From Anaerolineales bacterium (lineage in GTDB: Bacteria; Chloroflexota; Anaerolineae; Anaerolineales; DRMV01): a stretch of 64,000 nucleotides of DNA. The translations under genes and the position numbers were made by a program. How positions within the stretch are numbered: position 1 is the first letter of the stretch; each line of letters starts with the position of its first letter. Positions 1 to 64,000 of this stretch are shown here, piece after piece. The notes under the pieces are model-generated. The model did not search any database. It had not been told where the DNA came from and was given only the letters and a program-made list of their open reading frames with translations. The DNA is taken from the NCBI GenBank assembly GCA_027023425.1, contig JALVVL010000007.1, positions 89,205 through 153,204 on the forward strand. The letters run 5' to 3'.

Positions 1-71
1 AAGTTCGTGAGCCGTTGCGTCGTGAAGTCGTTGCGTCGGGCGTTGTCGGGTGGTTCTCCCCCAAATTTGGG

Positions 72-467
72 AAAAACACAGAAGACACAGAATCGCCAAG
101 AAAAAAATTTTTCTGTGTTTTCTGTGTTTTCTGTGATTTTTCTTCAATCGGTGCAAATCTGTGTCAATCGGTGGATAGGGACGCCAAGGGTGCCAAGGAC
201 GCAAAGGCCGCCAAAGATAAAATCCACAGATTACACAGATTAGCACAGATTTTTTTCTGCGGAATCTGTGAAATCTGCGGTTTCTTTTCTTCAATCAGTG
301 CAAATCTGTGTCAATCGGTGGATAGGGACGCCAAGGGCGCCAAGGACACGAAGGACGCCAAGAAAGTAACGCAGAGACGCAGAGAACCGCAAAGGACACC
401 AAGAAAAAATTTCTGTGTTCTCTCTAAATTTCTGTGTCCTCTGTGGTTTTCTTTTTCAATCGGTGGA
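72..467. repeat. Family A modular 'word' mosaic repeat cluster, copy 1 (inverted relative to copy at 27893-28250)
   Basis: Contains S modules (141-176, 279-313, partial 452-467: TCTTCAATCGGTGCAAATCTGTGTCAATCGGTGGAT). Also an H hairpin module (219-273), ACGCCAAGG-type words (178-215, 315-362), ACGCAGAG words (366-385) and CACAGA/TCTGTG words (72-140, 408-447). The same modules recur at 6 other loci in this window. The ORFs here (7..243, 15..560, 311..493) are low-complexity artefacts. Confidence 0.85.
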
Positions 468-479
468 TGTTGTTCCCTG

Positions 480-746
480 TCAGATCTGTTCAAATCGGCT
501 CACTGGCAGCACAAAGATCGCGCCTTGCTTTACAAGCGGCTCGCTTGGTGTTTGCAGTGAGCCTTTGATGATTTCTATTACTTCGTCCACTTGCTCGTCT
601 TCAACGCCTATCAGCATGGTTGTTGAGCCGCGCCGCAAAAATCCGCCCGTGGAAGCAAGTTTGGTGACGCGGAAACCTTTTTCCAGCAGCGCACTCGCAA
701 CATCGGCGCTGTCGGCGGTTTGGACTACGGCAATTAGGAGTTTCAT
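480..746 (-). CDS. darA: PII-like cyclic-di-AMP receptor, DarA/YaaQ family (DUF970), short form
   Basis: The 88-aa ORF matches B. subtilis DarA as I recall it at both ends. N-terminus: MKLLIAVVQ..D...L...GFRVTKLASTGGFLR.G.TT.LIGVED..VDEV. C-terminus: GAIFVLPV..FEQI. The middle loop region is shorter. ATGA start/stop overlap with the upstream kinase gene. Confidence 0.75.
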   Translation of the reverse strand: MKLLIAVVQTADSADVASALLEKGFRVTKLASTGGFLRRGSTTMLIGVEDEQVDEVIEIIKGSLQTPSEPLVKQGAIFVLPVSRFEQI

Positions 747-2314
747 GTTGCCTCCTGTGGGGACTTAGGAGCGATTGGCAGGGAGAAGCAAATGCGCGCG
801 CCCGCTTCAGATGAGTCAACCCAAATGCGCCCGCCGTGAGCCTCTACGATGGCGCGCGCCAAATACAGTCCCAAGCCCGTGCCTTTGGTGTGCTTGATGG
901 CGTCGCGCGAGCGGTAAAAGCGGTCAAAGATAAACGGTGCATCTTCGGGCGCTATCCCGGGGCCTTCATCCTGCACGCATAGCACAACTTCGTTGCTGCG
1001 CGCCGCCCCTTCTACCAATATGGTCGTGTTCGCAGGCGAATATTTGACGGCGTTGGAAAGTAAGTTAGAAACCACCTGCTCAATCCGCTGTTCGTCGGCG
1101 AGCACGTTCGGCAGGTTTTCGGGCACGCGCACCACGAACTTATGCTCGGGAGCGGAGACAGCAAAGCGGTCAACCAGCCTTTGCACAATCGGCTGGAGCG
1201 AAATTTCCGAAAGGCGCAACTCCAGCCCGCCCGCTTGCAACCGCGAAGCCTCCAACAGCATTTCCACCAGTTCAGCGAGGTGGTCGGCTTCTTCTTCAAT
1301 CACGGCAAGGCTTTCTTGCACGATTTCGGGGTCCCAGCGGGCGTCTTCGCGGCGCAGGGTGCTCACATAGCCCTTGATGAGCGCAATTGGGGTTTTGAGT
1401 TCGTGGCTGACAATGGAGATGAAGGTTGATTTGAGTTCGTCGGCTTCGCGGAAAAGGGTGATGTCGCGCACGGTGGCGATGATGTTGAGCAAGCGCCCTT
1501 CGGCGGCGATCAGCGGGGCGTAACTTATGCCGACCGGCAACGGCGGGGCGTTGGGGCGTTTTAGGTCGCCCTGCACGTAAAGCGTGGCGCGCGAGTTGAG
1601 CGGCCAGCCATCTGCTTGGGCAACATCAAGCGGCATTCCGTGCTCAACCCGTTCCCAGCGGATGACCTCATCGTGCGGCCTGCCGCAAATTTTATCGCGC
1701 TGCAACCCCAGCATCCGCGCAAACGCCGGATTGCACCGCTCAATCACATTTGTGGGGGAAAGGATGAACATGCCATCGGCAACGGCGTCCATCAGGGCTT
1801 CAAGCCTTTGCTTTTCGTAGCGCAGTTGTTCGTAAAGCCGTGCATTCCGCACGGCAATTGCCGCTTGGTCGGCAAAATTTTGGAGTACTGAGCGGTCGGT
1901 TGGCGAGAACTCGCCCTGATAACTCCGGAAAATGAAGATGACGCCGATAACTTGCGAGTGGAAAATAAGCGGAAGCCCAACGCCGCTGAGCAAGCCGAGG
2001 CTGGCGGCATGGGTGAGCGCCTGCAGGCGGCGGTAAACTTCGGGGAGTTCGTAGCGCGCGGGGTCCCGGTGTTGGGGCACGTCTTCCAACAACGACTCCA
2101 CGTGGCGCAAAAGCGTGGTTGGCAAGCCGTAAGCCGCGGCAAGATGCCAGCCGCCTTCTTCATCCCGCAGGGCAATCAGCCCCGCCTGCCCGGCGAGCAT
2201 TGCCACCGCCACGCGCAGAATGTGCGCCAGCAGTTTGTCCAGTTCAAGTTCTTCGGTCAGCGCCCGGGTAATTTCCAGCAAATAATCGCGCCGACTGCTA
2301 AAATCGGGTAACAT
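743..2314 (-). CDS. Cytoplasmic sensor histidine kinase (GAF-like + PAS-like + HisKA + HATPase_c)
   Basis: H-box SHELKTPIALIKGY, N-box NLLSNAVKYS, G1 DEGPGI, G2 GTGLGLYLA. GAF-like N-terminus and a PAS-like segment (LEALMDAVADGMFIL..IERCNPAF). No TM helix seen. No response regulator in the window. Confidence 0.9.
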   Translation of the reverse strand: MLPDFSSRRDYLLEITRALTEELELDKLLAHILRVAVAMLAGQAGLIALRDEEGGWHLAAAYGLPTTLLRHVESLLEDVPQHRDPARYELPEVYRRLQALTHAASLGLLSGVGLPLIFHSQVIGVIFIFRSYQGEFSPTDRSVLQNFADQAAIAVRNARLYEQLRYEKQRLEALMDAVADGMFILSPTNVIERCNPAFARMLGLQRDKICGRPHDEVIRWERVEHGMPLDVAQADGWPLNSRATLYVQGDLKRPNAPPLPVGISYAPLIAAEGRLLNIIATVRDITLFREADELKSTFISIVSHELKTPIALIKGYVSTLRREDARWDPEIVQESLAVIEEEADHLAELVEMLLEASRLQAGGLELRLSEISLQPIVQRLVDRFAVSAPEHKFVVRVPENLPNVLADEQRIEQVVSNLLSNAVKYSPANTTILVEGAARSNEVVLCVQDEGPGIAPEDAPFIFDRFYRSRDAIKHTKGTGLGLYLARAIVEAHGGRIWVDSSEAGARICFSLPIAPKSPQEAT

Positions 2315-2324
2315 CCCTACCTTC

Positions 2325-2385
2325 CTAACGACTCAACGCCCCAACGCCCCAACGACCTAACGACCCAACGACCCAACGACCTAAC
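2325..2385. repeat. Octamer tandem repeat (CYAACGMC x 7.6) forming the whole rsgA-to-kinase intercistronic spacer
   Basis: Read directly: ctaacgac tcaacgcc ccaacgcc ccaacgac ctaacgac ccaacgac ccaacgac ctaac. It ends exactly at the rsgA stop (2386-2388). Related GTCGTTG(C/G)G words occur at 1-50 and 49053-49078. Confidence 0.9.
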
Positions 2386-3324
2386 TCACTCCTCCTCCCC
2401 GCCCAACCTCAGGCGCAGGTAGGAGCGGTAACGCTCGGGGTGAATTTTGCCTTCGGCCACAGCTTGGCGGATGGCGCATCCGGGTTCATGGGTGTGGGTG
2501 CAATCGCTGAAGCGGCAAAGGGGCACCAAATCGCGAAATTCGGGGAAGTAGCCGTCTAATTCCTCAGGCTCAATATCCCAGAGCGAAAGGGCTTTGAGGC
2601 CGGGGGTGTCGGCTACCCATCCGCCGCCTTCCAGCGGGAACATTTGCCGCACAACGGTGGTGTGCTTGCCTTTGCCGGTGGCTTTGCTGATTTCGCGCAC
2701 TGCAAGCCCCAAGCCGGGCTGGATTGCGTTCAGCAGGCTGGATTTGCCGACCCCCGACGGGCCAGCAAACACCGAAACTTTGCCGGTAAGCCGCTCGCGC
2801 AATTCGTCCACCCCTTCCCCTGTGACAACTGAGGTGTAAATCACCGGATAGCCAATGGTTTCGTAGTGCCCGAAAATTTCTTTGGCTTTTTCTTTGCCCA
2901 CCAAGTCCACTTTGTTGGCGACGATAAGCGCGGGGATTTCTTGCTTTTCGCTGATGACGAGGAAGCGGTCAAGCATCCGCAGGCGGGGCTCGGGCTGGGC
3001 ACAGGCGAAGACGAAGACGGCTTGGTCGGGGTTGGCGATGATGATTTGTTCGTATTCGCCGCGCGGGGTGGGTGCCATCCGCGAAAGTTTGCGCGTGCGC
3101 GGCTCAATCGCCTCAATCAGGCCGGTGCCGTCGGGCAGGCGGCGGAAGCGTACCCAGTCGCCCACGGCTACGAGGTCGCCGCGGCGCGGGCCACGCTTCA
3201 GTTTTCCCCGCAGCCGGCAGACGATTTCGTCGCCGTCTTCGGTGTGGACGGTGTAAAAGCCCGACTGCGAGCGGATTACCAGCCCGCGGGGCAGGTTTTC
3301 AGCGGTGTTTTTGGTGTTGCTCAT
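2386..3324 (-). CDS. rsgA: Ribosome small-subunit-dependent GTPase A (RsgA/YjeQ)
   Basis: Circularly permuted GTPase motifs NKVDL, then GPSGVGKSSLLN, then DTPG. C-terminal zinc knuckle CRFSDCTHTHEPGCA. Start moved to the ATG at 3324 (MSNTKN...), which gives an ATGA overlap with the PBP stop. The longer ORF start at 3396 would overlap the PBP gene. Confidence 0.9.
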   Translation of the reverse strand: MSNTKNTAENLPRGLVIRSQSGFYTVHTEDGDEIVCRLRGKLKRGPRRGDLVAVGDWVRFRRLPDGTGLIEAIEPRTRKLSRMAPTPRGEYEQIIIANPDQAVFVFACAQPEPRLRMLDRFLVISEKQEIPALIVANKVDLVGKEKAKEIFGHYETIGYPVIYTSVVTGEGVDELRERLTGKVSVFAGPSGVGKSSLLNAIQPGLGLAVREISKATGKGKHTTVVRQMFPLEGGGWVADTPGLKALSLWDIEPEELDGYFPEFRDLVPLCRFSDCTHTHEPGCAIRQAVAEGKIHPERYRSYLRLRLGGEEE

Positions 3325-5525
3325 GGTTTTGGAGTTTCCGTTGGCGGGGTGCCGGTGGGTTTGGGCGTGGCGGTAACGCCAATTTGGGCTTCCCACGGGT
3401 AAAGGGCTAACGGCCGCCCGTAGAAGTAATCTTCAATCACGCGGCGCACAATCGGCGCGGCCACGTCTGCTCCCTCGCCGCCGTATTCCACCACCACTGC
3501 AACCGCGATGTCGGGTTTGTCTTCTTTTTGGGCGTCGGTGAATGCAGTAAACCACGCGTGCGGCTTTCCGGCGGCGGTGCTGGCCGTGCCGGTTTTGCCG
3601 TAAATTGGTATGCCGAAGTTGATGAAGCGCCAATAGGCCGTGCCGCGCGGGCTTGAAACCACCAATCCCATCCCTTTGCGGATGATGGCGAGGTTTTCGG
3701 GGCTGACAGGCAGTTTGCCGCGCACTTCGGGTTTGAATTGATGGAACACCTTGCCCTCAGGCGAAACCACTTTTTCAATGATGTGAGGCACGTACAGCGT
3801 GCCGCCGTTGCCCACCGCGGCGATGTAATCGGCAACTTGGAGCGGCGTCACCAAGGTCGTGCCCTGCCCAATCGCCTGCTGGACGGCTTCGCGCTCGTTG
3901 GTCGGGTCGGTTATTTGCCCTGCCTCGTCGCCGATTTCTATGCCCGTGGGCGAGCCAAGCCCGAAGCCGCGCGCCATCTGCGCCACGGCGTTGTATTTGT
4001 AGTTTTTGTAGAGGTCAAGCCCGATGTGCCAAAAGTAGGGGTTGCACGAGCGCATCAGGCCTTCTGGCAGGTTGAGTTTGCCGCTTGGCGGGAAGCCGTG
4101 GTCGTAGGTCCAGTCGTAAAGCGTCAGGCCGGGGATTTCGGTGAATTTGTAGCCGCAGTTGTAAATTGTATCTTCTTTGAAGCGTCCACTTTCCAGCGCC
4201 GCGGCCATGGTGATGATTTTGAAGATTGAGCCGGGTGGATAGAGCCCGTGGGTGGCGCGGTTTAGGAGGGGTTTGGCGGGGTTGTTGAGTTGTTGCAAGA
4301 GCGCCGCGCTGTTGAAGTTTGCCGATTCAAAGGCGTTGGGGTCAAAGCCGGGGGAAGAAACCAGCGCGAGCACGCGGCCGGTGTCGCGTTCAAGCACCAC
4401 CACCGCGCCAACAAAGCCGCTGATGGCTTCTTGCGCCTGAATTTGCAGTTTGCGGTCAATGGTGGTGTAAATTGTGTCGGAAGGTTTGCTCTCGCCCGCG
4501 GCGAGTTGGCTCACGATGTTGCCTTTGGAATCCACCACGTAGAGCCTGCCGCCGTTTTTACCGGCGAGATATTTTTCTCCCCAGCGCTCCACGCCCATTC
4601 GCCCTATTTTTTGGTCAAGCCGGTAGCCTTTGCGGCGGTATTCGGCCACTTCGTCGGGCTGGAGGGCGCTGACATAGCCTACGCCGTGCGGAGAGACGCC
4701 TTCATGGTAGTAAAAACGTCCGCTGTAGCGGCGGAGCACAATGCCCGAATAGCCCGCAAGGGCTTTGTAGTATTTGTCGGCCACATCGGCGGAAACTTCG
4801 GCAATGGGTACATACCAGCCTGATGGGGCGTTGTTGATTTTTGCACGGATTGCCGAGGGGCTTAGCCCCGTGACGCGCCACAGCAGGTTCACCAAGTCAT
4901 CAACCTTGTCCTTGTCCAACTGCGCGGGGAAAAGCCCGATTGAGAGGGCTTGGGTTTGGGTGGCGATTACTTTGCCGTCTCGGTCTAAAATTTCGCCGCG
5001 GGCGGGCACTTGCAATTCCATAGCGAGTTTGTAGCCACCGTGCAGTTCGGGCAAAATTAGGGCTTCATCCCACTGGACGCGCCACGCTCCTTTCTCCAAA
5101 CTTAGGTTCATCACAGTATCGCGGGAAATGTCGCCCACGACTGCACTGTGCAGGGTTACGGAATAGGCAACCTGCGCGGTGTGCGGTTTGACCAGCGAAG
5201 ACTTGATGGCGTAATCCACACCTTGCAGGGCGGCGTTTTCGGCCACGTCTTCGTAGTATTCGGCAAATTTTTTCTCGCTGATGGCATCTTTGCTGACTGA
5301 GGTGAGCAAGCCGTACATGGTTGGGTAGTCGTTCTTTTGCCACGCCTGCAAGTAAGCCTCGGCCACTGCCTTTGGGTCGGGCACATGGGTGGTAATCACC
5401 TGTGGCGAGGGTAGTGATGGAGTCTTTGCGGGCGCGGTGGTGGAGGTGGGCGCGGGGTTGCATCCGCCCAGCCACGCGGCCAAGAAAATTATCAACAATA
5501 GGTTTTGCCAGCGAAAGCGGTGCAT
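3321..5525 (-). CDS. Class B penicillin-binding protein (transpeptidase) with NTF2/MecA_N-like N-terminal domain; lipoprotein signal
   Basis: SxxK (SIFK), SxN (SCN) and KTG(T) motifs in order. N-terminal AVAEAYLQAWQKNDY... resembles the NTF2-like domain of PBP2a-type proteins. Start set at MHRFRWQNLLLIIFLAAWLGGC (lipobox LGGC) with GGAG 5 nt upstream. Confidence 0.85.
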   Translation of the reverse strand: MHRFRWQNLLLIIFLAAWLGGCNPAPTSTTAPAKTPSLPSPQVITTHVPDPKAVAEAYLQAWQKNDYPTMYGLLTSVSKDAISEKKFAEYYEDVAENAALQGVDYAIKSSLVKPHTAQVAYSVTLHSAVVGDISRDTVMNLSLEKGAWRVQWDEALILPELHGGYKLAMELQVPARGEILDRDGKVIATQTQALSIGLFPAQLDKDKVDDLVNLLWRVTGLSPSAIRAKINNAPSGWYVPIAEVSADVADKYYKALAGYSGIVLRRYSGRFYYHEGVSPHGVGYVSALQPDEVAEYRRKGYRLDQKIGRMGVERWGEKYLAGKNGGRLYVVDSKGNIVSQLAAGESKPSDTIYTTIDRKLQIQAQEAISGFVGAVVVLERDTGRVLALVSSPGFDPNAFESANFNSAALLQQLNNPAKPLLNRATHGLYPPGSIFKIITMAAALESGRFKEDTIYNCGYKFTEIPGLTLYDWTYDHGFPPSGKLNLPEGLMRSCNPYFWHIGLDLYKNYKYNAVAQMARGFGLGSPTGIEIGDEAGQITDPTNEREAVQQAIGQGTTLVTPLQVADYIAAVGNGGTLYVPHIIEKVVSPEGKVFHQFKPEVRGKLPVSPENLAIIRKGMGLVVSSPRGTAYWRFINFGIPIYGKTGTASTAAGKPHAWFTAFTDAQKEDKPDIAVAVVVEYGGEGADVAAPIVRRVIEDYFYGRPLALYPWEAQIGVTATPKPTGTPPTETPKP

Positions 5526-5717
5526 AGCAACTCCAAAATTTGGAGGGCTTTTTTGCAGGTGTGGGGGCGCTAAAGCGCGGTTTCCCAATTGTACCCCAAA
5601 CCGGTGGATGGGTTTGGGGGCTGGAGTTGTTTCCTCCTCCCTCTGCCGCGGCTGCCGAGTTGCCCCAAACGTGCTACAATAAACGCGCCAAAAGCAAAAC
5701 CCAATCGGAGGTTTCCC

Positions 5718-6965
5718 ATGAGCGAGCCTGACTGTCTCTCCATACTTGATGTTCCTCGCATCCGTGCCGATTTTCCTGTGCTGGGGCGGGAAGTCCGCCC
5801 GGGCGTTCCGCTGGTTTACCTTGATTCAACGGCAACCAGCCAAAAGCCCAAGCAGGTGCTGGATGTGCTCACGAATTTTTACCGCGCTCATAACGCCAAT
5901 GTGCACCGCGGCATCTACACTTTGGCCGAAGAGGCCACCGCGGCTTACGAAGAGGCGCGCGCCAAAGTCGCCGCTTTCATTGGCGCTTCTTCTCCCGAAG
6001 AAATCGTGTTCGTCCGCAACGCCACCGAGGCTATCAACCTTGTTGCCTATTCTTGGGGGCGGGCTAACCTGAAGGAAGGCGACCTCGTTTTGCTCACCGA
6101 ACTGGAGCACCATGCCAACCTTGTGCCGTGGCAGATGCTGGCCGCCGAGCGCGGCATACGGCTGGAATTTGTGCCGGTGACGCCCGACGGCGCTTTGGAT
6201 ATGGAAGCCCTGCCCGAATTGCTGGCTTTGGAGCCGAAATTGGTTGCCGTAAGCGGCATGTCCAATGTGACAGGGTTTCAGCCTGATGTGAAGTCAATAG
6301 CCCGCGCCGCCCACGATGCCGGTGCGCTGGTGTTGGTGGACGGCGCGCAACTTGTGCCCCATGCCCCTGTGGATGTGCAGGAATTGGGTGTTGATTTCCT
6401 TGGCTTTTCGTCCCATAAAATGCTCGGCCCAACGGGTGTGGGCGTGCTCTATGCCCGCCGCGACCTGCTGGAGGCAATGCCGCCCTTCCTCGGCGGCGGC
6501 GATATGATCCGCTGGGTGAAATTGCGTGAATTTGCTACCAACGATATTCCCTACAAGTTTGAGGCCGGTACGCCGCCGATTGCCGAGGCAGTGGCTTTGG
6601 GCGCGGCGGTGGACTATTTGCGCTCCATCGGCATGGAAAAAATTCACGCCTACGAGCAGGCTTTGGCAGAGTATGTGCTGCCGCGCCTCCAAGAAGTCCC
6701 CGGCTTGCACGTGCTCGGCACGACGCTTGAGCGCCGCGGGGCGGTTTTCTCTTTCTGGATGGACGATATTCACGCCCATGATGTTTCGCAAGTGCTGGAC
6801 TACTACGGGATTGCGGTGCGCGCCGGCCACCACTGCGCTCAGCCGCTTCACACCAAGTTTGGCGTAACTGCCACCGCGCGCGCCAGTTTCTACATCTACA
6901 ACACCCCCGACGAAGCCGACCGCCTTATCGCCGCGCTTTACAAGGTGAAGGAAAAGTTTGGGTAA
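5718..6965 (+). CDS. sufS: Cysteine desulfurase, SufS type
   Basis: PLP-lysine motif SSHKMLGPTGVG and catalytic-cysteine loop RAGHHCAQP. Start at the ATG at 5718 preceded by GGAGG. Followed by sufU. Confidence 0.9.
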   Translation: MSEPDCLSILDVPRIRADFPVLGREVRPGVPLVYLDSTATSQKPKQVLDVLTNFYRAHNANVHRGIYTLAEEATAAYEEARAKVAAFIGASSPEEIVFVRNATEAINLVAYSWGRANLKEGDLVLLTELEHHANLVPWQMLAAERGIRLEFVPVTPDGALDMEALPELLALEPKLVAVSGMSNVTGFQPDVKSIARAAHDAGALVLVDGAQLVPHAPVDVQELGVDFLGFSSHKMLGPTGVGVLYARRDLLEAMPPFLGGGDMIRWVKLREFATNDIPYKFEAGTPPIAEAVALGAAVDYLRSIGMEKIHAYEQALAEYVLPRLQEVPGLHVLGTTLERRGAVFSFWMDDIHAHDVSQVLDYYGIAVRAGHHCAQPLHTKFGVTATARASFYIYNTPDEADRLIAALYKVKEKFG

Positions 6966-6967
6966 GA

Positions 6968-7012
6968 GTGCTCCGGTGTCATGTGCTCCGGTGTCATGTG
7001 TTCCGGTGTCAG
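6968..7012. repeat. 15-nt tandem repeat (GTGCTCCGGTGTCAT x3) in the sufS-sufU spacer
   Basis: Units at 6968-6982, 6983-6997 and 6998-7012 (the third has 2 substitutions). The repeat ends in the AGGAGG Shine-Dalgarno of sufU. It resembles the reverse complement of the 15-mer repeat at 29518-29577. Confidence 0.9.
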
Positions 7013-7022
7013 GAGGTGCTTT

Positions 7023-7394
7023 ATGGAAGACCTTTATCGCGAGCAAATTTTAGACCGCTACAAAGCCCCACGCCATCGTGGTCACCTTGAAGATTACGAT
7101 ATTGCTTACGAAGATGACAACCCCACCTGCGGCGACCACATACGCATTGAACTTAAAGTGCAGGATGGCCGCGTGGTTGATGCCCGTTTTGACGGGCAGG
7201 GTTGCGCCATTTCGCAGGCTTCTGCCGACCTTTTGCTTGATGAGGTTATCGGCAAACCGATTGAAGAGGTCAAGCAAATTTCCAAGGACGATTTGCTTGA
7301 AATTTTGGGCATAACGCTTGGTCCCGTTCGCCTCAAGTGCGCTTTGCTCTCGCTCAAGGTGCTCAAAGCAGGAGTGTACGGGCTTGGTGCATAA
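7023..7394 (+). CDS. sufU: Fe-S cluster assembly scaffold/sulfurtransferase SufU (IscU/NifU-N-like)
   Basis: MEDLYREQILDRYKAPRHRG..., conserved cysteines in CGD, GCAIS and LKCALL contexts. AGGAGG lies 6 nt upstream of the ATG at 7023. Confidence 0.85.
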   Translation: MEDLYREQILDRYKAPRHRGHLEDYDIAYEDDNPTCGDHIRIELKVQDGRVVDARFDGQGCAISQASADLLLDEVIGKPIEEVKQISKDDLLEILGITLGPVRLKCALLSLKVLKAGVYGLGA

Positions 7395-7445
7395 TCCACC
7401 TTGATTGTTGATTTAGGTCTTTTGCAACTTAGCATCCAAATTTTT

Positions 7446-7576
7446 GATCTCTCCCTACCCCCGCTACGGCGACGCTATCGCGTCACCGTAGCCGCCCCCT
7501 TCCCTCCATTACTAAGGGAGGGAAGGGGGCAGATGAGCCGAGCGCCAGCGAGGCTCATCGGGGGATAGGTGAGATC
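7446..7576. repeat. Family B nested multi-hairpin palindromic element, copy 1
   Basis: Closing inverted repeat GATCTCTCCCTACCCCCG / CGGGGGATAGGTGAGATC encloses three hairpins. These are CTACGGCGACGC..GCGTCACCGTAG, GCCCCCTTCCCTCC-attacta-GGAGGGAAGGGGGC and GATGAGCC..GGCTCATC. Homologous copies at 11840-11904, 22039-22142 and 52459-52586. Confidence 0.85.
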
Positions 7577-7609
7577 TTGCCCTAAGCAGGATGGATAACA
7601 CTTTCCGGA

Positions 7610-8434
7610 ATGCCTAAAATCTTGTTTGATAATGCATTGCGCAAGAGAAAGAAGGCTAACGCCGCTCTCTTGAGCGTGCTCATTTGGTCGCTTCTTCTGC
7701 TGTATTTTCTCTTGGCCGCCGGTTTGCTTTCGGGCGTGCTTCCTCGCGGCTGGCGCGCTGCCGGTTTGCCGGTGCTCACCCTCATCGCTTGGGGCACGGC
7801 GATTTTGCACGCTGTGGCTTCGCTCGGCGGCTGGGCGGCTGCGCTTTTCTTCGGCATTTCTTTTGCCGTTTCGCTTGGGATGGAGACCCTTGGCGTGCGC
7901 ACCGGTTTGGTTTACGGCGCATACCACTACACACCAAAACTTGGCTTTAGGGTGTTTGGGCTTGTTCCTGTGCTGATACCGCTGGCTTGGTTTGTGATGG
8001 TGTATCCGGGATGGGCGATGGCGCGGCGCATCGTTCCGAAGCGCGGCGCTTTGCGCAAAGCCGCTGTGGGCGCGGTTGGCGCTTTTGCCGTCACCGCTTG
8101 GGATTTGGCGTTAGACCCTTTTATGGTCAAGCGCGGGTATTGGGTTTGGGAGAATGGCGGCGGTTTTTTCGGTGTCCCCCTGCACAACTTTGCTGGTTGG
8201 TGGCTGACGGTGTTTTTGGTTTTGGCTTTGTTTGAGGCGCTTGGGGAATGGAAGCCCTGTCGCCCCAACGCTTTTTCCCTTCAGCCGGTGGTGCTTTATG
8301 CCGTGATGGGCTTTACCACTGTTTGGGCGGCTTTGCAGAATGGATTGGGCGGCCCCGCGTTGGCCGGTGCGTTTGCCATGTTGCCTTGGGCGCTTTGGGG
8401 ATGGGCTTCCGCTCGCGAAGGGGATGAGGCATGA
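7610..8434 (+). CDS. Polytopic membrane protein, carotenoid-biosynthesis-protein-like (DUF422/PF04240-like)
   Basis: About 7 predicted TM segments. The motifs VLIPLAWFVMVYPGW and PLHNFAGWWLTVF resemble the DUF422 family as I recall it. The family call is from memory only. Confidence 0.5.
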   Translation: MPKILFDNALRKRKKANAALLSVLIWSLLLLYFLLAAGLLSGVLPRGWRAAGLPVLTLIAWGTAILHAVASLGGWAAALFFGISFAVSLGMETLGVRTGLVYGAYHYTPKLGFRVFGLVPVLIPLAWFVMVYPGWAMARRIVPKRGALRKAAVGAVGAFAVTAWDLALDPFMVKRGYWVWENGGGFFGVPLHNFAGWWLTVFLVLALFEALGEWKPCRPNAFSLQPVVLYAVMGFTTVWAALQNGLGGPALAGAFAMLPWALWGWASAREGDEA

Positions 8435-8964
8435 GGTTTGGGCGGCTTGTTTTGGTGCTTGTATTTGCCTTGGCGGTGGTTTTGAGCGCTTGCGGGCAAA
8501 ACCACGGCTCGGGGGATGTGTTTGTGCCGCCTACGGCAAGCGCCCATTTGCCTCAGCGCTCCCATTCCACTGCTACGCCCGCCTCGCCCCGCCGGAAGCC
8601 CATCCACAGGCCGACCGTTTCGTGCGTGAACAACCTCACCTTCGTCGCCGATTTGACTTACCCCGACGGTAGCAAGGTGCCCGCCGGTAGGGTGATTGAC
8701 AAGCAATGGAAGGTCAAAAACAGCGGCACTTGCAATTGGGATGGCCGCTATCGCCTGCGCCGCATTGGCGGCAATTTATCGGCCGTCAACGGCGATGAGC
8801 AGGCGCTTTACCCTGCTCGCTCCGGCACGGAGGCGGTGATTCGCATACGCTTCATCGCGCCCAAAAAGCCCGGCCCCTACTTGAGCACATGGCAGGCGTT
8901 TGACCCTTCCGGCAGGCCTTTCGGCGACCCGATTTACATTCAGATTTGGGTGGAGAAGAAGTAG
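8431..8964 (+). CDS. Lipoprotein with NBR1-like Ig-fold domain
   Basis: Signal plus lipobox (VVLSAC). C-terminal FVADLTYPDGSKVPAG..KQWKVKNSGTCNWD......PGPYLSTWQAFDPSGRPFGDPIYIQIWV fits the 'Ig-like domain from next to BRCA1' pattern. ATGA overlap with the upstream gene. Paralogous domain in 59959-61197. Confidence 0.65.
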   Translation: MRFGRLVLVLVFALAVVLSACGQNHGSGDVFVPPTASAHLPQRSHSTATPASPRRKPIHRPTVSCVNNLTFVADLTYPDGSKVPAGRVIDKQWKVKNSGTCNWDGRYRLRRIGGNLSAVNGDEQALYPARSGTEAVIRIRFIAPKKPGPYLSTWQAFDPSGRPFGDPIYIQIWVEKK

Positions 8965-8994
8965 CGGCCGCACTGCCTTGGCTTTGGGAGCGGC

Positions 8995-9591
8995 TCAGTC
9001 GTTTTCCCAGTATTCCGGCTCTTGGAACGCTTGCACTTGGTAGGTGAACACCTCGGGCATCCGTTGCCAGCAGGTCGGCTCGGAGCCCATTTTCAGGCAC
9101 AGGTGGGAAAGGAAATCCACGGGGTTTGGAAGTGAATGCCAAACTTGGGGCAAAAACGTGGCCTGCCGCCAGCCATCCCGCAAGAGCACGCCGTCCACGC
9201 CCGGGCGGAGGCGCTCAAGCAGTTCTTGGGGGGAGGAATAGGCCAGTGGCTTTAGGGGGGTGAGGTATGAAACTTCCAGAGCGATGTTGGGCAATTCAGG
9301 CGGGGTGACGGGAGGAAAGCGCGGGTCGTGCAGTGCGGCGTCTACGGCGTGTGCTTGGACGTCTTCTATCAGCGGGCGCGTGGCGATAATGCTTCCAATG
9401 CAACCCCGCAGCCGGCCGGTGTCTTTAGTGCGCAGGGTCACGAAGGCTGCCCCCGGCTCCCACAGCCGTTTTGGGAAACCCCGCCCGCGCAGGGAAGGCA
9501 AAGGCAGGCCGCGCACCCCTGCTTCCAACGCTTCGCGAGCCACACTCAGCAAGATTTTCCCTTCCTCTTCGGTGAGCAGATTTTCGTTCAT
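8995..9591 (-). CDS. AMMECR1-domain protein (AmmeMemoRadiSam system protein A family)
   Basis: Core GAAFVTL......LRGCIGSI and downstream HDPRFPP..ELP...EVS.L match the AMMECR1 family. No Memo-like or radical-SAM partner is adjacent. Confidence 0.8.
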   Translation of the reverse strand: MNENLLTEEEGKILLSVAREALEAGVRGLPLPSLRGRGFPKRLWEPGAAFVTLRTKDTGRLRGCIGSIIATRPLIEDVQAHAVDAALHDPRFPPVTPPELPNIALEVSYLTPLKPLAYSSPQELLERLRPGVDGVLLRDGWRQATFLPQVWHSLPNPVDFLSHLCLKMGSEPTCWQRMPEVFTYQVQAFQEPEYWEND

Positions 9592-9709
9592 CGCTTACCT
9601 CCATGGGTTGGGCATCGCCGTGTTTGGGCGGAAATTGGGGCATGTCTGAAAAGAGGTGTCGCTGCGAGGCGGCATAGCCGCTGAATCAGTCTCCTGTCAA
9701 TTGACAGGA

Positions 9710-10129
9710 CTTCCGCAGTTGCTCGTAGAAGCGCTTGCTTTCATGTCGTGGCGAGCCGCCGTAGGCGGCGAAGCCATCTCCTAGACGGTGTTCAGGGGCG
9801 GACACCAGCCCCTGAAAACACCATTTTTTGGAGTGCAGTGCCTCGGCACCGCTTTGGAAAGCGGTGACTTGTCGCCGCATTCCAATAAGAACATCCTCCG
9901 AGAAAGCAAGTATTAGCGATAAGATTGGAAAATTCGGGCGGCCGCCTCACTTTGCCAAATTACTTTATCGGCGCTAAAAGTGCAACGTTTCGCTTGTTCC
10001 GCCTTTGGAGGTGGTAGGACAGGGGTTTGATAAACCCCTGTCCGCCCCTGAACCCAGACGGTGGGGGAGACCGCTTCGGCGGTCTACGACCGCCTCGCGG
10101 TGACATGAAGGAAGGGCTGCGTAACTCCT
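9710..10129. mobile_element. Family C palindromic element (TTACGCAGTTG-type ends), copy interrupted by a family D insertion
   Basis: Left part 9710-9790 and right part 10054-10129 are colinear with the uninterrupted copies at 19501-19630, 39421-39570 and 61339-61488. The sequence AGACGGTG is present on both sides of the insert. Confidence 0.8.
9791..10053. mobile_element. Family D MITE-like element (263 bp) with terminal inverted repeats and 8-bp target-site duplication
   Basis: Ends are TTCAGGGGCGGACA... and ...TGTCCGCCCCTGAAC, a 14-15 nt terminal inverted repeat. Flanked by direct AGACGGTG (9783-9790 and 10056-10063), where the uninterrupted family C copy has a single CAGACAGTG (19571-19579). 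No ORF of its own, so non-autonomous. Confidence 0.75.
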
Positions 10130-10177
10130 ATCTTGTTTGAGAAAGTATTAACCACTTTATGGTGAACTCAATAAAAC

Positions 10178-10681
10178 TCAGCGTATCCACCAAAGCCCGA
10201 GCACGGCGCAAGCGGTTAGTGCCACCAGCACGACCATTATGGCGACTACGAGCAGAAACTTGCCGGTGCTTTGCTCTTGAATCACTGGTGGCTGGGTGGA
10301 AATCGGGCTTGGCGCTGCGGCCGGTTCTGCTTCAATTGCTTTTGAGGCCGTTTGGGGCAAAGCCTGTTCTGCCGAGGGTGAAGAAAGCGGAGGGGTTGGG
10401 AGGGAGTCCAGCAGGCCGGCGAGGTCGTTTTTCAACTTTTCGTACTTTGCCCGTACTTCGGGCGGCATTTCGTCCACGCTGGAGTATTCTTGTCCATCAA
10501 CCACTATGCTTCCATCTGGCTTTTCTTCAACGCTGGTGCTTTGCACGGTTTCCTTTATATCAACCTTTTTGCCCGATTCGGTGAGGTTTTTCAGCATGTT
10601 TATTGCTTTTTCGTAGGCCTCGCGCTCGTCGGGTGGCATTTCTTCAACGCTGGAGTACTTTTTGCCGTTGAACTCTATCAT
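10178..10681 (-). CDS. Hypothetical tail-anchored protein with duplicated Y-SSV(E/D)EMPP-x-R-x-YEK motif
   Basis: Two internal repeats: FNGKKYSSVEEMPPDEREAYEKAINMLKN and VDGQEYSSVDEMPPEVRAKYEKLKNDL. Pro/Ser-rich linker and a single C-terminal TM helix (FLLVVAIMVVLVALTACAVLGLWW). No family recognised. Confidence 0.6.
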   Translation of the reverse strand: MIEFNGKKYSSVEEMPPDEREAYEKAINMLKNLTESGKKVDIKETVQSTSVEEKPDGSIVVDGQEYSSVDEMPPEVRAKYEKLKNDLAGLLDSLPTPPLSSPSAEQALPQTASKAIEAEPAAAPSPISTQPPVIQEQSTGKFLLVVAIMVVLVALTACAVLGLWWIR

Positions 10682-10693
10682 TTTGGCCTCCTT

Positions 10694-11707
10694 TTATTCT
10701 CCGAACTGGGCAAGCCACTTTAGACCCGCGTAAGCACCCACTATGAGCGCAAAGGCGGCGAAAAAGCCGAGCAGGATGATGCCGCCTTTTGGCTTGTCGT
10801 CAGCCGAGGCCGTCACGGCGGTTGGGGTTGAAGTCGCAGTTGGGTGTGACAGCGCTTGCGCTTTGGTTGCGGAAGGAGACGGCGTTGGCGTCGCAGTGTG
10901 GGTGGGAGTTGGCGTTGAAGTCGGCTTGGGGGTGGCCGTGGGCGTGAAAGTGGGCGTTGCCTGCGGTGGGCGCACGATTATTTTTTCGCCCACGTAGAGT
11001 GTGCTTTTGAGTGTGAGGTGGTTGTATTTCAACAAGTCTTTCAAAGGCACGCCGTACACTTTTGAAATGCCGTACAAAGTGTGGCCGTAGCGCACTATGT
11101 GAATTATAGCGCCGTCTGGCCGGGGGGTGGAGCGTATGTAAGGCGCGACGGGCAGCACAACCGTTGCTGTGGGGTACGGTTTGCCGCTTGGGGATGTTGG
11201 GTTGCTTGGCTCGCCGATGTAGTAACCGGCGTCCAAGGTGTAGTAGGTTGCGCCGTCGCTTGCTTTGGCACATCCTGCGCCGACATCGCGGTAGTTTGGC
11301 CCCAGCATGGTGTTCAGGTGGGGCTGGTCTTCAGTCCACATTTGGATGACCGCGGCGGGTGAAAGTGTGTAGCCCCAAGCGATGTTTTCGGAAACGAAAA
11401 CGGTGGCGCCGCCGCCATAACCGGCAGCGCGGGCGCGGTCACGCGGATGCGTTCCCCCTGGGCCAATGTGCGTCATGGTGTGGGTATCGGCTTGGTAGTC
11501 GCTATGCGCCTGCGCCACGGCCATCAGGATGGGATTAACCCGATAGGGCGGCAAACCGTGCTGCGCCCTCATTTGGTTCACCAGCCGGATTAATTCCATA
11601 GCGCAACTGTTGGCTTCAACGGGTTGAGGGGGTTTTAGGGCGAACAAAAGCAACAAAATTGCCAAAATGGTCGCCAAAGCGGCCAAAGTTGCCAAAAAGC
11701 GTTTCAT
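10694..11707 (-). CDS. Secreted/anchored CAP (SCP/PR1-like) + LysM domain protein
   Basis: N-terminal signal/TM segment, then a CAP-like region (LVNQMRAQHGLPPY..NP.L..AAQAHS.Y). LysM motif YIVRYGHTLYGISKVYGVPLKDLLKYNHL......VGEKIIV. Thr/Pro-rich linker and a C-terminal TM helix. Confidence 0.7.
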   Translation of the reverse strand: MKRFLATLAALATILAILLLLFALKPPQPVEANSCAMELIRLVNQMRAQHGLPPYRVNPILMAVAQAHSDYQADTHTMTHIGPGGTHPRDRARAAGYGGGATVFVSENIAWGYTLSPAAVIQMWTEDQPHLNTMLGPNYRDVGAGCAKASDGATYYTLDAGYYIGEPSNPTSPSGKPYPTATVVLPVAPYIRSTPRPDGAIIHIVRYGHTLYGISKVYGVPLKDLLKYNHLTLKSTLYVGEKIIVRPPQATPTFTPTATPKPTSTPTPTHTATPTPSPSATKAQALSHPTATSTPTAVTASADDKPKGGIILLGFFAAFALIVGAYAGLKWLAQFGE

Positions 11708-11725
11708 AACGCTTCTCCTCTAACT

Positions 11726-12031
11726 TTTCAGGGCGGACACCTGCCCTTGAAAACGCTACTTTTTACCAACTCACATTACGCAGCGGTGATTGACAGGTAA
11801 CAATTTCACCCTATGAAACCGTCGTACTTTCGGTTTCTTCGCCCTCACCACTCCCCCAGAGCCTTGCTTCGCGGCGGCTCAGCAGCGGGGGTAGGGTGAG
11901 GGCGCTTAGATATGTTGATGCTCAATTGCGTAACATGAGTTACCAAATTGCCTCGTCGGTGAACATTTCTCTTGTTTTGCCTTTGGAGGAGGCGGGGCAT
12001 GGGTTTGACAGGCCCCTGCCTGACCCTGAAC
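11726..12031. mobile_element. Family D MITE-like element, copy 2, carrying a nested family B element
   Basis: The ends TTTCAGGGCGGACACCTGCCCTTGAAAACGC and ...CTTTGGAGGAGGCGGGGCATGGGTTTGACAGGCCCCTGCCTGACCCTGAAC are colinear with the ends of 9791-10053. The interior 11776-11934 is a family B element. Only a weak possible target duplication (TCTAAc/TCTAAg). Confidence 0.65.
11776..11934. repeat. Family B element, extended copy (core 11840-11904, central hairpin deleted) with TTACGCA-type ends
   Basis: The core CGCCCTCACCACTCCCCC...GGGGGTAGGGTGAGGGCG encloses GAGCC..GGCTC. The flank 11905-11934 is about 90% identical to the reverse complement of 22009-22040. Ends are TTACGCAG (11776) and TTGCGTAA (11926-11933). 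Confidence 0.7.
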
Positions 12032-12032
12032 T

Positions 12033-12827
12033 CTAAGCACGCAGGGGCAAAGTGTATCCGCCGTCAATCACGATGACCTGCCCCCTAATCATAAAAGCCT
12101 CGGGCGAGCAGAGGAAGCCTACCAACGCGGCCACATCTTCAGGGCTTACCAAGCGTCCGGCCGGTGTTGCCGCGGCTATCCGCGAGATCAACCCCTCATC
12201 CTTCAGCCGGCTGAAATGCCGGAGCGCGTCGGTGAGCACCACTCCGGGCGCAACTCCGTTCACCACGATGCCGAATTCTGCGAGTTCAACGGCGAGGTAG
12301 CGCACCAAGGCTTCAAGGGAGGCTTTGCTCGCGCCCACAACCACGTATTCTGGCAAAACCCAGCGCGCGCCAAGGCTGGAAACGGCAACAATGGCGCCGC
12401 CACGGCCTTTCATCATTTGCGCCGCGCGCTGAGCGCCGAATAGGAAGGCGCGCGCGTTGATGTTCATTGTCCAATCCCAGCCGCGCGGCTTCTGCTCCAT
12501 TACCGGTCGGTTGTAGCCCGAAGCGGCGTTGTGGATGAAAAAATCAAGGCGCCCAAATTCGGCCTCGGCTTCGGCAAACAGCCCGTCCATCTCGGTAGTG
12601 TTGCCGATGTTGGCCTTGACCACGAGCGCTCGCCGCCCCAATTTGCGCACCATCTCGGCCGTTTCTTCCGCTGGTGAGCGGTTGCGGAAGAAATTTATGA
12701 CCACATCGGCGCCGCGCTCGGCAAAATGCAGGGCAATCGCCCGGCCAATCCCCCGCCCCGAGCCCGTTATCAGCGCAACTTTATCGGCAAAGGCATCCGT
12801 GTTGCTCAATCTCTTTCCTTTTGCCAA
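12033..12827 (-). CDS. fabL: SDR-family enoyl-[acyl-carrier-protein] reductase, FabL-like
   Basis: Long colinear similarity to B. subtilis FabL as I recall it: TGS.RG.G.A.A....G..VVIN, VVKANIG, FGRLD.F..NAASG..RPVME, WDWTMNINA.A.LF.AQ, ..SSLG, S(K)A.LEAL.RYLAVEL, TPAGR.V..ED....V.FL.S..A.MIRGQ.I.VDGG. Confidence 0.65.
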   Translation of the reverse strand: MAKGKRLSNTDAFADKVALITGSGRGIGRAIALHFAERGADVVINFFRNRSPAEETAEMVRKLGRRALVVKANIGNTTEMDGLFAEAEAEFGRLDFFIHNAASGYNRPVMEQKPRGWDWTMNINARAFLFGAQRAAQMMKGRGGAIVAVSSLGARWVLPEYVVVGASKASLEALVRYLAVELAEFGIVVNGVAPGVVLTDALRHFSRLKDEGLISRIAAATPAGRLVSPEDVAALVGFLCSPEAFMIRGQVIVIDGGYTLPLRA

Positions 12828-13768
12828 GGGAGACGGGTTAGCCTTCCCGTCAGCCCGCCGCCTTCGGTAGGTTGCTCCACAACTACTGCTATCCCGTCCA
12901 GAGCGTAGCGGCGTTGGACTACGGCCAAAGCATGCGGCGGTTCGCCCAAGACCCGCGCGGCTGAGGTTATGCGCCCAATGTGCCGTTCGCCGAGCCGGAC
13001 TGAGGCGGGCGGTTCTATGGGGCTTTCAAGTGCCACTCCCACAAGAGCGCCCCCGCGGTCTTTGTGGCGGCTTTCGTTGACCAAAATTGCTTTCCCCGCA
13101 AAGTTGGGCTTGTCAAAAGTTACCATTTCTTCCAAGCCCACCTCAAAGGGGGAAAACTCGGGGGTCAGTTCCGTGCCGGGGCCCGGTATGCCGCGGCGGA
13201 TGCGCTCGGCTTCAAACGAAACATCGTCCAGCCATTGGGCTTGCATCATCACCATCACGGTGACGCCGCGCGGCTGCAGGAGCAACAGGCCGCCGCCCAG
13301 CACAGATGGCAAAGCCACGGCCGCCGAGCGGTTTTGGAAACGTTGCACATACCCTGCCCGAGGCGGCATTTCTAAGCCCCCGGGCGGCGCCTCCTCTCCC
13401 GGAAGCAAAACGGCCACATCCCAGCCATTGGTTTCATCGGCAAGGGAGACGTCGTATTTTGGGGGCGCTTGCCGCAAATTCGCAAGCGGTTCTCCTTTGG
13501 CGGGAGGGAAGGCTTTGTTGTGCAGGTGCTTTAGCGTGGCCTCGGCGTAGCCGTTTTGGGTGATGAGGATAAGCGAATCTTGGTCTTCTATCACGGTGAG
13601 CAAGTCTAAAATTCTGCCCGCCGCGTTTGTGAGGACGGTGAAAACGGCTTGCTCAGCGGAAACTTGGCTGAGGTCGTTTGTGGTCAGTTCCTGCAAGAAT
13701 TTGTATCGGTCGGCTCCGGCAAGGCGAAAGACCCCAACTGCGCCGTAACGATAGTAGAACCAAGGCAT
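12806..13768 (-). CDS. Folate-binding GcvT/YgfZ-family protein
   Basis: The N-terminal G..R..G.DR..FLQ...TND pattern and overall size fit the YgfZ/aminomethyltransferase-like fold. It lies next to the folate-dependent trmFO. 22-nt overlap with fabL. Confidence 0.6.
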   Translation of the reverse strand: MPWFYYRYGAVGVFRLAGADRYKFLQELTTNDLSQVSAEQAVFTVLTNAAGRILDLLTVIEDQDSLILITQNGYAEATLKHLHNKAFPPAKGEPLANLRQAPPKYDVSLADETNGWDVAVLLPGEEAPPGGLEMPPRAGYVQRFQNRSAAVALPSVLGGGLLLLQPRGVTVMVMMQAQWLDDVSFEAERIRRGIPGPGTELTPEFSPFEVGLEEMVTFDKPNFAGKAILVNESRHKDRGGALVGVALESPIEPPASVRLGERHIGRITSAARVLGEPPHALAVVQRRYALDGIAVVVEQPTEGGGLTGRLTRLPWQKERD

Positions 13769-13798
13769 TTTTGCCTCCGGGTGGGTGGCAGGAGTGGG

Positions 13799-15160
13799 TT
13801 ATGGCTCGGGAATCGTTTGCAAAAATTCGTCAAGCGCTGTGCGCGCCCTCTGCGCGTAGGCCGCGTAGCGTTCGCGCTTGTTGCGGATGCGGCGCGGCAG
13901 CGGCGGCAGTATGCCGTAGTTGGCTTTCATGGGCTGGAAATCGGCTTCGGATGCGTGGGTGATGTAGTGGCATAGAGCGCCGAGCATGGTTTCGCGCGGC
14001 AAAACGAGTGGTTGCTTGCCCTGCAAGAAACGGGCGGCGTTCCAGCCCGCGAGCAATCCGGTTGCGATATTGCCCACATACCCTTCCACGCCGGTTATCT
14101 GACCGGCAAAGAAGAGGTCGGGACGGGTGCGGAATTGGAGTGTTGGAAGGAGAAGTGCGGGGGAAAAGATGAAAGTGTTGCGGTGCATTTGCCCAAAGCG
14201 GGCAAATTCGGCGTTTTCAAGGCCGGGGATGAGCCGAAAAACCCGTTTTTGCTCGCCGAATTTGAGGTTGGTTTGGAAGCCAACCATGTTGTACAGGGTG
14301 CCTGCGAGGTTATCTTGCCGCAATTGTACTACAGCGTAGGGGCGTTTGCCGGTGCGGGGGTCGGTAAGCCCCACCGGCCGGAGGGGGCCGAAGGCCAAGG
14401 CGTCGCGGCCGCGACGCGCCAGCACTTCTATGGGAAGGCACCCTTCAAAGAATTTGCCTTTGCCCGCGCGCACGCCGTGCTCCCCTTCCAAAATTGGCTT
14501 TTCAAAGTCGTGGAGTTCAATCCGCTCAGCGTTCACCAGCGCTTCCACAAACCGTTCGTATTCTTCGCGGTTCATTGGGCAGTTGATGTAGTCGCCCTCT
14601 TCGCCGCCGCGGCCGTAGCGCGAGGCGCGGAAGCACACTTCCATGTTGATGGAATCTGCCACCACGATGGGGGCGATTGCGTCGTAGAAGTAAAGGTGTT
14701 CAAAGCCGGTGAGTTTTTCAAGGGCGCGCGACAACCGCGGCGAAGTGAGAGGGCCGGTTGCAATTATTGCCGGTTTTTCGGGGATCGCGGTAACTTCCTC
14801 GCGGCGGATTTCAATGTTGGGGTGGTTTTGCAGGGCGTTGGTGACGCGCTCCGCGAATTGCTCCCTATCCACAGCCAATGCGCCGCCTGCGGGCACTGCT
14901 ACCTCCTCGGCAATGCGCAGGAGCAGCGAGCCCATGCGCCGTAGTTCGTGTTTCAGCACGCCTGCGGCTCTGTCGGGTAGGTTTGAGCCAAGTGAGTTTG
15001 AGCACACCAATTCAGCGAGGCGGTCGGTTGTGTGCGCACCTGTAGAAACGCGCGGCCGCATTTCATACAGCACAACCTTCACGCCGCGCTCGGCCGCTTG
15101 CCACGCGGCTTCACTTCCGGCAAGCCCTCCTCCAACCACTACCAACTCGGGTTTGCTCAT
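13799..15160 (-). CDS. trmFO: Methylenetetrahydrofolate--tRNA-(uracil54-C5)-methyltransferase TrmFO (Gid)
   Basis: FAD-binding [18 protein letters not shown]. Full-length colinearity with the TrmFO family (..LVCSNSL.., ..[12 protein letters not shown]..). Confidence 0.9.
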
Positions 15161-15259
15161 GCTCTTCTCTCCTGCAGAAGGTGGGGCAATTGTAACACCT
15201 CGCGCCGAAGGTGGTTTGGGGCGAGTTTCTTGGGGAGGCTGAAGGCGCTCTGGTCAAAA

Positions 15260-15288
15260 TCGGCAACCTAAGCCGAAAATGGTATACT
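15260..15288 (+). promoter_or_regulatory. Putative sigma-70-type promoter with extended -10
   Basis: TCGGCA (15260-15265), 17-nt spacer (the extended -10 TG at 15280-15281 lies inside it), TATACT (15283-15288). About 80 nt upstream of the SBP start. Sequence-pattern inference only. Confidence 0.3.
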
Positions 15289-15368
15289 TGCCCACCGAAC
15301 ACCTTGTTAGGCCGACAAAATGGCCTTCAAACGGAATTTTGCATCTAACCCAACAGAGGAGAAAGCCC

Positions 15369-17417
15369 ATGCGCCGTCTTTGGGTACTTATTGTGAGCGT
15401 TGCTCTCATGGCTATGCTGGCGGCTTGCGGAAGCAAATCTGCACCTACAGCCGCCCCCACGGCCGTCCCTAAGCCAACGGCAACGCCGAAAATTGTGCTG
15501 ATAACCCCTACGCCGGCACCTACTAAGCCGCCGCGCGTGCTCACCATCTGCCTCGGGCGCGAGCCGCATTCCCTTTACCCCCTCGCTGGAGAAACCCGCC
15601 CCATGCGCGCCGTGCTTTCTGCGGTTTACGATGGGCCTATTGAGTTTCGTACTTTTGGCTTCCAGCCCGTGATTTTGGAAAAGTTGCCCAACGTGGCCGA
15701 TGGCGATGCCAAAATTGCCGAGGTTGAAGTGAACCCCGGACAGAAAATCGTGGATGCGCGCGGCAACATTGCTGTGTTGCAGGAGGGAGTTTCCTTCTTG
15801 CCCGCGGGTTGCCACACAACCCGTTGTGCCCTCAAATACACCGCTGATATGGGCACAATCACCATGGAGCAGTTACAGGTCACATTCCACCTGCTCCCCG
15901 GCCTGAAATGGTCGGACGGCAAGCCGCTGACTGCTTCCGATTCGGTGTTTACCTATCGCCTTGTTTCCTCGCCCGACACGCCTGCCCACGGGCGTTACAT
16001 CAACCGCCTGCGCCACACCGCTTCTTACACTGCCGCAAACGACACCACGGTAGTCTGGAAGGGGCTCCCCGGCTACCGCGACCCGACTTACTACCTCAAC
16101 TTTTGGATGCCGCTGCCAGAGCACTTGTGGGGCAAATATGAGCCCAAAGAGTTGGTGAGCGCGCCGGAATCTTCTCGCAAGCCGGTGGGCTGGGGCCCGT
16201 ATGTGATAGAAAACTGGCAAAAGGGGAAGGAAATCCGCCTGCGCCGCAACCCGTACTACTTCCGCACCCCCGAAGGGCTGCCGAAGTTTGACTACCTCGT
16301 CTTCCGCTTTGTGCAAAGCCCTCAGCAGGCGCTTTCTGACTTGCAAAGCGGCAAGTGTGATGTGGTGGATGAGAGCGTAGACTTGCTTTCGGTTTCCAAG
16401 CAAGCCGATGCTTTAGCCAAAAGAGGCAAAATAAATTTACTCTACGCTCAGAGCACAGATTTTGAGCGGTTAGACCTTGGCATCAGGCCGGTGAGTTACG
16501 ACGATGGCTGGCAGCAGACCGACCGCCCCAGTTTCTTTGATGATGTTCGGGTAAGGCAGGCTTTGGCTTACTGCTTGGATCGCGAAAAAGCGGTGAAAGA
16601 AGTTTGGGAAGGCCATGCGGAGGTTATGGATTCGTATGTGCCGAGCGAAAGCCCGCTTTTTAACCCCAAAGTGCAGAAGTATTCCTACGACCCCGATAAA
16701 GGCGCGGCCCTTCTCAAAACCGCCGGCTGGGTGGACGACGACAGCGACCCGACGACGCCGCGCGTTTACCGCGGCGAACCGGCAAACATCCCTTGGGGGG
16801 CTAAACTTGTGCTAAACTATTGGGCTCCCGATACACCGCGGGAGGCAAAGGCGGCGCAGATTTTCCAGCAATCGGCTGCGGCTTGTGGCATTCAACTAAA
16901 GGTAAAACTTTGGAAACCGAGCGAACTTTATGCCCCTGCTCCGAAAGGGCCGGTCTACGGGCGTAAATTTGACATAGCCGTGATACCTATGCGCATGACC
17001 GTGAACCCGCCATGCCACCTGTGGATGAGAGACGCCATCCCCGGCGACAGCACTCTTACCGTCAAAGACGTGCCTTGGCTGCTCAAAATTTTCGGCAAAA
17101 CCGCAGAGGATGAAAAAGCCTTTCCGATGGGTTGGGCTGGTTGGAACGATACGGCTTACGTCAACACCGATTTGGATGGCTATTGCCGCGCCGCAAACAA
17201 CAGCCTGCCGGACGATAAAATTTACAAAACCGCCCACCTCAAGGCGCAGGAAATTATTGCCAAGGGCGTTCCTTCAATCATGCTCTACCGCCGTCCTCGC
17301 GTGGCGGCAACCCGCCCCGATTTCTGCGGGTTTGTTTTAGACCCCAGCACATCTTCCGACCTTTGGAACATTGAAAACTACGATTACGGCAAACAGTGTT
17401 CCGCCCCCAACAAATAA
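15369..17417 (+). CDS. ABC transporter substrate-binding lipoprotein, family 5 (peptide/nickel type)
   Basis: Start set at MRRLWVLIVSVALMAMLAACG (lipobox) with GGAGAA upstream. Length and motifs (..W.DG.P.TA.D..F......YY.F....) are typical of SBP_bac_5. No permease or ATPase genes are adjacent. Confidence 0.8.
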   Translation: MRRLWVLIVSVALMAMLAACGSKSAPTAAPTAVPKPTATPKIVLITPTPAPTKPPRVLTICLGREPHSLYPLAGETRPMRAVLSAVYDGPIEFRTFGFQPVILEKLPNVADGDAKIAEVEVNPGQKIVDARGNIAVLQEGVSFLPAGCHTTRCALKYTADMGTITMEQLQVTFHLLPGLKWSDGKPLTASDSVFTYRLVSSPDTPAHGRYINRLRHTASYTAANDTTVVWKGLPGYRDPTYYLNFWMPLPEHLWGKYEPKELVSAPESSRKPVGWGPYVIENWQKGKEIRLRRNPYYFRTPEGLPKFDYLVFRFVQSPQQALSDLQSGKCDVVDESVDLLSVSKQADALAKRGKINLLYAQSTDFERLDLGIRPVSYDDGWQQTDRPSFFDDVRVRQALAYCLDREKAVKEVWEGHAEVMDSYVPSESPLFNPKVQKYSYDPDKGAALLKTAGWVDDDSDPTTPRVYRGEPANIPWGAKLVLNYWAPDTPREAKAAQIFQQSAAACGIQLKVKLWKPSELYAPAPKGPVYGRKFDIAVIPMRMTVNPPCHLWMRDAIPGDSTLTVKDVPWLLKIFGKTAEDEKAFPMGWAGWNDTAYVNTDLDGYCRAANNSLPDDKIYKTAHLKAQEIIAKGVPSIMLYRRPRVAATRPDFCGFVLDPSTSSDLWNIENYDYGKQCSAPNK

Positions 17418-17427
17418 CGAGGTGATC

Positions 17428-19410
17428 ATGGAAAACAAACAAAAAGCAGATTGGCTGTTCACGAATGCCATTGTGCTCGCGATGGATGAAGAAATGCACA
17501 TTTACGAACCCGGCGCCGTTGCCGTGAGCGGCAACACCATCGTTGGCGTGGGTGCTCAAAGCGAACTGGAAAAGCGGTTTTCTGCCGAGCACAAATTTGA
17601 CTGCGGCGGCAAGGTGCTCATGCCCGGGCTGGTCAATGCCCACACGCATGTGCCGATGACCCTGCTGCGCGGCCTTGCCGATGACCTGCGGCTTGATGTG
17701 TGGCTGTTGGGCTACATTATGCCGGTGGAGCGCGAATTCGTCTCGCCCGAATTTGTGCGGCTTGGCACTTCGCTCGCCGCGGCGGAGTTAATCCGCTCGG
17801 GTGTTACGGCGTTTGCCGATATGTATTACTTTGAGGAAGATGTGGCGCGCGCCACCTCAGATGCTGGTTTGCGCGCCCTCGCCGCCGAGACCATCCTCAA
17901 ATTCCCCTCGCCCGATGCCTCATCCTACGAGGAGGCGCTTGAATACACGCGTGACTTCGTCCGCCGCTGGAAGGGGCACCCGCTGATCGTGCCCGGCGTT
18001 GCCCCGCACGCCCCTTACACCATCACCGAAGAAATCACCCGTGCTTCGGTGGAGATTGCCACCGAGTTTGACGTCCCCATTCACATTCACCTTGCCGAGA
18101 CCGCGCAGGAAGTGGAAGACATCCGCGAAGAGGCTGGCATTCCGGTTATCCCTTACATGAAGGAGCAAGGGCTGTTTGAGGCAAAAGTGCTTGCCGCCCA
18201 CTGCGTTCACATTGACAAGGGCGAAATGCGCACGCTGAGGAAACACCACGCCGGCGTGGCGCACAACCCATCTTCCAACCTCAAACTGGCGGATGGCATA
18301 GCGCCGGTCGCAAAAATGCTGGAAGAGGGCTTGATGGTAGGCATCGGCACAGATGGGCCTTCCTCCAACAACGACTTGGATATGTTTGAGGAAGTGCGGC
18401 TCACTGCACTGCTTGCAAAGGGCTACACCGGTGACCCAACGGTTGTGCCCGCGAAACAGGCTTTGGCGATGGCAACGCGCATCGGCGCGCAAGCCCTACA
18501 CATGGGCGAAATCACCGGCTCGCTGGAAGAAGGCAAGCGCGCCGACCTAATTCTGGTTGACATTTCGCCGGTTCACAACTCCCCCCGTTTCCGTCGCGAC
18601 CCCGATGGCATTTACGCGCAACTGGTTTACGCCGCCAAATCTACCGACGTTACCGACGTGATGGTTGACGGGCGCTGGCTTATGCGCGACCGCAAACTCT
18701 TGACGGTGGATGAAGAGGCTCTCCTTGCCGAAGCGGATAGTTACGCCCGCCGTGTAGATTCGTTCCTAATCAAGCGCGAGCGATCGGTGCTTTCCAAGTT
18801 GGTGGCGATAGAAAGCGCCGCTGAGGCTGAAAGTTTTGAGGTGCAGGTGAAAGTGCCGCTTGAAGACCCCGACGCCGCGGCGCAGGCGGTTGAAAATTGC
18901 AAGGACATTGAAATCATTTACCGCCGCCACTATCGTGAATACGATACCTACATGGCATTTGCCGACCCCTCGCAGGGCTATTTGCGCTACCGCGAGGACG
19001 AGTTCATAGAGCCGGATGGGAGCGTGTCGCGCGTCCGCTATCGCCTCACGCTCATTGGCCCTGCGCATGAAGATTCGCTCCCCGGTGCGGTGTTGCTTTC
19101 GCGTAGTCGTTACCTCGCCCCCGCCACGCACAGCCTGCGGTTTTACCGCGAATACTTCCAGCCGGTCAAAGAATTTACGCTTGAAAAAGACCGCCTGCGC
19201 TGGAAGATAAAGTTTGAGGATACCGAGTTTTTCATCAACATTGACCGCTTCACCAAGCCGCCGCTTGGCGCGTTCTTGGAGGTCAAAAGCCGCACTTGGA
19301 GCCGCCGTGACGCCGAGCATAAAGCCGCGCTGGTCAGCCGCCTGCTTGAAAAACTCGGCATCGGTACCGAAAAGGCTATTGAAAAGGATTACATCGCTTT
19401 GGTGCAGTAG
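17428..19410 (+). CDS. Fusion protein: MtaD-like amidohydrolase (5'-methylthioadenosine/S-adenosylhomocysteine deaminase family) + C-terminal CyaB-like CYTH domain
   Basis: N-terminal ~445 aa: metal ligands LMPGLVNAHTHVPM, HIHLAET, AAHCVH, IGTDG. The C-terminal ~200 aa (from about nt 18830) is colinear with class IV adenylyl cyclase/CYTH: FEVQVKV (ExExK-like), Y.DTY, YLRYRED, YRLTLIGP, FFINIDRF....LGAFLEVKS, ...LLEKLGI. GAGGTG lies 4 nt before the ATG at 17428. Confidence 0.8.
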   Translation: MENKQKADWLFTNAIVLAMDEEMHIYEPGAVAVSGNTIVGVGAQSELEKRFSAEHKFDCGGKVLMPGLVNAHTHVPMTLLRGLADDLRLDVWLLGYIMPVEREFVSPEFVRLGTSLAAAELIRSGVTAFADMYYFEEDVARATSDAGLRALAAETILKFPSPDASSYEEALEYTRDFVRRWKGHPLIVPGVAPHAPYTITEEITRASVEIATEFDVPIHIHLAETAQEVEDIREEAGIPVIPYMKEQGLFEAKVLAAHCVHIDKGEMRTLRKHHAGVAHNPSSNLKLADGIAPVAKMLEEGLMVGIGTDGPSSNNDLDMFEEVRLTALLAKGYTGDPTVVPAKQALAMATRIGAQALHMGEITGSLEEGKRADLILVDISPVHNSPRFRRDPDGIYAQLVYAAKSTDVTDVMVDGRWLMRDRKLLTVDEEALLAEADSYARRVDSFLIKRERSVLSKLVAIESAAEAESFEVQVKVPLEDPDAAAQAVENCKDIEIIYRRHYREYDTYMAFADPSQGYLRYREDEFIEPDGSVSRVRYRLTLIGPAHEDSLPGAVLLSRSRYLAPATHSLRFYREYFQPVKEFTLEKDRLRWKIKFEDTEFFINIDRFTKPPLGAFLEVKSRTWSRRDAEHKAALVSRLLEKLGIGTEKAIEKDYIALVQ

Positions 19411-19500
19411 AAGCAAAGCAATCGCTGAGAGCCTTCAGGCGCAAGCAAGAAGCATAGAGAGCCTATTTCAAAAAAGATGTAAAATGAAATAAGGTGAGGG

Positions 19501-19630
19501 TCTACGCGGTTGCTGGTAGAAGAGCGCGTTTTCGTGTCATGGCGAGCCGCCATAGGCGGCGAAGCCATCCCCCAGACAGTGGGGGAAACCGCCTCGCAGC
19601 GACATGAAGCAGGAGAACTGCGTAACTCCT
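19501..19630. repeat. Family C palindromic element, copy with internal hairpin deleted
   Basis: TCTACGCGGTTGCTGGTAGAAGAGCGC...GTCATGGCGAGCCGCCATAGGCGGCGAAGCCATCCCCCAGACAGTGGGGG...GACATGAAG...AACTGCGTAACTCCT. Colinear with 39421-39570 (inverted) but lacks the GTCGTAGACCGCCGAAGCGGTCTC hairpin. Confidence 0.8.
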
Positions 19631-19665
19631 AAAGGTATAGGCTTTCAAAACTGAGCGGAGAACGC

Positions 19666-19875
19666 ATGATGAACACAGTTACAATTTCCCTTACAGATGC
19701 ACAATGGAAGAAACTGCAAGATAAGGCTCAGCGGATGGGCATTGCTCCTGAAATGCTGTTGGTGGCTACATTGGAAGACTTGCTTGTGCGTCCAGAAGAA
19801 GATTTCCGGCGAACGGTGGAGTATGTAGTGCAAAAGAATGCTGAGCTCTATCGTCGCTTGTCTGCAGGGGCTTAA
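19666..19875 (+). CDS. Ribbon-helix-helix antitoxin (Phd/CopG-like), partner of doc
   Basis: 69 aa. The N-terminal beta-strand-plus-helices pattern (TVTISLTDAQWKKLQDKAQRMGI) is typical of RHH antitoxins. It ends 6 nt before the doc start. Confidence 0.6.
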   Translation: MMNTVTISLTDAQWKKLQDKAQRMGIAPEMLLVATLEDLLVRPEEDFRRTVEYVVQKNAELYRRLSAGA

Positions 19876-19881
19876 TATCGT

Positions 19882-20286
19882 ATGCCAACCCGCTACCTGG
19901 CCCTGAGCGAGGTGCTATTCCTCTATCAACGCGTAATGGATTTCGGCGGTGGGGAAGAAGGCATCCGAGATTTGGGTGCATTGCAATCTGCTCTGGCACA
20001 GCCGCGGATGACCTACGGCGGCGAAGAGTTGTATCCGAGTTTAGCGGAGAAAGCGGGGGCGCTCGCATATAGTTTGGTGAAGAATCACCCCTTTGTAGAC
20101 GGGAACAAGCGCATTGCGCACGCGGCAATGGAAGTGTTTTTGGTGCTGAACGGTTATGAATTGCAAGCATAAGTCAAAGAGCAATAAGAAGTAATGAGAG
20201 CCATTGCCTCTGGGATGATGAACCGGCGCACATTGGTAAAGTGGATTGAAACCCACATGGTCAAAACCAAAACGAAGGGCAAGTAG
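19882..20286 (+). pseudogene. doc: doc (Fic-family death-on-curing toxin) interrupted by two in-frame TAA codons
   Basis: Fic motif [14 protein letters not shown] is present. The same reading frame continues ...NGYELQA*VKEQ*EVMRAIASGMMNRRTLVKWIETHMVKTKTKGK*, with TAA at 20170-20172 and 20185-20187. The downstream peptide looks like a normal Doc C-terminus. Confidence 0.75.
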
Positions 20287-20334
20287 ATTAGAAAGAGAGT
20301 ACGCAGCCCCATTACGCTTTTCAGAGAAAAGATC

Positions 20335-20366
20335 AAGGGCGAGCCGTTGGGCTCGCCCTTTTTGCT
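20335..20366. terminator. Bidirectional rho-independent terminator between doc and ilvE
   Basis: Perfect 11-bp stem AAGGGCGAGCC / GGCTCGCCCTT with loop GTTG. Followed by TTTTTGCTTT on the plus strand and by GATCTTTTCTCT on the minus strand. Confidence 0.75.
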
Positions 20367-20371
20367 TTGGC

Positions 20372-21292
20372 TTAGTAAACCGGAACGTTCCAATCACGAT
20401 ACTTGGGCATTTTGCCGCGCACCACCTTTTGGAAAACCTCGCGCAGTTTGGCGGTGATCGGCCCCATTTCGCCTGTGCCGACAGGGCGATGGTCAACCTT
20501 GGTGACCGCGGTAATCTGCGCCGCCGTGCCTGTCAGGAACAATTCATCGCAGATGTAGAGTTCGGTGCGGTCAATGTGGCGTTCCACAACTTCAATGCCG
20601 AGTTCCTCGCGCGCCAACTGCATCACCGTGCGGCGTGTTATCCCCTCCAAAATGTTATCGGTAACCGGCGGGGTGATCAAAACGCCGTCGCGCACCATGA
20701 AGACATTTTCCGCGCTTCCTTCCGAAACGTGGCCGTCTTCGGTCAGCACCAGCGCCTCATCAAAGCCGGCGCGCATGGCGTCGGTTTTGATGAATGCTGA
20801 GTTGACATACGCTCCGCCGATTTTGCCCCGCGCCGGAATCATGTTATCGTCAATCCGCCGCCAACTGGAAACCGTGCAGTGGGCATTTGTGTCATTGCTT
20901 ACATAAGTGCCGAAGGGAATGCAGAAAATAGTGATCTCGTCTTCCAAATCGTGCAAGCGCACGCCCACAACCTCGGAGGCTTTGAAGGCCAGTGGGCGGA
21001 TGTAGACGTCTTCTTTGTAGCCCTCGGTGCGGAGTAATTCCTTCGTAACCTCGGTTAGGCTTTCGGGGGTGTGCCCCAAATCCATTAGCATCATTTTGGC
21101 AGAGTTCAGCAAACGGCGGAAGTGGTCGTAGGGGCGGAAGAGGAACATTTGCTGTTCTTCTTCATTCCAGTAACCTCGCATTCCACCGAAAATTGAAGTG
21201 CCGTAGTTCAGCGCATGGGTAGCAACGCCAACGCGGGCCTCGCTGTAAGGCACAATTTTGCCGCGAAAGTAAGCATGTTTTGGTAATGCCAT
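20372..21292 (-). CDS. ilvE: Branched-chain amino acid aminotransferase
   Basis: 306 aa, fold-type IV PLP enzyme pattern (..YG...FEG.R.Y....., E..GSAEN.F.V.DG...TP....ILEGITR). Typical IlvE length. Confidence 0.9.
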   Translation of the reverse strand: MALPKHAYFRGKIVPYSEARVGVATHALNYGTSIFGGMRGYWNEEEQQMFLFRPYDHFRRLLNSAKMMLMDLGHTPESLTEVTKELLRTEGYKEDVYIRPLAFKASEVVGVRLHDLEDEITIFCIPFGTYVSNDTNAHCTVSSWRRIDDNMIPARGKIGGAYVNSAFIKTDAMRAGFDEALVLTEDGHVSEGSAENVFMVRDGVLITPPVTDNILEGITRRTVMQLAREELGIEVVERHIDRTELYICDELFLTGTAAQITAVTKVDHRPVGTGEMGPITAKLREVFQKVVRGKMPKYRDWNVPVY

Positions 21293-21456
21293 GATGTACC
21301 TCCTAACACGCAGATGAAGAAAGCACCGGATAGTTCAATTGCCCCACGGTGGGCAATGGCTATTATAACCCCAAACGAAAAAGCGCCGCCTAATGCGACG
21401 CTTGGGGGCTCGCTAATCGCACAGATTTGCACCGATGGACGATGTTTCAACTTCCA

Positions 21457-21950
21457 ATGCCTGCTTCCTGTAGGGCGCGTGCCAGCAAATCGTCCACGCG
21501 GAGTTCGGTAGCCCATTTCCGCAGGTAATCCAGGTCCAGTTCGTCGCCGCGCACTTTCAACACACCGAGCACGTCGCGCCACTGGCGTTCGGAAACCTCG
21601 CCGCCCTGCCGCTACCTCTCCGGTTTGGAGAGGATGATGTCTTCGGGACTGGCAAATCTCGCACTGACCTCAGTTTCCAAAGTAAAGGATTGCCTTTGAG
21701 CACGTGCCAGTTGGGAACGCAGAAAAGGGCGCTGGCGGGGGATAAAAATGTCAACCTTGAACATGGTCTCGCGATGGATAGTTTCGGAGGCTTGAGGATA
21801 GCGAGCACGCAACCCTGCCAACGCCAACCTTCGGGCAGAGACATTCAATTGCGCCAGCATGTTCATCTTGTAGGTAGGGCTGGCATGCCGCCAGAGTTCA
21901 ATCTGCAGAGCCTCTACCTCGGGATCGGTATCCGAATACAGTCCGCTCAC
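21457..21950 (-). pseudogene. Remnant: 5' part of a small-protein gene fused in frame to the 3' half of a nucleotidyltransferase-family gene, with an in-frame TAG
   Basis: The N-terminal part (V)SGLYSDTDPEVEALQIELWRHASPTYKMNMLAQLNVSARRLALAGLRARYPQASE is paralogous to 22415-22657. It then switches to IHRETMFKVDIFIPRQRPF...ILSKPER*RQGGEVSERQWRDVLGVLKVRGDELDLDYLRKWA...GS*. The TAG is at 21612-21614 and the final TGA at 21457-21459. Confidence 0.7.
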
Positions 21951-22008
21951 GCCTTCGCTCCCAGTACAGGAAAACAATCTGCCAATTGCTCGAATTTACC
22001 CAACTCGT

Positions 22009-22142
22009 GTTACGCAGTTGAGCATCAACGCATCTGAGCGCCCTCACCTTACCCCCGCTGCGCGCCCCCTTTCCTCTCCCACTGGGAGAGGAAAGGGGGC
22101 TGAGCCGCCGCGAAGCAAGGCTCTGGGGGATAGGTGAGGGCG
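22009..22142. repeat. Family B nested palindromic element, extended copy, between the two broken cassettes
   Basis: GTTACGCAGTTGAGCATCAACGCATCTGAG extension, then the core CGCCCTCACCTTACCCCCG ... GCCCCCTTTCCTCTCCC-actg-GGAGAGGAAAGGGGGC ... GAGCC..GGCTC ... CTGGGGGATAGGTGAGGGCG. Confidence 0.85.
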
Positions 22143-22425
22143 ATAGCGGAAACAAGACCGGCTTTTGGTGCACGCAAAAAGTGTTCAGATAATTTTCTGG
22201 GAAAATGAACCGTCCCGCCTTGTCTGCATAAAACTCCGGCGAGAGCGCCGAAACCAGCGCAGGCACGTGCTCAAGTTTTATGTCAGCCACAATATCCACA
22301 TCTAAAGTGGAACGCATGACACCGTGTAACGAACTCGCTACCGACCCCCCCACAGCATAGGGGATTCCCAGTTGTTCAAATGCTTGCGTCACGCGCAAAG
22401 TTACTCGTGCAATTTCACCCAGCAT
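22143..22425 (-). pseudogene. 5' fragment of a nucleotidyltransferase-family gene (GS...DxD motif), truncated
   Basis: MLGEIARVTLRVTQAFEQLGIPYAVGGSVASSLHGVMRSTLDVDIVAD... is the minimal-NTase motif. Recognisable sequence stops near ...SPEFYADK (about nt 22215). The open frame then runs into unrelated sequence and the family B repeat. The missing 3' half resembles what is found in 21457-21800. Confidence 0.6.
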
Positions 22426-22657
22426 CACCGTACACCTTCTGCGCCAATTCCGCCCCCAGCGCCCTCTCTGCCCACAAGCGCCGGATTTGTGCGGGCGTAG
22501 CATCGGGGTGACGCCGCCTGATTTCGCTGAGCGCCAGTGCTTTTACCGTTGCGTTGAGGCTTTCCACCACAGCCATCTTTTTCCACGGCGGCATTTGCCG
22601 GATCAACTCAATTTGCAGGGCTTCCGCCTTGGGGGAAGTATCGGATATAGAGGGCAC
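22415..22657 (-). CDS. Small helical protein, putative antitoxin-like partner of the nucleotidyltransferase
   Basis: 80 aa with an 11-nt overlap on the NTase start, a TA-like arrangement. Paralogous to the N-terminal part of 21457-21950. No family name recognised. Confidence 0.5.
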   Translation of the reverse strand: MPSISDTSPKAEALQIELIRQMPPWKKMAVVESLNATVKALALSEIRRRHPDATPAQIRRLWAERALGAELAQKVYGDAG

Positions 22658-22685
22658 TCATCGTTACACTCCGCTGCCCCTACAT

Positions 22686-23126
22686 TTACTTCTCAATAAA
22701 TGGGTTCCGAATTTCAAGATAGCCCTCAACCATCAACCCGTGTTGCATGTCCTCAGAATACAACACACCTGCCCCGCTGCTCAAAGCAGCCGCTACGATG
22801 GTGCTGTCCCAAAAGGAAAGGGAATATCGCTGGCGTAATTGGGACGCCAATAACAAGACCGCTTTGGAGAGTTCTTTCACGGGGTACCGCTTATAAAACG
22901 CCTCAATCAGATTACTGATCTGCTCCTCAGTAAAGTTCGCCTGACGCAGCAAATTGACGCATACTTCATTGATAACTTGGGTGCTAACAATGGCGTCATT
23001 CTCCCGAATCAATTTTCGGGCAATCGCCGACTTTCTGGCGTTTTCTCCGTTGCTCTCATTCTCAAGGAAAGCATAAAGCCAGATGTTTGTGTCAACGAAA
23101 CATGCGTTGTCAGGCTCATTCGGCAT
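22686..23126 (-). CDS. vapC: PIN-domain ribonuclease toxin (VapC-like)
   Basis: 146 aa. N-terminal FVDTNIWLYAF carries the first PIN acidic residue and acidic residues follow later. Overlaps the upstream small gene by 11 nt. Confidence 0.75.
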   Translation of the reverse strand: MPNEPDNACFVDTNIWLYAFLENESNGENARKSAIARKLIRENDAIVSTQVINEVCVNLLRQANFTEEQISNLIEAFYKRYPVKELSKAVLLLASQLRQRYSLSFWDSTIVAAALSSGAGVLYSEDMQHGLMVEGYLEIRNPFIEK

Positions 23127-23328
23127 AAATTTCCTCCCTGCTCAACGGATGAAATCCTTTCACCTGCACAGGATGGCGGAGTAGGTGGTCTATGAAATCA
23201 CTTTCTCGCTTTGACTTCTCTTCAATCAGCACAATAACGCGCACCTGCCGGGCGATTTTGCCGCGGTACTGACGAGGAATTTCAATCTTGCCGTCTTTGA
23301 CTTTTGCCTGAAATTCTATTGTTTTCAT
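23116..23328 (-). CDS. Antitoxin (AbrB/SpoVT-like swapped-hairpin type), VapB-like
   Basis: MKTIEFQAKVKDGKIEIPRQYRGKI... resembles the looped-hinge-helix DNA-binding fold. Start moved to the ATG at 23328 with AGGAG upstream. Confidence 0.55.
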   Translation of the reverse strand: MKTIEFQAKVKDGKIEIPRQYRGKIARQVRVIVLIEEKSKRESDFIDHLLRHPVQVKGFHPLSREEIYAE

Positions 23329-23492
23329 TCCCGAACTCCTGCTGCACACGTTGCAGACAACGGGGAGGCCGCTTCTTGAATATGGAAAAGATCAGGGGAA
23401 TGGCCAACCTTGCGCTTCAGCGGCTTGCCCCGATGCAACGAATTTACGACACAACGACGCACGGGCCTTCAATCTGCGCCAATCTGCGGTTT

Positions 23493-26213
23493 TTATTCGC
23501 CCAACTTCTCCTCAACCCAACCTGCCACTGCGGCTAAGGCCTCATCCAGCCGCGCGGGGTCTTTGCCGCCGGCTTGGGCAAGGGTGGGCTTGCCGCCGCC
23601 GCCGCCGCCCACGAATTTAGCCACGAATTTCGCCAGTTCGCCCGCGTGCAGGCCCTTTTTCGTCAGCGGCTTGCCCACCGCGGCCACGATGAGGGGACGC
23701 CCGTCGCGCACGGTGGCGAGCACGGCCACGCCTTCGGGGTGCTGCTGGCGGAAGCGGTCGGCCAAGCGGCGCAGGGCGTCGGCATCGGCATCGGGCACGC
23801 GCACCGCCAGCACGGGCACGCCCGCCACGCGCGGCGGCTCGGCAATCTGCCGCTCCACCGCGGCCTCGGCCATGCGGCGGCGCAGCGCGCTGGCCTCTTT
23901 GCGGGCTTCGGCCAGTTCCGCTTGCAGGTGCGCCACCTTTCCGGGCACACCTTCGGGCGGCGATTTCAGCAGCGCGGCGGCTTCTTCCAGCGCATCCATG
24001 CGCCCGCGGGCAAAGCGGTAGGCCCCTCGCCCCGTCACGGCTTCAATGCGCCGCACGCCCGCCGCGGCGCTCCCCTCGCTCACGATGAAGAACGCGCCGA
24101 TGTCCGCAGTGCGGCTCAGGTGCGTGCCGCCGCACAGTTCGCGGGAAATCGGCTCCGCATCGCCAATGGTGATGGTGCGCACAATTTCGCCGTATTTCTC
24201 GCCAAAGAGCGCCATTGCGCCCTCGGCAATGGCTTCCTCGCGCTTTTTGAAAGCCACCTGCACCGGGTAATCGGCGGCGATCGCGTCGTTTACCCACTGC
24301 TCAATGCGGCGCAACTGCTCGCTGGTCAGGGCTTCGGGGTGGGTGAAGTCAAAGCGCAGGCGGTCGGGCGCGACCAACGAACCCGACTGCCGAGCGTGTT
24401 CGCCCAAAATCGCGTGCAGCGCGGCGTGCAGCAGGTGGGTCGCGGTGTGGTTGCGCATGATGTCCTTGCGGCGGGAGGCGTCCACCGCAGCCAGAGCCAC
24501 GTCGCCCACGCGTGGCGTGCCCTTCACCACCTCGCCGATGTGCACAATCATGCCCGCGGCGGGCTTGCGGGTGTCGGTCACCCGGATTTCCCAGCGCGGC
24601 TCGGCCACCGAAACGATGGTGCCGGTATCGGAAACCTGCCCGCCCGATTCCACATAGAAGCACGTTTCGGGCAGAATCACGCCCACGATGTCGCCCTCGG
24701 CCGCGCTTTCCACAGGCTGGTTGTCTTTCATCAGCGCGAGCACCTCGCCTTCCACTTCCAGCGCGCCGTAGGGGTCGTAGCGCACGCCTTCAGGCGGCAG
24801 TTTGCCCTCGGCCTGCAGGCGCTCGGCAAGGGCGCGGTAAGCGTCCACGTTGTCTTCCACCAGAGGCCCAAAGGCCTTGCCCTTGCCCGAAGCCACGCGG
24901 TGCGCCTCCATCGCCTTGTGGAAACCGGCTTCGTCCACGTCCATGCCGTGCTCGCGGGCGATGTCGCGGGTGATTTCCAGCGGCAGGCCGTAGGTGGCGT
25001 AGAGTTGGAAGGCATCTTCGCCGCCGATGATGCGCTTGCCCTCGGCTTGCAGGCGCGCCATCAGGTCTTCCAGATAAGCCGTGCCGGTTTCCACCGTGCG
25101 GGCGAAGCGAATTTCCTCGCGGGTGATGGTTTCCAAAATGGCGTCGCGGTGCTTGACGATTTCGGGGTAAACATGCCCGAAACGCTCAATGACGGTTTCG
25201 GCAACCTGCGCCATGAACGGCTCGGTGAAGCCGATTTTGGTGCCGAAGCGGGCGGCGCGGCGGATGATCATGCGGCAGACATAGTTGCGGCTCTCGTTGC
25301 CGGGCACCACGCCGTCGCCGATGAGGAAGGTGGCCGCGCGGGTGTGGTCGGCGACGACCCGATAGGCGACCAAGTGCTCCTGCCGCTGGGCGTCGGTGTG
25401 GCCTGCCAGGCGCTGGATGGTGTCCATGATAGGCGTGAACAGGTCGGTGTCGTAGGAATTATCCACGCCCTGCAAAATCATGGTGATGCGCTCCAGCCCC
25501 ATGCCGGTATCCACGCCGTGCTTGGGCAGGGGGGAACGGGAGCCGTCGGGCGCCTGATTGAACTGCATGAAGACTAAGTTCCAGATTTCCAAAAAGCGGT
25601 TGTCGGGGTTTTCGTCCAAGTGGTAGGCCAGTTCCTCGCCGTAAAGTTGGCCGCGTTCGGGGAAGAAATCATAGTGAATTTCGGAAGTGGGGCCGCAGGG
25701 GCCGACGTCGGCCATCTGCCAGAAATTGGTGGTGTCGCCCAGGCGGGCTACCCGCTCCGCGGGCACGCCCACTTCTTCCACCCAAATGCGGAAGGCTTCG
25801 TCGTCGGAATGATGCACGGTGAAGTACAGCCGCTCGGGGGGGAGGCCGTAAACTTTGGTGAGCAGTTCGTAAGCCCAGGTGATGGCCTCGCGCTTGAAAT
25901 AGTCGCCAAAGGAAAAGTTGCCCAGCATTTCAAAGAAAGTGTGGTGGCGGGGGCTGGGGCCGACGTTTTCCAGGTCGTTGTGCTTGCCGGAAACGCGCAT
26001 ACAGCGCTGGACGGTGGTGGCGCGGGTGTAAGGGCGCTTGTCCAGGCCGAGGAAAACGTCCTTGAACTGCACCATGCCGGCGTTGGTGAAGAGCAGGGTC
26101 TGGTCGCCGCCGGGCACGAGGGAAGAGGAGGGCACGATGGTGTGCCCCTTGGATTCAAAGAATTTGAGGAAGGTGTCGCGGATCTGGTCGCCGGTCATCT
26201 TTTTGTCGGGCAT
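23493..26213 (-). CDS. alaS: Alanine--tRNA ligase
   Basis: 906 aa, full-length AlaS architecture: class II core (F.SKGH..V.SSSL.P..D.TLLFTNAGM.QFK), editing-domain HTATHLLH...CGGTH, C-terminal DHHA1-like GGGGGKP..AQAGG. Confidence 0.97.
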   Translation of the reverse strand: MPDKKMTGDQIRDTFLKFFESKGHTIVPSSSLVPGGDQTLLFTNAGMVQFKDVFLGLDKRPYTRATTVQRCMRVSGKHNDLENVGPSPRHHTFFEMLGNFSFGDYFKREAITWAYELLTKVYGLPPERLYFTVHHSDDEAFRIWVEEVGVPAERVARLGDTTNFWQMADVGPCGPTSEIHYDFFPERGQLYGEELAYHLDENPDNRFLEIWNLVFMQFNQAPDGSRSPLPKHGVDTGMGLERITMILQGVDNSYDTDLFTPIMDTIQRLAGHTDAQRQEHLVAYRVVADHTRAATFLIGDGVVPGNESRNYVCRMIIRRAARFGTKIGFTEPFMAQVAETVIERFGHVYPEIVKHRDAILETITREEIRFARTVETGTAYLEDLMARLQAEGKRIIGGEDAFQLYATYGLPLEITRDIAREHGMDVDEAGFHKAMEAHRVASGKGKAFGPLVEDNVDAYRALAERLQAEGKLPPEGVRYDPYGALEVEGEVLALMKDNQPVESAAEGDIVGVILPETCFYVESGGQVSDTGTIVSVAEPRWEIRVTDTRKPAAGMIVHIGEVVKGTPRVGDVALAAVDASRRKDIMRNHTATHLLHAALHAILGEHARQSGSLVAPDRLRFDFTHPEALTSEQLRRIEQWVNDAIAADYPVQVAFKKREEAIAEGAMALFGEKYGEIVRTITIGDAEPISRELCGGTHLSRTADIGAFFIVSEGSAAAGVRRIEAVTGRGAYRFARGRMDALEEAAALLKSPPEGVPGKVAHLQAELAEARKEASALRRRMAEAAVERQIAEPPRVAGVPVLAVRVPDADADALRRLADRFRQQHPEGVAVLATVRDGRPLIVAAVGKPLTKKGLHAGELAKFVAKFVGGGGGGKPTLAQAGGKDPARLDEALAAVAGWVEEKLGE

Positions 26214-26247
26214 GGTGAAACCTCTTGGGAATGGGGAGTGAACGTCA

Positions 26248-26679
26248 AGGGCGCAAAGGTTAACGCAGAGACGCAGAGGAAGCAGAGATGCAGAGAGCGC
26301 AAAGGAAAAGATTAGCGATTTAGGATTTGCGGTATTCTCTGAAATCGGCGAAAATCTGTGTCAATCGGTGGATGAAAACCACAGATTACGCAGATTAGCA
26401 CAGATTTTTTCTGCGGAATCTGTGAAATCTGCGGTTTGTTTTCTTCAATCGGTGTAAATCTGTGTCAATCGGTGGATAGTAACGCCAAGGACGCCAAGGA
26501 GTTAACGCCAAGGACGCCAAGAAACCAAAGGACGCCAAGGTTAACGCAGAGGCGCAGAGTAGGGGCGAGGCATCGCCTCGCCCAGAGACGCAGAGAGAAA
26601 ATTTCTGTGTTTTCTGTGGTGCTTCTGTGTCCTCTGTGTTTTTTCTTCAATCGGAGTAAATCTGTGTCAATCGGTGGAT
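26248..26679. repeat. Family A modular mosaic repeat cluster, copy 2 (alaS / ABC-ATPase divergent intergenic region)
   Basis: R words (26260-26310), S-like module (26341-26373), H hairpin (26375-26437), S (26442-26476), K words (26480-26540), R words flanking a GGGCGAGGC-atc-GCCTCGCCC hairpin (26543-26600), C words (26601-26640), S (26645-26679). Confidence 0.85.
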
Positions 26680-26784
26680 GAGAAAAAACAATTGAGGAGC
26701 CGTGAATGCCGAAATTATACCCCAACAGGTATGGAGTATAATAAAGAACAAGCCCCACCAAAGTCCTTTTTCAGGAGAATGCAA

Positions 26785-27885
26785 ATGGCGAGCGTGACTT
26801 ATAACCATGTGACCAAGCGCTTCGGCGATGTTGTCGCACTCAACGACTTTACCATCCATGTGAAAGACCAAGAGTTTTTGGTGTTCGTCGGCCCTTCGGG
26901 ATGCGGCAAGACCACTGCCCTGAGATGCCTTGCAGGTTTGGAAGAGGTCACCGAGGGGGAAATTCTCATCGGCGACCAAGTGGTCAATGATGTCCCCGCG
27001 AAAGACCGTGATATTGCGATGGTGTTCCAGTCTTACGCCCTTTACCCCCACATGACTGTGTTTGACAATATGGCCTTTGGGCTCAAACTCCGCAAAGTGC
27101 CCAAAGATGAAATAAAACGGCGCGTGCATGAGGCGGCCGAGATCTTGGGCATTGAAAACTTGCTTGACCGCAAGCCGCGCCAACTTTCGGGTGGTCAGCG
27201 CCAGCGCGTTGCTGTTGGTCGCGCCATTGTCCGCAATCCGAAAGTCTTTCTCTTTGATGAGCCGCTTTCAAACTTGGATGCTAAACTCCGTGTCCAAACG
27301 CGCACCGAGATTTCTAAACTCCACAAACGCCTGCAGACCACTTTCATCTATGTCACGCATGACCAAGTGGAAGCCATGACAATGGCAGACCGCATCGCGG
27401 TGATAAACCACGGTGTGCTTCAACAAATTGACACCCCGCAGGAACTTTACGACCATCCTGCCAATAAGTTTGTGGCGGGTTTTATTGGCTCTCCGGCTAT
27501 GAATTTCTTCCCCGCGACCCTTAAGGCTGCGGACGGCAAATTCTATGTGGATACGGGCGCCTTTCAGGTTGAAGTGCCGCCGGAGCGCAAAGAGGCCTAC
27601 AAAGGCTACCTCAACCGGCAGGTTATCTTGGGAGTGCGCCCTGAACACATCCACAATCCCCAGTTTGCGCCAGCGGGCATCTTTGCTCAGCCGGTGGAGG
27701 GCACGGTTGAGGTGACGGAGTTGATGGGCAGTGAAATCTATGTTTACATGCGCGCCGGCGAGCATTCGTTTGTGGCGCGCGTTGACCCGCGCTCCAAGTA
27801 CCGCATGGGCGAAAAAGGCCAAGTTGTGTTTGACATGAGCCAAATGCACTTGTTTGACCCCGAAACCGAACTTGCCATTCGGTAG
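26785..27885 (+). CDS. ABC transporter ATP-binding protein, MalK/UgpC/MsmX-like (sugar importer ATPase)
   Basis: Walker [10 protein letters not shown], signature [10 protein letters not shown], Walker [13 protein letters not shown], plus a C-terminal TOBE-like regulatory domain. Start set at MASVTYNHV... with AGGAG upstream. The upstream part of the ORF lies in repeat sequence. No permease or SBP is adjacent. Confidence 0.88.
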
Positions 27886-27892
27886 AATTTTG

Positions 27893-28250
27893 CCCACCGA
27901 TTGAAGAAGAAAACCACAGAGAACACAGAAATTTACAGAGAGCACAGAGAAAAATCTGTGCTAATCTGTGGTTCTCATCCACCGATTGACACAGATTTAC
28001 ACTGATTGAGTAAGAAAACCACAGAAGACACAGAAATTTACAGAGAACACAGAAATTTTTTCTTGGCGCCCTCTGCGCCTCTGCGTTACCGCCCTTCGTG
28101 TCCTTGGCGACCTTGGCGTTCTCATCCACCGATTGGATGGTTGAAACCGCAGATTTCACAGATTCCGCAGAAAGAATCTGTGCTAATCTGTGTAATCTGT
28201 GGTTTTTTCTCTGCGTCTCTGCTTTCTCTGCGTCTCTGCGGTTCCCCTTG
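27893..28250. repeat. Family A modular mosaic repeat cluster, copy 3 (forward orientation)
   Basis: Order partial S, C, half-H, S (27976-28010), C (28013-28055), R', K' (28060-28120), short S (28121-28140), H hairpin (28143-28206, followed by TTTTTT), R' (28207-28240). The ORFs 27623..28402 and 28006.. upstream of 28276 are artefacts. Confidence 0.85.
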
Positions 28251-28275
28251 GCATACTTTGTTGAAGGAGGCAAAA

Positions 28276-29490
28276 ATGCCTTTTGAAGAGTTGAAGCCGC
28301 TCCTGCGCCCCAACGGGAGCAAAATTGTATTGTTAGTGATGGATGGCTTGGGCGGTTTGCCGATAGAGCCAAACGGCCCAACCGAACTTGAATTTGCGGC
28401 AACGCCTAACATGGATAGACTGGCTGCCGAAGGCACACTTGGGCAGACAATCCCCATCCGACCGGGGATCACCCCCGGTTCTGGTCCGGCACACCTTGCG
28501 CTTTTTGGCTATGACCCGCTCCATCATCCGGTGGGGCGCGGCGTCCTCTCTGCCCTTGGGGTGGGGCTTGAGGTTCGCCCGGGTGACGTGGCAGCGCGCG
28601 GCAATTTCTGCACCATGGACTCTGAGGGCAAGATCACCGACCGCCGCGCAGGCCGTATTCCCAGCGAGGAATCTGCCCCGCTGGTTGAGAAACTTGCCCA
28701 AATCAAAATCCCCGGCGTGGAAATTGAGGTGCGGCAGGTGAAGGAATACCGCTTCGTGGTTGTGATGCGCGGCGAAGGGCTTTCGCCCGATTTGGCCGAC
28801 ACCGACCCGCAGGTCACCGGCGTGCCGCCTCTGCCGGTGAAGCCCACCAAGGATACCCCGGCCGCCCGCCGTACCGCCGAGTTGTTCAACCAATGGATTG
28901 CCGAGGCGCGCAAATTGCTTGCCGACCAGCCCAAGGCAAATTGTGTAACCCTGCGCGGCTTTGCTACCGACCCTGAACTGCCTAAATTTGACGAATCCTA
29001 CGGCTTGAAAGCCGCGTGCGTCGCCGTTTACCCGATGTACAAAGGCGTGGCGCGGCTTGTCGGCATGGACATCATTTCATTTGAAGGCGAAAACCCCGAA
29101 GACGAATTTGCCGCCGTCGCCGAGCATTGGGATGAGTATGACTTCTTTTTCGTCCACATCAAGAAGACCGACAGCAAAGGTGAAGACGGCGATTTTGCCG
29201 GTAAGGCACACATTATTGAAACTGTGGACGCCGCGCTGCCTCACTTGCTCGCCCTGAAGCCGGATGTGTTGATGATAACCGGTGACCATTCCACGCCGGC
29301 GAGGCTGCGCTCACATTCGTGGCATCCGGTGCCGTTTTTGCTGTGGGCACCCGCCAGCGCCCGCCCCGATTCCCAAACGCGCTTTGGCGAAACCGCATGT
29401 GCACAGGGCGGATTAGGCACTTTCCAAGCCCATGATGCCATGCCACTGGCATTAGCCCACGCCCTCCGCTTGGAGAAGTTCGGCGCATAG
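28276..29490 (+). CDS. apgM: Cofactor-independent phosphoglycerate mutase, archaeal (ApgM) type
   Basis: LLVMDGLGG..., ...TGDHSTP... and overall ~405 aa colinearity with ApgM-type iPGM. Start set at the ATG at 28276 preceded by AAGGAGG. The ORF-track start at 28006 lies inside repeats. Confidence 0.85.
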   Translation: MPFEELKPLLRPNGSKIVLLVMDGLGGLPIEPNGPTELEFAATPNMDRLAAEGTLGQTIPIRPGITPGSGPAHLALFGYDPLHHPVGRGVLSALGVGLEVRPGDVAARGNFCTMDSEGKITDRRAGRIPSEESAPLVEKLAQIKIPGVEIEVRQVKEYRFVVVMRGEGLSPDLADTDPQVTGVPPLPVKPTKDTPAARRTAELFNQWIAEARKLLADQPKANCVTLRGFATDPELPKFDESYGLKAACVAVYPMYKGVARLVGMDIISFEGENPEDEFAAVAEHWDEYDFFFVHIKKTDSKGEDGDFAGKAHIIETVDAALPHLLALKPDVLMITGDHSTPARLRSHSWHPVPFLLWAPASARPDSQTRFGETACAQGGLGTFQAHDAMPLALAHALRLEKFGA

Positions 29491-29517
29491 CCCATCCCTT
29501 GAAAAGAATACACGGGA

Positions 29518-29577
29518 GCACTTGACCCATAAGCACCTGACACAGAAACACTTGACACAGAAACACTTGACACTTAA
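29518..29577. repeat. 15-nt tandem repeat (RCACTTGACACAGAA x4) in the apgM-polX spacer
   Basis: gcacttgacccataa gcacctgacacagaa acacttgacacagaa acacttgacacttaa. About 11/15 identical to the reverse complement of the sufS-sufU 15-mer. Confidence 0.9.
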
Positions 29578-29617
29578 AGCACGCCCCCCGTTGTTTCCTT
29601 TTTGCTTGAGATAAACA

Positions 29618-31318
29618 ATGAACGCCGAACTTGCGGAACTTTTCCGCCGCATAGCGCGCCTTTTGGAAATCAAAGGCGAAAGCGCTTACAAAATCAACGC
29701 CTACAAGCGCGTCGCGCGTTCCCTGAGCGACTTGGACGCGCCGGTGGAGGAGTATTGGCGTGCAGGCCGACTCAAAGAAATCCCCGGCGTGGGCGACGCA
29801 ATTGCCAAGAAAATTGACGAATACCTCCGCACTGGCACTTTGCAATTTTTGGAGCGTTTGGAGTCGGAAGTGCCGCCTTCGCTGCTGGAATTGACCGCGC
29901 TCCCCGGCATTGGGCCAAAGAAGGCGCGGCTTTTGTGGCAGGAACTCGGTATAACCGACATTGATGCTTTGGCCGAGGCCGCCGCGCACGGCAAATTGCG
30001 AGCCTTGAAGGGCTTTAGCGCTCAGAGCGAACAGCGCATTTTGGAAGGTATCAAGGAATATCGGGCGCGCCCCAAAGGCTTTTTGCTCGGCTTGGCCTAC
30101 CCAACCGCGCTGGCGCTGATGAAACGGCTGCGCGCCCTGCCCGCCGTTTCACAGGTGGAATTGGCGGGTAGCGTGCGCCGCGGGCGCGAAATGGTCAACG
30201 ATATTGACATTGCAATGGCCGCCCCCGAGCCAGATAAGGCGCTTTTGGCCGCGGCGGATGCCCTCCACCTGCCCCACGGCGAACCTCAGCCCGAGGGTGA
30301 TTGCCGCGCTCTGGAAATGCGCTTGCCCAGCGGCATCCCCCTTCACCTGATTGCCTGCCGCCCCGAAATTTTTGGCTTTGGCTGGGTGATGGCGACCGGA
30401 AGCGCGGCGCACACCGATTCGCTTGGAGAATTGGCGGCCTTGCACGGCAAGCGCCTTACCGCCGCGGACTTCCCCGCGAGCACCGAGCAGGAGTTTTACG
30501 GCGCATTTGGGCTGGATTGGATTCCGCCGGAATTGCGCGAAGGCGCGGGTGAACTGGAAGCCGCCGCTCACCACGCCCTCCCCAATCTGCTGACCGAAGC
30601 CGACCTGCGCGCCGACCTCCACACCCACACCGATTGGAGTGATGGGCGCGCAACCATGCGCGAAATGGTCGCTGCCGCCGTCAAGCACGGCGTTCGCGTG
30701 CTTGCCATCACCGACCATTCGGCCTCGTTGGGCGTTGCCAACGGCCTTACCCCCGAACGCTTGCGGCAACAGCGTGAAGAAATCCGCCGTGTGCAAGAAG
30801 AGTTTGGCGATGCCATCCTGCTTTTGCAGGGCGCCGAGGTGGAAATTTTGGCCGATGGCTCGCTTGATTATCCCGATGAAGTGCTGTCCGAGTTGGATGT
30901 GGTGGTTGCGTCGCTCCACACGGGCTTGCGCCAGCCGCGCGAGCGCATCACCGCCCGCTTGCTCAACGCCATTGCCAACCCGCACGTGCACATAATCGGC
31001 CATCCATCGGGGCGGCTGTTGCCCGACCGTCCGCCTGCGGATTTGGACTGGGAGGCGGTGTTGCAAGCCGCCGCGGAGCACGGAGTTGCTCTGGAAATCA
31101 ATGCTCACCCGCGCCGCCTTGACCTGAAGCCCGAATTGGCGCGCCGCGCCATCTCTTTGGGGATACCGCTGGCGCTTAACACCGATGCTCATACCCCTGC
31201 CGACTTCAACAACCGCTTTTACGGCGTGATAGCCGCCCGGCGCGCGTGGGCTACTCCCGAAAATATTATCAACTCTTGGGGGAGAGAAAAACTGCTTTCG
31301 TGGCTTCGGGCGCGCTAA
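29618..31318 (+). CDS. polX: DNA polymerase X family protein with C-terminal PHP phosphoesterase domain
   Basis: N-terminal 8-kDa/HhH region (IA..LE..GE..YK..AY.RA), GIGPK, catalytic-site-like ..GS.RRG.E...D.D.. segment, and PHP motifs (DLH.HT.WSDG, ..ITDHS, ..H..G) at the C-terminus. Confidence 0.9.
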   Translation: MNAELAELFRRIARLLEIKGESAYKINAYKRVARSLSDLDAPVEEYWRAGRLKEIPGVGDAIAKKIDEYLRTGTLQFLERLESEVPPSLLELTALPGIGPKKARLLWQELGITDIDALAEAAAHGKLRALKGFSAQSEQRILEGIKEYRARPKGFLLGLAYPTALALMKRLRALPAVSQVELAGSVRRGREMVNDIDIAMAAPEPDKALLAAADALHLPHGEPQPEGDCRALEMRLPSGIPLHLIACRPEIFGFGWVMATGSAAHTDSLGELAALHGKRLTAADFPASTEQEFYGAFGLDWIPPELREGAGELEAAAHHALPNLLTEADLRADLHTHTDWSDGRATMREMVAAAVKHGVRVLAITDHSASLGVANGLTPERLRQQREEIRRVQEEFGDAILLLQGAEVEILADGSLDYPDEVLSELDVVVASLHTGLRQPRERITARLLNAIANPHVHIIGHPSGRLLPDRPPADLDWEAVLQAAAEHGVALEINAHPRRLDLKPELARRAISLGIPLALNTDAHTPADFNNRFYGVIAARRAWATPENIINSWGREKLLSWLRAR

Positions 31319-31319
31319 T

Positions 31320-32081
31320 TTACATCTGCACCCTGTAGCGCACGATTGCCACAATGGTGAAAAGGACCACCGTCGCCACTGCTGAAAGGATCACCGAGCG
31401 GTAAGGGCGGTGGTCGCGCAGTGCAAAATACACCGCGCCGTAGTCGTAAACCTTTCCCCCAATGTCGCTCCACAACGGGCCGCCGCCGACTGAGAACATC
31501 ATGCCACCGAGCAGTCCGCCGATGTGCCCCCACATATCAATGCCGCTTTGCAGGCTCCAAACCAAGTTCACCAAAATCCAGAACAAAGCCTGCGTGACGG
31601 TGCTGCGCGCCGCCTCGCCAAGGTAGGGCTGATTCATGTAAAAAATCACCAAATACGCGCCCAACAGGCCAAAAATGGCCGTGGAAGCGCCCAATGAGGG
31701 GGCTTTGGTGAACGCCAGCGACATGACGTTGCCGGTATAAGCGGCAATGAAGTACAGCAAAGCGAAGCGCCAGTGCCCTATCAACTTTTCCAGCGTTGGG
31801 CCGAGCACAAAAAGCCCCCACATGTTCAAGCCTATGTGCAAAATTCCCGCGTGCAGAAACACTGGCGTGATAAGCCGCCAATACTGATGATAGACCACAA
31901 TCAGGGTGTTTTGCTTTATCCCCCATACCGCAGGCCAATCGTAGCCGGTGATGAGTTCGGAAAGAAATTGGGCAATGAAAACCAAGGTCGTGAAGCCGGC
32001 GATGGCGTAAGTAACCCATGCTTCATTGCGCAATCGGTTGAAAATTGAGCGCCGTTTTGGGGAGTAGAAGGAGTAACTCAC
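31320..32081 (-). CDS. Rhomboid-family intramembrane serine protease
   Basis: Six or more TM helices. Motifs WRLITP.FLH....H...NM, catalytic GASTAIFGLLGA and downstream HIGGLLGG. Confidence 0.85.
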   Translation of the reverse strand: MSYSFYSPKRRSIFNRLRNEAWVTYAIAGFTTLVFIAQFLSELITGYDWPAVWGIKQNTLIVVYHQYWRLITPVFLHAGILHIGLNMWGLFVLGPTLEKLIGHWRFALLYFIAAYTGNVMSLAFTKAPSLGASTAIFGLLGAYLVIFYMNQPYLGEAARSTVTQALFWILVNLVWSLQSGIDMWGHIGGLLGGMMFSVGGGPLWSDIGGKVYDYGAVYFALRDHRPYRSVILSAVATVVLFTIVAIVRYRVQM

Positions 32082-32698
32082 AGCGTCACCTTCCGATGGG
32101 GAATGCGGTGGTGCTCGGCTTGGATGATGGCGATGATTGTGTCCACCGTTTCCTCAAGTTGGTCTTCGCGGTTGACAACTACATAGTCAAATTCGTTCAT
32201 GCGCTTGAGTTCTTGGCGGGCGGTGGCAATGCGAAGGCGCAAGCCCTCAGGAGCTTCGGTTTTGCGCTTTTTCAGGCGTTCAACCAGTTCTTCTTCGGTT
32301 TCGGTGGTGAGGAAAATGAGCACCGCCTCGGGGCAGATTTTGCGCACCGTGGCCGCGCCTTGCACGTCTATGCGCATAACTACGTCCTTGCCGCTGGCGA
32401 GCGCCTCGCGCACCTGTTGCTTGGGAATGCCCTTGTAGTCGTTGTAAACGATGGCATATTCCAGCAGTTCGCCTTCCTCAATCATGCGGGCAAATTCCTC
32501 GCGCGACACAAAAAAGTAATCCACGCCGTTGCGCTCGCCCGGACGCGGGGGACGGGTTGTCGCCGTTACGACGAAGTGAAATTCCAAGCGCCGCTCCTTC
32601 ATCCGCTGGATGACGGTATCCTTGCCCACGCCTGAGGGGCCCGAAATCACAATCAGAAGCGGCTGGGGTTTTGGGGGAGAGATGAATTGGGATTCCAT
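32078..32698 (-). CDS. gmk: Guanylate kinase
   Basis: P-loop ISGPSGVGKDT, TTR.PR.GE..G.DY.F. Start set at the ATG at 32698 (MESQF...). ATGA-type overlap with the rhomboid gene. Confidence 0.9.
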   Translation of the reverse strand: MESQFISPPKPQPLLIVISGPSGVGKDTVIQRMKERRLEFHFVVTATTRPPRPGERNGVDYFFVSREEFARMIEEGELLEYAIVYNDYKGIPKQQVREALASGKDVVMRIDVQGAATVRKICPEAVLIFLTTETEEELVERLKKRKTEAPEGLRLRIATARQELKRMNEFDYVVVNREDQLEETVDTIIAIIQAEHHRIPHRKVTL

Positions 32699-32755
32699 AG
32701 GCGTAATCCTACCACAAAAACGGTTGGGGGTGGTTAGATTGACCGTGGTAACGCG

Positions 32756-33093
32756 TAACGCCAAGGTCGCCAGGGGACAAACCACAGATTAGCACAGACT
32801 TTTTCTGTGAAATCCGCGAAATCTGCGGTTTCAACCATCCAATCGGTGCAAATCTGTGTCAATCGGTGGATAAGAACCACAGATTACACAGATTAGCACA
32901 GATTTTTTTCTGTGTTTTCTGTGGTGTTTCTGTGTCCTCTGTGGTTTTCTCCTTCAATCGGTGTAAATCTGTGTCAATCGGTGGATGAAACGAACCACAG
33001 ATTACACAGATTAGCACAGATTCTTTCTGCGGAATCTGTGAAATCTGCGGTTTCAACCATCCAATCGGTGTAAATCTGTGTCAATCGGTGGAT
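32756..33093. repeat. Family A modular mosaic repeat cluster, copy 4 (inverted orientation)
   Basis: K word, short H, S, half-H plus C', S, full H (32993-33053), S (33057-33093). The last S module overlaps the final codons and stop of the FemAB-family gene. Confidence 0.85.
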
Positions 33094-34211
33094 ATGCGGT
33101 TTTGGGCGGCCTTTCTGAGACGGTGGAAGCCCATCCGCCGCCAGAGGGCGAGCACGCGCGGCGCGGCTTGTGCGTAAAGCCAGTAGGCGGCGCGGTTTGC
33201 GGGGAAATCCCATGCGCCGATGGTGCGCACCACCTCCGCGCCAAAGCCGCGCTTGAACCGGTATACGCCCCACATGGGCGCGTCGGGCGAAAATTCATCG
33301 GGCGCGCCCCAAAAGTCGTAAATTTTGCATCCTAAAGCGCGGGCGCGGCGGATGGCTTCCCACTGGAGCAGGTAAGTCGGCATCAGGTTGCGGTGCTCGC
33401 CGGTGGACATGCCGTAAAAGTAGTAAGCCCGTTCTGCAAAGTGGAACATCACCAGCGCGGCGACAGGTTTTCCTTCCACCTCGGCGATGAAGAAATCGGC
33501 TAAGCCCGCGTCGGCGAGCCTTCCCCAAACGCGCAGGTAGTATTCGCGCGGGCGGATGATGAAGCCGTCGCGCGCGGCGGTAACGGCGTACATGCGGTAG
33601 AGCAGGTCGTAATCTGCAGGGCTACCCATCCGCACGCGCACGCCCTTGCGCGCTGCTAAACGGATGTTGTAGCGCGTTTTTTGCTTCATCCGCCGCAGGA
33701 TTTCGTCTTCGTCGGGGGTGAGGTCAAGCCAAAGGGTGTTGCGAAATTGGACTTGGGAGTTGGAAAAGCGCCAGCCGAGCGACTCCAGCGTTTCGCGGAG
33801 GGCTTTGCCGGTGGGGTTGGGGCGCTCATCTTCGGAATTTGGCTCGCCGTAGGCGAGCACCACGTCGGGGTCAATTTTGATTGAAACCGCGCCGCGCCGC
33901 CGCGCAAATTGCTCCAAATCTTCCAAAACGCGCAAGCGCAGCTCGGTGTCCGCCCAATTCAAAAGCGGGGCTTTGGGGGCGTAAAGCAGGCGCAAAAAGC
34001 CCACCTTTCGCTCCAGAACCAGCGCCAGCGCCGCGGTTTTGCCCGCTTGCTCCCAGCGGAGGTAGTGCGGCCTCCAGCCGTATTCGGCCTTTAGCGCCGC
34101 CCAGTGGGTTGTCTGGAGCAGGTGTGCCGCCGGTAGCGAGGCGGCCGCTTCATCCCAGTCTGCCGGTGGGGCGGGGGAGATGCTCAGGGTAATCTCGGAG
34201 CCGCTTGCCAT
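33081..34211 (-). CDS. FemAB-family peptidyltransferase (peptidoglycan interpeptide bridge formation type)
   Basis: HLLQT..WA..K...GW.P......, KTRYNIR.A.K.GV.V and the tandem acyl-CoA-NAT-like halves are typical of FemABX/lipid II aminoacyl transferases. The last codons (I)STD plus TGA lie in a repeat module. Confidence 0.75.
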   Translation of the reverse strand: MASGSEITLSISPAPPADWDEAAASLPAAHLLQTTHWAALKAEYGWRPHYLRWEQAGKTAALALVLERKVGFLRLLYAPKAPLLNWADTELRLRVLEDLEQFARRRGAVSIKIDPDVVLAYGEPNSEDERPNPTGKALRETLESLGWRFSNSQVQFRNTLWLDLTPDEDEILRRMKQKTRYNIRLAARKGVRVRMGSPADYDLLYRMYAVTAARDGFIIRPREYYLRVWGRLADAGLADFFIAEVEGKPVAALVMFHFAERAYYFYGMSTGEHRNLMPTYLLQWEAIRRARALGCKIYDFWGAPDEFSPDAPMWGVYRFKRGFGAEVVRTIGAWDFPANRAAYWLYAQAAPRVLALWRRMGFHRLRKAAQNRISTD

Positions 34212-34212
34212 G

Positions 34213-34755
34213 CTACTTTCCCGTGCGGCGCTGTTGCCATGCGCGGATTAGGACGTCGTGCGCGCCGCCTGCGAGTTCGGCTGGGATTTCATCGGGCGCG
34301 AAAAAGCGGAGTTCGGCGGTTTCGTCGCCGGTGCGCAGTTCGCCGCCGACCACTTCGGCGCGGTAGAGCAGGAGCAGGCCATTGCCGCGCGGGTCATCGT
34401 TGAAGAAGCGCGCGTCCACAATTCCCAAAATGCGCACCTCAAGCCCCGTTTCCTCCTTGGCTTCGCGAGCCGCGGCGTGCTCGGGCGGTTCGTCAATTTC
34501 TACATAGCCGGCGGGCAGATTCCAAGCGCCTTTCCAAGGGTTGTGCGCCCGCCTCACAAGCAAAATTTTCCCGTCCTGCTCAATCAGCACGCCAGCGCCG
34601 ACTTTGAGGTGCGGGTAGTGAACCCAGCCGCAGTTTGGGCAAACCATCCGTTCGCGCCCTTCGGAGGCAATGAAGCGGCGTTCCATTGCCGCACCGCAGC
34701 GGATGCAGTAACGCGCGGCAGTCGGTTCGTGCATGTTTTTGATGCTGATTTCCAC
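34213..34755 (-). CDS. NUDIX hydrolase with N-terminal C4 zinc ribbon
   Basis: CIRCG...14 aa...CPNCG, then the Nudix box GAWNLPAGYVEIDEPPEHAAAREAKEETGL. Start proposed at the GTG at 34755 (AAGGAG 6 nt upstream). The ATG at 34734 is an alternative. The long ORF-track N-terminus overlaps the DHH gene. Confidence 0.8.
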   Translation of the reverse strand: MEISIKNMHEPTAARYCIRCGAAMERRFIASEGRERMVCPNCGWVHYPHLKVGAGVLIEQDGKILLVRRAHNPWKGAWNLPAGYVEIDEPPEHAAAREAKEETGLEVRILGIVDARFFNDDPRGNGLLLLYRAEVVGGELRTGDETAELRFFAPDEIPAELAGGAHDVLIRAWQQRRTGK

Positions 34756-34808
34756 GCCGTTCTCCTTCACACCGGCGGATTGCGAGTTGCCCAAGTTTTT
34801 GATTGCTC

Positions 34809-35714
34809 TCAGCCTTGCTTGTTTTTGAACTTTTCGGCTTCCTCGGGCTGCCATTCCCACGAAGAGCCGGGTGGGAAGGGGGTTTCGCCGCGCGGGAAGC
34901 CGAAGCCCGCCGCCCCGGGGTGCCCGCCGCCGCCAAAACGCCGCGCAATCTCCGAGGCGTCCACGCGGTCGGAATACAGCGTTACGAAGGTGTAAAGTTG
35001 GCCGTTGTGCCACGCGTCAAAGTAGCAATAGCCCAATTCGTAGCCCAAACTGCGGATGTAAGCGCCGGTTTCGCCTGTGCCGCGCACGTTTACCGCCAAG
35101 GTGCGGTGTCCCTCAAACGTCACGGGGAAGGCTTTGCTATCAACCGTGTGGCGGACGCGCTGCTGCATTTCCGAATAGAGGATGCGCCCGCGCTCCAACA
35201 TCCGCTCCAGCGCCTCGGGGTCGTCGTCCAGCAATGGTTGCCAGAAGTCATCGTTGCAGGGGGAATTGTCAGGCTCGGCATAAAAGGCGGAGTTGAAAAT
35301 GCCGCTATCGGGCTCGGCGAGCCGCCAGATGTCGCGGTCGCCGATAAGGACGATGGCGCGCGGCACCGGCTTATCGGGGAAGAAGTAGCGCCAAGTGAGC
35401 ACACAGGCGGCTTCGCTCACGTCGCGAATTCCCTTCCAGCCGCGGCGCTCGGCTTCTGCGCCTAACGTTTCTATTGCGGTCTTGTGGTGGTCAATCCAGA
35501 TGAAATCGCGGCCCTCGGCGAGTTTTTCCATCGTTTCCAGCGGCATGGAAAAATCAACCACGACCACGCGCTCGGCGCTTTCTACCATTTCCCAAGGCAC
35601 AGGCTCGCCATAATTCATTTCGTAGCATTCAGTTTCGTTGCCAAAAAAGCGGCGGACGATCGCGGCCGATGCCCGCCCATCGGCGTCGTTGTGGTGTAAA
35701 CAAAGGGTGCTCAA
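34809..35714 (-). CDS. DHH/DHHA1 phosphoesterase (NrnA/Pde2-like nanoRNase, pAp or pApA phosphodiesterase type)
   Basis: Motifs HHNDADG, VVVVDFS, IWIDHH, and DHHA1 GGGGHPGAAGF. 301 aa stand-alone form. Confidence 0.8.
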   Translation of the reverse strand: MSTLCLHHNDADGRASAAIVRRFFGNETECYEMNYGEPVPWEMVESAERVVVVDFSMPLETMEKLAEGRDFIWIDHHKTAIETLGAEAERRGWKGIRDVSEAACVLTWRYFFPDKPVPRAIVLIGDRDIWRLAEPDSGIFNSAFYAEPDNSPCNDDFWQPLLDDDPEALERMLERGRILYSEMQQRVRHTVDSKAFPVTFEGHRTLAVNVRGTGETGAYIRSLGYELGYCYFDAWHNGQLYTFVTLYSDRVDASEIARRFGGGGHPGAAGFGFPRGETPFPPGSSWEWQPEEAEKFKNKQG

Positions 35715-35750
35715 AATGGCCTCCGGTTAGGTGTGGGAATTGAAATTGCA

Positions 35751-36059
35751 TCACATCGTGAAGCGGACACGGAAGGATTTTAGTTCCGGGTCCGGCGGCA
35801 GCCATTCGGCCTCAACTTTGGTGACGTAAGCCATTGCCGGGCCGCGGTGCAGGGCGCTGAGCAGTGTTTCAACCGCGGGGCGCGGACCTTGCGCCATAAC
35901 TTCCACCGAGCCGTTGATGCGGTTGCGCACCCAGCCGCTCAGGCCGAGGCGCGCGGCTTGGTTCATCACAAAGTTGCGGAAGCCCACTCCCTGCACCCTG
36001 CCGCGCACAAAGGCATGCAAACGCACGATTTCTTCCTCATTCCCTTGCGTTTCACCCAT
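35751..36059 (-). CDS. acyP: Acylphosphatase
   Basis: V.G.VQGVGFR......A..LGL.GWV.N...GSVE....G motif. Start set at the ATG at 36059 (102 aa). Confidence 0.85.
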   Translation of the reverse strand: MGETQGNEEEIVRLHAFVRGRVQGVGFRNFVMNQAARLGLSGWVRNRINGSVEVMAQGPRPAVETLLSALHRGPAMAYVTKVEAEWLPPDPELKSFRVRFTM

Positions 36060-36338
36060 GATGCGCCTCCACGAACAGTTTGCAAGAGCAAGTATATCGC
36101 GTTCTGCCGATGGATGCTTGTCGGTGGGGTGCCAAGTGTTCAATTTGTCCGTCATGCCCAAGATTTACCGGCGGGGAAACGGTGCATTCCACAATGCCCG
36201 TTCGCTCCCGCAAGTCTGCCACAAAGCGAATTCGGCGCGTTTTCTGGTATCATTAGGCGGCATCCCCTGCTCAAGGGTGGAAAGAGCGCTCGGCATCTCC
36301 CCGTGCAGGTGATAAGATGGCTGTGTGGGAGGTGCGAT

Positions 36339-37574
36339 TTGGCCGAAAAACTGCGCATCGGGGTTGTTGCGCGCCGCTGGCGGCAAGATCCGTCTGGTTC
36401 TTATGCGCGCAACGTTCTCAACCGGCTTCCCGATGCCGAATACGTGCCCGTGGGCGACTTGTTTTCAAGCCTTGTCGCGTTCAACATGCGCGCCAATGCC
36501 CTCCTCCACAGGTTAACCGGCCGCAGTTGGCTCTCGCATTTCAACTTGAACAACCAGTTTTACCGTTTGCGCGCCCCCGCGGTGGACGTGTTGCATTTGT
36601 TCAACGGGGTGAGTTACAACACCGTGCCGTGGGTAACGTCATTTGAAACGGCAGTGCCCCGCTTTACCGAGGTGATGGAAGGGCTAAAGCGGCAAAAGCC
36701 GCAATTTAGCCCGTTGCAAAAATGGCGGTTTGAACTGGCGGCGCGCGCCATGGCTTCCGAAAGTTGTCTCGCCATAATCCCAATTTCGGAAAATGCGGCC
36801 CGCGCCCAGCGATTGGTGCTCGGTTGGATGCCGCCCAAATACGCAACCGCCATAGCGGCGAAAATCACGGTTTTGCACCCACCGCAAGCACCGATAATAA
36901 AATCGTTTGCCGAAAAAGAAGCCCTGCCCTTACGCCCCCTGCATTTTATGTTCGTCGGGCACGATTTTTTCCGCAAGGGCGGGTTAGAAATGCTGAAGGC
37001 CTTTATCCAAGTACGCAAACATTCCCAAATCCCCCTCCGGCTCACAATTGTCAGTGCATTGCAAATCCGCGACTATGCGACCCGCGCGGGCGAAAAGGAA
37101 CTTGCCGAAGCGCGGCGGCTCATAAGCGCCAACTCCGAGTGGATTACCCACTACCCTTCCTTGCCGCACGCCGAGGTGCTTGCCCTTATGAAGCAAGCGC
37201 ACGTAGGGTTGCTGCCCACTTACGCCGATTCATACGGCTACGCTGTGTTAGAATTTCAAGCGGCAGGATGCCCGGTGATAACAACCGAAATGGGTGCATT
37301 GGCCGAGGTCAATTCGGAAGAACGGGGGTGGCTCATAAAAGTCCCCCGCGACCACATCGGCCGCGCACCTTACTACACGCCCGAGGGCCGCGCAGCCATA
37401 AGCAAAGCCATCAGAAACGGCGTTGCCGCGGCAATTGATGAAATTTTGCAAAATCCCGAAATGGTTAGGCAAAAGGGCAAAGCGGCCTTAGACTACATTC
37501 GCCAAAACCACGACCCGATGAGGCACGCTAACACCCTGCGAGAAATCTATGCACAGCGCGCAAACGTGCGGTAA
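36339..37574 (+). CDS. Glycosyltransferase, GT-B fold (family 1/4-like)
   Basis: C-terminal donor-binding pattern F.FVG......KG...L..A........L.IV and DSYGYAVLEFQAAGCPVITTEMGALAEV (E-x7-E-like). Start proposed at the TTG at 36339 (GGGAGG 6 nt upstream, protein begins ..KLRIGVVA). The ORF-track start at 35847 overlaps acyP antisense. Confidence 0.7.
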   Translation: MAEKLRIGVVARRWRQDPSGSYARNVLNRLPDAEYVPVGDLFSSLVAFNMRANALLHRLTGRSWLSHFNLNNQFYRLRAPAVDVLHLFNGVSYNTVPWVTSFETAVPRFTEVMEGLKRQKPQFSPLQKWRFELAARAMASESCLAIIPISENAARAQRLVLGWMPPKYATAIAAKITVLHPPQAPIIKSFAEKEALPLRPLHFMFVGHDFFRKGGLEMLKAFIQVRKHSQIPLRLTIVSALQIRDYATRAGEKELAEARRLISANSEWITHYPSLPHAEVLALMKQAHVGLLPTYADSYGYAVLEFQAAGCPVITTEMGALAEVNSEERGWLIKVPRDHIGRAPYYTPEGRAAISKAIRNGVAAAIDEILQNPEMVRQKGKAALDYIRQNHDPMRHANTLREIYAQRANVR

Positions 37575-37613
37575 CCGCGTTTGTGCTCATCAAATTTGCT
37601 CAAGGTGCGTTTT

Positions 37614-38801
37614 ATGCAACAAACTCTCATACTTCCACACGGCGGGGTGCTGGTGAATCGCACCCTGCGGGGTTCGTTGCGCGAGGCGGCGCGCAAAGCC
37701 GCCGCTTCTTTGCCCTGTATTCCCTTATCGCGGATGAACCTTGCTGACTTAGAAATGATAGCCGTTGGCGCATACAGCCCGCTAACAGGCTTTATGCGCC
37801 GCGCCGATTACGAGCGCGTTATAGCCGAAATGCGTCTTGCAAACGGGCTTGTGTGGTCGGTGCCGGTAACTTTGGCCGTTTCGGAGCAACAAGCCCAATC
37901 CCTAAAAGAGGGGGATGAGATTGCCCTTTGCGAAGGCAACCGCCCCCTCGCCATTATGAAAGTTGACGAAATTTACCCCTACGACAAGCGCCGCGAAGCG
38001 AGGGAGGTCTACCGTACGACAGAGGAAGCGCATCCCGGGGTGGCGCGCATCTATGCCCAAGGCGAGTTTCTGCTGGGCGGCGATTTTTGGCTTTTTGACC
38101 TGCCGAGTGCCGCTAAAAACGAATTTCCCGAAATACGCTACACCCCCGCCCAAACCAGAAAAATCTTTGCTGAGCGCGGCTGGAAGCGCATAGTGGGCTT
38201 CCAAACCCGAAACCCAATCCATCGCGCCCACGAGTACATCCAAAAAACGGCGCTGGAAATTGTGGATGGGCTTTTTCTGCACCCGCTTGTGGGCGAAACC
38301 AAAAAGGATGATATTCCCGCCGAGGTGCGGATAGCCAGTTACCGCACTGTGATTGAGGCTTACTACCCCAAAGACCGAGTTGTGCTGGGCGTTTTTCCGG
38401 CGGCAATGCGGTATGCGGGGCCGCGCGAAGCCATAATGCATGCCCTCGCACGCAAAAACTACGGTTGCTCCCATTTCATTGTGGGTCGCGACCACGCTGG
38501 AGTCGGCAATTACTACGGCACTTACGACGCCCAACGCATTTTTGACGAATTCCCGCCCGAAGATATTGGCATCACCCCTTTGTTCTTTGAGCACGCCTTT
38601 TACTGCCGAAAATGCGGCACGGTGGTGACCGCCAAAACCTGCCCGCACGGCAAAGAGGACTGGGTTTACCTCTCTGGCACGCAAGTGCGTGCAATGCTGA
38701 ACCGCGGCGAACCCCTGCCTCCCGAATTCACCCGCCCTGAGGTGAGCCGCGTGCTCATTGAGGGCCTGCGAAAATGGCAAGAACAACATCCCGACCAATA
38801 A
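37614..38801 (+). CDS. sat: Sulfate adenylyltransferase (ATP sulfurylase)
   Basis: [17 protein letters not shown] and the PUA-like N-terminus (ILPHGG.LV.R). About 395 aa homo-oligomeric Sat type. Confidence 0.92.
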
Positions 38802-38823
38802 CCCCAACGCGGAGGCTGCCAAC

Positions 38824-39378
38824 ATGGAACACCCGGGATTTACAGTATGGCTCACCGGCCTGTCGGGGGCAGGCAAGTCCACCATAGCCCAAGCGCTTGG
38901 CAAAGAGTTGCGCTCTCGGGGGATGAAAGTTGAAGTGCTGGACGGCGATGTAATCCGGCAAAACTTGAGCAAAGGTTTGGGCTTCAGCAAAGAAGACCGC
39001 GACACAAACGTGCTCCGTGTGGGCTGGGTGGCCGAAATTTTGAGCCGAAACGGCGTGGCCGTTGTGTGTGCCCTCATTTCTCCCTACCGTGAGACGCGAC
39101 AAAAGGTGCGCGAGCGCATCCCTAATTTCGTGGAAGTGTTCGTAAATGCCCCGCTGGAGGAAGTGATCCGGCGCGACCCCAAAGGCCTGTACAAAAAGGC
39201 TTTGGCAGGCGAAATCCAAAACTTCACCGGCATCTCCGACCCATACGAACCGCCGGAAAACCCCGAAGTGGTGTGCAACACTGCCGAAGAAGAAGTAGAA
39301 GAAAGCGTGCAAAAGGTCGTCAGTTATTTGGAAAGCCGCGGCTGGCTTTTGCCCAAGCAAGATAAATCTGAAGAGTAA
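38824..39378 (+). CDS. cysC: Adenylyl-sulfate (APS) kinase
   Basis: P-loop [17 protein letters not shown]...LGFS..DR..N..R. GGAGG upstream of the ATG at 38824. Confidence 0.92.
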
Positions 39379-39420
39379 AGCCGCAATTTACAGATTTGCT
39401 GACTGACCAACAAAGGTTTA

Positions 39421-39570
39421 GGAGTTACGCAGTTCTCCTCCCTCATGTCGCCGCGAGGTGGTCGTAGACCGCCGAAGCGGTCTCCCCCATCATCTGGGGG
39501 ATGGCTTCGCCGCCTATGGCGGCTCGCCACGACATGAGAGCAAGCGCTTCTACGAGCAACTGCGTAAGTC
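39421..39570. repeat. Family C palindromic element, full copy
   Basis: GGAGTTACGCAGTT...CATGTCGCCGCGAGG..GTCGTAGACCGCCGAAGCGGTCTCCCCCA..TGGGGGATGGCTTCGCCGCCTATGGCGGCTCGCCACGACATG...GCAACTGCGTAAGTCC. Terminal inverted repeat TTACGCAGTT / AACTGCGTAA. The two arms are imperfectly complementary and each holds its own small hairpin. Confidence 0.85.
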
Positions 39571-39834
39571 CCAAGGCTGTAACTGCCTACCCGCTTCGTA
39601 AGCGAGGGTAAATTCTTTGGTGCGGTGTGAACAGAAGTCCACGCAGGTGGACTTCACAACTTGTGCCCGTGACTTTAGTCGCTGGATGCAAGCAACGGCA
39701 GTTGAAACTGCACCCACCACCTGCGAAGTCGTCCTACGGCGATTTTTGGGAAAAGCAAGCCTCAAAATGGCACATTTCACCCGCACTCGCGTAGGTAATT
39801 ACCAACAATTCCACTTGTCCCAGAGGTCCCCGGC

Positions 39835-40659
39835 ATGAGCAACAACCCTTTCGCAAAATTTGATTTGAGCGGGCGCGTGGCCGTAGTTACCGGCGGAGCG
39901 GGCTTGCTCGGCGAAGAATTTTGCCGAACTTTAGCCGCTGCAGGAGCCAAAGTGGCGGTATTAGACCTAAACCACGAAGGCGCAAAGCGGGTTGCAGGCG
40001 CAATTGCCCGCGAAGGCGGCGAAGCGCAACCCTACGGGCTGGACATCACTGATCAAGACGCCGCCCGCGCCGCCGTTGAGCGCATCCGTTCCCAATGGGG
40101 GCGGATTGATGTGCTGGTCAACAGCGCCGCCTTAGACCCCAAAGTCAGCGCCGAGGGCAAAGTGCGCTCTTCGGGGGCGTTTGAGGATTTTCCGCTGGAA
40201 ACGTGGCAAAAAGCGCTCAACGTCAACCTCACAGGCATGTTCATCATCACTCAGGCGGTGGCGCGGGTGATGAAAACGCAAAACAAAGGTAGCATCATCA
40301 ACATCTGCTCCACCTACGGCCTTGTGGGGCCAGACCAGCGCATCTACCAGCGGGAAGGGCAACCGCCGCAATACAAACCGGTCTATTACACCGTGACCAA
40401 AGCGGCCGTGCTGGGGTTTACCCGCTATCTTGCTACTTACTACGCCGGAACCAAGATCCGCGTCAACGCCCTGACCCCGGGTGGGGTTTACAACAACCAA
40501 GACGATGAATTCGTGCGCGCCTACAGCGCTCGCACCGTTTTAGGCCGCATGGCGCGCAAAGACGAACTGGACGGCGCCATCCTTTTCCTCGCTTCGGACG
40601 CTTCCTCCTACATGACGGGCGCGAACCTGATTGTAGACGGCGGCTGGACGGCATGGTGA
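39835..40659 (+). CDS. Classical short-chain dehydrogenase/reductase (SDR)
   Basis: TGGAGLLG cofactor motif, NSAA, catalytic Y..TK (YYTVTKAA). Immediately upstream of the cytidylyltransferase fusion gene. Confidence 0.8.
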   Translation: MSNNPFAKFDLSGRVAVVTGGAGLLGEEFCRTLAAAGAKVAVLDLNHEGAKRVAGAIAREGGEAQPYGLDITDQDAARAAVERIRSQWGRIDVLVNSAALDPKVSAEGKVRSSGAFEDFPLETWQKALNVNLTGMFIITQAVARVMKTQNKGSIINICSTYGLVGPDQRIYQREGQPPQYKPVYYTVTKAAVLGFTRYLATYYAGTKIRVNALTPGGVYNNQDDEFVRAYSARTVLGRMARKDELDGAILFLASDASSYMTGANLIVDGGWTAW

Positions 40660-40660
40660 G

Positions 40661-41887
40661 GTGAAAATGGCCGAAGTTTTAGCAATCATTCCGGCACGGG
40701 GTGGCTCAAAATCAATCCCGCGGAAAAACATCAAGCCCTTTGCCGGGCATCCGCTCATTGCCTACAGCATAGCCGCGGCGCTACAGGCAGAAAAGGTGAG
40801 CCGCGTCATTGTCTCAACCGATGACGCCGAAATAGCGTCGGTGGCCCGCGAATACGGCGCAGAAATACCCTTTCGCCGCCCGGCCGAACTTGCTCAAGAT
40901 TCCACCCCCGACCTGCCAGTCTTCAAACATGCCCTTGCATGGCTTGAAGAGCACGAAAATTACCGCCCTGATTTGGTGGTGCAATTGCGCCCAACCACCC
41001 CCGTGCGCCCGCCGAATTTGATTGATAGCGCGATTGACCTTATGCTGGAGCATCCGGAGGCCGATTCGGTGCGCGGCGTCGTGCCTTCGGGGCAAAACCC
41101 TTACAAAATGTGGCGCATAACCGAAGACGGCCGCCTCGCGCCGCTTTTGGAGCCGCCCAATGGCATCAAAGAGCCTTACAACGCCCCGCGCCAGCAACTC
41201 CCGCCCACCTACTGGCAAACAGGCCACATTGATGTAATCCGCCCGCGCGTCTTTGCCCAAAACAGCATGAGCGGCAAAATAATCCTGCCGGTTGTACTTG
41301 ACCCCATCTACACAGTTGATTTGGATACCCCGTTGGATTGGATGTGGGCGGAATGGCTGGTGCAAAATGTGGAAATCCCAATGGTTTGGCCCGGGCGCAA
41401 ACCGCGCCCCATGCCAGCCCGCATAAAACTGGTGGCGCTGGATTTTGACGGCACGCTAACCGACAACCGTGTTTGGGTGGATGAGCAAGGCCGCGAAGCA
41501 GTCGCGGCAAACCGCGGGGACGGCTTTGGCATTGAAATGCTAAAAGCGGCAGGGATTCAAGTGGTGATAATCTCGCGCGAAACGAACCCTGTGGTTGCCG
41601 CGCGCGCCAAAAAACTCGGCGTGCCGGTGTTCCAACGCGTGGCCGACAAAGCCACGCTAATCCGCTCATTGCTGGCGGAATATCACATTCCACCGGAAGA
41701 GGCCGTTTTTGTCGGCAACGACATCAACGACGTGCCCGCTTTTGCGGAAGTGGGTTGGGCTGTAGTTGTTGGAGATGCCCACCCAGAAGCAAAACGAGCG
41801 GCAGACTGGGTGCTTTCCTCCGCTGGCGGCCACGGCGCGATCCGCGAATTGGCCGATTTGCTACTGAAACGCCTCAAATCGGCCTAA
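40661..41887 (+). CDS. Fusion: acylneuraminate (nonulosonate/ulosonate) cytidylyltransferase + HAD-IIIA KdsC-like sugar-phosphate phosphatase
   Basis: N-terminus AIIPARGGSKSIPRKNIK.FAG.PLIAYSI = CMP-NeuAc synthetase family. C-terminus LVALDFDGTLTDN...D..G...L...GI.V.IIS......V..RA..LG, VGND.ND, GG.GA.RE = KdsC/KDN-9-P phosphatase-like HAD. GTG at 40661 or ATG at 40667 could be the start. Confidence 0.8.
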   Translation: MKMAEVLAIIPARGGSKSIPRKNIKPFAGHPLIAYSIAAALQAEKVSRVIVSTDDAEIASVAREYGAEIPFRRPAELAQDSTPDLPVFKHALAWLEEHENYRPDLVVQLRPTTPVRPPNLIDSAIDLMLEHPEADSVRGVVPSGQNPYKMWRITEDGRLAPLLEPPNGIKEPYNAPRQQLPPTYWQTGHIDVIRPRVFAQNSMSGKIILPVVLDPIYTVDLDTPLDWMWAEWLVQNVEIPMVWPGRKPRPMPARIKLVALDFDGTLTDNRVWVDEQGREAVAANRGDGFGIEMLKAAGIQVVIISRETNPVVAARAKKLGVPVFQRVADKATLIRSLLAEYHIPPEEAVFVGNDINDVPAFAEVGWAVVVGDAHPEAKRAADWVLSSAGGHGAIRELADLLLKRLKSA

Positions 41888-41960
41888 GCGGGGGGTATAA
41901 TACCTTGAAGCGAGCAAACCACTGCTGCCGCTCGCGCGGCGGCAATTCACAGAGAGGTGA

Positions 41961-43256
<1,296 letters not shown>

Positions 43257-43278
43257 GCCGACCAGCACGCTGAACCAA

Positions 43279-43313
43279 CAGGGCGAGAAGGTTTTTCTCG
43301 CCCTGTTTCTCAT
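43279..43313 (+). terminator. Rho-independent terminator of eno
   Basis: Perfect 11-bp stem CAGGGCGAGAA / TTCTCGCCCTG, loop GGTTT, followed by TTTCTCATT. Confidence 0.8.
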
Positions 43314-43324
43314 TAACAACATGG

Positions 43325-43384
43325 AAAACCGCAGATTTCGCAGATTACGCAGAAAATCCGTGAAATCTGCGTAATCTGTGGTTT
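43325..43384. repeat. Family A solitary H-type hairpin between eno and the HAD-like gene
   Basis: AAAACCGCAGATTTCGCAGATTACGCAGA...TGAAATCTGCGTAATCTGTGGTTT. An A-run lies 5' and a T-run 3', so terminator-like on both strands. Confidence 0.75.
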
Positions 43385-43389
43385 CTATC

Positions 43390-44565
43390 TCAATCCGTAT
43401 AATCCATGGATTTCCCCAACAGAATAGCCCCCAGTGCCTCGTCCGTGCTTGTAAAAACCCGCGCACCCACCTGTTCAAGGCTGCGCCGCTTGGCCGGATG
43501 CGTTGCGACGCCCAACAGCGCCGTCTGCACGGGCAGGCGGGCAGCGCGCAACAACTCCGCCGCGCCCAAAACCGAGCGCAAGCCTGTGCTTGTGTCCTCA
43601 ACGACCACCAAGTGCACGCCATCGGGAGGCAAAAGTTCGGGGCGCGGCTCCCCCTCAAGCGCCCAAAGCGCCGCCGATTGCATTGCCTCAGCGTAGCGAA
43701 AGCCCAACGCCGCAAACAGCGCGGCGAGCGCATGGAAAGCCGCGGGCTTCAGCAACCGCTCTCCATCCCCAAAGCCGCGGCGGGCAAACAAATTCAAATG
43801 CCCAAAGCCGATAACCGGCAGGCTTTCCAGCCCTGCCGCTGCAAGTGCCAATTCCGCCTCGGGGGAATAAGACAACTCGGGCGGCGCATCCGGCGGATGG
43901 GACGGCCGCGCCGTCAACACAGCCGCCCTGAACTGCCCTTCCGCCAAAGCGCGGCGCAAACGCTCCGCCGTAGGCGCGCTCAGCAGGGGCTTGTCGTGTT
44001 CTTTCAGCAGCGAAGGGCTTTTCACCTCGGCGGGCAAGCCGTAAGTTTTGGCAAAGAGTTCACTGCCTAAAGCCAATTGTTGGAACAGGCGCGTTGTGGG
44101 CGAATTGAGCGAGCGCGTTTCGGCGAGCAAAGCCCGTGCCAATGGGCTTTGCCCCAAAGCGGGGAAGGCGGCGGACGGCGTGGATTGCAAGCGCCATGCG
44201 ACCTCGGCGGGAGCAACGCCGCGCTGCAGATGGGGCGCCAACAGCCGCGGCACGGCGGCAAAATCGGGTAGCGGCGCATTCCCCCACACTGGTGGAGGAG
44301 CGCCGCGCGGCTCCAACACCTCCGGCGGGGGCACACGCCCGTGCGCCTCCGCCCAAGCGTTCAGCGCCGCGGCTAAAGTCAGCGGCACCATATCCCATTC
44401 GCTGGTGATGCCCGCCGCCTCAAAGTGTTCCGGCAAATCCGGCGGGACGGCGAGCGCCCATCCCCAGCGGGCAAAGGTGCGCTTCAGCGAGGCGCTGACA
44501 GCGGCGCGGTAGCCGCGCGGCTCCACCAGCACGCCGTCAAGGTCAAACAACAGCACGGTCTTCAT
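43390..44565 (-). CDS. HAD-superfamily hydrolase-like protein (large, 391 aa), function unknown
   Basis: HAD motif I at the N-terminus (LLFDLDGVLVEP). The C-terminal part has a second DxxxG-like region (VVVEDTSTGL). ATGA overlap with hisE. Confidence 0.55.
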   Translation of the reverse strand: MKTVLLFDLDGVLVEPRGYRAAVSASLKRTFARWGWALAVPPDLPEHFEAAGITSEWDMVPLTLAAALNAWAEAHGRVPPPEVLEPRGAPPPVWGNAPLPDFAAVPRLLAPHLQRGVAPAEVAWRLQSTPSAAFPALGQSPLARALLAETRSLNSPTTRLFQQLALGSELFAKTYGLPAEVKSPSLLKEHDKPLLSAPTAERLRRALAEGQFRAAVLTARPSHPPDAPPELSYSPEAELALAAAGLESLPVIGFGHLNLFARRGFGDGERLLKPAAFHALAALFAALGFRYAEAMQSAALWALEGEPRPELLPPDGVHLVVVEDTSTGLRSVLGAAELLRAARLPVQTALLGVATHPAKRRSLEQVGARVFTSTDEALGAILLGKSMDYTD

Positions 44566-44840
44566 CGGTGGCGGCGTTCCAACTCGGCGGCAATATCGGC
44601 GAGGGTGAGGCCGCGCGCCAGCATGAGCACCAGCACGTGGTAAGTCAGGTCGGCAATTTCCTCGGTGAGGCGGTGGTCATCCTGCGCCAGCGCGGCGACC
44701 ACAACCTCGGTCGCCTCCTCACCGACCTTTTGGGCGATGCGCGGCAAACCTTCCTCCAGCAAACGGGCGGTGTAGGAATTGGGAGTGGGGTGAGCGCGGC
44801 GGTCTTGCAAAATTTCAAACAGGCGTTCCAAAGTGAGCAT
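44562..44840 (-). CDS. hisE: Phosphoribosyl-ATP diphosphatase
   Basis: 92 aa, MazG-like: L..L...I..R......SYT..L...G...I..K.GEEA.E...A, E.ADL.YH..VL. Confidence 0.9.
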   Translation of the reverse strand: MLTLERLFEILQDRRAHPTPNSYTARLLEEGLPRIAQKVGEEATEVVVAALAQDDHRLTEEIADLTYHVLVLMLARGLTLADIAAELERRHR

Positions 44841-44903
44841 GACTGCCTCCCGAAGGTGGGTTTACGGCGGCCAAGGATAATCGGCCGATAAAACGCTTAT
44901 CTC

Positions 44904-44966
44904 CTCACATGGAGAACACGGGGAGCACGGAGAAAATTTTCTGTGTTTCCCGTGTGCTTCTGTGAG
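44904..44966. repeat. Family A-related imperfect hairpin (CACGG/CACAG words) in the hisI-hisE spacer
   Basis: CTCACATGGAGAACACGGGGAGCACGGAGAAAA / TTTTCTGTGTTTCCCGTGTGCTTCTGTGAG. A T-poor arm followed by an A-poor arm, as in the C modules. Confidence 0.55.
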
Positions 44967-44994
44967 AAGTGGCTGTGATCGTGAAACTTGCTAT

Positions 44995-45348
44995 CTATAC
45001 AGGCGGCCAAGGGGCAAATTCCAGCGAAGGGTAACGGCGGTAAAAGCAAGAAACGTTGCCGGTGTGGCAAGCCGGGCCGGCGGGTTCAACCAGCAAGAGC
45101 AATGTATCGGAATCGCAATCCACGCGAATTTCAACTACCTTTTGGATATTGCCCGAAGTTGCGCCCTTGTGCCACAGTTCGCGGCGGCTGCGCGACCAAA
45201 AATGAGCCTCGCCGGTCTCCAAAGTGAGTTTCAGCGCCTCGGCGTTCATGTACGCTACCATCAAAACTTGGTGCGTGTGCACATCTTGAACCACAGCGGG
45301 GAGCAAGCCGCGCTCGTCAAACTTCAGCGGCGGCAAGTCCATTGGCAT
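44995..45348 (-). CDS. hisI: Phosphoribosyl-AMP cyclohydrolase
   Basis: GL.PAVVQD......LM.AYMN.EAL..T...G.A.FWSRSR..LW.KG.TSGN.Q.V.....DCD.D.LL..V...GPACHTG..SCF. Confidence 0.92.
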
Positions 45349-45448
45349 CCTCCTCGGTTAGAATGCCAAATTTTACCTCAGAAGCCCGTGCGCCGTCATC
45401 ATGGTTTTAACGGTATAATCAAGCCCACAACCTGTGCGGAGGACAAGC

Positions 45449-46207
45449 ATGGAAGCGACACTTTCCCTTGAAGGCAAAGTAGCAGTGGTAACGGGCGCAT
45501 CGCGCGGCATCGGCCGCGCCATTGCCGTGGAACTTGCAAAGCGCGGCGCGGCCGTGGTGGTCAACTACAACCGCTCGGCCGATAAAGCCCAAGAAGTCGT
45601 GGAAACAATCCGCAACGCCGGCGGCAAAGCCGAGGCCTTCCAAGCCGATGTTTCCTACTTTGACCAAGCCAAAGCGCTGATTGATTTCGCGGTCAAAACC
45701 TTCGGCGGACTGCACATTTTGGTCAACAACGCCGGCATCACCCGCGACAACCTCATAATGCTGATGAAAGAGGAAGACTGGGATGAAGTTATCCGCGTCA
45801 ACCTCAAAAGCACATTCAACTGCTCCAAAGCGGCAGTGCGCCACATGATGCGCAAGCGCTGGGGACGCATTATCAATATCACCTCGGTCTCCGGCCAAAT
45901 TGGCAATGCAGGCCAAACCAACTACTCGGCCTCAAAGGCGGGGCAAATTGGCTTTACGAAAGCGCTGGCGCGAGAAGTGGCCTCGCGCAACATCACCGTA
46001 AACGCCATCGCCGCCGGTTACATTGAAACCGACATTTGGGAAGGCGTGCCCGAAGACGCCATCAAGAGCCTTATGAGCATGATTCCGCTCGGGCGCAAAG
46101 GCGAGCCCGAAGAAATAGCCTACGCTGTGGCGTTCCTTGCCTCCGACCAAGCCGCCTACATCACCGGGCAAGTGCTCGGCGTTGATGGCGGCATGGCAAT
46201 GGCTTAG
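45449..46207 (+). CDS. fabG: 3-oxoacyl-[acyl-carrier-protein] reductase
   Basis: L.GKVA.VTGASRGIGRAIA..LA..GA.VV.NY, NNAGITRD, YSASKAG..GFTK.LA.E.ASR.ITVNA.APG.I.T. Confidence 0.88.
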   Translation: MEATLSLEGKVAVVTGASRGIGRAIAVELAKRGAAVVVNYNRSADKAQEVVETIRNAGGKAEAFQADVSYFDQAKALIDFAVKTFGGLHILVNNAGITRDNLIMLMKEEDWDEVIRVNLKSTFNCSKAAVRHMMRKRWGRIINITSVSGQIGNAGQTNYSASKAGQIGFTKALAREVASRNITVNAIAAGYIETDIWEGVPEDAIKSLMSMIPLGRKGEPEEIAYAVAFLASDQAAYITGQVLGVDGGMAMA

Positions 46208-46225
46208 CCCCCCGAGGAGAGAACG

Positions 46226-46588
46226 ATGAGCGAAAACACCAACCCTACCGCCGAGGCGACCACTCCCGGCACCACCACGGTTTCCCCCGAAGTGCTGGTG
46301 GAAATTGCCCGGTTGGAAGCGCTAAAAGTGCCCGGCGTGTATGGCATGGCGCCCACGCCGAGCGGGGTGAGCCGCCTGTTCCGCCCCGGCGCAGGCGAAG
46401 GCGTTTGCCTGCGGGTGGAAGACAATGTGGTAGATGTAGACCTCTACATCATCGTGGAAAACGGGGTGAACTTGCGGCGCGTGAGCCGTGAGGTGCAAAA
46501 GGCCATCGCTCGCGCCATTTCCGAAATGGTAGGCATGGTGCCCGGCCGCATCAATGTGCACATTGAAGACATCCACTTTGAACGGTAG
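46226..46588 (+). CDS. Asp23/Gls24-family (alkaline shock protein-like) protein
   Basis: V...IA..EA..V.GV......GV.V........VD..I.V..G.N......VQ..I is typical of Asp23. Position upstream of nusB as in many Gram-positive genomes. Confidence 0.8.
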   Translation: MSENTNPTAEATTPGTTTVSPEVLVEIARLEALKVPGVYGMAPTPSGVSRLFRPGAGEGVCLRVEDNVVDVDLYIIVENGVNLRRVSREVQKAIARAISEMVGMVPGRINVHIEDIHFER

Positions 46589-46591
46589 CCC

Positions 46592-47038
46592 ATGAAAGCA
46601 CGCACCCGCGCCCGCGGCCATGCCTTACAAGTTCTATACGAAGTGGACGTAGCCGGCCACCGCCCCGGCGAGGTTTTCCAATACTGGCTGGATGAAAACC
46701 CCTTGCCGAGCGAGCGGCTGGTGAAATTCGCGCGCGACATCATCTTCGGCGTTTTGCCCCTGCGCGACGCCTTAGATTCTTGCATAGGTCGCTATGCTCC
46801 CGAATGGCCGATTGACCAAATTTCCCCTATTGACCGCAACATTTTGCGCATTGCCCTGTGGGAAATCGTCTTCAGCCCCGATACGCCGGTCAACGTGGCG
46901 ATAAACGAAGCGGTTGAGTTGGCAAAGGTTTACGGAACGGACAGTTCACCGCGGTTTGTGAACGGCGTGCTGGGTAGCATTGCGCGCAACCTAAACTCTG
47001 TGAAGCAATCCCTGCAATCGGCAGCGAAAGGCAAATGA
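46592..47038 (+). CDS. nusB: Transcription antitermination factor NusB
   Basis: R.RAR..ALQ.LY..D, ....DR.ILR.A..E......P..V.INEAVELAK.Y....S..FVNGVL. Confidence 0.9.
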   Translation: MKARTRARGHALQVLYEVDVAGHRPGEVFQYWLDENPLPSERLVKFARDIIFGVLPLRDALDSCIGRYAPEWPIDQISPIDRNILRIALWEIVFSPDTPVNVAINEAVELAKVYGTDSSPRFVNGVLGSIARNLNSVKQSLQSAAKGK

Positions 47039-47379
47039 GCGTTTTTGGCATAGGGCCGCTTGAATTTCTGCTGATTCTCCTCATTGCGTTTCTGGTGCTC
47101 GGCCCCGAAGATGCGGCTGAGCAAGCCCGAAAACTCGGAAAATTCATCCGCAAATTGCGGCACAGCGAGGCGTGGTATCTGTTTACAAACATCCGTTACG
47201 AAATTGAAGACTTGCCGCGGCGCTTGCTTGAGGAAGATGAACACACCTACCCTTGGGAAGGGGCAATACATGCCCATGAGCACCACGCGGCCGCGCAAGA
47301 GGCTCGGCAAGCAGTTCGCCCATCCGAAGGAGCAAACGCCGAGCCGCGCCCCGAGCACGGCGGGGAAGGAGGGAATTGA
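47035..47379 (+). CDS. TatA/TatB-family Sec-independent translocase component (divergent)
   Basis: The N-terminal GIGPLEFLLILLIAFLVLGPEDAAEQARKLGKFIRKLR matches the TatA/B TM-plus-amphipathic-helix pattern, except that the usual GP.KLP is GPEDAA. ATGA overlap with nusB. Confidence 0.6.
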   Translation: MSVFGIGPLEFLLILLIAFLVLGPEDAAEQARKLGKFIRKLRHSEAWYLFTNIRYEIEDLPRRLLEEDEHTYPWEGAIHAHEHHAAAQEARQAVRPSEGANAEPRPEHGGEGGN

Positions 47380-49052
47380 TGGAATTTGAACCAATAGGCG
47401 AAATCATCGGCGGTAGCCTAAAGGAAGGGTTGCGCGTGCGGCTGTTTGTGCCGCCGCAGGAAGTGCAGGAGGGGGCATTTTTGGTGGCTGAAGATAACGG
47501 TTGGCTGTTCTACGGTTTGGTGACCGACCTGCGGCTGCGCGCGAACGACGAGCGCTTTGCCGATAGCCGCATCTTCAAGCCGCTAAAAGGGGCATTGGCA
47601 GAATTGGCGCGCTCCGAACTGCTTTACACCGAAGCCGAAATGTTCCCTGTCCTCATGCAACCCACCCTGGAAGCCTACGACGCCAGCGGCGGCGAACTTC
47701 CTCAGCAGGCTATGCCGGTCAAAACGGTGCCCGGCCATGCCACGCCGGTGCGCCTTGCCCAAGCAGGCGATATTGACGAAATTTTCAAAGGCGATTTCAT
47801 CATCGGCTACACCCGCGAGCAGGGGTACCCCGTCCGCATCAACTTGGAAAAATTCGTCCAGCGCTCGGCGGGCATTTTCGGCGCAACCGGCACGGGCAAA
47901 TCGTTCCTGACGCGCATCCTGCTTGCCGGAATAATCCAACATAAAAAGGCCGCCACGCTGGTCTTTGACATGCACAACGAATACGCCTACGACGACATAG
48001 CCTCGGACACCCAAAAGCGCATCGCAGGGCTTCAGACCAAGTTCGGCAGCCGCGTGCTTGTGGTTGGGCTTGGGAAAGGCGCGATGATTCGTGGCAAGCG
48101 CCCCGATTTGGACTTGGTGATTTCCGAGCAAGACATCACCCCCGAAGATATCCTCATGCTCACCCGCACGCTCAACCTACGCGAAACCACCGCCACCACC
48201 TTGGACGCCCTCTACCACGACTTCCACGAAAAATGGTTCACCGAATTTCGGAAGATGAAAGTGGGTGCGACGGAGGAGATTACCGACGACAACGGCAAAA
48301 CCCGCCGCGTCCCTGCCCCCGACAGCGTGGCGGCTTGGGCTAACGAGGCGGGCGTGAACGTAATGGCCGCCGAAGGGTTGCACAACAAACTGCGCCGTCT
48401 TTTCAACGCCGAATACATCGTAGAAGAACCCGCCACCGACGCACTACGCCAGATCACTGACGCGTTGGAAAACGGCCGCCATGTGATCCTTTCCTTCGGT
48501 GATCACGATAAAGAACTGGACTACTTGCTTGTTACCAACCTCATCACCCGCAAAATTCGCGAGCATTGGGTAAAACGCACCGATGATTACCGCACCGGCA
48601 AATCGCAAGAAAAGCCGACGCCGCTGGTGGTGGTGGTTGAAGAGGCGCATAAACTGCTCAACCGCGAAATGGCCGCGCAGACCACTTTCAGCACAATCGC
48701 TCGCGAACTGCGCAAGTATTTCGTCACGTTGCTGATAATTGACCAGCGGCCGTCACAAATTTATGATGAGGTGATGTCGCAATTAGGCACGCGCATTTCG
48801 GGCAAACTTTCGGATGAGGAAGACATCCGTGCTGTGCTATCAGGCCAAGCGGCGCGCGACCAACTTCGCGGCATGCTTTCGCGCCTCCAAGAAAAAGAAG
48901 AAGTGCTCATTTTGGGATGGGGTGTGCCGATGCCGTTGCCCATCCGCTCGCGGCGCTACGACGACCGCTTTTGGGAGGAACTTACAAGTGGAGAAAGTAA
49001 CTCGTCGGGCATAACCGACCCTTTCACCGCATTGGGATTCTCGCATTCGTAG
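47379..49052 (+). CDS. herA: HerA-like FtsK/HerA-superfamily ATPase (DUF87)
   Basis: N-terminal HAS-barrel-like region, Walker A GIFGATGTGKS, Walker B PLVVVVEEAHKLL, arginine-finger-like region ..IDQRPS. The ATG at 47379 overlaps the upstream TGA by 1 nt. Confidence 0.75.
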   Translation: MEFEPIGEIIGGSLKEGLRVRLFVPPQEVQEGAFLVAEDNGWLFYGLVTDLRLRANDERFADSRIFKPLKGALAELARSELLYTEAEMFPVLMQPTLEAYDASGGELPQQAMPVKTVPGHATPVRLAQAGDIDEIFKGDFIIGYTREQGYPVRINLEKFVQRSAGIFGATGTGKSFLTRILLAGIIQHKKAATLVFDMHNEYAYDDIASDTQKRIAGLQTKFGSRVLVVGLGKGAMIRGKRPDLDLVISEQDITPEDILMLTRTLNLRETTATTLDALYHDFHEKWFTEFRKMKVGATEEITDDNGKTRRVPAPDSVAAWANEAGVNVMAAEGLHNKLRRLFNAEYIVEEPATDALRQITDALENGRHVILSFGDHDKELDYLLVTNLITRKIREHWVKRTDDYRTGKSQEKPTPLVVVVEEAHKLLNREMAAQTTFSTIARELRKYFVTLLIIDQRPSQIYDEVMSQLGTRISGKLSDEEDIRAVLSGQAARDQLRGMLSRLQEKEEVLILGWGVPMPLPIRSRRYDDRFWEELTSGESNSSGITDPFTALGFSHS

Positions 49053-49115
49053 GTTGTTGCGTCGCGAAGTTGTTGGTTCAAGTAAGCCGCCGAAACACCG
49101 GAACACCATCAACCC

Positions 49116-51689
49116 ATGATTCCCCTAAAACTCACCCTCAAAGGCTTCCTTTCGTACAAAAACGAGGTAGAGGTTGACTTTACCAACGTGGATTTGGCGT
49201 GCATCAGCGGGCAAAACGGGGCGGGCAAATCCAGCCTGCTGGACGCAATGACGTGGGCGCTTTTTGGGAAAGCCCGTCAAAGCGGCGACGGCGTAATCAC
49301 CAATTCCAAAGGTGTGGACGAGGCAGTAGTTGCCCTCACTTTTGAATACGAAGGCAACATCTACAAAGCCACGCGCAGGCGCAGGCGCGGCAAATCTACC
49401 GTGCTGGAATTTCACATCCTTGCCGACCCGCCCGACACGTGGAAACAACTCACCGGCAGTTCCGTGCGCGAAACCCAGCACTTCATAGAAGAAACTTTGC
49501 GCATGGACTACGACACCTTCATCCACGCCTCGTTTTTCCTGCAGGGCGAAGCCGACAATTTCACGCAAGAGCGGCCGGCGCGCCGCAAAGAAGTGCTCGC
49601 CAGCATTTTGGGGTTGGAGCAGTGGGAAGAATACCGCCAGCGCGCCGTTGAGCACCGCAAAGCCGTTGAGACACAAATCGCCAGCCTTGACCAGCGGATG
49701 CAAGAAATCCGCGACGAAATGGCGCACGAGGCCGAACTCAAAACATACGAAGGGGAACTCCAAGACGACATCAAACGCCTAAACAAAGAAGCGGAGGACA
49801 AGGAGAAACTTCTGCGCGAATATGAGCGGCGCGCGGCTTCCATCCGACGCCAAGAGGAGTTCCTTGAAGAACTGCGGCGTCAGGTGGAAAACCACCGCCG
49901 CCGCGCCGACGAACTCCGCACCCTGCTGGAAAGCCGCCGCACCGAAATTGCCGAAAAGGAAGAACTCCTGCGCCGCGCCGACGAACTCCGCACAGCGCGC
50001 TCCCGCTGGGAGCAGGTGCGCGCCGACCTCGCCAAATTGGAAAAACTTCAAGCCCGACACCGCTCCTTGTTGGAAAAGCGTGAACCATTCCTTGAACAAA
50101 TCAACCAAGAGCGCGGCCGCCTTTTGCAAGAACAAAAAGCCCTTCAACGGCGGCAAAACGAAATCGCCGCCATGCGCCGCAAATACGAAGAACTGCAAGA
50201 ACGCATCAGAGAACTGAGCGCCGAGAAAGCACGCAAAGCCGCCGCTCTGGAAGAAGCCCTAAAAGCCCAAGAGCGCGCCGCCGCGTTGCGCGCACAATTG
50301 GCCGAACTCGGCTCGCTCCGCTCGCAGGCACACAAAGAAGGCGAACTGCGCCGCAATTGGCAAGAACAGTTGGAAAACCCCGGCTTGGCGCGGTGCCCGC
50401 TTTGCGGCTCGCCGTTGGAAGGCGAACACCGCGAAGAAGTCAAGGCACGCGTTGAAAAAGAATTGGAGGAACTGCGCGCCAAAGTGGCCGAATACAATCG
50501 TCAAATCAAAGAACTCACCGAAGAATTCAACGAAGCCACACGCACCGCCCAAAAGGCCGAAAAACTCCAGCGCGCCCTCCAAGCAGCGGCCGAGCGCCTA
50601 AAAGCGCTGGAAACCGAAGCCGCCCTGCTCCGCACCGAAATTGAGCAGTGGGAAACCAAAGATGAACCACGCCTAAAAGCCGTTTTGGCGGCGCTGGAAA
50701 ACGAAAATTTTGCTCCTGAGGCGCGCTCCGCCCTCCAAAAACTTGATGCCGAAATCCAAGCACTCGGCTACGACGCCGAAGCACATGCCAAAGCCCAAGA
50801 GCAGGAAAAGCGGCTGAGTGAAGCCGTCAAGCAATTGGGCGAAATTGAGCGCGCCGAAGCCGCACTTGTTCCCCTTCGCAGGGAAGCCGCCGAGGCCGAA
50901 AAGCGGCTCAAAGAAGCCGAAACCGAACTCGCCCCGCTGGAAAAGCGCTACACTGAAGCCGCCGCCGATTTAGCCGCCGAAAAAGCCCAAGCCCCCGATG
51001 TAGACGCCGCCGAGCGGGAACTTGTTGACCTCCGCCGCCGCATAGGTGAACTAAACACCGAACTTGGCGGCGTGCGCCAGCACCTCCACACCATAGCCCG
51101 CTACCGCGAGGAACTCAAAAACTATGAAGCCGAGCGCGGAAATCTTGCCCGCACCGTTGCCCGCTACAAAATGCTGGAGGAGGCCTTTGGCAAAAACGGC
51201 ATACCTACCTTGCTGATTGAGCAATCGCTGCCGGTGCTGGAAGAGGAGGCCAATTCGCTGCTTGAGCGCCTGACCGATGGCGAAATGCGCGTAGCCTTCC
51301 GCACCCAGCGCCCGTACAAGGATTCCAAGCGGAGCGACCTCAAAGAGACGTTGGACATTCTGGTTTACGATTCGCAAGGCGAGCGCGACTACGAAAGTTA
51401 TTCCGGCGGCGAGGCGTTTCGGGTGGATTTTGCGGTGCGCGTGGCGTTAGCGCGTTTGCTTGCCCATCGCGCCGGCGCTCGTTTGCAAACGCTTGTCATT
51501 GACGAGGGCTTTGGCAGCCAAGACGCCGACGGCCGCGCCCGGCTGGTTGAGGCAATCCAAGCCATCCGCAACGAATTCGCCAAAATCTTGGTAATCACTC
51601 ACATTGAAGCCCTAAAAGACCAGTTCCCAACGCGAATTGAAGTTACCAAAACGCCGGAGGGCTCTCGGGTGGAAATTATCCACCAGTGA
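49116..51689 (+). CDS. Rad50/SbcC-family SMC-like ATPase with CxxC zinc hook
   Basis: Walker A GQNGAGKSSLLDA, ~600-aa coiled coil with a central hook ARCPLCGSPL, ABC signature YSGGEAFRV, Walker B LQTLVIDEGFG, H-loop ILVITH. No SbcD/Mre11 gene is adjacent. Confidence 0.88.
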   Translation: MIPLKLTLKGFLSYKNEVEVDFTNVDLACISGQNGAGKSSLLDAMTWALFGKARQSGDGVITNSKGVDEAVVALTFEYEGNIYKATRRRRRGKSTVLEFHILADPPDTWKQLTGSSVRETQHFIEETLRMDYDTFIHASFFLQGEADNFTQERPARRKEVLASILGLEQWEEYRQRAVEHRKAVETQIASLDQRMQEIRDEMAHEAELKTYEGELQDDIKRLNKEAEDKEKLLREYERRAASIRRQEEFLEELRRQVENHRRRADELRTLLESRRTEIAEKEELLRRADELRTARSRWEQVRADLAKLEKLQARHRSLLEKREPFLEQINQERGRLLQEQKALQRRQNEIAAMRRKYEELQERIRELSAEKARKAAALEEALKAQERAAALRAQLAELGSLRSQAHKEGELRRNWQEQLENPGLARCPLCGSPLEGEHREEVKARVEKELEELRAKVAEYNRQIKELTEEFNEATRTAQKAEKLQRALQAAAERLKALETEAALLRTEIEQWETKDEPRLKAVLAALENENFAPEARSALQKLDAEIQALGYDAEAHAKAQEQEKRLSEAVKQLGEIERAEAALVPLRREAAEAEKRLKEAETELAPLEKRYTEAAADLAAEKAQAPDVDAAERELVDLRRRIGELNTELGGVRQHLHTIARYREELKNYEAERGNLARTVARYKMLEEAFGKNGIPTLLIEQSLPVLEEEANSLLERLTDGEMRVAFRTQRPYKDSKRSDLKETLDILVYDSQGERDYESYSGGEAFRVDFAVRVALARLLAHRAGARLQTLVIDEGFGSQDADGRARLVEAIQAIRNEFAKILVITHIEALKDQFPTRIEVTKTPEGSRVEIIHQ

Positions 51690-51719
51690 GCAAGACCGGC
51701 TTTCCTCACACAAATCAAA

Positions 51720-52409
51720 ATGGCCGATAGTTTATCCCCCAAAATCATAGCGCTGGTTCCCATGCGGCACCACTCGGAGCGCGTGCCGGGGAAAAATTTC
51801 CGCCCGCTGGCGGGCAAGCCGTTGTACGCGTGGATCGTTGAGACTTTGCTCGCCGTGCCCGAAATTGCCGAAATTGTGGTGGATACCGACAGCCCCACAA
51901 TCATGGAAGGGTTGAGCCGCGATTACCCCGCTGTGCGGGTCGTTGAGCGCCCCCCACATTTGCGCGACGGCAATATCCCCATGAACGAGGTGCTGCTGCA
52001 CGACACCGCCCAGTTCCCCGCCGATTTTTACCTGCAAACCCACAGCACCAACCCGCTGTTGCGCGCCGAAACCGTGCGCCGTGCCATCACCCGCTTTTTG
52101 AACGGCTACCCTGCCTACGATTCGCTCTTCGGGGTTACCCGTCTGCAAACCCGCCTGTGGGATGCCTTAGCCCGACCGGTGAACCACAACCCCGCCATCC
52201 TGCTACGCACGCAGGATTTGCCGCCGATTTACGAAGAAAATTCGTGCATTTACATTTTTACGCGCGAAAACCTCGCACGGCGGCGCAACCGCATCGGCGA
52301 GCGCCCGCTAATGTACGAAATCCCCGCCGAGGAGGCGTGGGATATTGACGAGGAGTTGGATTTCGCGATTGCGGATTTTCTGATGCGGCGGAGGTTGGAA
52401 TCTCATTGA
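51720..52409 (+). CDS. Acylneuraminate cytidylyltransferase-family (CMP-sugar synthetase-like) protein
   Basis: N-terminus IIALVPMR..SERVPGKNFR.LAGKPL..W..E.L and 229-aa size fit the CTP_transf_3 family. Distinct from the N-domain of 40661-41887. Confidence 0.7.
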   Translation: MADSLSPKIIALVPMRHHSERVPGKNFRPLAGKPLYAWIVETLLAVPEIAEIVVDTDSPTIMEGLSRDYPAVRVVERPPHLRDGNIPMNEVLLHDTAQFPADFYLQTHSTNPLLRAETVRRAITRFLNGYPAYDSLFGVTRLQTRLWDALARPVNHNPAILLRTQDLPPIYEENSCIYIFTRENLARRRNRIGERPLMYEIPAEEAWDIDEELDFAIADFLMRRRLESH

Positions 52410-52458
52410 GAAAGGCAAAAACTGGTTAACGGCAAAAGTGTGGTTGTCGATATTGCCA

Positions 52459-52586
52459 CGCCCTCACTTATCCCCCACCGCCTCGCTGGTGCTCGGCGGT
52501 TGCCCCCTTCTCTCTCCCACTGGGAGAGAGAAGGGGGCGCGGGGCTGAGGCTTTGCCGAAGCACCCGCGGGGGAAGAGTGAGGGCG
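52459..52586. repeat. Family B nested multi-hairpin palindromic element, copy 4
   Basis: CGCCCTCACTTATCCCCC / GGGGGAAGAGTGAGGGCG closes three hairpins: ACCGCC..GGCGGT, GCCCCCTTCTCTCTCCC-actg-GGAGAGAGAAGGGGGC and GCGGGG...CCCGC. Confidence 0.85.
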
Positions 52587-52602
52587 ATGCTTTATGCTGA
52601 AC

Positions 52603-54096
52603 TCAATAGCGCCGGTAGAGGGCGTTAAATTCGCCGAGGCGGTCGGCTAAATTTTGGGGGAGGTCGGCTTTCATGCGCCAAGCCCAGTTCCCGCCGAGAC
52701 GACCGGGGTAATTCATGCGGGCTTCGTTGCCCAACGAAAGCACATCCTGAACGGGTGCAATCGCGAGCACTGCGGTTGAGCGCCAAGCCGCGCGGATCAA
52801 ATCCCACGCGATGTTTTCGCCGCTCACGGCAAGGTAGCGGCGGGCGTAATCGCGCTCTTCGGGCGTAGCGCGCTCGTTCCACCAACCCACAACCGTGTCG
52901 TTGTCGTGGGTGGTGGTGTAAACGGCAAAGTTGGGGTCGGTGTAATTGTGGGGCAAAAAGGGGTTGTCGGAGCCGCTTCCAAATGCAAAAACCAGCACCT
53001 TCATGCCGGGGAAGCCGAACTTGCGGCGCAGGGCTTCCACATCGGGCGTGATTACCCCCAAATCTTCGGCTATCAGCGGCGGGCTTTGGAGCGCATCGTT
53101 CACCGCCGAGAAGAAATCCTCCCCTGGGGCGGGAACCCAGCGGCCGTGCTCGGCAGTTTCTTCCTCTGCGGGCACTTCCCAGTAAGCCGCAAAGCCGCGG
53201 AAATGGTCAAGCCGCACCGCGTCCACCAACTCCAGCAAAAGGCGCAGGCGGCTGAGCCACCACGCGTAGCCGGTGCGGCGGTGCTCCTCCCAGCGGTAGA
53301 GGGGGTTGCCCCAGCGCTGGCCGGTGGGCGAGAAATAATCGGGCGGCACCCCGGCGACAACGCGCGGGTTGCCGTTTTCGTCTAAGTCAAACAGTTCGGG
53401 GTGCGCCCAAACATCGGCGCTGTCGTGGGCTACGAAAATCGGTGCATCGCCGATGAAGCGCACGGCGTGCTCGTGGGCGTGTTCACGCAGGTTGCGCCAT
53501 TGGCGGAAAAAGAGGAACTGGTGGAAGATGTGGCGCTCCACCGCGTCGGCGAGCGATGTGCGTGCTTTTTTCAGCGCCTTTTCGTCGCGGCGGCGGAGCG
53601 GCTCTTCCCATTGTGTCCACGGAGCGCCGCCGTGCGCCTCTTTGAGCGCCATGAACAGCGCAAAATCGTCCAGCCAAGCGCGATGGCGGGCGCGGAAGCC
53701 TTCCATTTCGGCGCGCAGGTCGGCGCGGGCGGCAAAGCGCTCGTAGGCGCGGTCAAGCAAGCCGAGTTTGAAAGGGATGACCGCGCCGTAGTCCACCTTC
53801 CCCGCAGGGAAAGTGGGGAGAGCGGCTAAATCGGCTACGGTGAGCAAGCCTTCGCTCAGCAAATCATCGGGGCTAATGAGGTATGGGTTCCCGGCGAAGG
53901 CGGAGAAGGTTTGGTAGGGCGAATCGCCGTAGCCGGTGGGGCCGAGTGGCAGAACTTGCCACCAGCGCACGCCAACCCTGCCGAGGGTGATGGCGAAACG
54001 GCGCGCCGCGGGGCCGAGGTCGCCTATTCCGTAGGGGCCGGGCAGGCTGGTGGGGTGCAAAAGCAAACCCGATGAGCGCTCAAAGCGGGCGGCCAA
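52603..54096 (-). CDS. malQ: 4-alpha-glucanotransferase (amylomaltase)
   Basis: RSSG.LLHPTSLPG..GIGDLG, DH.RG, GDAPIFVAHDSADVW, IAEDLG.IT, YT.THDN.T..GW: a complete GH77 pattern. Confidence 0.93.
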   Translation of the reverse strand: MAARFERSSGLLLHPTSLPGPYGIGDLGPAARRFAITLGRVGVRWWQVLPLGPTGYGDSPYQTFSAFAGNPYLISPDDLLSEGLLTVADLAALPTFPAGKVDYGAVIPFKLGLLDRAYERFAARADLRAEMEGFRARHRAWLDDFALFMALKEAHGGAPWTQWEEPLRRRDEKALKKARTSLADAVERHIFHQFLFFRQWRNLREHAHEHAVRFIGDAPIFVAHDSADVWAHPELFDLDENGNPRVVAGVPPDYFSPTGQRWGNPLYRWEEHRRTGYAWWLSRLRLLLELVDAVRLDHFRGFAAYWEVPAEEETAEHGRWVPAPGEDFFSAVNDALQSPPLIAEDLGVITPDVEALRRKFGFPGMKVLVFAFGSGSDNPFLPHNYTDPNFAVYTTTHDNDTVVGWWNERATPEERDYARRYLAVSGENIAWDLIRAAWRSTAVLAIAPVQDVLSLGNEARMNYPGRLGGNWAWRMKADLPQNLADRLGEFNALYRRY

Positions 54097-54145
54097 TTTA
54101 TTCCTCCGTTGGAGCGGGATTTTTTGAAAAACAGCAGCCGTTCAT

Positions 54146-54722
54146 CCTTGGCAAGGAGAAACCACAGATTACGCAGAAAAACATCCACCGATTGACACAG
54201 ATTTACACCGATAGGGTTGTTGAAACCGCAGATTTCGCAGATTCCACAGAAAAAATCTGTGCTAATCTGTGCAATCTGTGGTTTTCATCCACCGATTGAC
54301 ACAGATTTACACCGATAGGGTTGTTGAAACCGCAGATTTCGCTGATTCCGCAGAAAAAAATCTGTGCTAATCTGTGTAATCTGTGGTTTTCATCCACCGA
54401 TTGACACAGATTTACACCGATAGGGTTGTTGAAACCGCAGATTTCGCAGATTCCACAGAAAAAATCTGTGCTAATCTGTGTAATCTGTGGTTTTCATCCA
54501 CCGATTGACACAGATTTACACCGATTGAGTGAGAAAACCACAGAGGACACAGAAACACCACAGAAAACACAGAAATTTTCTCTTTGCGTCCTTTGCGCCT
54601 CTGTTCCCTCTGCGCCTCTGCGTTACCTCCTTGGCGTCCTTTGTGCCCTTGGCGACCTTGGCGTTAACCTCTTTGCGTCCTTTGCGCCTCTGTTCCCTCT
54701 GCGCCTCTGCGTTACCCTCGGC
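54146..54722. repeat. Family A mosaic cluster, copy 5, including a 104-105 bp tandem array (54182-54530, 3.3 units)
   Basis: Each unit is an S module plus an H hairpin, starting at 54182, 54286, 54391 and 54495 (partial), with only a few substitutions between units. Followed by C words (54534-54575) and alternating R'/K' words (54580-54722). ORFs 54072..54299, 54426..55190 and 54529..54777 are artefacts. Confidence 0.9.
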
Positions 54723-54734
54723 GCCCCAAAACCA

Positions 54735-56615
54735 TCACTTTTTCCAGCCTATGCCGCGCAGGATGAATTCCACATAAGCCTTGGCGCCGGTTGGGTTTGG
54801 ATGGGCAAAGTCCTCGTAAAACCAATCACGATGCGGCGTGGCGTAAGAATTCCAATCCAGCAGATGGGCTTCTTTCCAGCGCGAACACCCCCTTTCCAAC
54901 TGACGGTTCGCCAGTGGCGCCCAGCGAATTGGACTGCGGACGTTGACAAAATACACCTCGCGCACCCCGTGTTCCAAAAAGAGCGACATCACTTTATCAA
55001 AAGTTGCATCGGTGAAAGAACCGTTTGTGCCGAGGTGCACCACCACGATGGGGGCAAGGTGTTTTTGAGCGGCGAGCCGCGGCACGGCTGTGAGCAAATA
55101 CAAAAAGCGTCTGCCCTGGGCGGCGTCCATGTAAAAAGTTCCCTTTGGCAGAGTTTTTCGCCATGTGGGCAAAGTGCTGAGCATTATTGAATCGCCGAGC
55201 AGGGTGAGCCTAAGCCCCGTCGGAGTGGGAGAAATGGTGGGGGAAGGGGTGGCTGCCGCCGCCAAGGTGGTGGATTTTGGCGAGGGCGTACCGGTCAATT
55301 CCGGCAACCGCGTGGGCGTTGGAGACGGCGTTTGGGTCGGCGTGGACGCAGGCGCGGTGACGGCAAGTGTGCTTTCGGCGGCAAGGGCTTGTTCCAATTT
55401 GGAAGGGGCGGCCTGAGCCGAAATACGATTGAGGCTTGAAACCAGCCAAAATACCCCAACCGCCAAGGCCAAAACCGCCGCGCTTGTGCCCCAGCCGCGC
55501 CCTTTCTGCCAAACCATTTTTCCCCATGCCTTGAAGCCCATGCTCCGGATGGGATGCTCAACCAAACGGTAACTTATTTCGGCCAAAAGGCAGGCGGCCA
55601 GCCATTCGGCTAAAGCGCACAGCCCCAGCGGCCACGAGCATTCAAAGCGGGGGCGAAAAACCGCAATGAACGGCCAATGCCACAGGTAAATGGCGTAACT
55701 ACGCGTGCCTATCCAGCGGGGGATTGGATGCCCCAAAACCTTTGAGAACAAAGTACGAGGCGAAGAAGCAGCCAGCACCGCCGCGGCGGTTGCCGCCGAG
55801 GTCAGGAAAAAGCCGCCGCGGTACAAAAAATCCTGAAATTCATCAAGCCGGTAGTAGAGGAAAAGCAACAACGCCAGCCCAAGCCAGCCCGCCACCTCGG
55901 CAACACGGCGGTAGCGCTCTTTGCCGCCGGGAGGCCACAAAACGGCAAGCGCGCCCCCCAAAAGAAAACCGGCGGCGCGGGTATCAGTGCCGTAGTAAAG
56001 CCGCATGGGGTCGCCCTGCGGGGTAAACAACAGCGCCATCCACACAGCAGAAAGGACGGCCAGCCCGCCCACCGCGGCGGCCAACCTGAAGGAGCCGCGC
56101 TCGTTGGGCTTCACCCGCAAAAGCAACAAGAGCCCCCAAAGCGTAAGCGGCCAAAACAAGTAAAACTGCTCTTCCACCGCCAGCGACCAAAGGTGCTGAA
56201 GCAAAGGCGGCCTGCCGACGCGCTCAAAGTAAGGCACTTTGCGCAAAATGTAGAGGATATTGGTGGTGTAGGTAAAACCGGCGGGAAGGTCGGCGCGCAA
56301 GCGCGGCCAAGCATCCGGCGCCCAAACCCGCGCCAACACCACCGTGCCGAGCAACAAAAACCACAGCGCAGGCCAAAGCCGCCTCGCCCGCCGCAGCCAA
56401 AAGTTGCCCAGCCGCAGGCGACCGCGCTCGGCGTATTCTTTGAGCAAAATTGAGGTGATGAGGTAGCCCGAAAGCACAAAAAAACTCTCTACCCCCAAAA
56501 AGCCGCCCGCCGCCCACAAAAAGCCTATGTGGTAAAGGAAAACGGCGAGCACGGCCACCGCTCGCAAACCGTCTAAACCGGGCATGTAGGTCAGAGAAGG
56601 GCGAAATTTTGACAT
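54735..56615 (-). CDS. Acyltransferase-3 family membrane protein with C-terminal SGNH hydrolase domain (OatA-like O-acetyltransferase)
   Basis: N-terminus GLDGLRA.AV..V...H, about 10 TM helices. Thr/Pro-rich linker, then an SGNH block I (LLGDSIM) and later GTNG. Confidence 0.85.
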   Translation of the reverse strand: MSKFRPSLTYMPGLDGLRAVAVLAVFLYHIGFLWAAGGFLGVESFFVLSGYLITSILLKEYAERGRLRLGNFWLRRARRLWPALWFLLLGTVVLARVWAPDAWPRLRADLPAGFTYTTNILYILRKVPYFERVGRPPLLQHLWSLAVEEQFYLFWPLTLWGLLLLLRVKPNERGSFRLAAAVGGLAVLSAVWMALLFTPQGDPMRLYYGTDTRAAGFLLGGALAVLWPPGGKERYRRVAEVAGWLGLALLLFLYYRLDEFQDFLYRGGFFLTSAATAAAVLAASSPRTLFSKVLGHPIPRWIGTRSYAIYLWHWPFIAVFRPRFECSWPLGLCALAEWLAACLLAEISYRLVEHPIRSMGFKAWGKMVWQKGRGWGTSAAVLALAVGVFWLVSSLNRISAQAAPSKLEQALAAESTLAVTAPASTPTQTPSPTPTRLPELTGTPSPKSTTLAAAATPSPTISPTPTGLRLTLLGDSIMLSTLPTWRKTLPKGTFYMDAAQGRRFLYLLTAVPRLAAQKHLAPIVVVHLGTNGSFTDATFDKVMSLFLEHGVREVYFVNVRSPIRWAPLANRQLERGCSRWKEAHLLDWNSYATPHRDWFYEDFAHPNPTGAKAYVEFILRGIGWKK

Positions 56616-56624
56616 GGCCGATGC

Positions 56625-57371
56625 TCAAAACCTGCGCAAAAAGGCAACAAGAGCAGCCGAAAAGCAACTCGGGCGCTCGGCGTGGGTGTTGTGCCCGGCA
56701 AAGGGCATTATCAGGCTTTTGCCGCGGGCTAATTTCGCCGCCCGTTTGGCGATAGGAGGGTATTTAGGGTCAAGCGCGCCCGCAATCCACAACGAAGGCA
56801 CGCGCAGCGATGGCAAAGCAGGCCATAAATTCGGTTGCCTTCCCGGGCTCATTGCAGAAACAACTTGCGACATGCTCGCCGCATCTTGGAAGGAGCGCTC
56901 TTCCAGCATTTTCTTGAGAATTTCTGGCCTTCGGTGCAGCGATTCAAAAAGCGGCATGGAATACCATTCGGAGAGGAACGCCTTTAGGCCGCGACGGCGG
57001 ATGGCTTCGGCACGGCGCTCATCCTCCTTGGCGCGGGCAAGCCGTTTTTCCGCCTCCTCAATTCCCGGATTGGCCGATTCAAACACCGCCGCTGTAACTG
57101 CTTCGGGGTGCTCCAGAGCAAACGCCAAGGCAACCCTTCCCCCAAGCGAATAGCCGACCAAAGCGACTTCTTTCCAGCCGAGCGTGCTCAGCAAGCCGAG
57201 CAGCCATTCGTTCCAAGCGGCGTAGGAATGTTCCCGCGGCGGGGTTTTGCCGTGCGCCGGTAGGTCTGGGGCGTTCCATTCAAAACCGGCGGCGTCCAGC
57301 GCGGCGCCCACCTCCGCCCAATCGCTCCCCTTCCCCATAAAACCGTGCAGGAGGACAACGGGGAATTTCAT
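56625..57371 (-). CDS. Alpha/beta hydrolase, MenH-like
   Basis: VVLLHGFMGKGSDW, nucleophile elbow GYSLGG, C-terminal GH. Start set at the ATG at 57371. The specific MenH assignment is tentative. Confidence 0.6.
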   Translation of the reverse strand: MKFPVVLLHGFMGKGSDWAEVGAALDAAGFEWNAPDLPAHGKTPPREHSYAAWNEWLLGLLSTLGWKEVALVGYSLGGRVALAFALEHPEAVTAAVFESANPGIEEAEKRLARAKEDERRAEAIRRRGLKAFLSEWYSMPLFESLHRRPEILKKMLEERSFQDAASMSQVVSAMSPGRQPNLWPALPSLRVPSLWIAGALDPKYPPIAKRAAKLARGKSLIMPFAGHNTHAERPSCFSAALVAFLRRF

Positions 57372-57375
57372 GGTG

Positions 57376-58230
57376 CTAAACAAGGCCGCGCCCCATCGCT
57401 TCGGCAATGAGGCGCGCTTGGCGCACAAGCGCCGGCAGTTGGGAAATGGGGAGTTGTTGCTCGGGGTCGGAAAGGGCGGCGCTTGGTTGAGGGTGCACTT
57501 CCACCAACAAGCCATCCGCGCCGGCAGCGATGATGGCGCGCGCGGCCGGTATCACCAAATCGGCGCGACCGGTCGCGTGGCTGGGGTCGCCAATGACAGG
57601 CCAAGGGCTTTCTTGCTTTGCCAGCGCAATGGCGTTGGTATCCAGCGTGTTGCGGGTTGCGTTTTCAAAAGTGCGGATGCCGCGCTCGCACAGGATTATG
57701 CGCCGATTGCCGCGGCGGGCTATGTGCTCGGCGGCAAGCAACCATTCCTTCACGGTGCTCATAAACCCCCGCTTGAGCAACACCGGCTTGTCGGTTTCGC
57801 CAACCGCCCAGAGCAGGGGGTAATGTTGCATGTTGCGGCTGCCGATTTGGATAATGTCGGCATACTCCGCCACGGCTTCAACGTGTTCTACGCCGAGCGC
57901 CTCGGTGACGACGAACATGCCAAATTCGTCGGCTACTGCGCGCAAAATCCGCAAGCCCTCAAGCCCCAGCCCTTGGAAGGAAAACGGCGAAGTGCGCGGC
58001 TTGAAAGCCCCGCCGCGCAATACTCTCAACCCATGAGCCGCCATTGCAGCGGCGACGGCGCGCGTCTGCTCATAACTTTCTACCGAGCAAGGCCCCGCCA
58101 TTAACACAACAGGCTCGCCCGCCCCTATTGTCAGGTCGGGCGCAATTTGAACTTTTTGTTTTGTGGAAGAAACGGCGGCTACTTTCACAACTTGCTCCAA
58201 TGGCGTTGTGCGCTGGATATTGTACCGCAT
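57376..58230 (-). CDS. 3-deoxy-7-phosphoheptulonate (DAHP) synthase, type I-beta (DAHPS/KDO8PS family)
   Basis: LMAGPCSVES.EQ, LRGGAFKPRTSP.SFQG, KRG, DPSHA.G: the type I-beta DAHPS pattern. A short N-terminal extension and no chorismate mutase domain. Confidence 0.85.
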   Translation of the reverse strand: MRYNIQRTTPLEQVVKVAAVSSTKQKVQIAPDLTIGAGEPVVLMAGPCSVESYEQTRAVAAAMAAHGLRVLRGGAFKPRTSPFSFQGLGLEGLRILRAVADEFGMFVVTEALGVEHVEAVAEYADIIQIGSRNMQHYPLLWAVGETDKPVLLKRGFMSTVKEWLLAAEHIARRGNRRIILCERGIRTFENATRNTLDTNAIALAKQESPWPVIGDPSHATGRADLVIPAARAIIAAGADGLLVEVHPQPSAALSDPEQQLPISQLPALVRQARLIAEAMGRGLV

Positions 58231-58336
58231 GGGCTTAGCCGTGGCAAAAGGAAGGGTATAATGCCCAAAGTGGCTTTGACCTTACTCGCTGAGGCATAGA
58301 ACCAGCGGGACATTGCATGAATGGGTGAGGTTTGGG

Positions 58337-59890
58337 ATGAAATTTTACCTTTACTTTTCGGCGTTTATCACGGGCTTAGCATCGCTGGCGGTGGAATTGG
58401 CGGCATCGCGGTTGTTGGGGGCTTATTTTGGCACAAGCAATTTGGTTTGGGCGGCGATAATTGGCCTGATTTTGTTGTACCTAACGGCAGGCTACTTTTT
58501 AGGCGGCGCATGGGCCGACAGATCGCCGCGCCCGCTTACCCTTTACGCCATCATGGCTTGGGCGGGGTTGGGGGTGGCGCTGGTGCCGGTGGTGGCGCGC
58601 CCGCTCCTCCTCCGCGCCGCAACCGCCTTTGATCAACTGCAAATCGGCGTCCTGTTGGGGGCGTTTTTCTCGGTGCTGGTGCTCTTCAGCGTGCCGATAA
58701 CCCTTTTGGGTATGGTTTCGCCTTTTGTAATACGAATTGTGCTCGGCGGCGAACGCGGCGGCACAAGCCGCTCGGGGCACGTTGCCGGGCGCGTCTACGC
58801 TGTTTCCACCTTAGGCTCGTTTGTAGGCACATTTTTGCCCGACCTGTTGCTCATCCCGCTGTTGGGCACGCGGCGCACGTTTTTGCTACTGGGGCTCACG
58901 TTGGTGCTTACCGCCTTGCTGGGAATGTCGCTCACGCGCCCGCGGCGCGCTTTGCTTTACCTCTGGATGCCGGTGCTCATCGCGGCGCTGTGGGTTGGCT
59001 GGGCAAACAAGCCCATCAAAAACACCGCCGGGCAAATCTATGAGACCGAATCCGCTTACAACTACATTCAAGTCCTGCAGGTGGGCGATTTTCGTTTGTT
59101 GAGACTAAACGAGGGGCAGGGTATCCACTCGGTTTACCACCCTAAGCAACTTGCCTATCATGGCTCTTGGATGATGTTTTTGGCCGCTCCCTATTTTTAT
59201 GCCAAGCCATCGCCGCCGCGGCGAATGGCAATTGTGGGCTTGGCGGCAGGTACGGTTGCGCGCCAGGCCACTGCCGCGTTTGGCCCAATTCCCATTGATG
59301 GCTATGAAATTGACCCCGAAATCGTGCGCGTGGGCTACCGCTATTTCGGATTGGACGCGCTGCCAAACCTGAACGCTCACATTGAGGATGGGCGCGTTGG
59401 CATACGCCGTTCGCCTTATCGCTATGACCTGATTGTGGTGGATGCTTTCCGCCCACCTTACATCCCGTGGCATTTGACCACGCGCGAGTTTTTTGAATTG
59501 TTGAAGGCGCGGCTGAGTGAACGCGGCGCCGTCGCCGTGAATATGGGCATTTTGCCGGATGATAGGCGCTTGATGGACGACATCGCTGCCACCATGCGCG
59601 CAGTTTTCCCGTCAGTGTACGCCGCGCGCGTGCCTAACGCCTTCAACGCCATTGTGTACGCCACAAATCAACCCACGCATTGGGGAAACTTGACAGCGAA
59701 CCTGAGGGCTATGCAAAACTCGCCCGCAACGCCGCTATTGTTGGTGCAAGCAATGGAAATGGCCGTGGGCAACCGCTTGCGCTTAGGCCATGGGGAGGTG
59801 TTTACCGATGACCGCGCGCCAGTTGACTTAATCACCGACAGCATGGTTTTGCGGTATGTGCTTGAAGCAAGCGACGCGGCCATCCGGTAG
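58337..59890 (+). CDS. Membrane-anchored spermidine synthase-like (polyamine aminopropyltransferase family) protein
   Basis: About 7 N-terminal TM helices, then a class I MTase-like fold (IVGLAAGT, DLIVVDAF) typical of the fused membrane/spermidine-synthase family. Confidence 0.7.
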   Translation: MKFYLYFSAFITGLASLAVELAASRLLGAYFGTSNLVWAAIIGLILLYLTAGYFLGGAWADRSPRPLTLYAIMAWAGLGVALVPVVARPLLLRAATAFDQLQIGVLLGAFFSVLVLFSVPITLLGMVSPFVIRIVLGGERGGTSRSGHVAGRVYAVSTLGSFVGTFLPDLLLIPLLGTRRTFLLLGLTLVLTALLGMSLTRPRRALLYLWMPVLIAALWVGWANKPIKNTAGQIYETESAYNYIQVLQVGDFRLLRLNEGQGIHSVYHPKQLAYHGSWMMFLAAPYFYAKPSPPRRMAIVGLAAGTVARQATAAFGPIPIDGYEIDPEIVRVGYRYFGLDALPNLNAHIEDGRVGIRRSPYRYDLIVVDAFRPPYIPWHLTTREFFELLKARLSERGAVAVNMGILPDDRRLMDDIAATMRAVFPSVYAARVPNAFNAIVYATNQPTHWGNLTANLRAMQNSPATPLLLVQAMEMAVGNRLRLGHGEVFTDDRAPVDLITDSMVLRYVLEASDAAIR

Positions 59891-59900
59891 TTTGCGCGCG

Positions 59901-59939
59901 AAAACCGCAGACTGCACGGATTTTTCGCACAGTCTGCGG
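59901..59939 (-). terminator. H-like hairpin acting as probable rho-independent terminator for the minus-strand lipoprotein gene
   Basis: On the minus strand: CCGCAGACTG..loop..CAGTCTGCGG followed by TTTTCG. The stem word (AAAACCGCAGA...) is related to the family A H module. Confidence 0.5.
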
Positions 59940-59958
59940 CTCTGGAAGTCAAAAACGG

Positions 59959-61197
59959 CTACGGCGTAGAGACGTGTGGATCCACCCAAACCGCCCAATC
60001 TTGCGCCGAAGAACCGTTGGCGCGCACTACAAGCCTGAATTGAACTTGTCGGTTGGCCATGGGGGTCAACAAAATGTCCACCGAATACAAGTGCCCATTG
60101 CAAGCCTTTTGCTTGGAATACAGGCGCGCCGGATGGTTGTTGTAAAACGCCCAAACTTCAAACACCACATTGCCCACGCCGCAGCCGCCGTTTGCTGCCG
60201 CAATGAAGCCAAACTTTGCCTTGAAGTGAGCGTTAGCAGGTACAAACACGGATGGATACGTTCCTGTAATTGAGCCGTTATCCACCCACTGCGGGTGAGT
60301 TTCCAACACATGGGTGTGGTGTTGCCCGTCTTCCAGTAGGTACTGGTCGGCATAGCGGGCAAAGCCGCGAGAATCGCTGTTGCTCCCCGGGAAAGGCAAA
60401 ACCGCGCCTTGGCCGTTTCTCCAACTGGCCTGCGGGGCTTTGGCGTAAAGATCAAGCACCAGCATGGCGGGTGGAGGTAGAGTGGGCGAAGGGGTGGCCG
60501 TGGGAGCCGAAGTGTTGGTGGGAGTAACTGTCGGGGCAGTCACTTTTATCTTGACCCAAAAAGCCCTGTCCTCTTTTAGCCCAAACACAACGCCTTTATC
60601 ATCACGAATTTTCCAATACCCCTCGTAAGTGCCTTCATCTGAGGGGGCTACCAGGTCAACCGAAACGTCAACCGCCTGCCCCGGCGCCACGCTGGCGCTA
60701 ATAGGCACAGCAGCTGCGCCTCCCATAGCGTCGCCATGGTCAAACACAAGGCTGTAATTCTGCCAAGTGCAAGTGCCAGCGTTTTTCAAACGCCAAGTTT
60801 TGGTGAAATGCTCTCCCGGCTTGAGAACAGTGCCGTCCTTTACCGTCACGTCCTTGACAAATGCGGCAAGGTTGCACGGCTTTGGTGTAGGCGTTGGGGG
60901 AACGGTAGAAGTGGGAGGCGGTGTAGCAGTTAGCGGCTGGGTGTGGGTGGAGGTGGGCTGTGGTGGCGCCGAAGTAGGTGCCGCTGTGTCCGCTGAGGTC
61001 GGTTTGGACGTTGGGGTGTTCTTGCTTTGAGCGGTGGACGCTTGGGCGGCAGCAGTGCTCATTGCTTGGATGGTGGCGGCCGCTGCGGTTTGCACTGCAT
61101 CACCTTTGCCCGCGGCAGATTTGCCCCACGGCAAACTACAGGCGATTAGCACGAACAAAACTATCATCATCAGGGGCAGGGCAACCTTCGTTTTCAT
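59959..61197 (-). CDS. Lipoprotein with NBR1-like Ig-fold domain and a C-terminal domain of unknown function
   Basis: Signal plus lipobox (FVLIAC), Thr/Pro/Ala-rich linker. FVKDVTVKDGTVLKPGEHFTKTWRLKNAGTCTW......PGQAVDVSVDLVAP..EGTYEGYWKIRD is paralogous to 8431-8964. The remaining ~190 aa are unrecognised. Confidence 0.65.
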   Translation of the reverse strand: MKTKVALPLMMIVLFVLIACSLPWGKSAAGKGDAVQTAAAATIQAMSTAAAQASTAQSKNTPTSKPTSADTAAPTSAPPQPTSTHTQPLTATPPPTSTVPPTPTPKPCNLAAFVKDVTVKDGTVLKPGEHFTKTWRLKNAGTCTWQNYSLVFDHGDAMGGAAAVPISASVAPGQAVDVSVDLVAPSDEGTYEGYWKIRDDKGVVFGLKEDRAFWVKIKVTAPTVTPTNTSAPTATPSPTLPPPAMLVLDLYAKAPQASWRNGQGAVLPFPGSNSDSRGFARYADQYLLEDGQHHTHVLETHPQWVDNGSITGTYPSVFVPANAHFKAKFGFIAAANGGCGVGNVVFEVWAFYNNHPARLYSKQKACNGHLYSVDILLTPMANRQVQFRLVVRANGSSAQDWAVWVDPHVSTP

Positions 61198-61338
61198 CCT
61201 TTTCTCCTTGGTCTTTAGGGTTCAAGGGTAAACACGCACGCGGGAAAGGGAGAATTGAGCGTTACTCAGCGGTGGAGCGGCCAAAATAACGCCTTTTGCC
61301 CCCTGAATCGGCCATAGACCGAGGGATTTATAAAACTA

Positions 61339-61488
61339 AGAGTTACGCAGTTCCCCGCTTTCTGTCATCGCGAGGCGGTCGTAGACCGCCGAAGCGGTCT
61401 CCCCCACTGTTTGGGGGATGGCTTCGCCGTCTATGGCGGCTCGCCATGACATGAAAACGCGCGCTTTTGCCAGCAACTGCGTAAGTCC
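61339..61488. repeat. Family C palindromic element, full copy
   Basis: AGAGTTACGCAGTT...GTCATCGCGAGGCGGTCGTAGACCGCCGAAGCGGTCTCCCCCACTGTTTGGGGGATGGCTTCGCCGTCTATGGCGGCTCGCCATGACATG...GCAACTGCGTAAGTCC. Colinear with 39421-39570. Confidence 0.85.
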
Positions 61489-61795
61489 TAAAAACTTTAG
61501 GTACTCCCGTAGGTTTTTGGTCACAAAGGCACAAAGGGCCTTTTTTGAGCACCTTTCCTTGCATGGCGAGGGAGCAACCATGCTCTGCGCGCCCTTGAAA
61601 ATGGGGGAATGGGAAGTTGGACTTGCTTGCTATCATTATACACGAATTTATCGCTAACGTGCGGCGGGGTAAGGCATAGGAGGATGCTTTTACCACGGGG
61701 GCTTTGTGCGGCTCGTTTTGGCATGTTTTGCTTTCACTGTGCAGTTCCCCATGCTCTTTGCCGCCCAATGGTACAATCGGAAAGACGGAGAGAAA

Positions 61796-62515
61796 ATGCA
61801 CCCCAAAATTCAAGAGCAACTACTGGAACTGAACCGCAAATTCTACACCGACTTCGGGGCAGCGTTTTCCGAAAAACGCTGGCGCATTCAACCCGGCGTG
61901 GCGCGGGTGCTGGAAGCGGTAGGCCAAAAGGCCAAAGTGCTGGATGTGGGATGCGGCAACGGTGGGGTGTTGGCCGCCCTTCTGCGCCGCGGCTTTTTGG
62001 GTGTGTATGTCGGTGTGGATTTCAGCCCTGAGTTGCTCGCCGCGGCGCGCCGGCTTCTCAAAGAATATCCAGAGGCCATGTTTTTGGAACGGGATGTAAC
62101 CCTGCCTCACTGGCATGATGGCTTGCCTTCACCTTTTGATTTTGTGTTTGCCTTTTCGGTGCTCCATCACATTCCCGGGGAAGAGCGGCGGGAGCGCCTG
62201 CTGGCCGAAATTCGTTCCCTGCTACCGAGCGGTGGCTTGTTTGTGCATTCGCATTGGCAGTTTTTGAACAGCCCCCGCCTGCGCGCCCGCATCCAGCCTT
62301 GGGAAAAAGCCGGAATTGACCCCGACGCGGTTGACCCAAACGACTATCTGCTGGATTGGCGGCATCGCGGCGCTGGCCTGCGGTATGTGCATTTGTTTTC
62401 AGAGGAAGAATTGCGCCGCCTTGCCGCCCAAACGGGCTTTCGCATCCACCAAACTTTTTACTCTGACGGCGAGGGGGGGCGTTTGGGGCTTTATCAGATT
62501 TGGGAGGCGGAATGA
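61796..62515 (+). CDS. Class I SAM-dependent methyltransferase
   Basis: Motif I VLDVGCGNGG and post-I/II acidic residues. Start set at the ATG at 61796 (GGAGAG upstream). ATGA overlap with recO. Confidence 0.75.
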   Translation: MHPKIQEQLLELNRKFYTDFGAAFSEKRWRIQPGVARVLEAVGQKAKVLDVGCGNGGVLAALLRRGFLGVYVGVDFSPELLAAARRLLKEYPEAMFLERDVTLPHWHDGLPSPFDFVFAFSVLHHIPGEERRERLLAEIRSLLPSGGLFVHSHWQFLNSPRLRARIQPWEKAGIDPDAVDPNDYLLDWRHRGAGLRYVHLFSEEELRRLAAQTGFRIHQTFYSDGEGGRLGLYQIWEAE

Positions 62516-63297
62516 AGCGGCCGCGGCTCTTTTCTACAAACGCCGTTGTGCTCCGCTCGGCCGAGTTTGGCGAGGCGGATCGCCTGCTCACGCTTTACAC
62601 CGCTGCGCTGGGGAAAGTGCGCGCTCTCGCAAAAGGCGTGCGCAAAATCCGCTCGCGCAAAGCCGGACACTTAGAGCCCTTCAGCGAAACGCGCGTCCAA
62701 TTGGCGGAAGGGCGCACCTTCCTCATCGTGACCCAAGCCGAGGCCATCCACACCCACCACACCCTCAGAAAAGACCTGCATTTGCTCGGCCTCGCGGCAT
62801 ACATTGCTGAACTTGCCGACCGCTTCATCGGGGAAGGGGAAGAACTGCCGGGCTTTTACGTGCAGATTTCCGCCGCGCTAAAAAGGCTTGAAACCATCCC
62901 CGACAAGCGTTTGGTGGTGCGCTATTACGAAATGAGGCTGTTGGATGCGGCTGGTTTTCGCCCCGAACTGCGGCAGTGCGTGGTTTGTGGGGCGGTCATC
63001 CGCCCTGAGCCGCAATTCTTTTCGGTGCAACAGGGGGGTGTGCTGTGCCCAAAGTGCGGCGCGGCGAGCCCCGAAGCCGTGCCGGTTAGTGTGGACGCCT
63101 TGCGGTATTTGCGCCATTTTCAGCGCAGTGGATTTGCCGAGGCCGCGCGCGCCCGCCCTTCCCCAGCCACGCACGCTGAGATGGAGAGGCTCATGCAGGC
63201 GTTCATCACGCACATCCTTGAACGGCGTTTGAACTCCACCCGTTTTATCCGCCGCGTCAAGAGGCTTGCCCAAACGCCCCCTACCAAGCGAGAATGA
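62512..63297 (+). CDS. recO: DNA repair protein RecO
   Basis: OB-fold N-terminus (..AVVLRS.EFGEADRLLTLYT...GK..A.AKG.RK..S) and zinc-finger CVVCG...17 aa...CPKCG. Confidence 0.88.
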   Translation: MKRPRLFSTNAVVLRSAEFGEADRLLTLYTAALGKVRALAKGVRKIRSRKAGHLEPFSETRVQLAEGRTFLIVTQAEAIHTHHTLRKDLHLLGLAAYIAELADRFIGEGEELPGFYVQISAALKRLETIPDKRLVVRYYEMRLLDAAGFRPELRQCVVCGAVIRPEPQFFSVQQGGVLCPKCGAASPEAVPVSVDALRYLRHFQRSGFAEAARARPSPATHAEMERLMQAFITHILERRLNSTRFIRRVKRLAQTPPTKRE

Positions 63298-64000
63298 ACA
63301 CAATGGTGAACAGGGTGGTTACCAAAAATTGGCGGATTCCGATGACCGCGGGCTTGGTTTTGACCGCTGGTTTGAGGATTCCGGCCAAAGTTTCCAGCCA
63401 TTGCACGGCATACGCGGCCCACAGCCAATGGGAAACGATGCCTGCAATCCCCAAAAGGGCAACCGCGAGCAAGTTGAAGGTGGTGTAGCAGAGCGCACGC
63501 CAGCCGTGCCGCATTCGTTCCCGCAAGGGGGGCACTGATTTCCACGACCGTTGTTCAAGGCGGGTGTAGGCATAGACGATGGAAGCGGCGGCTTGAAGCC
63601 ACAGTAGAACCCATAAAAGCCACCCGTGCCAATCGGCCGCGCCGCGCTCCAGCCAAACTGCCGCTGGGGCGCTCAGCGCCAAGACGCCACTGGCAACGAC
63701 CTCCATATCCATCCTGCGACGCTCGGCTCTGCGGGCCACCAGATACAAGTACCAGCCAAAAACCGCCACTGCTGGGATTGCCAACCAAAGCAGGTAAACC
63801 CCGCCAAAGCGCACGAGTTGCCAAACGGCAATTAAGCCGATCAGCGCGTAAACGCCGCTCCAAAACAGGGCAGCGGGTAAATCCTTTTTGCCACGTCGGC
63901 GTGCATACACCTTTACGGCTATGGTAACCGGTTGCCGCAAGAAAAAGCCGGCTAACGCGGCGACTACGAGCCAAAATGAGCCTAAATTCAGGCGTCCACC
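63281..64000 (-). CDS. Polytopic membrane protein, partial (5' end beyond the window); possibly YwiC-like
   Basis: The reading frame stays open from 63940 up to the window edge (...GGRLNLGSFWLVVAALAGFFLRQPVT...), so the track ORF start (TTG at 63940) is probably internal. Six or more TM helices. The family guess is weak. Confidence 0.55.
   Translation of the reverse strand, partial: GGRLNLGSFWLVVAALAGFFLRQPVTIAVKVYARRRGKKDLPAALFWSGVYALIGLIAVWQLVRFGGVYLLWLAIPAVAVFGWYLYLVARRAERRRMDMEVVASGVLALSAPAAVWLERGAADWHGWLLWVLLWLQAAASIVYAYTRLEQRSWKSVPPLRERMRHGWRALCYTTFNLLAVALLGIAGIVSHWLWAAYAVQWLETLAGILKPAVKTKPAVIGIRQFLVTTLFTIVFILAW

Follow-up and report, generated by a model that had tools for sequence, protein, structure and literature searches.

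This locus raises the question of whether one small repeat has transposed into another, and of what kind of element did so. According to the original prediction, a mobile, non-autonomous element of a family termed D had inserted into a copy of a second repeat, family C, and had created an 8-bp target-site duplication (TSD). Here, the window (the whole 64-kb stretch of DNA that was analysed) was compared with further copies of both families. D is very probably a 262-bp non-coding, non-autonomous transposon with terminal inverted repeats (TIRs), a MITE, which generates duplications of 10-11 bp, prefers palindromic targets and split a family C copy at this site. As far as could be found, the family has not been described before, and a search for literature on the assemblies and samples concerned yielded nothing. 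The coordinates of the features are collected in Table 1.

Table 1. Family D, family C and target features in the window, and exact in-register duplications flanking D at individual loci.
Feature	Position or locus	Strand	Remarks
Family D element, copy D1, subfamily a	9791..10052	+	262 bp, non-coding
D left TIR TTCAGGGGCGGACA	9791..9804	+	also pairs as a terminal hairpin with 9809-9816 (CCCCTGAA)
D right TIR, TGTCCGCCCCTGAA on the + strand	10039..10052	-	subterminal hairpin GGACAGGGGTTTGATAAACCCCTGTCC just before
Left TSD copy CCTAGACGGTG	9780..9790	+	T at 9782 is a later mutation; L002 and L003 read CCCAGACGGTG
Right TSD copy CCCAGACGGTG	10053..10063	+	one mismatch to the left copy
Family C left arm, left TIR AGGACTTCCGCAGTT at 9706-9720	9706..9779	+	alignment of the four window copies; runs up to the duplicated target
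Family C right arm, right TIR ...CTGCGTAACTCCT ending at 10129	10064..10129	+	alignment; termini located
Intact family C copy, empty-site comparator, centre CCCCCAGACAGTGGGGG	19497..19630	+	BLAST and alignment
Intact family C copy, empty-site comparator	39420..39572	-	BLAST and alignment
Intact family C copy, empty-site comparator	61338..61489	-	BLAST and alignment
Second D copy, D2, old and diverged, ~304 bp	11727..12030	+	ends ~80-85% identical to D1
Unoccupied palindrome GCCCCCTTCCCTCCATTACTAAGGGAGGGAAGGGGGC	7494..7530		repeat search; type holding D in L019, L028, L038
Unoccupied palindrome GCCCCCTTTCCTCTCCCACTGGGAGAGGAAAGGGGGC	22064..22100		repeat search; type holding D in L034, L037, L033
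Unoccupied palindrome, same type as 22064..22100	52502..52538		repeat search
Exact duplication CCCACAGATG	L025		
Exact duplication CCCAGACGGT	L026		
Exact duplication TCCCAGTGGG	L027		
Exact duplication ACTGTCTGGG	L030		
Exact duplication TCCCAGCGGG	L031		plus one extra T
Exact duplication GTGGGAGAGG	L034		
Exact duplication CTGGGAGAGG	L037		
Exact duplication CCCAGACGGTG	L002		window locus

The D copy in family C, D1, is bounded by perfect 14-bp TIRs, the right one being the exact reverse complement of the left, and these two are the only matches to the TIR in the 64-kb window when up to two mismatches are allowed. The same 14-bp TIR is kept in 11 full-length D copies. CAGGGG occupies positions 3-8 of each end, the CAGGGG/CCCCTG motif occurs five times near the ends, and both ends contain hairpins (left, TTCAGGGG-N10-CCCCTGAA; right, GGACAGGGG-N9-CCCCTGTCC). 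D1 is small and codes for no transposase, its longest internal ORFs being 42-52 aa long; a protein search with a 64-aa ORF that reads out of the left end returned one 52-aa hit, which was not a transposase.

D1 interrupts the family C copy at 9706-10129 exactly at the central hairpin of C. Its flanks read CCTAGACGGTG on the left and CCCAGACGGTG on the right, an 11-bp duplication of the form CC(T/C)AGACGGTG, and the first 10 bp of the left copy correspond to the 10-bp duplications found at other D sites. AGACGGTG is indeed present at both 9783-9790 and 10056-10063, but a count of 8 bp falls short because position 9782 of this strain later changed from C to T. In two other assemblies (L002, GCA_027083855.1; L003, GCA_054009295.1) both flanks of D at this locus read CCCAGACGGTG, a perfect 11-bp duplication. 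The insert had also been given one base too many (263 bp, 9791-10053). Since the right terminus, TGAA, ends at 10052, the CCC at 10053-10055 is target and not insert, and the C at 10053 belongs to the duplication.

Family C is a repeat of ~130-150 bp whose inverted ends measure 15 bp (AGGAsTTACGCAGTT) and whose centre forms a hairpin (CCCCC-AGACNGT-GGGGG). BLAST and alignment identified four copies in the window, namely the one split by D1 and three intact ones, and in all three of the latter the loop sequence is present once; the stretch at 19561-19592 reads GAAGCCATCCCCCAGACAGTGGGGGAAACCGC, exactly as had been stated for the uninterrupted comparison copy. The TIRs, the duplication and these three single-site copies together confirm that a D element lies inside a C copy.

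Further D copies were collected from a scan of a genome collection with a degenerate end pattern and from a metagenome scan with the conserved left-end pattern. The former gave mostly chance matches, together with one true D copy (L019) and a related cluster of TIRs (L012). The latter yielded 16 contigs (L023-L038) from two JGI metagenomes, two of which (L023 and L036) represent the window locus and the others different sites. In public contigs there are ~15 D insertions at sites other than the window locus. The window contributes two of the ~18 distinct sites over which D is dispersed, the others being L019, L024-L035, L037 and L038; this is a small sample drawn from a handful of related metagenomes. 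D1 is 92-99% identical to the copies at other loci. When every copy was oriented on D, seven full-length copies proved to be flanked by exact in-register duplications of 10 bp, in addition to the 11 bp at the window locus (Table 1), so the rule for D is 10 bp and now and then 11. Copies with a left end only (L024, L028, L029 and L038) adjoin 10-mers of the same kinds, and at three D loci an additional base lies between the TIR and the left duplication. There are exceptions: a 236-bp copy (L033) has no duplication, in L019 the terminal TTCA of the left tip is replaced by GAA, and D2, the second copy in the window, has no clear duplication, with a 6-bp CTCTAA lying 3 nt out of register. The duplication pairs are identical within a locus and differ between loci, which indicates that they arose at insertion and were not copied along with D. 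The exact duplications at seven other full-length copies, at unrelated sites, also place the duplication in the window beyond chance. TIRs and duplications at independent loci therefore bear out the view of D as a mobile non-autonomous element.

These copies bear on whether the direct repeat at the window locus might simply be part of the palindromic centre of family C and no TSD at all. The duplicated sequence does overlap the CCCCC/GGGGG hairpin of C. However, palindromes yield inverted and not direct repeats, the three intact copies hold the sequence once, and in unrelated palindromes, too, D is flanked by direct duplications of 10 bp, in both orientations, so the duplication is not a property of the C palindrome. 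The single-copy state of the intact C sites and the duplications at unrelated D sites refute this explanation, and we assign it practically no probability.

The sites at which D has inserted share a structural character. D strongly prefers palindromic repeats rich in GC, and nearly all insertions lie within or next to their loops; besides the central hairpin of family C, the targets belong to three further palindrome families. The duplicated 10 bp represent either the hairpin apex or the loop with the adjacent 3' arm, that is, two registers. The mean folding energy of reconstructed empty sites is -15.2 kcal/mol, compared with -6.2 kcal/mol (sd 3.0) for random 50-mers of the window. Intact palindromes, like the intact family C copies, carry the target once, and two of the three palindrome families other than C that serve as targets have empty members in the window (Table 1).

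Three unlinked loci, in the window, L025 and L026, carry composites of C and D in which D has the same position and orientation; the composites are ~90-94% identical over ~430 bp. A single insertion of D into C, followed by spread of the composite through whatever mobilises family C, might account for them; D1 would then have arrived as part of a composite and would not mark an insertion at this locus. We consider this improbable, because the left and right duplication copies match within a locus and differ between loci (CCCACAGATG on both sides in L025, CCCAGACGGT on both sides in L026), the composite in the window holds a D of subfamily a whereas those in L025 and L026 hold subfamily b, L030 and L024 carry D reversed at the same 10 bp, and D is also found in three other repeat families without C. 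Thus, co-varying duplication pairs, different subfamilies and both orientations point to independent strikes by D on the 10 bp of family C. The identical 10 bp were struck at least three times independently; the D inserts of the window and of L026, both in family C, differ in subfamily, and in L025 the family C copy has a different loop sequence that is likewise duplicated. Orientation varies within a single type of target: D in L030 and L024 runs opposite to D1 and to the copies in L025 and L026, and D in L027 runs opposite to those in L029 and L031.

The hairpins of D also bring up a structured RNA gene or a regulatory module that was copied by recombination between repeats and not by transposition. 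Compared with shuffled sequence, the single-strand fold of D has a much higher stability (z = -4.8), and D lies upstream of genes. On the other hand, Rfam covariance models gave no match at gathering score anywhere in the whole window, and the covariation term across D copies is negligible (-0.56), with almost no compensatory changes. An RNA gene is rejected on these two results, and with exact TIRs and site-specific 10-bp duplications, which are the signature of transposition, this origin as a whole is highly improbable. The hairpins and motifs of D are more readily explained as signals for protein binding or transposition than as RNA. In an alignment of 12 copies, conservation is strongest over ~60 bp at the left end and ~80 bp at the right end, and the middle is variable, as is expected if only transposition signals are constrained.

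Comparison between loci and strains gives an impression of the age of D and of this insertion. Subfamily a (D1, L019, L030 and L034) shows 95-98.5% identity between loci and subfamily b (L025, L026, L031 and L037) 97-99%, which suggests that the amplification of D was fairly recent. The insertion in the window had been described as caught in the sequence, a description that is not sustained. Every listed contig that reaches the window locus either contains D or breaks inside D or C, and one copy of the duplication has since mutated. Moreover, the orthologue of 9791-10052 in L003 (147-408) is a mosaic of the subfamilies in the order a/b/a, with a markers at 17, 212 and 222 and b markers from 75 to 180, and is 94.3% identical to D of the window strain, compared with 97.5% for the surrounding 800 bp. 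Such a pattern resembles the outcome of gene conversion among D copies at different sites. Taken together, D in all covering contigs, the mutated duplication and the mosaic show that the insertion is old, is fixed in the sampled strains and predates their divergence. The original prediction had suggested comparing strains for presence or absence; an empty allele of the window locus was not seen, nor was a filled versus empty allele of any one D site among the contigs compared. Next to two other C copies, look-ups by exact protein each retrieved only two or three contigs, all of which agreed with the window strain at the queried protein. We therefore infer the mobility of D from comparisons between paralogous sites and not from polymorphism.

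Most of the 10 contigs listed for the window locus end inside D or C, and the contigs L004-L010 begin at distances of 153-348 bp upstream of AMMECR1. Since many short-read contigs (L001-L010, L023-L038) end in this way, both repeats act as assembly breakpoints. A strain-level presence/absence polymorphism was observed elsewhere in the window. A 253-bp segment at 7388-7640 is present in the window, L001 and L003 and absent from L002 (about 11930-11960) and L004 (about 2160-2190); judging by gene maps, L005-L008 lack it as well, and the NifU-like gene there overlaps the carotenoid-synthase-like gene instead. One gene takes its stop, and the following gene its start, from this segment, which contains a palindromic repeat element of ~140 bp (GATCTCTCCCTACCCCC...GGGGGATAGGTGAGATC).

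Whether family C has itself transposed is less clear than for D. The label of nested transposition holds for D; family C has 15-bp TIRs and no clear duplication of its own, and because that duplication is ambiguous, nested transposition is shown for D alone. If each end is given one more base, two C copies have possible 5-bp repeats, AAGGT and AAAAC, and the interrupted copy at 9706-10129 has no such flanking repeat. The C copy of L026 is surrounded by a 13-bp repeat, CACCTTACCT(C/G)AC, and the TIRs of family C also bound at least one other type of interior (L037 324-485). The middle of D2 is unrelated to D1, having been replaced or invaded by other repeat sequence: the segment 11777-11935 is bounded by TTACGCAG...TTGCGTAA, which resembles the core of the family C TIR, and encloses the palindrome CGCCCTCACC...GGTGAGGGCG. 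A C-type element thus appears to be nested inside D2, the reverse of the arrangement at 9706-10129.

Several other sequences were met during the search. L019 (JALVYU010000027.1, 1009 bp) is filed in a 'Desulfurococcales archaeon' MAG; its D copy is 98.5% identical and sits inside a bacterial-type palindromic repeat that is also present in the window, and the contig is probably a mis-binned bacterial one. L012, from Anaerolineales bacterium HK-STAS-CHLO-2 (JACKAT010000003.1, 7000-7319), contains two nested pairs of the D-type TIR (TTCAAGGGCGGACAGG / TTCAGGGGCGGACAGG and their complements) that bound short elements with interiors unrelated to D; these elements lie within a 583-aa ORF and are read there as repeated VQGRTG...NLSALE peptide segments. 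As D-type TIRs surround shorter, unrelated interiors in this Anaerolineales MAG, the TIR family is wider than the organism of the window. Downstream of a truncated 82-bp D fragment, L032 carries a further repeat-like palindrome, ...ACAGGCTACAAGATGCGAAGTCCACCTGCGTGGACTTC..., at 836-960. Dense arrays of short periodic motifs (TTTCTGTG, AATCTGTG, CAATCGGTG, ACGCCAAGG and CTCTGCG) occupy several intergenic sites in both orientations (about 100-560, 26250-26720, 27890-28250, 32770-33100, 43326-43356 and 54150-54720). They correspond to the repeat-search labels D1-D11, D14-D15 and D18-D19, and form a system distinct from, and far more abundant than, families C or D.

D thus integrates in either orientation with a target duplication of 10 bp, sometimes 11 bp. 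One such insertion at 9780-10063 split the family C copy, after which the left duplication copy acquired its C>T change and orthologous D copies exchanged sequence with other D copies. We propose that D is moved in trans by a transposase encoded elsewhere. The chemistry may be of the DDE type, either cut-and-paste or copy-in, with a target cut staggered by one helical turn as in IS4-family elements. Potentially, the transposase recognises the TIR together with the reiterated CAGGGG/CCCCTG near both ends, and target choice might depend on how palindromes are structured or composed, with pyrimidines prevailing in the 5' arm, a loop between the arms and purines prevailing in the 3' arm. The IS with D-type ends that had been anticipated was found neither in the window nor in the fetched loci or the viral-contig scan. 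In the whole window the D TIR core occurs only at the two ends of D1, and TIR pairs in all fetched loci are of MITE size only. The sequence after the truncated D ends in L032 and L038 contains no transposase, and none was recognised by eye among the ORFs of L023-L038 (~65 kb of D-bearing metagenome contigs). A scan of viral contigs for D ends gave 13 single chance matches and no autonomous element. Since no autonomous partner was found in these sequences, the enzyme family is a guess.

It is tempting to speculate that D is the non-autonomous partner of an undescribed IS group of Chloroflexota or Anaerolineales-like bacteria, whose transposase makes staggered cuts of 10-11 bp and selects GC-rich palindromes by their hairpin- or cruciform-forming structure, and that D thereby takes part in a network of repeats. 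We put this forward tentatively, as a possibility less likely to be right than wrong. If true, D would land preferentially in other small mobile repeats, and with C-type elements also within D, as in D2, the nested repeats would form a self-reinforcing network.

By itself, the insertion opens no new biological question: D is an ordinary kind of bacterial MITE, and MITEs nested in other repeats are commonplace. What is gained is a clearly documented family of MITEs in an uncultivated lineage that has received little study, with defined ends, duplication length, two subfamilies and a target preference. Copies of D and C cause breaks in short-read assemblies, so knowing the families helps scaffolding and strain typing. 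In addition, the duplication length used in hunting for the transposase is now corrected, and with a TSD of 10-11 bp and not 8 bp the list of candidate IS families changes.

Among known systems, IS4-family members often select palindromic targets, and the IS231-derived mobile insertion cassettes of Bacillus cereus are an example of IS4-derived MITEs. Like D, such MITEs are small and non-coding, with short TIRs, many copies and a duplication of about one helical turn. They differ in that the D ends lack the IS4 signature, no IS4-type transposase, a DDE enzyme marked by the YREK motif, was found with D, and the host of D is an uncultivated bacterium known from MAGs and not a member of the Firmicutes or Proteobacteria. 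In the IS4 family, duplications measure ~10 bp, one helical turn (IS231, 10-12 bp; ISH8, 10 bp; IS4, 10-13 bp; PMC2266710 Table 1), with a range of 8-13 bp over the subgroups (PMC2266710), and the 10-11 bp of D agree with this. The termini of D, both of which open with TTCAGGGGCGGACA (5'-TTCAGGGG), do not fit the end signatures of the IS4 subgroups, CAT, CA, -AATR, CT, CW and YT-AA (PMC2266710 Table 1). Duplication length thus favours IS4-like enzymes, and the 8-bp families IS6, ISL3, IS66 and IS256 are disfavoured.

The ISAs1 family, with duplications of 8-10 bp and ends reported as CAGGG, is a tentative lead. Its duplication range overlaps that of D, and the CAGGGG of D is set back 2 nt from the tip; no ISAs1-type transposase was identified.

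Alternatively, D might be moved by a recombinase specific for single strands or hairpins (Y1 enzymes of the IS200/IS605 type, a PATE- or REPIN-like system, or an IS110-type enzyme) that recognises the hairpins at its ends and inserts it into hairpin loops. Such elements are not known to have TIRs, and their target duplications are lacking or 0-2 bp long; REPINs are not known to make target duplications. Conserved hairpins at both D ends and targets that are hairpin loops would suit such an enzyme, as would the finding that the IS110 family is the commonest among REP-targeting IS (PMC1525189). Nevertheless, the perfect 14-bp TIRs and regular 10-bp duplications of D make it very unlikely. IS200/IS605-derived PATEs and REPINs insert 3' of a fixed tetra- or pentanucleotide, and no common 4-5-nt sequence adjoins one end of D. 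REPINs and REP-BIMEs (RAYT, Y1) resemble D as short, hairpin-rich, dispersed intergenic repeats and differ from it in that D has true TIRs and regular 10-bp duplications; D therefore does not have the make-up of IS200/IS605-derived PATEs or REPINs. The repeats that host D, namely family C and the GC-rich palindromes, come closer to this class than D itself.

The closest parallel in target choice to the transposon that we take D to be is found in IS that insert into REP palindromes, which are known targets of IS3, IS110 and IS4 members (PMC1525189), including ISPsy8/IS1397-type elements (IS3), ISPa11, ISPpu9, ISPpu10 and ISRm19 (IS110) and ISRm22 (IS4) (Tobes & Pareja, 2006, PMC1525189). As in D, dispersed extragenic palindromes are struck repeatedly at the same point, on the hairpin's axis of symmetry or close to it (PMC1525189). 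These IS are autonomous and generate duplications of 0, 3 or 6 bp, whereas D is non-autonomous and generates 10-11 bp; D is also less site-exact, using several palindrome families and two registers. In summary, with D a non-autonomous element with a duplication of 10-11 bp joins the mobile elements that home to palindromic repeats.

Follow-up and report, generated by a model that had tools for sequence, protein, structure and literature searches.

A conserved fusion of an MtaD-type deaminase and a CYTH domain in Anaerolineae

Introduction

What is a CYTH (triphosphate-tunnel) domain doing at the C-terminus of a nucleoside deaminase? This question is raised by a single gene in a stretch of 64,000 nucleotides from an Anaerolineales bacterium, in the following called the window. 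Anaerolineae are dominant yet poorly understood in digesters, sediments and soils. A first-pass annotation, made from the sequence alone, took the gene product for an unusual fusion of an MtaD-type amidohydrolase with a CyaB-like CYTH domain, and speculated on a link to SAM synthetase and tripolyphosphate. CYTH/TTM domains are ancient and ubiquitous, and their physiological roles are largely unknown (PMC8233210).

Gene and reading frame

The program-made list of open reading frames contains an uninterrupted frame at 17371-19410 on the forward strand, on which all features reported here are located. Within it, the complete coding sequence of the fusion protein (660 aa) spans 17428..19410, including the stop codon at 19408-19410. 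The ATG at 17428 is the true start codon. A public assembly calls an identical 660-aa protein with the same start ATG, and the N-termini of homologues concur with it. By direct reading of the sequence, a Shine-Dalgarno-like GAGGTGA (17419..17425) is found 2 nt 5' of this ATG, and just before it lies the TAA stop (17415-17417) of the upstream gene, which encodes a solute-binding protein.

The N-terminal deaminase domain

Pfam, PDB and Foldseek comparisons assign residues 1-445 (17428..18762) to the TM0936/MtaD-type metal-dependent deaminases, with a (β/α)8 barrel and a composite β-sandwich. The Pfam model Amidohydro_1 spans residues 63-417 (E = 6e-73). The top PDB sequence match is the MTA/SAH deaminase 4f0r (E = 3.5e-93), where residues 16-443 of the query are aligned to positions 15-436 of the 447 residues of the chain. 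Foldseek yields TM-scores to target of 0.92-0.94 for 3lnp, 4f0r, 4dzh and 4gbd and, along the whole length of the deaminase, an identity of 37-40% to members of the TM0936/MtaD group.

The residues H72, H74, H221, E224, H258 and D309 are kept in all 72 orthologues. The metal-ligand motif HxH is represented by H72-T-H74 (17641..17649), which aligns with HGH of 4f0r, and the HxxE motif H221-L-A-E224 (18088..18099), aligned with HIHE of 4f0r, combines a metal-ligand His with the catalytic Glu. H258 (18199..18201) is the active-site His, and D309 (18352..18354) is the metal-ligand Asp within GIGTDG. This is in good agreement with the first-pass annotation, which had described the first ~445 aa as a complete MtaD-type amidohydrolase. 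Within the TM0936/MtaD group, the N-terminal domain represents an intact nucleoside deaminase of the Zn type, with predicted activity. It carries all metal and catalytic residues of the characterised members, namely Cv1032 (4f0r), PA3170 (4dyk/4gbd), the Xcc protein (4dzh), OLEI01672 (3lnp) and TM0936 (1p1m). However, the solved or characterised members end at ~400-470 aa and have no CYTH domain, whereas the fusion extends to 660 aa.

The window protein reaches no NCBIfam equivalog cutoff for the named deaminases (MTA/SAH, 5'-deoxyadenosine and others), and MTA, SAH, 5'-deoxyadenosine and adenosine are therefore only candidate substrates. It scores 455.6 against a cutoff of 540 for PRK09045, 344.7 against 522 for PRK07228 (5'-deoxyadenosine deaminase), and 305.9 against 779 for PRK15493 (MTA/SAH deaminase). 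Hermann et al. are said to have described, in 2007, E84 of TM0936 as the ribose-binding Glu and W75 as the stacking Trp. W92 and E101 are found at offsets +18 and +27 from the HxH motif in 72 out of 72 orthologues, and by these offsets, not by an alignment to 1p1m, would match these two residues.

A helical linker (residues 446-465; 18763..18822) leads from the last amidohydrolase helix to the first strand of the CYTH domain. The full-length model shows helices at 429-450 and 454-462, with pLDDT values of 57-68 in the linker, and the mean pairwise identity of the linker across species is 70%. No confident interdomain interface emerges from the full-length model (pTM 0.72), and allostery is therefore without structural support.

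The C-terminal CYTH domain

Residues 466-660 (18823..19407) constitute a CYTH or triphosphate-tunnel domain of eight β-strands plus helices, as derived from AlphaFold2, Foldseek and Pfam matches of relatives. The C-terminal domain of the window protein has neither a Pfam match of its own (E <= 10) nor a PDB sequence match. However, PF01928 (CYTH) is matched by 16 of 36 close relatives, several of them above the gathering cutoff, and the best relative reaches E = 9e-8 and 32.6 bits (cutoff 23.2) over profile positions 2-176 of 179. Hence the CYTH match that the first-pass annotation had asked for is present at the level of family and structure, and absent for the sequence of the window protein itself.

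The AlphaFold2 model of the domain (pLDDT 89.7, pTM 0.85) consists of eight long strands plus helices. When it was compared with known structures by Foldseek, CYTH/TTM proteins were found with E = 3.6e-9 to 1e-7, probability 1.00 and TM-scores to target of 0.70-0.74. Among the top matches are 7ns9, 3n0z, 2een and 2fjt (E ~1e-9 to 1e-8), which include SaTTM, YpAC-IV and PH1819. The best 25 matches (E = 3.6e-9 to 1e-5) are CYTH/TTM structures except for Mediator Med8C/18 at rank 19. The model thus indicates a complete CYTH/TTM β-barrel, and the last ~200 aa are colinear with CYTH proteins as had been proposed. The sequence motifs cited at that time also coincide with CYTH strands: FEVQVKV contains the ExExK position of β1, YLRYRED the xRxR motif, YRLTLIGP belongs to β4, FINID to β7 and LGAFLEVKS to the ExE position of β8.

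Among the 72 orthologues, invariant columns make up 24.5% of the C-terminal domain compared to 18.8% of the N-terminal domain. Both halves of the fusion are under strong purifying selection.

Spread of the fusion

The C-terminal domain occurs in at least 586 species genomes, almost all of them Anaerolineae, and lies within the deaminase gene in all 80 loci examined. In 72 of these, a continuous stop-to-stop reading frame of at least 640 aa comprises both domains; the remaining eight are accounted for by frameshifts in long-read MAGs or by the end of a contig. The best 120 full-length homologues are 645-675 aa long with a coverage of 95-100%. The deaminase-CYTH fusion is fixed across Anaerolineae and is the norm there. 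An assembly or sequencing error merging adjacent genes, or a chance similarity to CYTH proteins, as the missing Pfam and PDB sequence matches of the window protein's own C-terminus might suggest, is ruled out by the continuous reading frame and conserved linker in independent assemblies of at least 72 species, by relatives exceeding the CYTH cutoff, and by the Foldseek probability.

A search with a profile of the C-terminal domain retrieved 331 proteins among 1.84 billion representatives. Six of the best 150 matches were read, and all six carry amidohydrolase sequence or begin inside the amidohydrolase C-terminal helix; many of the remaining matches, outside this set of six, are short partial ones. 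Among these six, the tunnel variant never occurred as a protein of its own, which is in line with an accessory domain dedicated to the deaminase.

No paper describes an amidohydrolase-CYTH fusion, and no PDB entry covers both domains, which bears out the impression that the combination had not been described. In contrast, the word "unusual" applies only in part: the architecture is common, and it is uncharacterised and unnamed in databases rather than rare. Of the two properties that together would have spoken against the first-pass annotation, a common and a characterised architecture, only the first applies. Database names for the fusion proteins mention the amidohydrolase alone.

CYTH domains as one module of a larger protein are also known from YgiF (CYTH-CHAD), the plant proteins TTM1/2 (kinase-CYTH) and fusions with HD or exopolyphosphatase domains. 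The published CYTH partners comprise HD, exopolyphosphatase, nucleotidyl kinase, CHAD and PRK (PMC8233210). An amidohydrolase deaminase is absent from this list, and in the fusion the CYTH domain is the C-terminal one.

Residues of the tunnel

Tunnel residues were mapped with an unsupervised MAFFT L-INS-i alignment, which placed the motifs of YgiF, ThTPase and SaTTM on the invariant columns of the family. The mapping is based on sequence alignment and motif order, not on coordinate superposition. Conservation was evaluated in the 72 orthologues and in divergent members down to 25% identity.

Strand β1 carries E471-V-Q473-V-K475 (18838..18852), where the canonical ExExK has become ExQxK in all 72 orthologues. 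According to the alignment, Q473 is found at the position of SaTTM E7 and YgiF E6, a metal-1 ligand, and among the divergent members this position is never Glu. The E-x-Q in place of E-x-E, to which the first-pass annotation had drawn attention, is therefore a property of the whole family, and its suspicion that the CYTH part is altered extends to two further sites, in β8 and β4. Strand β8 comprises F616-L-E618-V-K620-S-R622 (19273..19293), aligned with GEVE of ThTPase and conserved in 72 out of 72 sequences, where ExE is changed to ExK. Here, E618 corresponds to the central metal-1 Glu (SaTTM E135), while K620 replaces the metal-2 Glu (SaTTM E137, ThTPase E159) and F616 aligns with SaTTM F133. 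Position 620 is Lys in every orthologue, and in the divergent members Lys (22) or Gln (1), never Glu. In strand β4, R537-Y-R539-L-T-L-I543 (19036..19056), the alignment places Ile at the canonical Lys (YgiF K69; TYK in SaTTM). Lys is never found at position 543, which has I, L, V or T in orthologues and divergent members, and two additional arginines share one face of the strand with I543.

The DxY motif D506-T-Y508 (18943..18951), which places the β-water, aligns with SaTTM D38-I-Y40. The xRxR motif Y518-L-R520-Y-R522 (18979..18993) aligns with ALRLR of SaTTM, GLRIR of YgiF and WLRRR of ThTPase, and both phosphate-binding arginines, R520 and R522, are kept in 72 out of 72 orthologues. Position 518 is variable (R 21, Y 16, T 6, Q 6, and others among the 72); the aromatic residue of W/YxRxR that stacks on the thiazole ring in ThTPase is not conserved across the family, Y518 being the residue of the window protein. 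Basic tunnel residues are also found in β5, R559-S-R561 (19102..19110), and in the K.R motif of β6, K587-D-R589-L-R591 (19186..19200), which aligns with KRSAW of ThTPase and YREKW of YgiF; both are present in all 72 orthologues, as is N604-I-D606 of β7 (19237..19245), the counterpart of IALD in YgiF and VDLD in ThTPase. R520, R522, K587, R589, D506 and Y508 are invariant even when the divergent members are included, and R591 is kept in 21 of 23 of these. Y655 (19390..19392) in the C-terminal plug helix, modelled at 655-659, is likewise invariant throughout. By its position, and without structural superposition, it is probably the counterpart of SaTTM Y168, which is a plug-helix residue (PMC8233210).

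Taken from the alignment, the tunnel appears to keep the parts that hold a triphosphate: K475, R520, R522, K587, R589, R591, the DxY motif, E618 and the pair F616/Y655. Further invariant arginines of the domain are R537, R539, R559, R561 and R622, and the alternation of residues along the strands suggests that 13 conserved basic versus 6 conserved acidic residues face the tunnel. According to the alignment, three positions of the canonical two-metal centre have changed family-wide, to Q473, K620 and I543 (Ile/Leu/Val). In SaTTM, metal 1 is bound by E7 and E135, and metal 2 by E5 and E137. Metal 2 activates the water and positions it for its attack, and the second Glu of the β8 ExE, one of the ligands of this metal, is required (PMC8233210). 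The exchanges E6A and E160A in YgiF impair activity, as do exchanges of E2, E4 or E169 to Asp or Ala in AtTTM3, and the β4 Lys (K69 in YgiF, K76 in AtTTM3) orients the first Glu toward metal 2 (PMC4641920).

SaTTM (Saci_0718; 7ns8/7ns9) is the best fold match of the domain (E = 3.6e-9, TM-score to target 0.73). It belongs to the SaTTM/YpCyaB parental cluster of single-domain CYTH proteins, which includes PH1819 (2een) and Pfu-838710 (1yem), and to which the similarity of our domain is too low for any PDB sequence match. SaTTM and the C-terminal domain have in common the eight-strand tunnel with plug helix, the DxY motif, both xRxR arginines, an F/Y aromatic pair, the Glu that opens ExE and, in ExExK, the Lys as well as the leading Glu. 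SaTTM, however, is a stand-alone, active two-metal triphosphatase of ~180 aa, whereas here the CYTH domain follows a 445-aa deaminase and shows Gln for E7, Lys for E137 and Ile for the β4 Lys, plus the extra arginines. The pattern ExQxK/ExK is also unlike those described for multidomain CYTH proteins.

Possible functions of the CYTH domain

The reading we prefer, and to which we give an even chance, is that the CYTH domain may serve as a ligand-binding regulatory module rather than as a triphosphatase or cyclase of the canonical kind. With a lysine in place of the metal-2 site, the domain has most likely lost the canonical two-metal chemistry, be it hydrolysis of the γ-phosphate or cyclisation. 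The strongly basic tunnel probably binds a polyanionic phosphate ligand, candidates being tripolyphosphate, short polyphosphate, a nucleoside tri- or tetraphosphate, or an alarmone. Since, in the loci and matches read, the tunnel variant was seen only in fusion with the deaminase, its job is probably tied to this enzyme. The domain could be an allosteric or occupancy sensor through which the deaminase, in its action on adenosine-type by-products of SAM (MTA, SAH, 5'-deoxyadenosine, adenosine), is coupled to the phosphate or energy state of the cell. Gene context gives no regulatory clue and no conserved phosphate-metabolism genes nearby, and it lends no support to the speculative link to SAM synthetase.

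Motif loss alone does not prove a CYTH domain inactive. Likewise, the strict invariance of E471, Q473, E618, K620 and D606 is expected equally of a catalytic and of a binding site, and Gln can still ligate Mg2+, while Lys could stand in for the charge of a metal or serve as a general base. An alternative that we regard as unlikely, yet as the strongest competitor, is a bifunctional enzyme whose CYTH domain is a working phosphohydrolase with a modified one-metal or lysine-assisted mechanism. With, e.g., PPPi, PPi, an NTP or a nucleoside tetraphosphate as substrate, such a fusion would bring together two steps of adenine-nucleoside or phosphate metabolism. The substrate-binding residues, the metal-1 Glu, the "catalytic" R520 (YgiF R56) and the DxY motif are kept and invariant, and that the altered residues are themselves so highly conserved fits catalysis. 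Motif-deficient TTMs with activity are also known: AtTTM1/2, which like the fusion are without canonical ExExK and ExE, show pyrophosphatase activity in vitro, class IV adenylate cyclases (AC-IV) lack the second Glu of ExE and Vtc4p lacks metal site 2, yet the former are cyclases and the latter is a polymerase (PMC8233210; PMC4641920). In addition, CYTH proteins have been proposed to act where nucleotide and phosphate metabolism meet (PMC8233210). On the other hand, mutations equivalent to Q473 and K620 strongly impair every TTM hydrolase tested, even as Glu to Asp (PMC4641920), glutamates of the E135/E137 type are described as required (PMC8233210), and here three residues of the metal-2 centre are changed together. 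That the variant was not seen on its own among the matches read would be unusual for an independent enzyme in a Rosetta-stone fusion, and the lack of conserved phosphate-metabolism genes nearby is a further point against it.

It is improbable that the domain is purely structural, i.e., a degenerate CYTH barrel that has no ligand and whose only task is to hold deaminase subunits together in dimers or larger complexes. The metal centre needed for catalysis is indeed disrupted, and non-catalytic CYTH-like barrels exist in Mediator Med18/Med20, which occur among the fold matches. However, a decaying domain would not keep ~13 tunnel-facing basic residues, the DxY motif, E618 and the aromatics of the plug helix constant across 72 species, and its share of invariant columns would not exceed that of the catalytic domain.

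Even less credible is a class IV (CyaB-type) adenylate cyclase that converts ATP to cAMP and supplies the N-terminal domain with cAMP or derived adenosine. YpAC-IV structures (3n0z, 2fjt, 3n10) are among the top fold matches (E ~1e-8), and the missing second Glu of ExE is a common trait. AC-IV is defined by HFxxxxExExK, by a small residue for the first Arg of xRxR (this Arg is proposed to keep ATP from taking up the cyclase orientation) and by a "strictly" conserved Ala in ExE (PMC8233210), and none of these three is present in the fusion: positions 465 and 466 are T/M/S/E/A and E/Q instead of HF, R520 is kept in 72 out of 72 orthologues, and position 620 is Lys. Furthermore, the AC-IV cluster is small, with 141 bacterial orthologues, and its carriers are mostly actual or potential pathogens (PMC8233210). 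The designation "CyaB-like" is thus correct at the superfamily level, but not for the class IV cyclases themselves.

Returning to the regulatory module and its catalytic competitor, we tentatively suggest that the family, with K620 in the metal-2 site, may represent a new functional class, although this is somewhat doubtful. It would be either a metal-independent allosteric sensor, whose tunnel senses tripolyphosphate, polyphosphate or a nucleotide and gates the salvage of MTA, SAH and 5'-deoxyadenosine, or a catalyst with lysine in place of a metal, a mechanism not yet seen in the CYTH superfamily. If true, the former would give bacteria their first demonstrated case of a CYTH domain that binds a ligand for regulation. 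From a biological point of view, the fusion is a natural experiment, in which the substrate-holding half of the tunnel seems kept and the metal half rewritten, and this altered tunnel is a fixed feature of hundreds of species, permanently joined to an enzyme whose chemistry is known. If its ligand were identified, this would tell us what CYTH tunnels detect or carry out in the living cell, and it would bring to light a control point, so far unrecognised, in how Anaerolineae recycle the by-products of S-adenosylmethionine.

Thousands of entries named "amidohydrolase" or "MTA/SAH deaminase" leave out a conserved domain of 200 residues. The signature ExQxK…ExK provides a simple recognition rule for the deaminase-CYTH subfamily.

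Gene and Domain Architecture

Within an uninterrupted ORF on the forward strand (17371-19410), the fusion gene starts functionally at the ATG at 17428 and encodes 660 aa. A Shine-Dalgarno-like GAGGTGA (17419-17425, forward strand) directly follows the TAA of the upstream solute-binding-protein gene. The same start was chosen in a public gene call of the identical protein (ENA ERZ23491667, scaffold_78, a metagenome assembly), and the N-termini of orthologues agree with it. The minus-strand ORFs over the gene look like the shadow ORFs that are usual in G+C-rich coding DNA.

The N-terminal part (residues 1-445) is a predicted deaminase of the TM0936/MtaD group, as judged by fold and catalytic residues. 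Residues 63-417 match Pfam Amidohydro_1 (E = 6e-73), and 4f0r, annotated as '5-methylthioadenosine/S-adenosylhomocysteine deaminase', aligns end to end (15-436 of 447, E = 3.5e-93). The closest solved relatives are adenosine-analogue deaminases of this group: 3lnp, 4f0r, 4dzh, 4dyk and 4gbd, the last solved with bound methylthio-coformycin, match the full-length AlphaFold2 model with TM-scores to target of 0.92-0.94. H72, H74, H221, E224, H258 and D309 are all present and invariant in the 72 species-level orthologues, so that the complete MtaD-type amidohydrolase proposed in the first-pass annotation stands with all its metal and catalytic residues. Since the score of the fusion protein reaches none of the NCBIfam equivalog cutoffs, we assign this domain at the level of the group and not to an exact substrate. 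Two of its loops have pLDDT < 50 in the full-length model: DDLRLDVW after HxH (residues 85-94, 17680-17709, forward strand) and PSSNN after GTDG (residues 311-315, 18358-18372, forward strand). Both may serve as mobile lids over the substrate.

Recognition of the C-terminal domain required family-level evidence. The C-terminal 215 aa of the window's own protein gave no CYTH match in Pfam or among PDB sequences, and no PDB sequence was matched by profile A1 of the fusion family or by P0108, the family member scoring best against Pfam CYTH. Profile A2, several of whose members are full length, matched only amidohydrolases in the PDB. With hhalign, the family profile reached a probability of 1.9% against the single YgiF sequence, and global alignments (-glob) to YgiF and ThTPase, two canonical triphosphate tunnel (TTM) proteins, comprised three or four residues and are meaningless; neither result entered the mapping. 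Pairwise and profile-to-sequence methods do not reach across the divergence of this family, and the question was therefore settled by Pfam searches with orthologues together with a fold search. The C-terminal 215 aa recovered 1,618 relatives. Pfam CYTH was matched individually by 16 out of 36 relatives, several of which exceed the gathering cutoff, with a match that covers profile positions 2-176 of 179. An AlphaFold2 model of the domain, built from the relatives' alignment, has a pLDDT of 89.7 and a pTM of 0.85. Its best PDB fold match is 7ns9, a TTM from Sulfolobus (TM-score to target 0.73, E = 3.6e-9); other top matches are the Yersinia class IV adenylate cyclase, PH1819, Pfu-838710, ThTPase and AtTTM3. 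Residues 466-660 are thus a CYTH superfamily domain by fold and family-level HMM, and the assignment, first made from the sequence alone, is solid.

Residues of the Tunnel

The functional TTM motifs have been defined by Vogt et al. 2021 (PMC8233210) and Martinez et al. 2015 (PMC4641920). In the ExExK motif of SaTTM, E5 is the ligand of metal site 2 (M2) and E7 that of metal site 1 (M1), followed by K9, while E135 of the β8 ExE motif is the central M1 ligand (PMC8233210). The first Glu is oriented toward M2 by a Lys on β4, K69 in YgiF (PMC4641920). DxY places the β-water, and the first Arg of xRxR is catalytic and lost in class IV adenylate cyclases (PMC8233210, PMC4641920). An F/Y pair holds the plug helix (PMC8233210).

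To map these motifs, we aligned the family without supervision to YgiF, human ThTPase and a fragment of SaTTM (MAFFT L-INS-i) and combined the result with the published residue roles. The mapping rests on this alignment because a search for SaTTM-cluster sequences with the 50-residue SaTTM fragment returned no candidate that could have entered a profile-profile alignment. The canonical motifs fall in the invariant columns of the fusion family. ExExK (canonical EIELK, EVERK) corresponds to E471-V-Q473-V-K475, DxY (DIY, DTY) to D506-T-Y508, and xRxR (ALRLR, GLRIR, WLRRR) to Y518-L-R520-Y-R522. On β4, TYKGP or TMKV is replaced by T-L-I543-G-P; β6 (KRSAW, YREKW) reads D-R589-L-R591-W and β7 (IALD, VDLD) I-N604-I-D606. 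For ExE on β8, L-E618-V-K620 was mapped by GEVE of ThTPase (E157/E159) only, as YgiF is misaligned here: the match of its EVKAGEF to EVKSRTW of the family is coincidental, and the true YgiF motif, ELELE, lies further on.

Across species, the mapped motif residues are conserved in 72 of 72 orthologues except at position 518, which varies, and at position 543, which is never Lys. The E-x-Q noted in the first pass in place of E-x-E is correct and is shared by all 72 sequences. In a divergent set (25-60% identity), position 473 is Q in 22 cases and R in one, position 620 is K in 22 and Q in one, and 543 is again never Lys. Read from the alignment, the tunnel retains the triphosphate-holding half and the M1 Glu, and three residues of the two-metal centre are consistently replaced. 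Additional invariant arginines are R537, R539, R559, R561 and R622. By strand alternation, approximately 13 conserved basic versus six conserved acidic residues would face the lumen. Invariant columns make up 24.5% of the C-terminal domain versus 18.8% of the catalytic N-terminal domain.

Functional Interpretation

The C-terminal domain lacks the ExExK and ExE hallmarks and is therefore not a canonical TTM triphosphatase, ThTPase or class IV adenylate cyclase. In TTM hydrolases, M2 activates the attacking water (PMC8233210, PMC4641920), and activity is impaired by mutation of the β4 Lys or of the residues that correspond to Q473 or K620, for the latter two even by a change from Glu to Asp (PMC4641920). 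Canonical two-metal hydrolysis would most likely be beyond this domain. We consider it about an even bet that the domain is a putative polyanion-binding module whose basic tunnel would hold a triphosphate, polyP or a nucleotide, and that this module is dedicated to the deaminase, probably in a regulatory role. The protein would then work like an MtaD-type deaminase with a CYTH-derived ligand tunnel. No confident interdomain interface is predicted in the full-length AlphaFold2 model (pTM 0.72; linker pLDDT 57-68).

The main rival is a phosphohydrolase of altered mechanism. It gains from AtTTM1/2, class IV adenylate cyclases and Vtc4p, which are motif-deficient yet active TTMs (PMC8233210, PMC4641920); set against the sensitivity of TTM hydrolases to changes at the very positions replaced here, we hold it to be the less likely of the two readings. 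A class IV cyclase was considered and rejected because the HF motif is absent, the first Arg of xRxR is retained, and β8 carries Lys rather than Ala.

The two-domain combination alone is not startling. What stands out is an invariant, predicted lysine-for-metal rewrite of the TTM catalytic centre that is fixed across 586 or more species and coupled to the presumed salvage of SAM by-products. Through the fusion, the long-unclear physiological role of CYTH domains could be approached by concrete and inexpensive experiments.

Distribution of the Fusion

In a scan with one genome per species, the C-terminal domain was encoded in at least 586 genomes. Of the 80 loci listed, nearly all come from Anaerolineae or Chloroflexota, among them L031 from a MAG assigned to Anaerolinea thermophila, and one comes from a MAG of Calditrichia. 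In 72 of the 80 the stop-to-stop ORF spans at least 640 aa, and nearly all of these ORFs carry HxH about 545 residues N-terminal of the EVKSRTWS motif. The short-ORF cases include two frameshifts in long-read MAGs, one contig end, and one that aligns residues 5-660 in a single frame. In the two frameshifted loci, L027 (~4668-5108 / 5104-6642) and L065 (~4683-5009 / 4969-6642), both from MFD MAGs, a frame 3/1 shift breaks the gene in the N-terminal domain, most likely by homopolymer indel error and not as a real pseudogene. At another locus, L050, an isolated second copy of the last ~42 CYTH residues (7408-7533; query 603-644, 64% identity) follows the full gene at a distance of ~770 nt, where the locus ends. 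It may have arisen by partial duplication, or a paralogue may begin here that the contig end truncates.

With the full-length query, all of the 120 top matches have 645-675 aa. The C-terminal domain as sole query gave 120 listed matches that were all shorter than 375 aa, which raised a split-gene or truncated architecture. This was rejected on those full-length matches and on seven of the short sequences, which proved to be internal-Met or mid-sequence starts of the fused protein or contig-end fragments. Public collections hold many such alternative short gene calls, and these could mislead architecture counts. Searched by profile, 1.84 billion representatives yielded only 331 relatives; the six top matches that were read either contain amidohydrolase sequence or start inside the last helix of the amidohydrolase, and a stand-alone version of the tunnel variant was not seen among these six.

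Database names of the fusion proteins are only 'amidohydrolase' or 'MTA/SAH deaminase'. Neither a PDB entry spanning both domains nor, in our literature search, a description of a CYTH fusion with an amidohydrolase or deaminase was found; published CYTH fusion partners are HD, exopolyphosphatase, nucleotidyl kinase, CHAD and PRK (PMC8233210). Hence the fusion, called unusual in the first-pass annotation, is indeed undescribed and unnamed but, with its wide spread, common. The finding is real and its earlier interpretation essentially correct. Novel are the domain architecture and the signature of a distinct CYTH subfamily, ExQxK…ExK, abundant in databases, unnamed and unstudied.

Gene Neighbourhood

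In the window, the fusion gene is accompanied by genes for a TrmFO/GidA-like protein, an SBP_bac_5 protein, a Fic/Doc protein and a class IV aminotransferase. The SBP_bac_5 gene (15279-17417, forward strand), encoding a family-5 extracellular solute-binding protein (E = 1.5e-61), stops 10 nt 5' of the fusion ATG; this spacing suggests co-transcription in the window's genome. The arrangement is not among the recurrent neighbour families at other loci. There, the only frequent upstream neighbour is a CinA-type gene (MoCF_biosynth, E = 5e-38, ~385-410 aa; e.g., ORF 0 of locus L025), which is absent from the window. At 43 of 79 loci it precedes the fusion gene by ~45 bp in the same orientation, and it is likely an operon partner of that gene in many Anaerolineae. 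Downstream, FGE-sulfatase-like genes (40 loci) and putative aldo/keto-reductase-like genes (26 loci), the latter named from sequence only, recur. Conserved genes for phosphate, SAM or cyclic nucleotides are absent near the fusion gene across loci, and gene context is uninformative on mechanism. It lends no support to the link between SAM synthetase and tripolyphosphate that the first-pass annotation put forward as speculation.

Just downstream of the fusion gene in the window, a Fic/Doc-family ORF of 96 aa (19882-20172, forward strand; Pfam Fic, E = 2e-19) is preceded by ORFs of 40 and 69 aa in public gene calls (~19510-19875), and a small ORF together with the Fic/Doc ORF probably forms a Phd/Doc-type toxin-antitoxin pair. 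On the reverse strand, a PIN-domain gene of 146 aa overlaps a 70-aa ORF by ~10 nt (~22686-23328, corresponding to 13259-13901 of locus L082) and looks, together with it, like a VapBC-type toxin-antitoxin module. The two toxin-antitoxin-like systems lie less than 4 kb apart.

Follow-up and report, generated by a model that had tools for sequence, protein, structure and literature searches.

Intergenic gaps of the Anaerolineales chromosome studied here are occupied by arrays of short words that appear to represent an undescribed family of hairpin-forming, transposon-derived repeats of uncultured hot-spring Anaerolineales. We put it at slightly better than even that these arrays are MITE-derived, non-coding mosaic repeats, forming a lineage-specific family in thermophilic Anaerolineales, and their best reading is as selfish, transposon-derived mosaics that grow in place, a host role being unproven. 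A mobile-element origin is argued for by the IS66-like ends and 8-bp duplications of sister-species elements, by insertions into short gaps and by reshuffling between strains. Several further traits are usual for mobile DNA: copies near-identical between species, strictly intergenic placement in tandem, convergent and divergent gaps without significant orientation bias, a stop codon donated to a gene, and assemblies that break within arrays. A first-pass annotation of the window (the whole stretch of 64,000 nucleotides that was analysed) had leaned towards a functional array, be it terminator or insulator, a set of protein sites or a structured RNA; a mobile element is what the evidence suggests in the first place. 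The same annotation had held that its reading would fall if the modules were fragments of a known IS or MITE, and this is true by half: MITE-like they are, but the underlying MITE family itself appears to be undescribed. The arrays are a known kind of genomic filler and not a new kind of system, and would be of high interest only if the host uses the S module or strand-specific hairpins. They are new and unusually structured interspersed repeats for Chloroflexota, in which mobile and repetitive DNA is almost uncharacterised.

Modules, words and layout of the arrays

The modular word repeats are real and intergenic, as the first-pass annotation had held. The 22-mer core of module S, ATCCACCGATTGACACAGATTT, has 13 exact copies in the window and none in 100 shuffles, and its half-site CACCGATTGA, with one mismatch at most, has 28 copies where 3.4 are expected. 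The 28-mer right arm of the hairpin module H is present eight times (0 expected), the K double word 14 times (0.24 expected) and the R double word nine times (0 expected). Within the window, modules S, H, C, R and K are restricted to the gaps described below, and TRF detects both the 8–10 nt word arrays and a 104-nt S+H unit that is repeated 3.3 times at 97% identity (54182–54525). The 53 arrays, found in 46 gaps of the window and related loci, all lie outside called genes.

Words of the window and of related loci were tokenised to derive the grammar of the arrays, S being read in the orientation ATCCACCGATTGACACAGATTTnCACCGATTGA. S consists of three in-phase 10-mers CACMGATTKA and has three possible successors: (i) the 26-pair H hairpin, composed of two to three CGCAGATTy words, an A5 loop, AATCTGTG three times and the end GGTTTT; (ii) a C/a hairpin, in which three to four CACAGARnn (C) words precede the same AATCTGTG arm as in H; or (iii) the C to R to K path, i.e. 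C words, TTTT, CTCTGCG (r) words and then CCTTGGCG (k) words. All words are variants on a single root, C-R-C-M-R-A, and occur as the types CACCGA, CACAGA, CGCAGA and CGCCAA. The order S-C-R-K-S-H, proposed at 27976–28206 and in inverse at 141–467, was confirmed by tokenising.

All five of the modules first proposed are present, but more exist. A REP-like palindrome with a GTAG tag, GTAG-GGGCGAGGC-ATC-GCCTCGCCC, lies within R words at 26559–26583 (plus strand), and the R-REP-R composite has at least 15 further copies in related loci; an S-linked module at about 26300–26350 is common to array 2 and to locus L003; and a degenerate TIR end is found in array 5. The list of loci was incomplete in its turn, as word arrays at 1–60, 2327–2385, 6968–7011 and 29519–29573, representing further word families, had been missed. 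The separate array at 2327–2385, AACGACCC repeated 7.4 times, fills the gap between rsgA and a histidine-kinase gene, and the 15-nt tandem word at 29519–29573 (CACTTGACACAGAAA, 3.7 copies) has an S-core-like motif, TTGACACAGA, inside it. The GGGTCGTT-type words of the 2327–2385 array also border arrays in loci L003 and L037 and at window 1–60.

The window is ordinary chromosome of 57.8% G+C, and its genes are housekeeping genes, among them alaS, an ABC ATPase gene, apgM, gmk, a FemAB-family gene, enolase, malQ, recO and rsgA. The arrays that had been listed in it were all found, the first of them reaching past the window edge. Array 1 (1–479, minus) has its S(+) sense on the minus strand and extends past the window start (L037); its neighbours are a cyclic-di-AMP-receptor gene (480–746, minus) on one side and aspS, outside the window, on the other. 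Read in the S(+) sense, it begins with a half-S (456–468), C, r and k words, S (291–323) and the H hairpin (221–283), and continues with k words, S (144–176), a C/c hairpin (72–140) and GTCGTTGCG-type words (1–60). Array 2 (26248–26679, minus) occupies the divergent gap between alaS (23493–26213, minus) and the ABC ATPase gene (about 26786–27885, plus). It has S copies at 26647–26679 and 26445–26477 and a variant S at 26341–26373, together with H (26376–26437), K words (26482–26540), the R-REP-R block (26541–26597), c words (26602–26642) and R words (26263–26301). Array 3 (27893–28254, plus) reads half-S, C/a hairpin, S (27977–28009), C, r, k, short S (28121–28136), H (28144–28205) and r words, and fills its gap from the ABC ATPase stop codon (27885) to the ribosome-binding site and start of apgM (28276).

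Array 4 (32756–33093, minus) is built as S-H, S-C/a, S-short H and k words, with S at 33061–33093, 32954–32986 and 32839–32871 and H at 32992–33053; gmk (32078–32698) lies downstream of it. The TGA stop (33081–33083) of the FemAB-family gene (33081–34211, minus) is supplied by the first S half-site of this array. Array 5 (54136–54722, plus) opens with a degenerate left terminal end (54136–54180), followed by a tandem part with S at 54183, 54287, 54392 and 54496 and H at 54223–54284, 54327–54389 and 54432–54493, and by C, r, k and r words in its last part (54532–54722). It is antisense to both of its neighbours, malQ (52603–54096, minus) and an acyltransferase gene (54735–56615, minus). A solitary H-type hairpin without S (43325–43384, plus) stands just after the canonical GC-rich terminator of enolase (about 43275–43305). 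The two sites first taken for degenerate relatives do carry related words, but each is a single hairpin and only loosely a member of the family: that at 44904–44966 consists of CACGGRGA / TCTGTG words, and that at 59901–59939, in a convergent gap, is a short hairpin of CCGCAGA words.

The clusters nearly fill their gaps and are non-coding, in agreement with the first-pass annotation. A coding potential is rejected, given that indels are not multiples of three and that the T-free strand yields spurious ORFs; the long ORFs across the arrays are artefacts because one strand, being T-free, has no stop codons. A CRISPR array is likewise rejected, as what separates the S copies is not unique spacers of similar length but further repeats (H, C, r, k) that several loci have in common, and an assembly artefact is rejected on the recurrence of the arrays in independent assemblies and strains. 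Where both flanking genes are called, 19 of the gaps are tandem, six convergent and three divergent. The practical effects of the arrays are broken metagenome assemblies, spurious long ORFs and altered gene ends, as with a donated stop codon.

Terminal ends, strain turnover and array growth

Inverted ends of 14 nt, GTAACTGTTCAGCC...GGCTGAACAGTTAC, enclose the same mosaics in the JALUDX and JALVOR MAGs. The two sides of the subterminal word regions mirror each other in these sister-species elements, and an S-like motif lies near the terminal end. The complete elements (n=7) are 188–485 bp in length and non-coding. In four of the seven, the flanking 8-mers match at 7/8, 6/8, 7/8 and 6/8 positions, the chance of a match of at least 6/8 being about 0.004 per element, and the other three are without a target duplication. 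By the likeness of their ends over 10–14 nt and by the length of the target duplication, 8 bp being typical of IS66 (ISfinder), the elements resemble the IS66 family. The sister-species TIRs begin GTAAC, in one copy their first 10 nt agree fully with an IS66-family end, and the end GTAACTGTTCAGCC resembles the IS66-family inverted repeat, GTAACCGTCCGGGCA (PMC12888890).

In about 85 kb of the genome studied here, a single terminal end was found and it is degenerate: the left end of array 5 (54136–54180) matches the TIR plus subterminal end of the sister-species elements, with the TIR part at 54136–54151, and the other window arrays are without ends. Present-day spread by transposition is unproven in this genome because of this scarcity of ends. 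The window and the retrieved related loci contain no transposase, and neither a RAYT association nor an autonomous partner was found in them. A 310-aa ORF of locus L002 (4354–5286) abuts a solo element end and matches Y1_Tnp (E 1.7e-8). It was rejected as a RAYT or transposase partner, since its HUH and Tyr motifs are degenerate and it is a syntenic host gene, the synteny of AI-2E transporter, 60-aa ORF and Y1_Tnp-domain gene being conserved in three genomes; the stop codon of the gene merely falls within the solo element end.

The turnover of the arrays is apparent from closely related assemblies. The window matches ENA scaffold JOHN19-1_SAMN10217875 scaffold_78, a public scaffold of the same strain, the end of which falls within array 5, and assemblies break within arrays more generally. 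In the near-identical strain GCA_027083855.1, the flanking genes differ by 0.8–3.1% from those of the window, and the alaS–ABC array is 232 nt shorter and of other composition. The ABC–apgM arrays of the two strains differ by one 9-nt word indel and 13 substitutions. The arrays could serve as strain-typing markers.

The ABC–apgM gap itself is graded among relatives ordered by apgM identity. At 84–88% identity it measures 4–28 nt and holds the ribosome-binding site alone; in a 90% relative it measures 71 nt and contains an unrelated hairpin; in a 96% relative it measures 130 nt, with exactly one degenerate S and one H; and in the window and GCA_027083855.1 it reaches 390–398 nt, with three units. 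These graded sizes indicate that the array is an insertion into a conserved adjacent gene pair that has grown in place. Among 67 apgM loci (598 kb in total), arrays occur only in the same-species copy, and one degenerate relative is present in locus L040. One gap with 0, 1 and 3 units in graded relatives thus displays the evolution of an array at several stages.

The ancestor of the arrays would have been a miniature inverted-repeat element of about 190–485 bp, like those of the sister species, with GTAACTGTTCAGCC ends, 8-bp target duplications and an interior of tandem 8–10 nt words on the C-R-C-M-R-A root. Gaps would have been seeded by transposition, a step documented for the sister species and extended by us to this genome, where almost all ends would since have decayed, leaving S-headed units (S+H, S+C/a and S+C-r-k, the last sometimes with an embedded GTAG REP). 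Growth proceeds first by one-word slippage, as seen in the 9-nt indel between two strains, and second by block duplication or exchange between S repeats, as seen in the 104-nt unit (×3.3) and the 232-nt reshuffle between strains. We infer slipped-strand mispairing and unequal or ectopic recombination as the mechanisms of these changes. The arrays may illustrate the decay of a bounded MITE into BIME- or STRR-like mosaics able to grow once their ends are lost, and hence the origin of enigmatic intergenic word arrays.

Hairpins, strand asymmetry and candidate host roles

In the S(+) sense, H folds into a hairpin of 26 pairs with an energy of −30 to −35 kcal/mol (z −7.8 to −8.8), and in the opposite sense into one of about −29 kcal/mol. 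Over 16 copies of H from several species, pairing holds in 97.3% of cells in the S(+) sense versus 89.9% in the other, and an invariant G.U pair becomes A.C on the other strand; for the same 16 copies no covariation measure rises above shuffled controls. G.T pairs predominate at the R/Y word positions (39–43 of 59), where A.C pairs are no rarer than chance. The C-r block is unstructured in the S(+) sense (z −1.0), and the R/c hairpin forms in the S(−) sense only (z −4.6), at −40 kcal/mol or, with the REP module, −58 kcal/mol. Both H and the R/c hairpin are flanked by AAAACC...GGTTTT. As H folds best in S(+) and R/c only in S(−), each array offers a U-tailed hairpin to transcription from either side, and since words alternate with their complements, long hairpins would be expected in any transcript or single strand that runs through an array.

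Such folds raise the reading that the arrays are host-selected RNA hairpin cassettes, i.e. two-faced terminators or insulators, or barriers to 3′ exonucleases, in which H with its U-rich tail would act in the S(+) sense and R/c followed by UUUUUCUUC in the S(−) sense. A role as terminator, insulator or 3′-exonuclease barrier is familiar from REP/BIME elements in enterobacterial operons. We consider this reading unlikely for the arrays, although several traits agree with it: the stability of H, the restriction of the R/c hairpin to one sense, the replacement, consistent across species, of G.U pairs in H by A.C mismatches when the sense is reversed, and the common flanks of both hairpins. The arrays also begin at a median of about 30 nt past the upstream stop codon, and S shows a weak excess of co-orientation with the flanking genes in tandem gaps (12 co-oriented to five anti-oriented), which is not significant (p=0.14).

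Against hairpin cassettes, a simple consensus scan of the arrays called neither a promoter nor a terminator, and none of the hairpins was recognised as an intrinsic terminator, i.e. a short GC-rich stem plus U-run placed in sense at 3′ ends. The contexts are equally adverse, as arrays also lie upstream of genes and antisense to genes: in array 3, H and a U6 run immediately precede apgM and separate two genes that adjoin tightly in relatives, array 2 is upstream of both alaS and the ABC gene, and array 5 is antisense on both sides. H as a canonical terminator is therefore rejected, on the scan and on these contexts. Genuine GC-rich terminators adjoin some arrays, so that the arrays are not needed as terminators at those sites. 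Compensatory covariation was not found, and the arrays are absent from close relatives. The lack of an Rfam match and of H covariation gives no sign of a curated or selected RNA.

Pure neutrality does not account for the uniformity of S and of the H right arm, nor for the strand asymmetry of the hairpins. S and the H right arm are, within and between species, far more uniform than neutral decay permits, implying a constraint, and the strand asymmetry of H together with its invariant G.U pair fits a selected RNA or single-stranded DNA form. It is this uniformity and asymmetry that sustain both the hairpin-cassette reading and a second one, in which the arrays are DNA sites for a sequence-specific or nucleoid-associated protein and S, with its three in-phase 10-bp CACMGATTKA repeats, is the primary putative site. 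IHF-binding BIME/RIP elements and the subterminal transposase sites of larger transposons provide models for such sites. S is the most uniform module, with 13 of 13 copies exact in the window and at least 93% conservation at each core position among 70 copies from several species, and since it cannot fold on itself, its conservation must have a cause other than RNA or hairpin structure. Its 10-bp period would place the repeats on one face of the helix, the CRCMRA root is common to all words at a period of 8–10 nt, and the S-like motif of the sister-species elements lies near their terminal end. Protein binding is nevertheless improbable as the basis of the arrays: the H right arm almost matches S in uniformity, which makes S less special, and one S copy differs at 3/33 positions between two near-identical strains, so that individual S copies are not strongly protected.

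S also contains a perfect TTGACA, which suggests a third reading, that tandem S+H units are small-RNA genes with a promoter in S and H as terminator, comparable to the NsiR1 tandem arrays of Anabaena. The tandem repetition of the S+H unit (×3.3, 97% identity) and the U-rich run at the end of H are in keeping with such genes. No unit class, however, has a −10-like hexamer 16–18 nt downstream of TTGACA, and S as a sigma-70 promoter is rejected for want of a usable −10 hexamer, which leaves the small-RNA idea weak. The implied start would moreover fall inside or after the second half-site and the products would be variable, and there is no Rfam match; we regard small-RNA genes as highly improbable.

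A more speculative combination of these elements is a functional system in which a dedicated nucleic-acid-binding protein reads S and the CRCMRA words, the arrays act as strand-specific, two-faced transcription insulators and the host tunes neighbouring genes by word slippage. We hold this to be distinctly improbable. The reader in such a system may be a nucleoid protein or the catalytically dead Y1-transposase-fold protein found in conserved Anaerolineales synteny, and H may stop transcription one way and R/c the other. Were S or the hairpins selected by the host, the arrays would make a simple thermophile model of strand-asymmetric regulatory hairpins. Read as selfish mosaics, the arrays probably affect mRNA 3′ ends or stability in a secondary way, though this would not be why they exist.

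Known repeat systems and distribution among genomes

The modules had been said to belong to no recognisable family, and the searches bear this out. Rfam gives zero matches for the whole window at the gathering threshold, Chloroflexi-1 included, and for 26.2–28.3 kb at E≤10 it returns only spurious microRNA-precursor matches. The Chloroflexi-1 RNA motif, which shares with the repeats its occurrence in Chloroflexota and in tandem, is thereby rejected at either threshold. Array 5 has no match among plasmids and phages (BLAST), nor does S among viral contigs, and the full-text literature, searched by module, end and REP sequence and by topic, contains no description of the family.

IS66-derived MITEs are among the closest known systems, and the repeats behave as a MITE family would after decay into mosaics of BIME or BOX type. 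The sister-species elements are small, non-coding and scattered in intergenic DNA, have 14-nt TIRs, and are flanked by 8-bp duplications in four of seven cases (6–7 of 8 positions). Unlike such MITEs, the repeats have as their interior a hypervariable mosaic of tandem 8–10 nt words and not a deleted insertion sequence, and the window and retrieved loci hold no autonomous partner for them; in the genome of the window, moreover, hardly any ends remain, and slippage and recombination are what alter the arrays.

The comparison with BIME/REP mosaics made in the first-pass annotation holds in part. Like the REP/BIME elements of enterobacteria and pseudomonads, the arrays are clustered, modular intergenic mosaics of hairpin repeats with G.T pairs in their stems, both can occur within operons, and one module, at 26559–26583, is a true palindrome that bears the GTAG tag and has a stem of 9 bp. 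In contrast, GTAG REPs are mobilised by RAYT, an association not found in the window and retrieved loci. The main hairpins here are AU-rich, have 26 pairs and stems of 9-nt words, and lack the GTAG tag; the REP module is confined to a minority of arrays, being absent from four of the five large window arrays, and it is single and always in one orientation relative to S, so that a BIME arrangement, with REPs alternating head-to-head or tail-to-tail and conserved linker motifs between them, is absent. REPs are defined as imperfect palindromes of 20–40 nt with a terminal GTAG (or CGTC) tag (PMC3733652), a definition that applies to the embedded 26559–26583 module and not to H, C, R, K or S.

BOX elements of Streptococcus pneumoniae (boxA-boxB(n)-boxC) resemble the arrays in their modular grammar, variable number of internal modules, intergenic position and stable folds, and neither has a known transposase. 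They differ in host phylum and have no sequence relation to the repeats, the modules of which are arrays of 8–10 nt words usable in either orientation. The STRR heptamers of filamentous cyanobacteria are likewise short words in tandem in intergenic DNA, with several coexisting word families, filamentous bacterial hosts and no known function. This is an analogy only, as the words here are of 8–10 nt and not 7, the host belongs to Anaerolineales and not to the heterocystous cyanobacteria, the words form hairpins together with S elements and inverted word sets, and the mosaics are bounded by transposon-type ends in relatives.

An exact scan of one genome per species recovers at least 29 loci in hot-spring MAGs labelled Anaerolineales, with four assemblies among the matches listed, and the repeat family is shared by at least four Anaerolineales species represented by hot-spring MAGs. 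The window and loci L001–L029 have no usable gene overlap for a cross-species comparison of array-bearing gaps; coding DNA could be aligned between the window and a carrier MAG over a single stretch, at about 77% identity. Repeat copies are near-identical between species whose coding DNA shows this degree of identity. A few tiny contigs among the matches listed are binned with an archaeon and are probably misbinned.

Further word arrays and stand-alone repeat forms

The list of mosaic loci in the first-pass annotation proved incomplete, as tandem words that it omits occupy further intergenic gaps of the window. These comprise GTCGTTGCG-type words at 1-60, 7.4 copies of AACGACCC at 2327-2385, 2.9 copies of GTGCTCCGGTGTCAT at 6968-7011, directly 5' of a start codon, and 3.7 copies of CACTTGACACAGAAA at 29519-29573. 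The window genome seems to have a general tendency to create or retain tandem words of 8-15 nt between its genes. In a sister species, a single element bounded by terminal inverted repeats (L009, 4803-5155) consists almost entirely of ~25 CYTCTTGGCG/CCTTGGCG words, and is an extreme k-module expansion within one element.

The REP module, a GTAG-tagged palindrome embedded in R words of the window, shares the stem GGGGCGAGG with two palindromes (GTAGGGGCG...CGCCCCTAC), both perfect, in the related loci L016 (4026-4055) and L022 (1238-1270). Both of the latter stand alone outside any mosaic, each right after a gene end, and may belong to a separate GTAG REP family of these genomes.

Repeats at gene ends and contig ends

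The product of the FemAB-family gene (33081-34211, minus strand) has the C-terminus ...RISTD*, and its final codons and TGA stop (33081-33093) lie within an S element, indicating that the repeat has taken the place of the gene's original 3' end. Numerous MAG contigs, as well as the public scaffold of the window strain, end inside arrays (L001-L029 and L036); the repeats are a systematic source of assembly breaks. They probably also led to the wrong binning of small contigs in one archaeal MAG (JALVYU).

Neighbouring genes and strain differences

The solitary H hairpin (43325-43384) flanks a 391-aa ORF on the minus strand (43390-44565) that has good coding statistics and no Pfam match. A conserved Anaerolineales protein, encoded on the minus strand in L002 (4354-5286) with homologues in L106 (4001-5611) and L107 (4001-5449), combines a Y1_Tnp (IS200-like) fold with a Roadblock-like region and a proline-rich linker; the longer homologues also have a receiver-like N-terminus. 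In every case, a 60-aa ORF and genes for AI-2E transporters precede the gene. At the HUH motif the sequence is (H/N)-Y-L-Q, and Phe takes the place of the catalytic Tyr; the protein has the appearance of a transposase domain that was domesticated and is catalytically dead.

Comparison of the window with L031 reveals an insertion/deletion polymorphism at ~21900-23330 that separates near-identical strains. Four small genes occupy this interval in the window strain, one of them encoding a PIN-domain toxin (22686-23126) and another the toxin's small partner, and are missing from GCA_027083855.1.

Follow-up and report, generated by a model that had tools for sequence, protein, structure and literature searches.

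Between an acyltransferase gene and malQ in the genome of a bacterium of the Anaerolineales (Chloroflexi) from a hydrothermal vent, a unit of about 104 nt is repeated head to tail. The locus raises the question of what kind of element this array is, how its copies came to lie side by side, and whether it is an RNA gene in its own right. The analysis covered the whole 64-kb stretch of DNA around the array, which is referred to below as the window, and 49 fetched loci, which are designated by L numbers.

Structure of the array

The head-to-tail array occupies positions 54182-54528 and holds 3.3 copies of a 104/105-nt unit that are 97% alike. Each unit is composed of a 31-nt S module (CATCCACCGATTGACACAGATTTACACCGAT), a short linker (AGGGTTGTTG), and H, an imperfect hairpin of 62 nt with U4 after its stem; the 3' end of the unit is GGTTTT. 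The array sits in a 638-nt spacer that runs from the stop codon of the Acyl_transf_3 gene to the start codon of malQ. The distance from the array is 85 nt to the malQ start and 206 nt to the upstream stop, and both genes are on the minus strand. The features of the region, including a second hairpin module, K, are as follows.

52603..54096, minus strand: malQ (GH77 4-alpha-glucanotransferase; Pfam PF02446, E = 3.9e-178), the downstream neighbour, with its start codon toward the array
54097..54158, minus strand: malQ-proximal leader with a GGAGG ribosome-binding site, conserved in every allele and outside the repeats
54159..54181, plus strand: half-arm word block AAACCACAGATTACGCAGAAAAA, complementary to the 3' arm of every H (inverted repeats of 89-95%)
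54182-54285, plus strand: unit 1, 104 nt (S 54182-54212, linker, H 54223-54284), variant sites GCAG / CCACAG / A6 / TGC
54286-54390, plus strand: unit 2, 105 nt with one extra A (S 54286-54316, H 54327-54389), variant sites GCTG / CCGCAG / A7 / TGT
54391-54494, plus strand: unit 3, 104 nt (S 54391-54421, H 54432-54493), variant sites GCAG / CCACAG / A6 / TGT
54495-54528, plus strand: fourth S module in the full 34-nt form, ending in GATTGA, with K instead of H downstream
54533..54627, plus strand: K module, made of CACAGA words, TTTT, and then CTCTGCG/GCGTCC words, a long hairpin
54628..54668, plus strand: block of CCTTGGCG-type 9-mers, from the repeat analysis
54669..54716, plus strand: exact second copy (48 nt, 100%) of the 3' half of K (54580-54627), a direct repeat with an 89-nt period that spans 54580-54716
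54735..56615, minus strand: Acyl_transf_3 (OatA-like) gene (Pfam PF01757, E = 2.4e-26), the upstream neighbour, with its stop codon toward the array

A sequence-only reading of this DNA had described three 104/105-nt units and a fourth partial one, each composed of S and H and ending in GGTTTT, and had placed them between an oatA-like gene and malQ, both on the minus strand. The first description was borne out by direct reading and by Tandem Repeats Finder (54182-54525, period 104, 3.3 copies, 97% matches, 0% indels, score 658), and the location by the Pfam matches. In the alignment, unit 1 differs from unit 3 by one substitution, while two substitutions and the extra A separate unit 2 from unit 3. 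A 22-nt piece of the unit occurs three times in the window, against 0.00 occurrences expected by chance.

H is predicted to fold stably on both strands. On the plus strand, H alone gives -33.2 kcal/mol (z = -9.4 versus shuffles), and on the minus strand it gives -28.8 kcal/mol (z = -7.6). The whole unit gives -37.3 kcal/mol (z = -6.0), and S alone has no fold of its own. The K hairpin is more strongly asymmetric: G.U pairing between CGCAGAG and CTCTGTG brings the minus strand to -41.4 kcal/mol, compared with -23.5 kcal/mol for the plus strand. H is mildly asymmetric in the opposite way to K; thus, the two hairpin types of one co-oriented cluster favour opposite strands. GGUUUUCUC comes after the K hairpin on the minus strand, approximately 100-200 nt past the acyltransferase stop.

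Two kinds of element were rejected on structure. A coding repeat is excluded, because 104/105 nt is not divisible by three and the only ORFs across the array are short, with shifting frames. A CRISPR array does not fit, since the sequence between the S copies is itself the repeated H and not unique spacers.

The repeat family in the window

The modules are assembled from family words of 8-10 nt with the core CRCMGA. S consists of three phased 10-mers, and H of three words and three inverted words that form a 28-pair hairpin. K is the second, longer hairpin type, and runs of GGCG and CTCTGCG words also belong to the family. S, H, and K are found in six spacers of the window, which are the spacer of the array and those at 144-451, 26343-26680, 27950-28205, 32783-33093, and 43326-43384. 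The 64 kb holds 13 S and about 10 H modules, all in spacers, with one S overlapping a stop codon. The 8-nt word C[AG]C[AC]GA[AT][AT] has 110 of its 186 window occurrences in the six spacers, which make up 4.3% of the bases. Whole S-linker-H cassettes of approximately 100 nt lie at 26375-26477, 28127-28206, and 32993-33093, and the dispersed cassettes of the window are 88-94% identical to the array unit.

Near-identical head-to-tail amplification was found only at this array in the 64-kb window. The earlier statement that the mosaic is amplified nowhere else in the window holds for such near-identical copies but not for looser repeats. These are the H/S alternation on the minus strand at 32783-33093, which reads (H S)x3, a 147-nt-period repeat at 138-408 (1.9 copies, 74%), and the 89-nt duplication at 54580-54716.

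The family has a clear order. Module orientation is uniform within all 43 of the 43 clusters, and the module after S is nearly always an H or a K that points the same way. Across 65 copies of S from several species-level MAGs, 30 of 32 positions reach a conservation of at least 90%, a figure that is partly biased by locus fetching.

Other features of the window touch on the same words. The last codons and the TGA stop of a FemAB-family gene (33081-34211, minus strand) come from the S module at 33081-33093 (...ISTD*). A 13-pair GC-rich hairpin with a U-rich tail follows the enolase gene (41964-43256) at 43277-43315 (-22.4 kcal/mol), and a solo, somewhat diverged H lies directly after it at 43326-43384. 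Upstream of a PolX-like gene (29618-31318), positions 29519-29573 hold 3.7 tandem copies of the 15-mer CACTTGACACAGAAA, which has TTGACACAGA in common with the S core. Short-word tandem repeats are also present at 2327-2385 (AACGACCC x7.4) and 6968-7011 (GTGCTCCGGTGTCAT x2.9). The window starts with GTCGTTGCG-type 8-mers at 1-60, and such 8-mers are likewise found in L017 and L033.

Copy number among related assemblies

Orthologous acyltransferase-malQ spacers were recovered through exact-protein look-ups and one metagenome scan. The assemblies compared with the window appear to be metagenomes built from short reads, where a repeat of 104 nt can be collapsed, and this limits the unit counts listed here.

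Window: three S-H units, then S-K
L039 and L040: two S-H units (1+2), unit 3 absent
L042: two S-H units (2+3), unit 1 absent
L045: one S-H unit, then S-K
L043: zero S-H units, degenerate S and K only
L037: one S-H unit with the family-consensus linker, without S-K

The flanking genes of the window, L039/L040, L042, L045, and L043 are 98.0-99.7% identical at the nucleotide level, and those of L037 are 95.6% and 93.6% identical. The comparison of related assemblies gave 0-3 S-H units between flanks of 98-99.7% identity. The sequence-only reading had proposed recent unequal recombination or slippage with a variable copy number, and orthologous spacers that hold 0, 1, 2, or 3 units agree with it. 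The two-unit alleles are exact subsets of the window array, with units 1+2 in one case and 2+3 in the other. Differences between alleles amount to entire units bounded by S, as expected if the S direct repeats of 31-34 nt had undergone unequal recombination or slippage. The half-arm block at 54159-54181 is present in every allele, even in the one with zero S-H units. Beside the array, the 48-nt duplicate of the 3' half of K, with its GGCG words, represents another recent duplication, which L037 lacks and which takes a different form in L043 and L045.

The linker shows how the copies arose. All array units have the linker variant CACCGATAGGGTTGTTGAAACC in common, and it occurs at this locus only when the window, the 49 fetched loci, and the JGI metagenome scan are considered. 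Cassettes elsewhere carry CGATTGGATGGTTGAAACC as the linker. A linker variant private to the locus indicates that the array grew by in-place duplication after the linker had changed, and not by repeated insertion.

Repeated insertion would mean that a miniature mobile element of the MITE or REPIN type had entered beside itself several times. S-H cassettes of approximately 100 nt are indeed dispersed, and related spacers differ by whole cassettes. This origin is nevertheless highly improbable, since the array units share a linker variant found nowhere else, abut without target-site duplications, and have no terminal inverted repeats. The approximately 46 window ORFs are all housekeeping genes and include neither a transposase nor a RAYT. 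A MITE was also rejected on the ends of the unit, CATCCACCG... and ...CTGTGGTTTT, which are not inverted copies of each other, and no duplication lies between units.

The exact number of units is less firm than the array itself. In the ENA assembly of the same sample as the window, which has identical MalQ and acyltransferase proteins, one contig ends inside unit 1 and the other inside unit 3, and contig L044 from a sister sample terminates in the first S. Because the ENA assembly breaks within the array, the array is real and the exact count of three is not secure. The earlier suggestion that long reads might expose the array as an assembly artefact thus fails for the array and keeps its force for the number three. 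The 1+2 and 2+3 alleles both exist in sister samples or MAGs, and the three-unit path could be a chimera of these alleles from co-existing strains. An artefact of copy number only is rather unlikely; in that case, strain variants would have been merged into the three-unit path, and the real allele would contain two units or some other number. The three units bear distinguishing variants, so a unique path exists, and long k-mers or paired reads would follow these variants along a single consistent path. At least two units are also present in three independent assemblies.

Turnover of the family in other genomes

The S core, a 20-mer, was scanned against the GTDB species representatives, and the statements on it refer to the matches listed. 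Most of these matches are contigs of MAGs labelled Anaerolineales, many of which terminate in the repeat. Homologues of malQ and malK, where names are given, are from Chloroflexi, Anaerolineae, or Anaerolineales, and some of their records are named hydrothermal vent metagenome. Spurious ORFs translated from the repeats, which were used as a probe of taxonomic breadth, gave 4 and 21 matches, none of them taxon-named.

S-led tandem arrays are common in Anaerolineales MAG contigs (L017, L033, L034, L014, and L047). L017 has periods of 154/134 nt at 97%, L033 has a 307-nt period, and L034 holds (S K)x3 on each strand. The malK-pgm spacer shows similar changes. It is 390 nt long with five modules in the window, and 135 nt with a single CACAGA-word hairpin in a vent relative whose MalK is 95% identical. 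The hairpin after malK in the vent relative is single in L046:8102-8236 and a tandem duplicate with a period of approximately 180 nt in the JGI contig L047:8102-8401. These differences show that whole-cassette gain, loss, and tandem duplication are the normal dynamics of the family.

Short-read contigs terminate inside S/H/K clusters in L001, L002, L044, L048, L049, and many of L004-L036. The malK gene lies on a 6.1-kb contig bounded by the clusters at 26.7 kb and 32.8 kb. Three contigs of 1.2-1.3 kb from a MAG labelled as a Desulfurococcales archaeon (L017, L030, and L033) consist almost wholly of Anaerolineales-type modules, and they are probably mis-binned.

A plasmid, phage, or virus origin was not indicated. 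No BLAST match was found in PLSDB or INPHARED, and the S core is absent from IMG/VR. A literature search found neither the S nor the H strings, keywords returned nothing relevant on Anaerolineae repeats, and the sample accessions likewise led to nothing. The mosaic repeat family is undescribed in the searchable literature.

Tests of function

The sequence-only reading had also proposed that the array, if transcribed from its own signals, would be an independent multi-hairpin RNA. A more specific form of this proposal is a tandem array of small-RNA genes, in which S would be the promoter, H with UUUU would be the transcript and terminator, and amplification would raise dosage. S lies always 5' of H or K in the same orientation and contains a perfect TTGACA. 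Read along the S-to-H strand, H contains G.U pairs, folds more stably (-33.2 versus -28.8 kcal/mol), and carries U4 at its end. The expected signals were nonetheless not found. A scan for sigma-70-like promoter consensus over 53900-54900 on both strands was empty, and no -10 element lies 16-18 nt past TTGACA at any S-H or S-K junction, where the candidates are GATGGT, GGTTGT, and AGTGAG. For K, which can take the place of H after S, the fold is far more stable on the opposite strand.

Tests for a known or conserved RNA were also negative. The whole window gave no Rfam match at the gathering threshold, and at the E-value level the region 54000-54800 gave only sub-threshold miRNA-hairpin noise (E >= 0.08). 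Rfam searches of five S-core loci from outside the phylum gave nothing usable. The 17 distinct H copies are 95% paired with zero compensatory changes, and covariation is not above shuffles. A small-RNA gene array is therefore very unlikely, and the proposal of an independent RNA with its own signals finds no promoter, Rfam family, or compensatory change in its favour.

Orientation relative to genes gave no further signal. In a simple ORF-based gene call with both flanks called for approximately 25 clusters, about 10 clusters run in the same direction as co-directional genes, 6-7 run opposite, 4 lie between convergent genes, and 4 lie between divergent genes. No rule of orientation or position relative to genes is visible, and the opposite orientation of the array is thus unremarkable. 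The earlier observation that the array runs opposite to both flanking genes is correct, but the 6-7 opposite clusters show that it is not special.

The array may instead be a functional element similar to BIME-2/REP325, co-transcribed with the flanking operon or bound as DNA. Its putative roles would include protection of mRNA 3' ends, a barrier to transcription, and chromosome-organising sites or RNA acting with a nucleoid protein. The architecture is very similar to that of REP325 (PMC4550694). The hairpins are stable on both strands, S is strongly conserved, and the K hairpin and GGUUUUCUC lie on the minus strand at the described distance after the acyltransferase stop. Against this, the clusters show no orientation or position bias relative to genes, and H has no compensatory changes. 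H, which consists of an A/U- and G.U-rich stem and U4 only, was not called in the terminator scan. The enolase gene has its own GC-rich hairpin before the solo H, which suggests that H is not the usual terminator here. Finally, a copy number of 0-3 among near-identical strains implies that the array is not needed. A function of this kind is unlikely.

Comparison with known repeat systems

REP325, a BIME-2 element of E. coli, contains six 77-bp units with two palindromes and identical spacers; it is intergenic and transcribed from the upstream gene (PMC4550694). In E. coli, REP325/naRNA4 acts with HU in chromosome organisation, as sites or as RNA. A REP combines a short, imperfect palindrome and a GT(A/G)G head immediately 5' of it, and in a BIME such elements are regularly spaced and alternate in orientation (PMC2817692). 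Like BIME-2/REP325, the present array consists of intergenic, head-to-tail, near-identical composite units from a genome-wide extragenic family and lies between co-directional genes (PMC4550694; PMC2817692; PMC3333891). Amplification by recombination or slippage is plausible for both, and the high-copy extragenic distribution is that of REP and BIME elements.

Several features separate the family from REPs. H is a 62-nt A/T- and G.U-rich hairpin of 9-nt words, whereas a REP is 20-40 nt long and GC-rich. No GTAG or GTGG abuts H on the plus strand, although S has a minus-strand GTGG 6 nt away (PMC2817692). Unlike BIMEs, the hairpins point one way in 43/43 clusters and do not alternate (PMC2817692). 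The family resembles REPINs, or RAYT-mobilised REP doublets, in being hairpin-forming, extragenic, high-copy, and homogeneous (PMC2817692). It differs from them in having no RAYT in 64 kb, no conserved head tetranucleotide, and a grammar of S then hairpin in place of two inverted REPs. The host belongs to the Chloroflexota, whereas BIME-2 hosts are Proteobacteria, and the approximately 46 window ORFs hold no RAYT. The family is similar to E. coli BIME-2/REP325 in architecture but is not a REP.

Other bacterial repeats vary in tandem number. MIRU-type VNTRs of Mycobacterium are intergenic tandem repeats of 40-100 nt whose copy number varies between close strains; they are described as overlapping the stop and start codons of the adjoining genes, with small in-phase ORFs inside. 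The present array differs from MIRUs in having a period that is not divisible by 3, a distance of 85 nt to the malQ start, and dispersed single copies of its unit. The pneumococcal BOX element (boxA-boxB(n)-boxC) is modular and intergenic, with one module variable in tandem number. Strong predicted folding and a lack of coding capacity are common to both, but BOX has other modules and sequences, and the block amplified here is a cassette of two modules, S+H, that lacks fixed terminal modules. Cyanobacterial STRR and small dispersed repeats are intergenic mosaics and hairpins built from tandem words of 7-10 nt, and NsiR1 shows that tandem units of promoter and hairpin can be real sRNA genes. 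The present family differs from these in its words, and no promoter is detectable in its units.

The S core in other phyla

Among the matches listed, the exact 20-nt S core (CCACCGATTGACACAGATTT) is also present in MAGs labelled Verrucomicrobiae, Acidobacteriota, Prevotellaceae, and Saprospiraceae, and in a soil Anaerolineales MAG. The corresponding loci are L031:5145-5173 and 7872-7900, L009:440-550, L007:3250-3340, L012:2240-2260, and L019:169-188. These MAG loci have a GC content of 0.40-0.67. About one match in the whole collection is expected by chance.

In part, the core is accompanied there by hairpins built from the family words. The Verrucomicrobiae contig of 417 kb carries two S-like copies of 29-34 nt within 8 kb. 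In Acidobacteriota, the S core lies within a hairpin of approximately 125 nt made of CACAGATT words with a perfect 16-nt inverted repeat, and in Prevotellaceae it adjoins a CGCAGAG-word hairpin. S lies at or over an ORF stop codon in several of the cross-phylum loci and in the FemAB-family gene of the window; in L031 and L012, the ORF ends in or just before the S core.

The conservation of S and its presence in other phyla exceed what neutral junk would give and hint at a function or an active spreading mechanism. In a broader proposal, S (ATCCACCGATTGACACAGATTTnCACCGATTG) would be the recognition sequence of a cross-phylum system. Its reader might be a trans-acting recombinase or transposase, or a DNA- or RNA-binding protein that reads 10-bp-phased CACnGATT words; S-plus-hairpin cassettes would be the mobile or functional unit, and tandem arrays a by-product. 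This proposal is distinctly doubtful. S shows only partial matches to a DnaA box (TTATCCACC), a sigma-54 promoter, and an OmpR-type direct repeat. If the cross-phylum S core holds up, it would suggest an undescribed recognition sequence that is widely shared.

Origin and significance of the array

Taken with the allele series and the private linker, the array is quite likely a VNTR that arose by in-place duplication of one S-H cassette of a dispersed, non-coding, intergenic mosaic repeat family. Both features of a VNTR or minisatellite were found, namely a head-to-tail unit in the range of 10-100+ nt and a copy number that differs between close strains in short-read assemblies. One S-H cassette at the locus would have gained the private linker variant, and it would then have expanded from one to two to three copies and also contracted. 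The allele series points to unequal homologous recombination or replication slippage as the likely mechanism, acting between the perfect S repeats of 31-34 nt on either side of every H, and slippage may be helped by the stable hairpins. Two routes are possible for spread between loci, namely gene conversion or the action in trans of an enzyme with S, which is highly conserved, as its recognition sequence. Each unit lengthens the acyltransferase-malQ spacer by 104 nt and adds one more stable hairpin to any transcript or single strand across the spacer, whichever its direction. The array is probably dispensable and looks like ordinary repeat dynamics.

The family has practical consequences for genome recovery. 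S/H/K clusters break short-read assemblies of the lineage, with contigs ending there in at least four assemblies, and these repeats are a main cause of assembly fragmentation in the lineage. The oatA-malQ spacer carries 0-3 units and is therefore a candidate marker for strain typing. The array itself is a strain-variable tandem amplification of one cassette, with no sign of an RNA gene of its own. The family to which it belongs is a BIME-like intergenic mosaic outside the Proteobacteria, with a clear grammar in which S is followed by a co-oriented hairpin, and with fast turnover.
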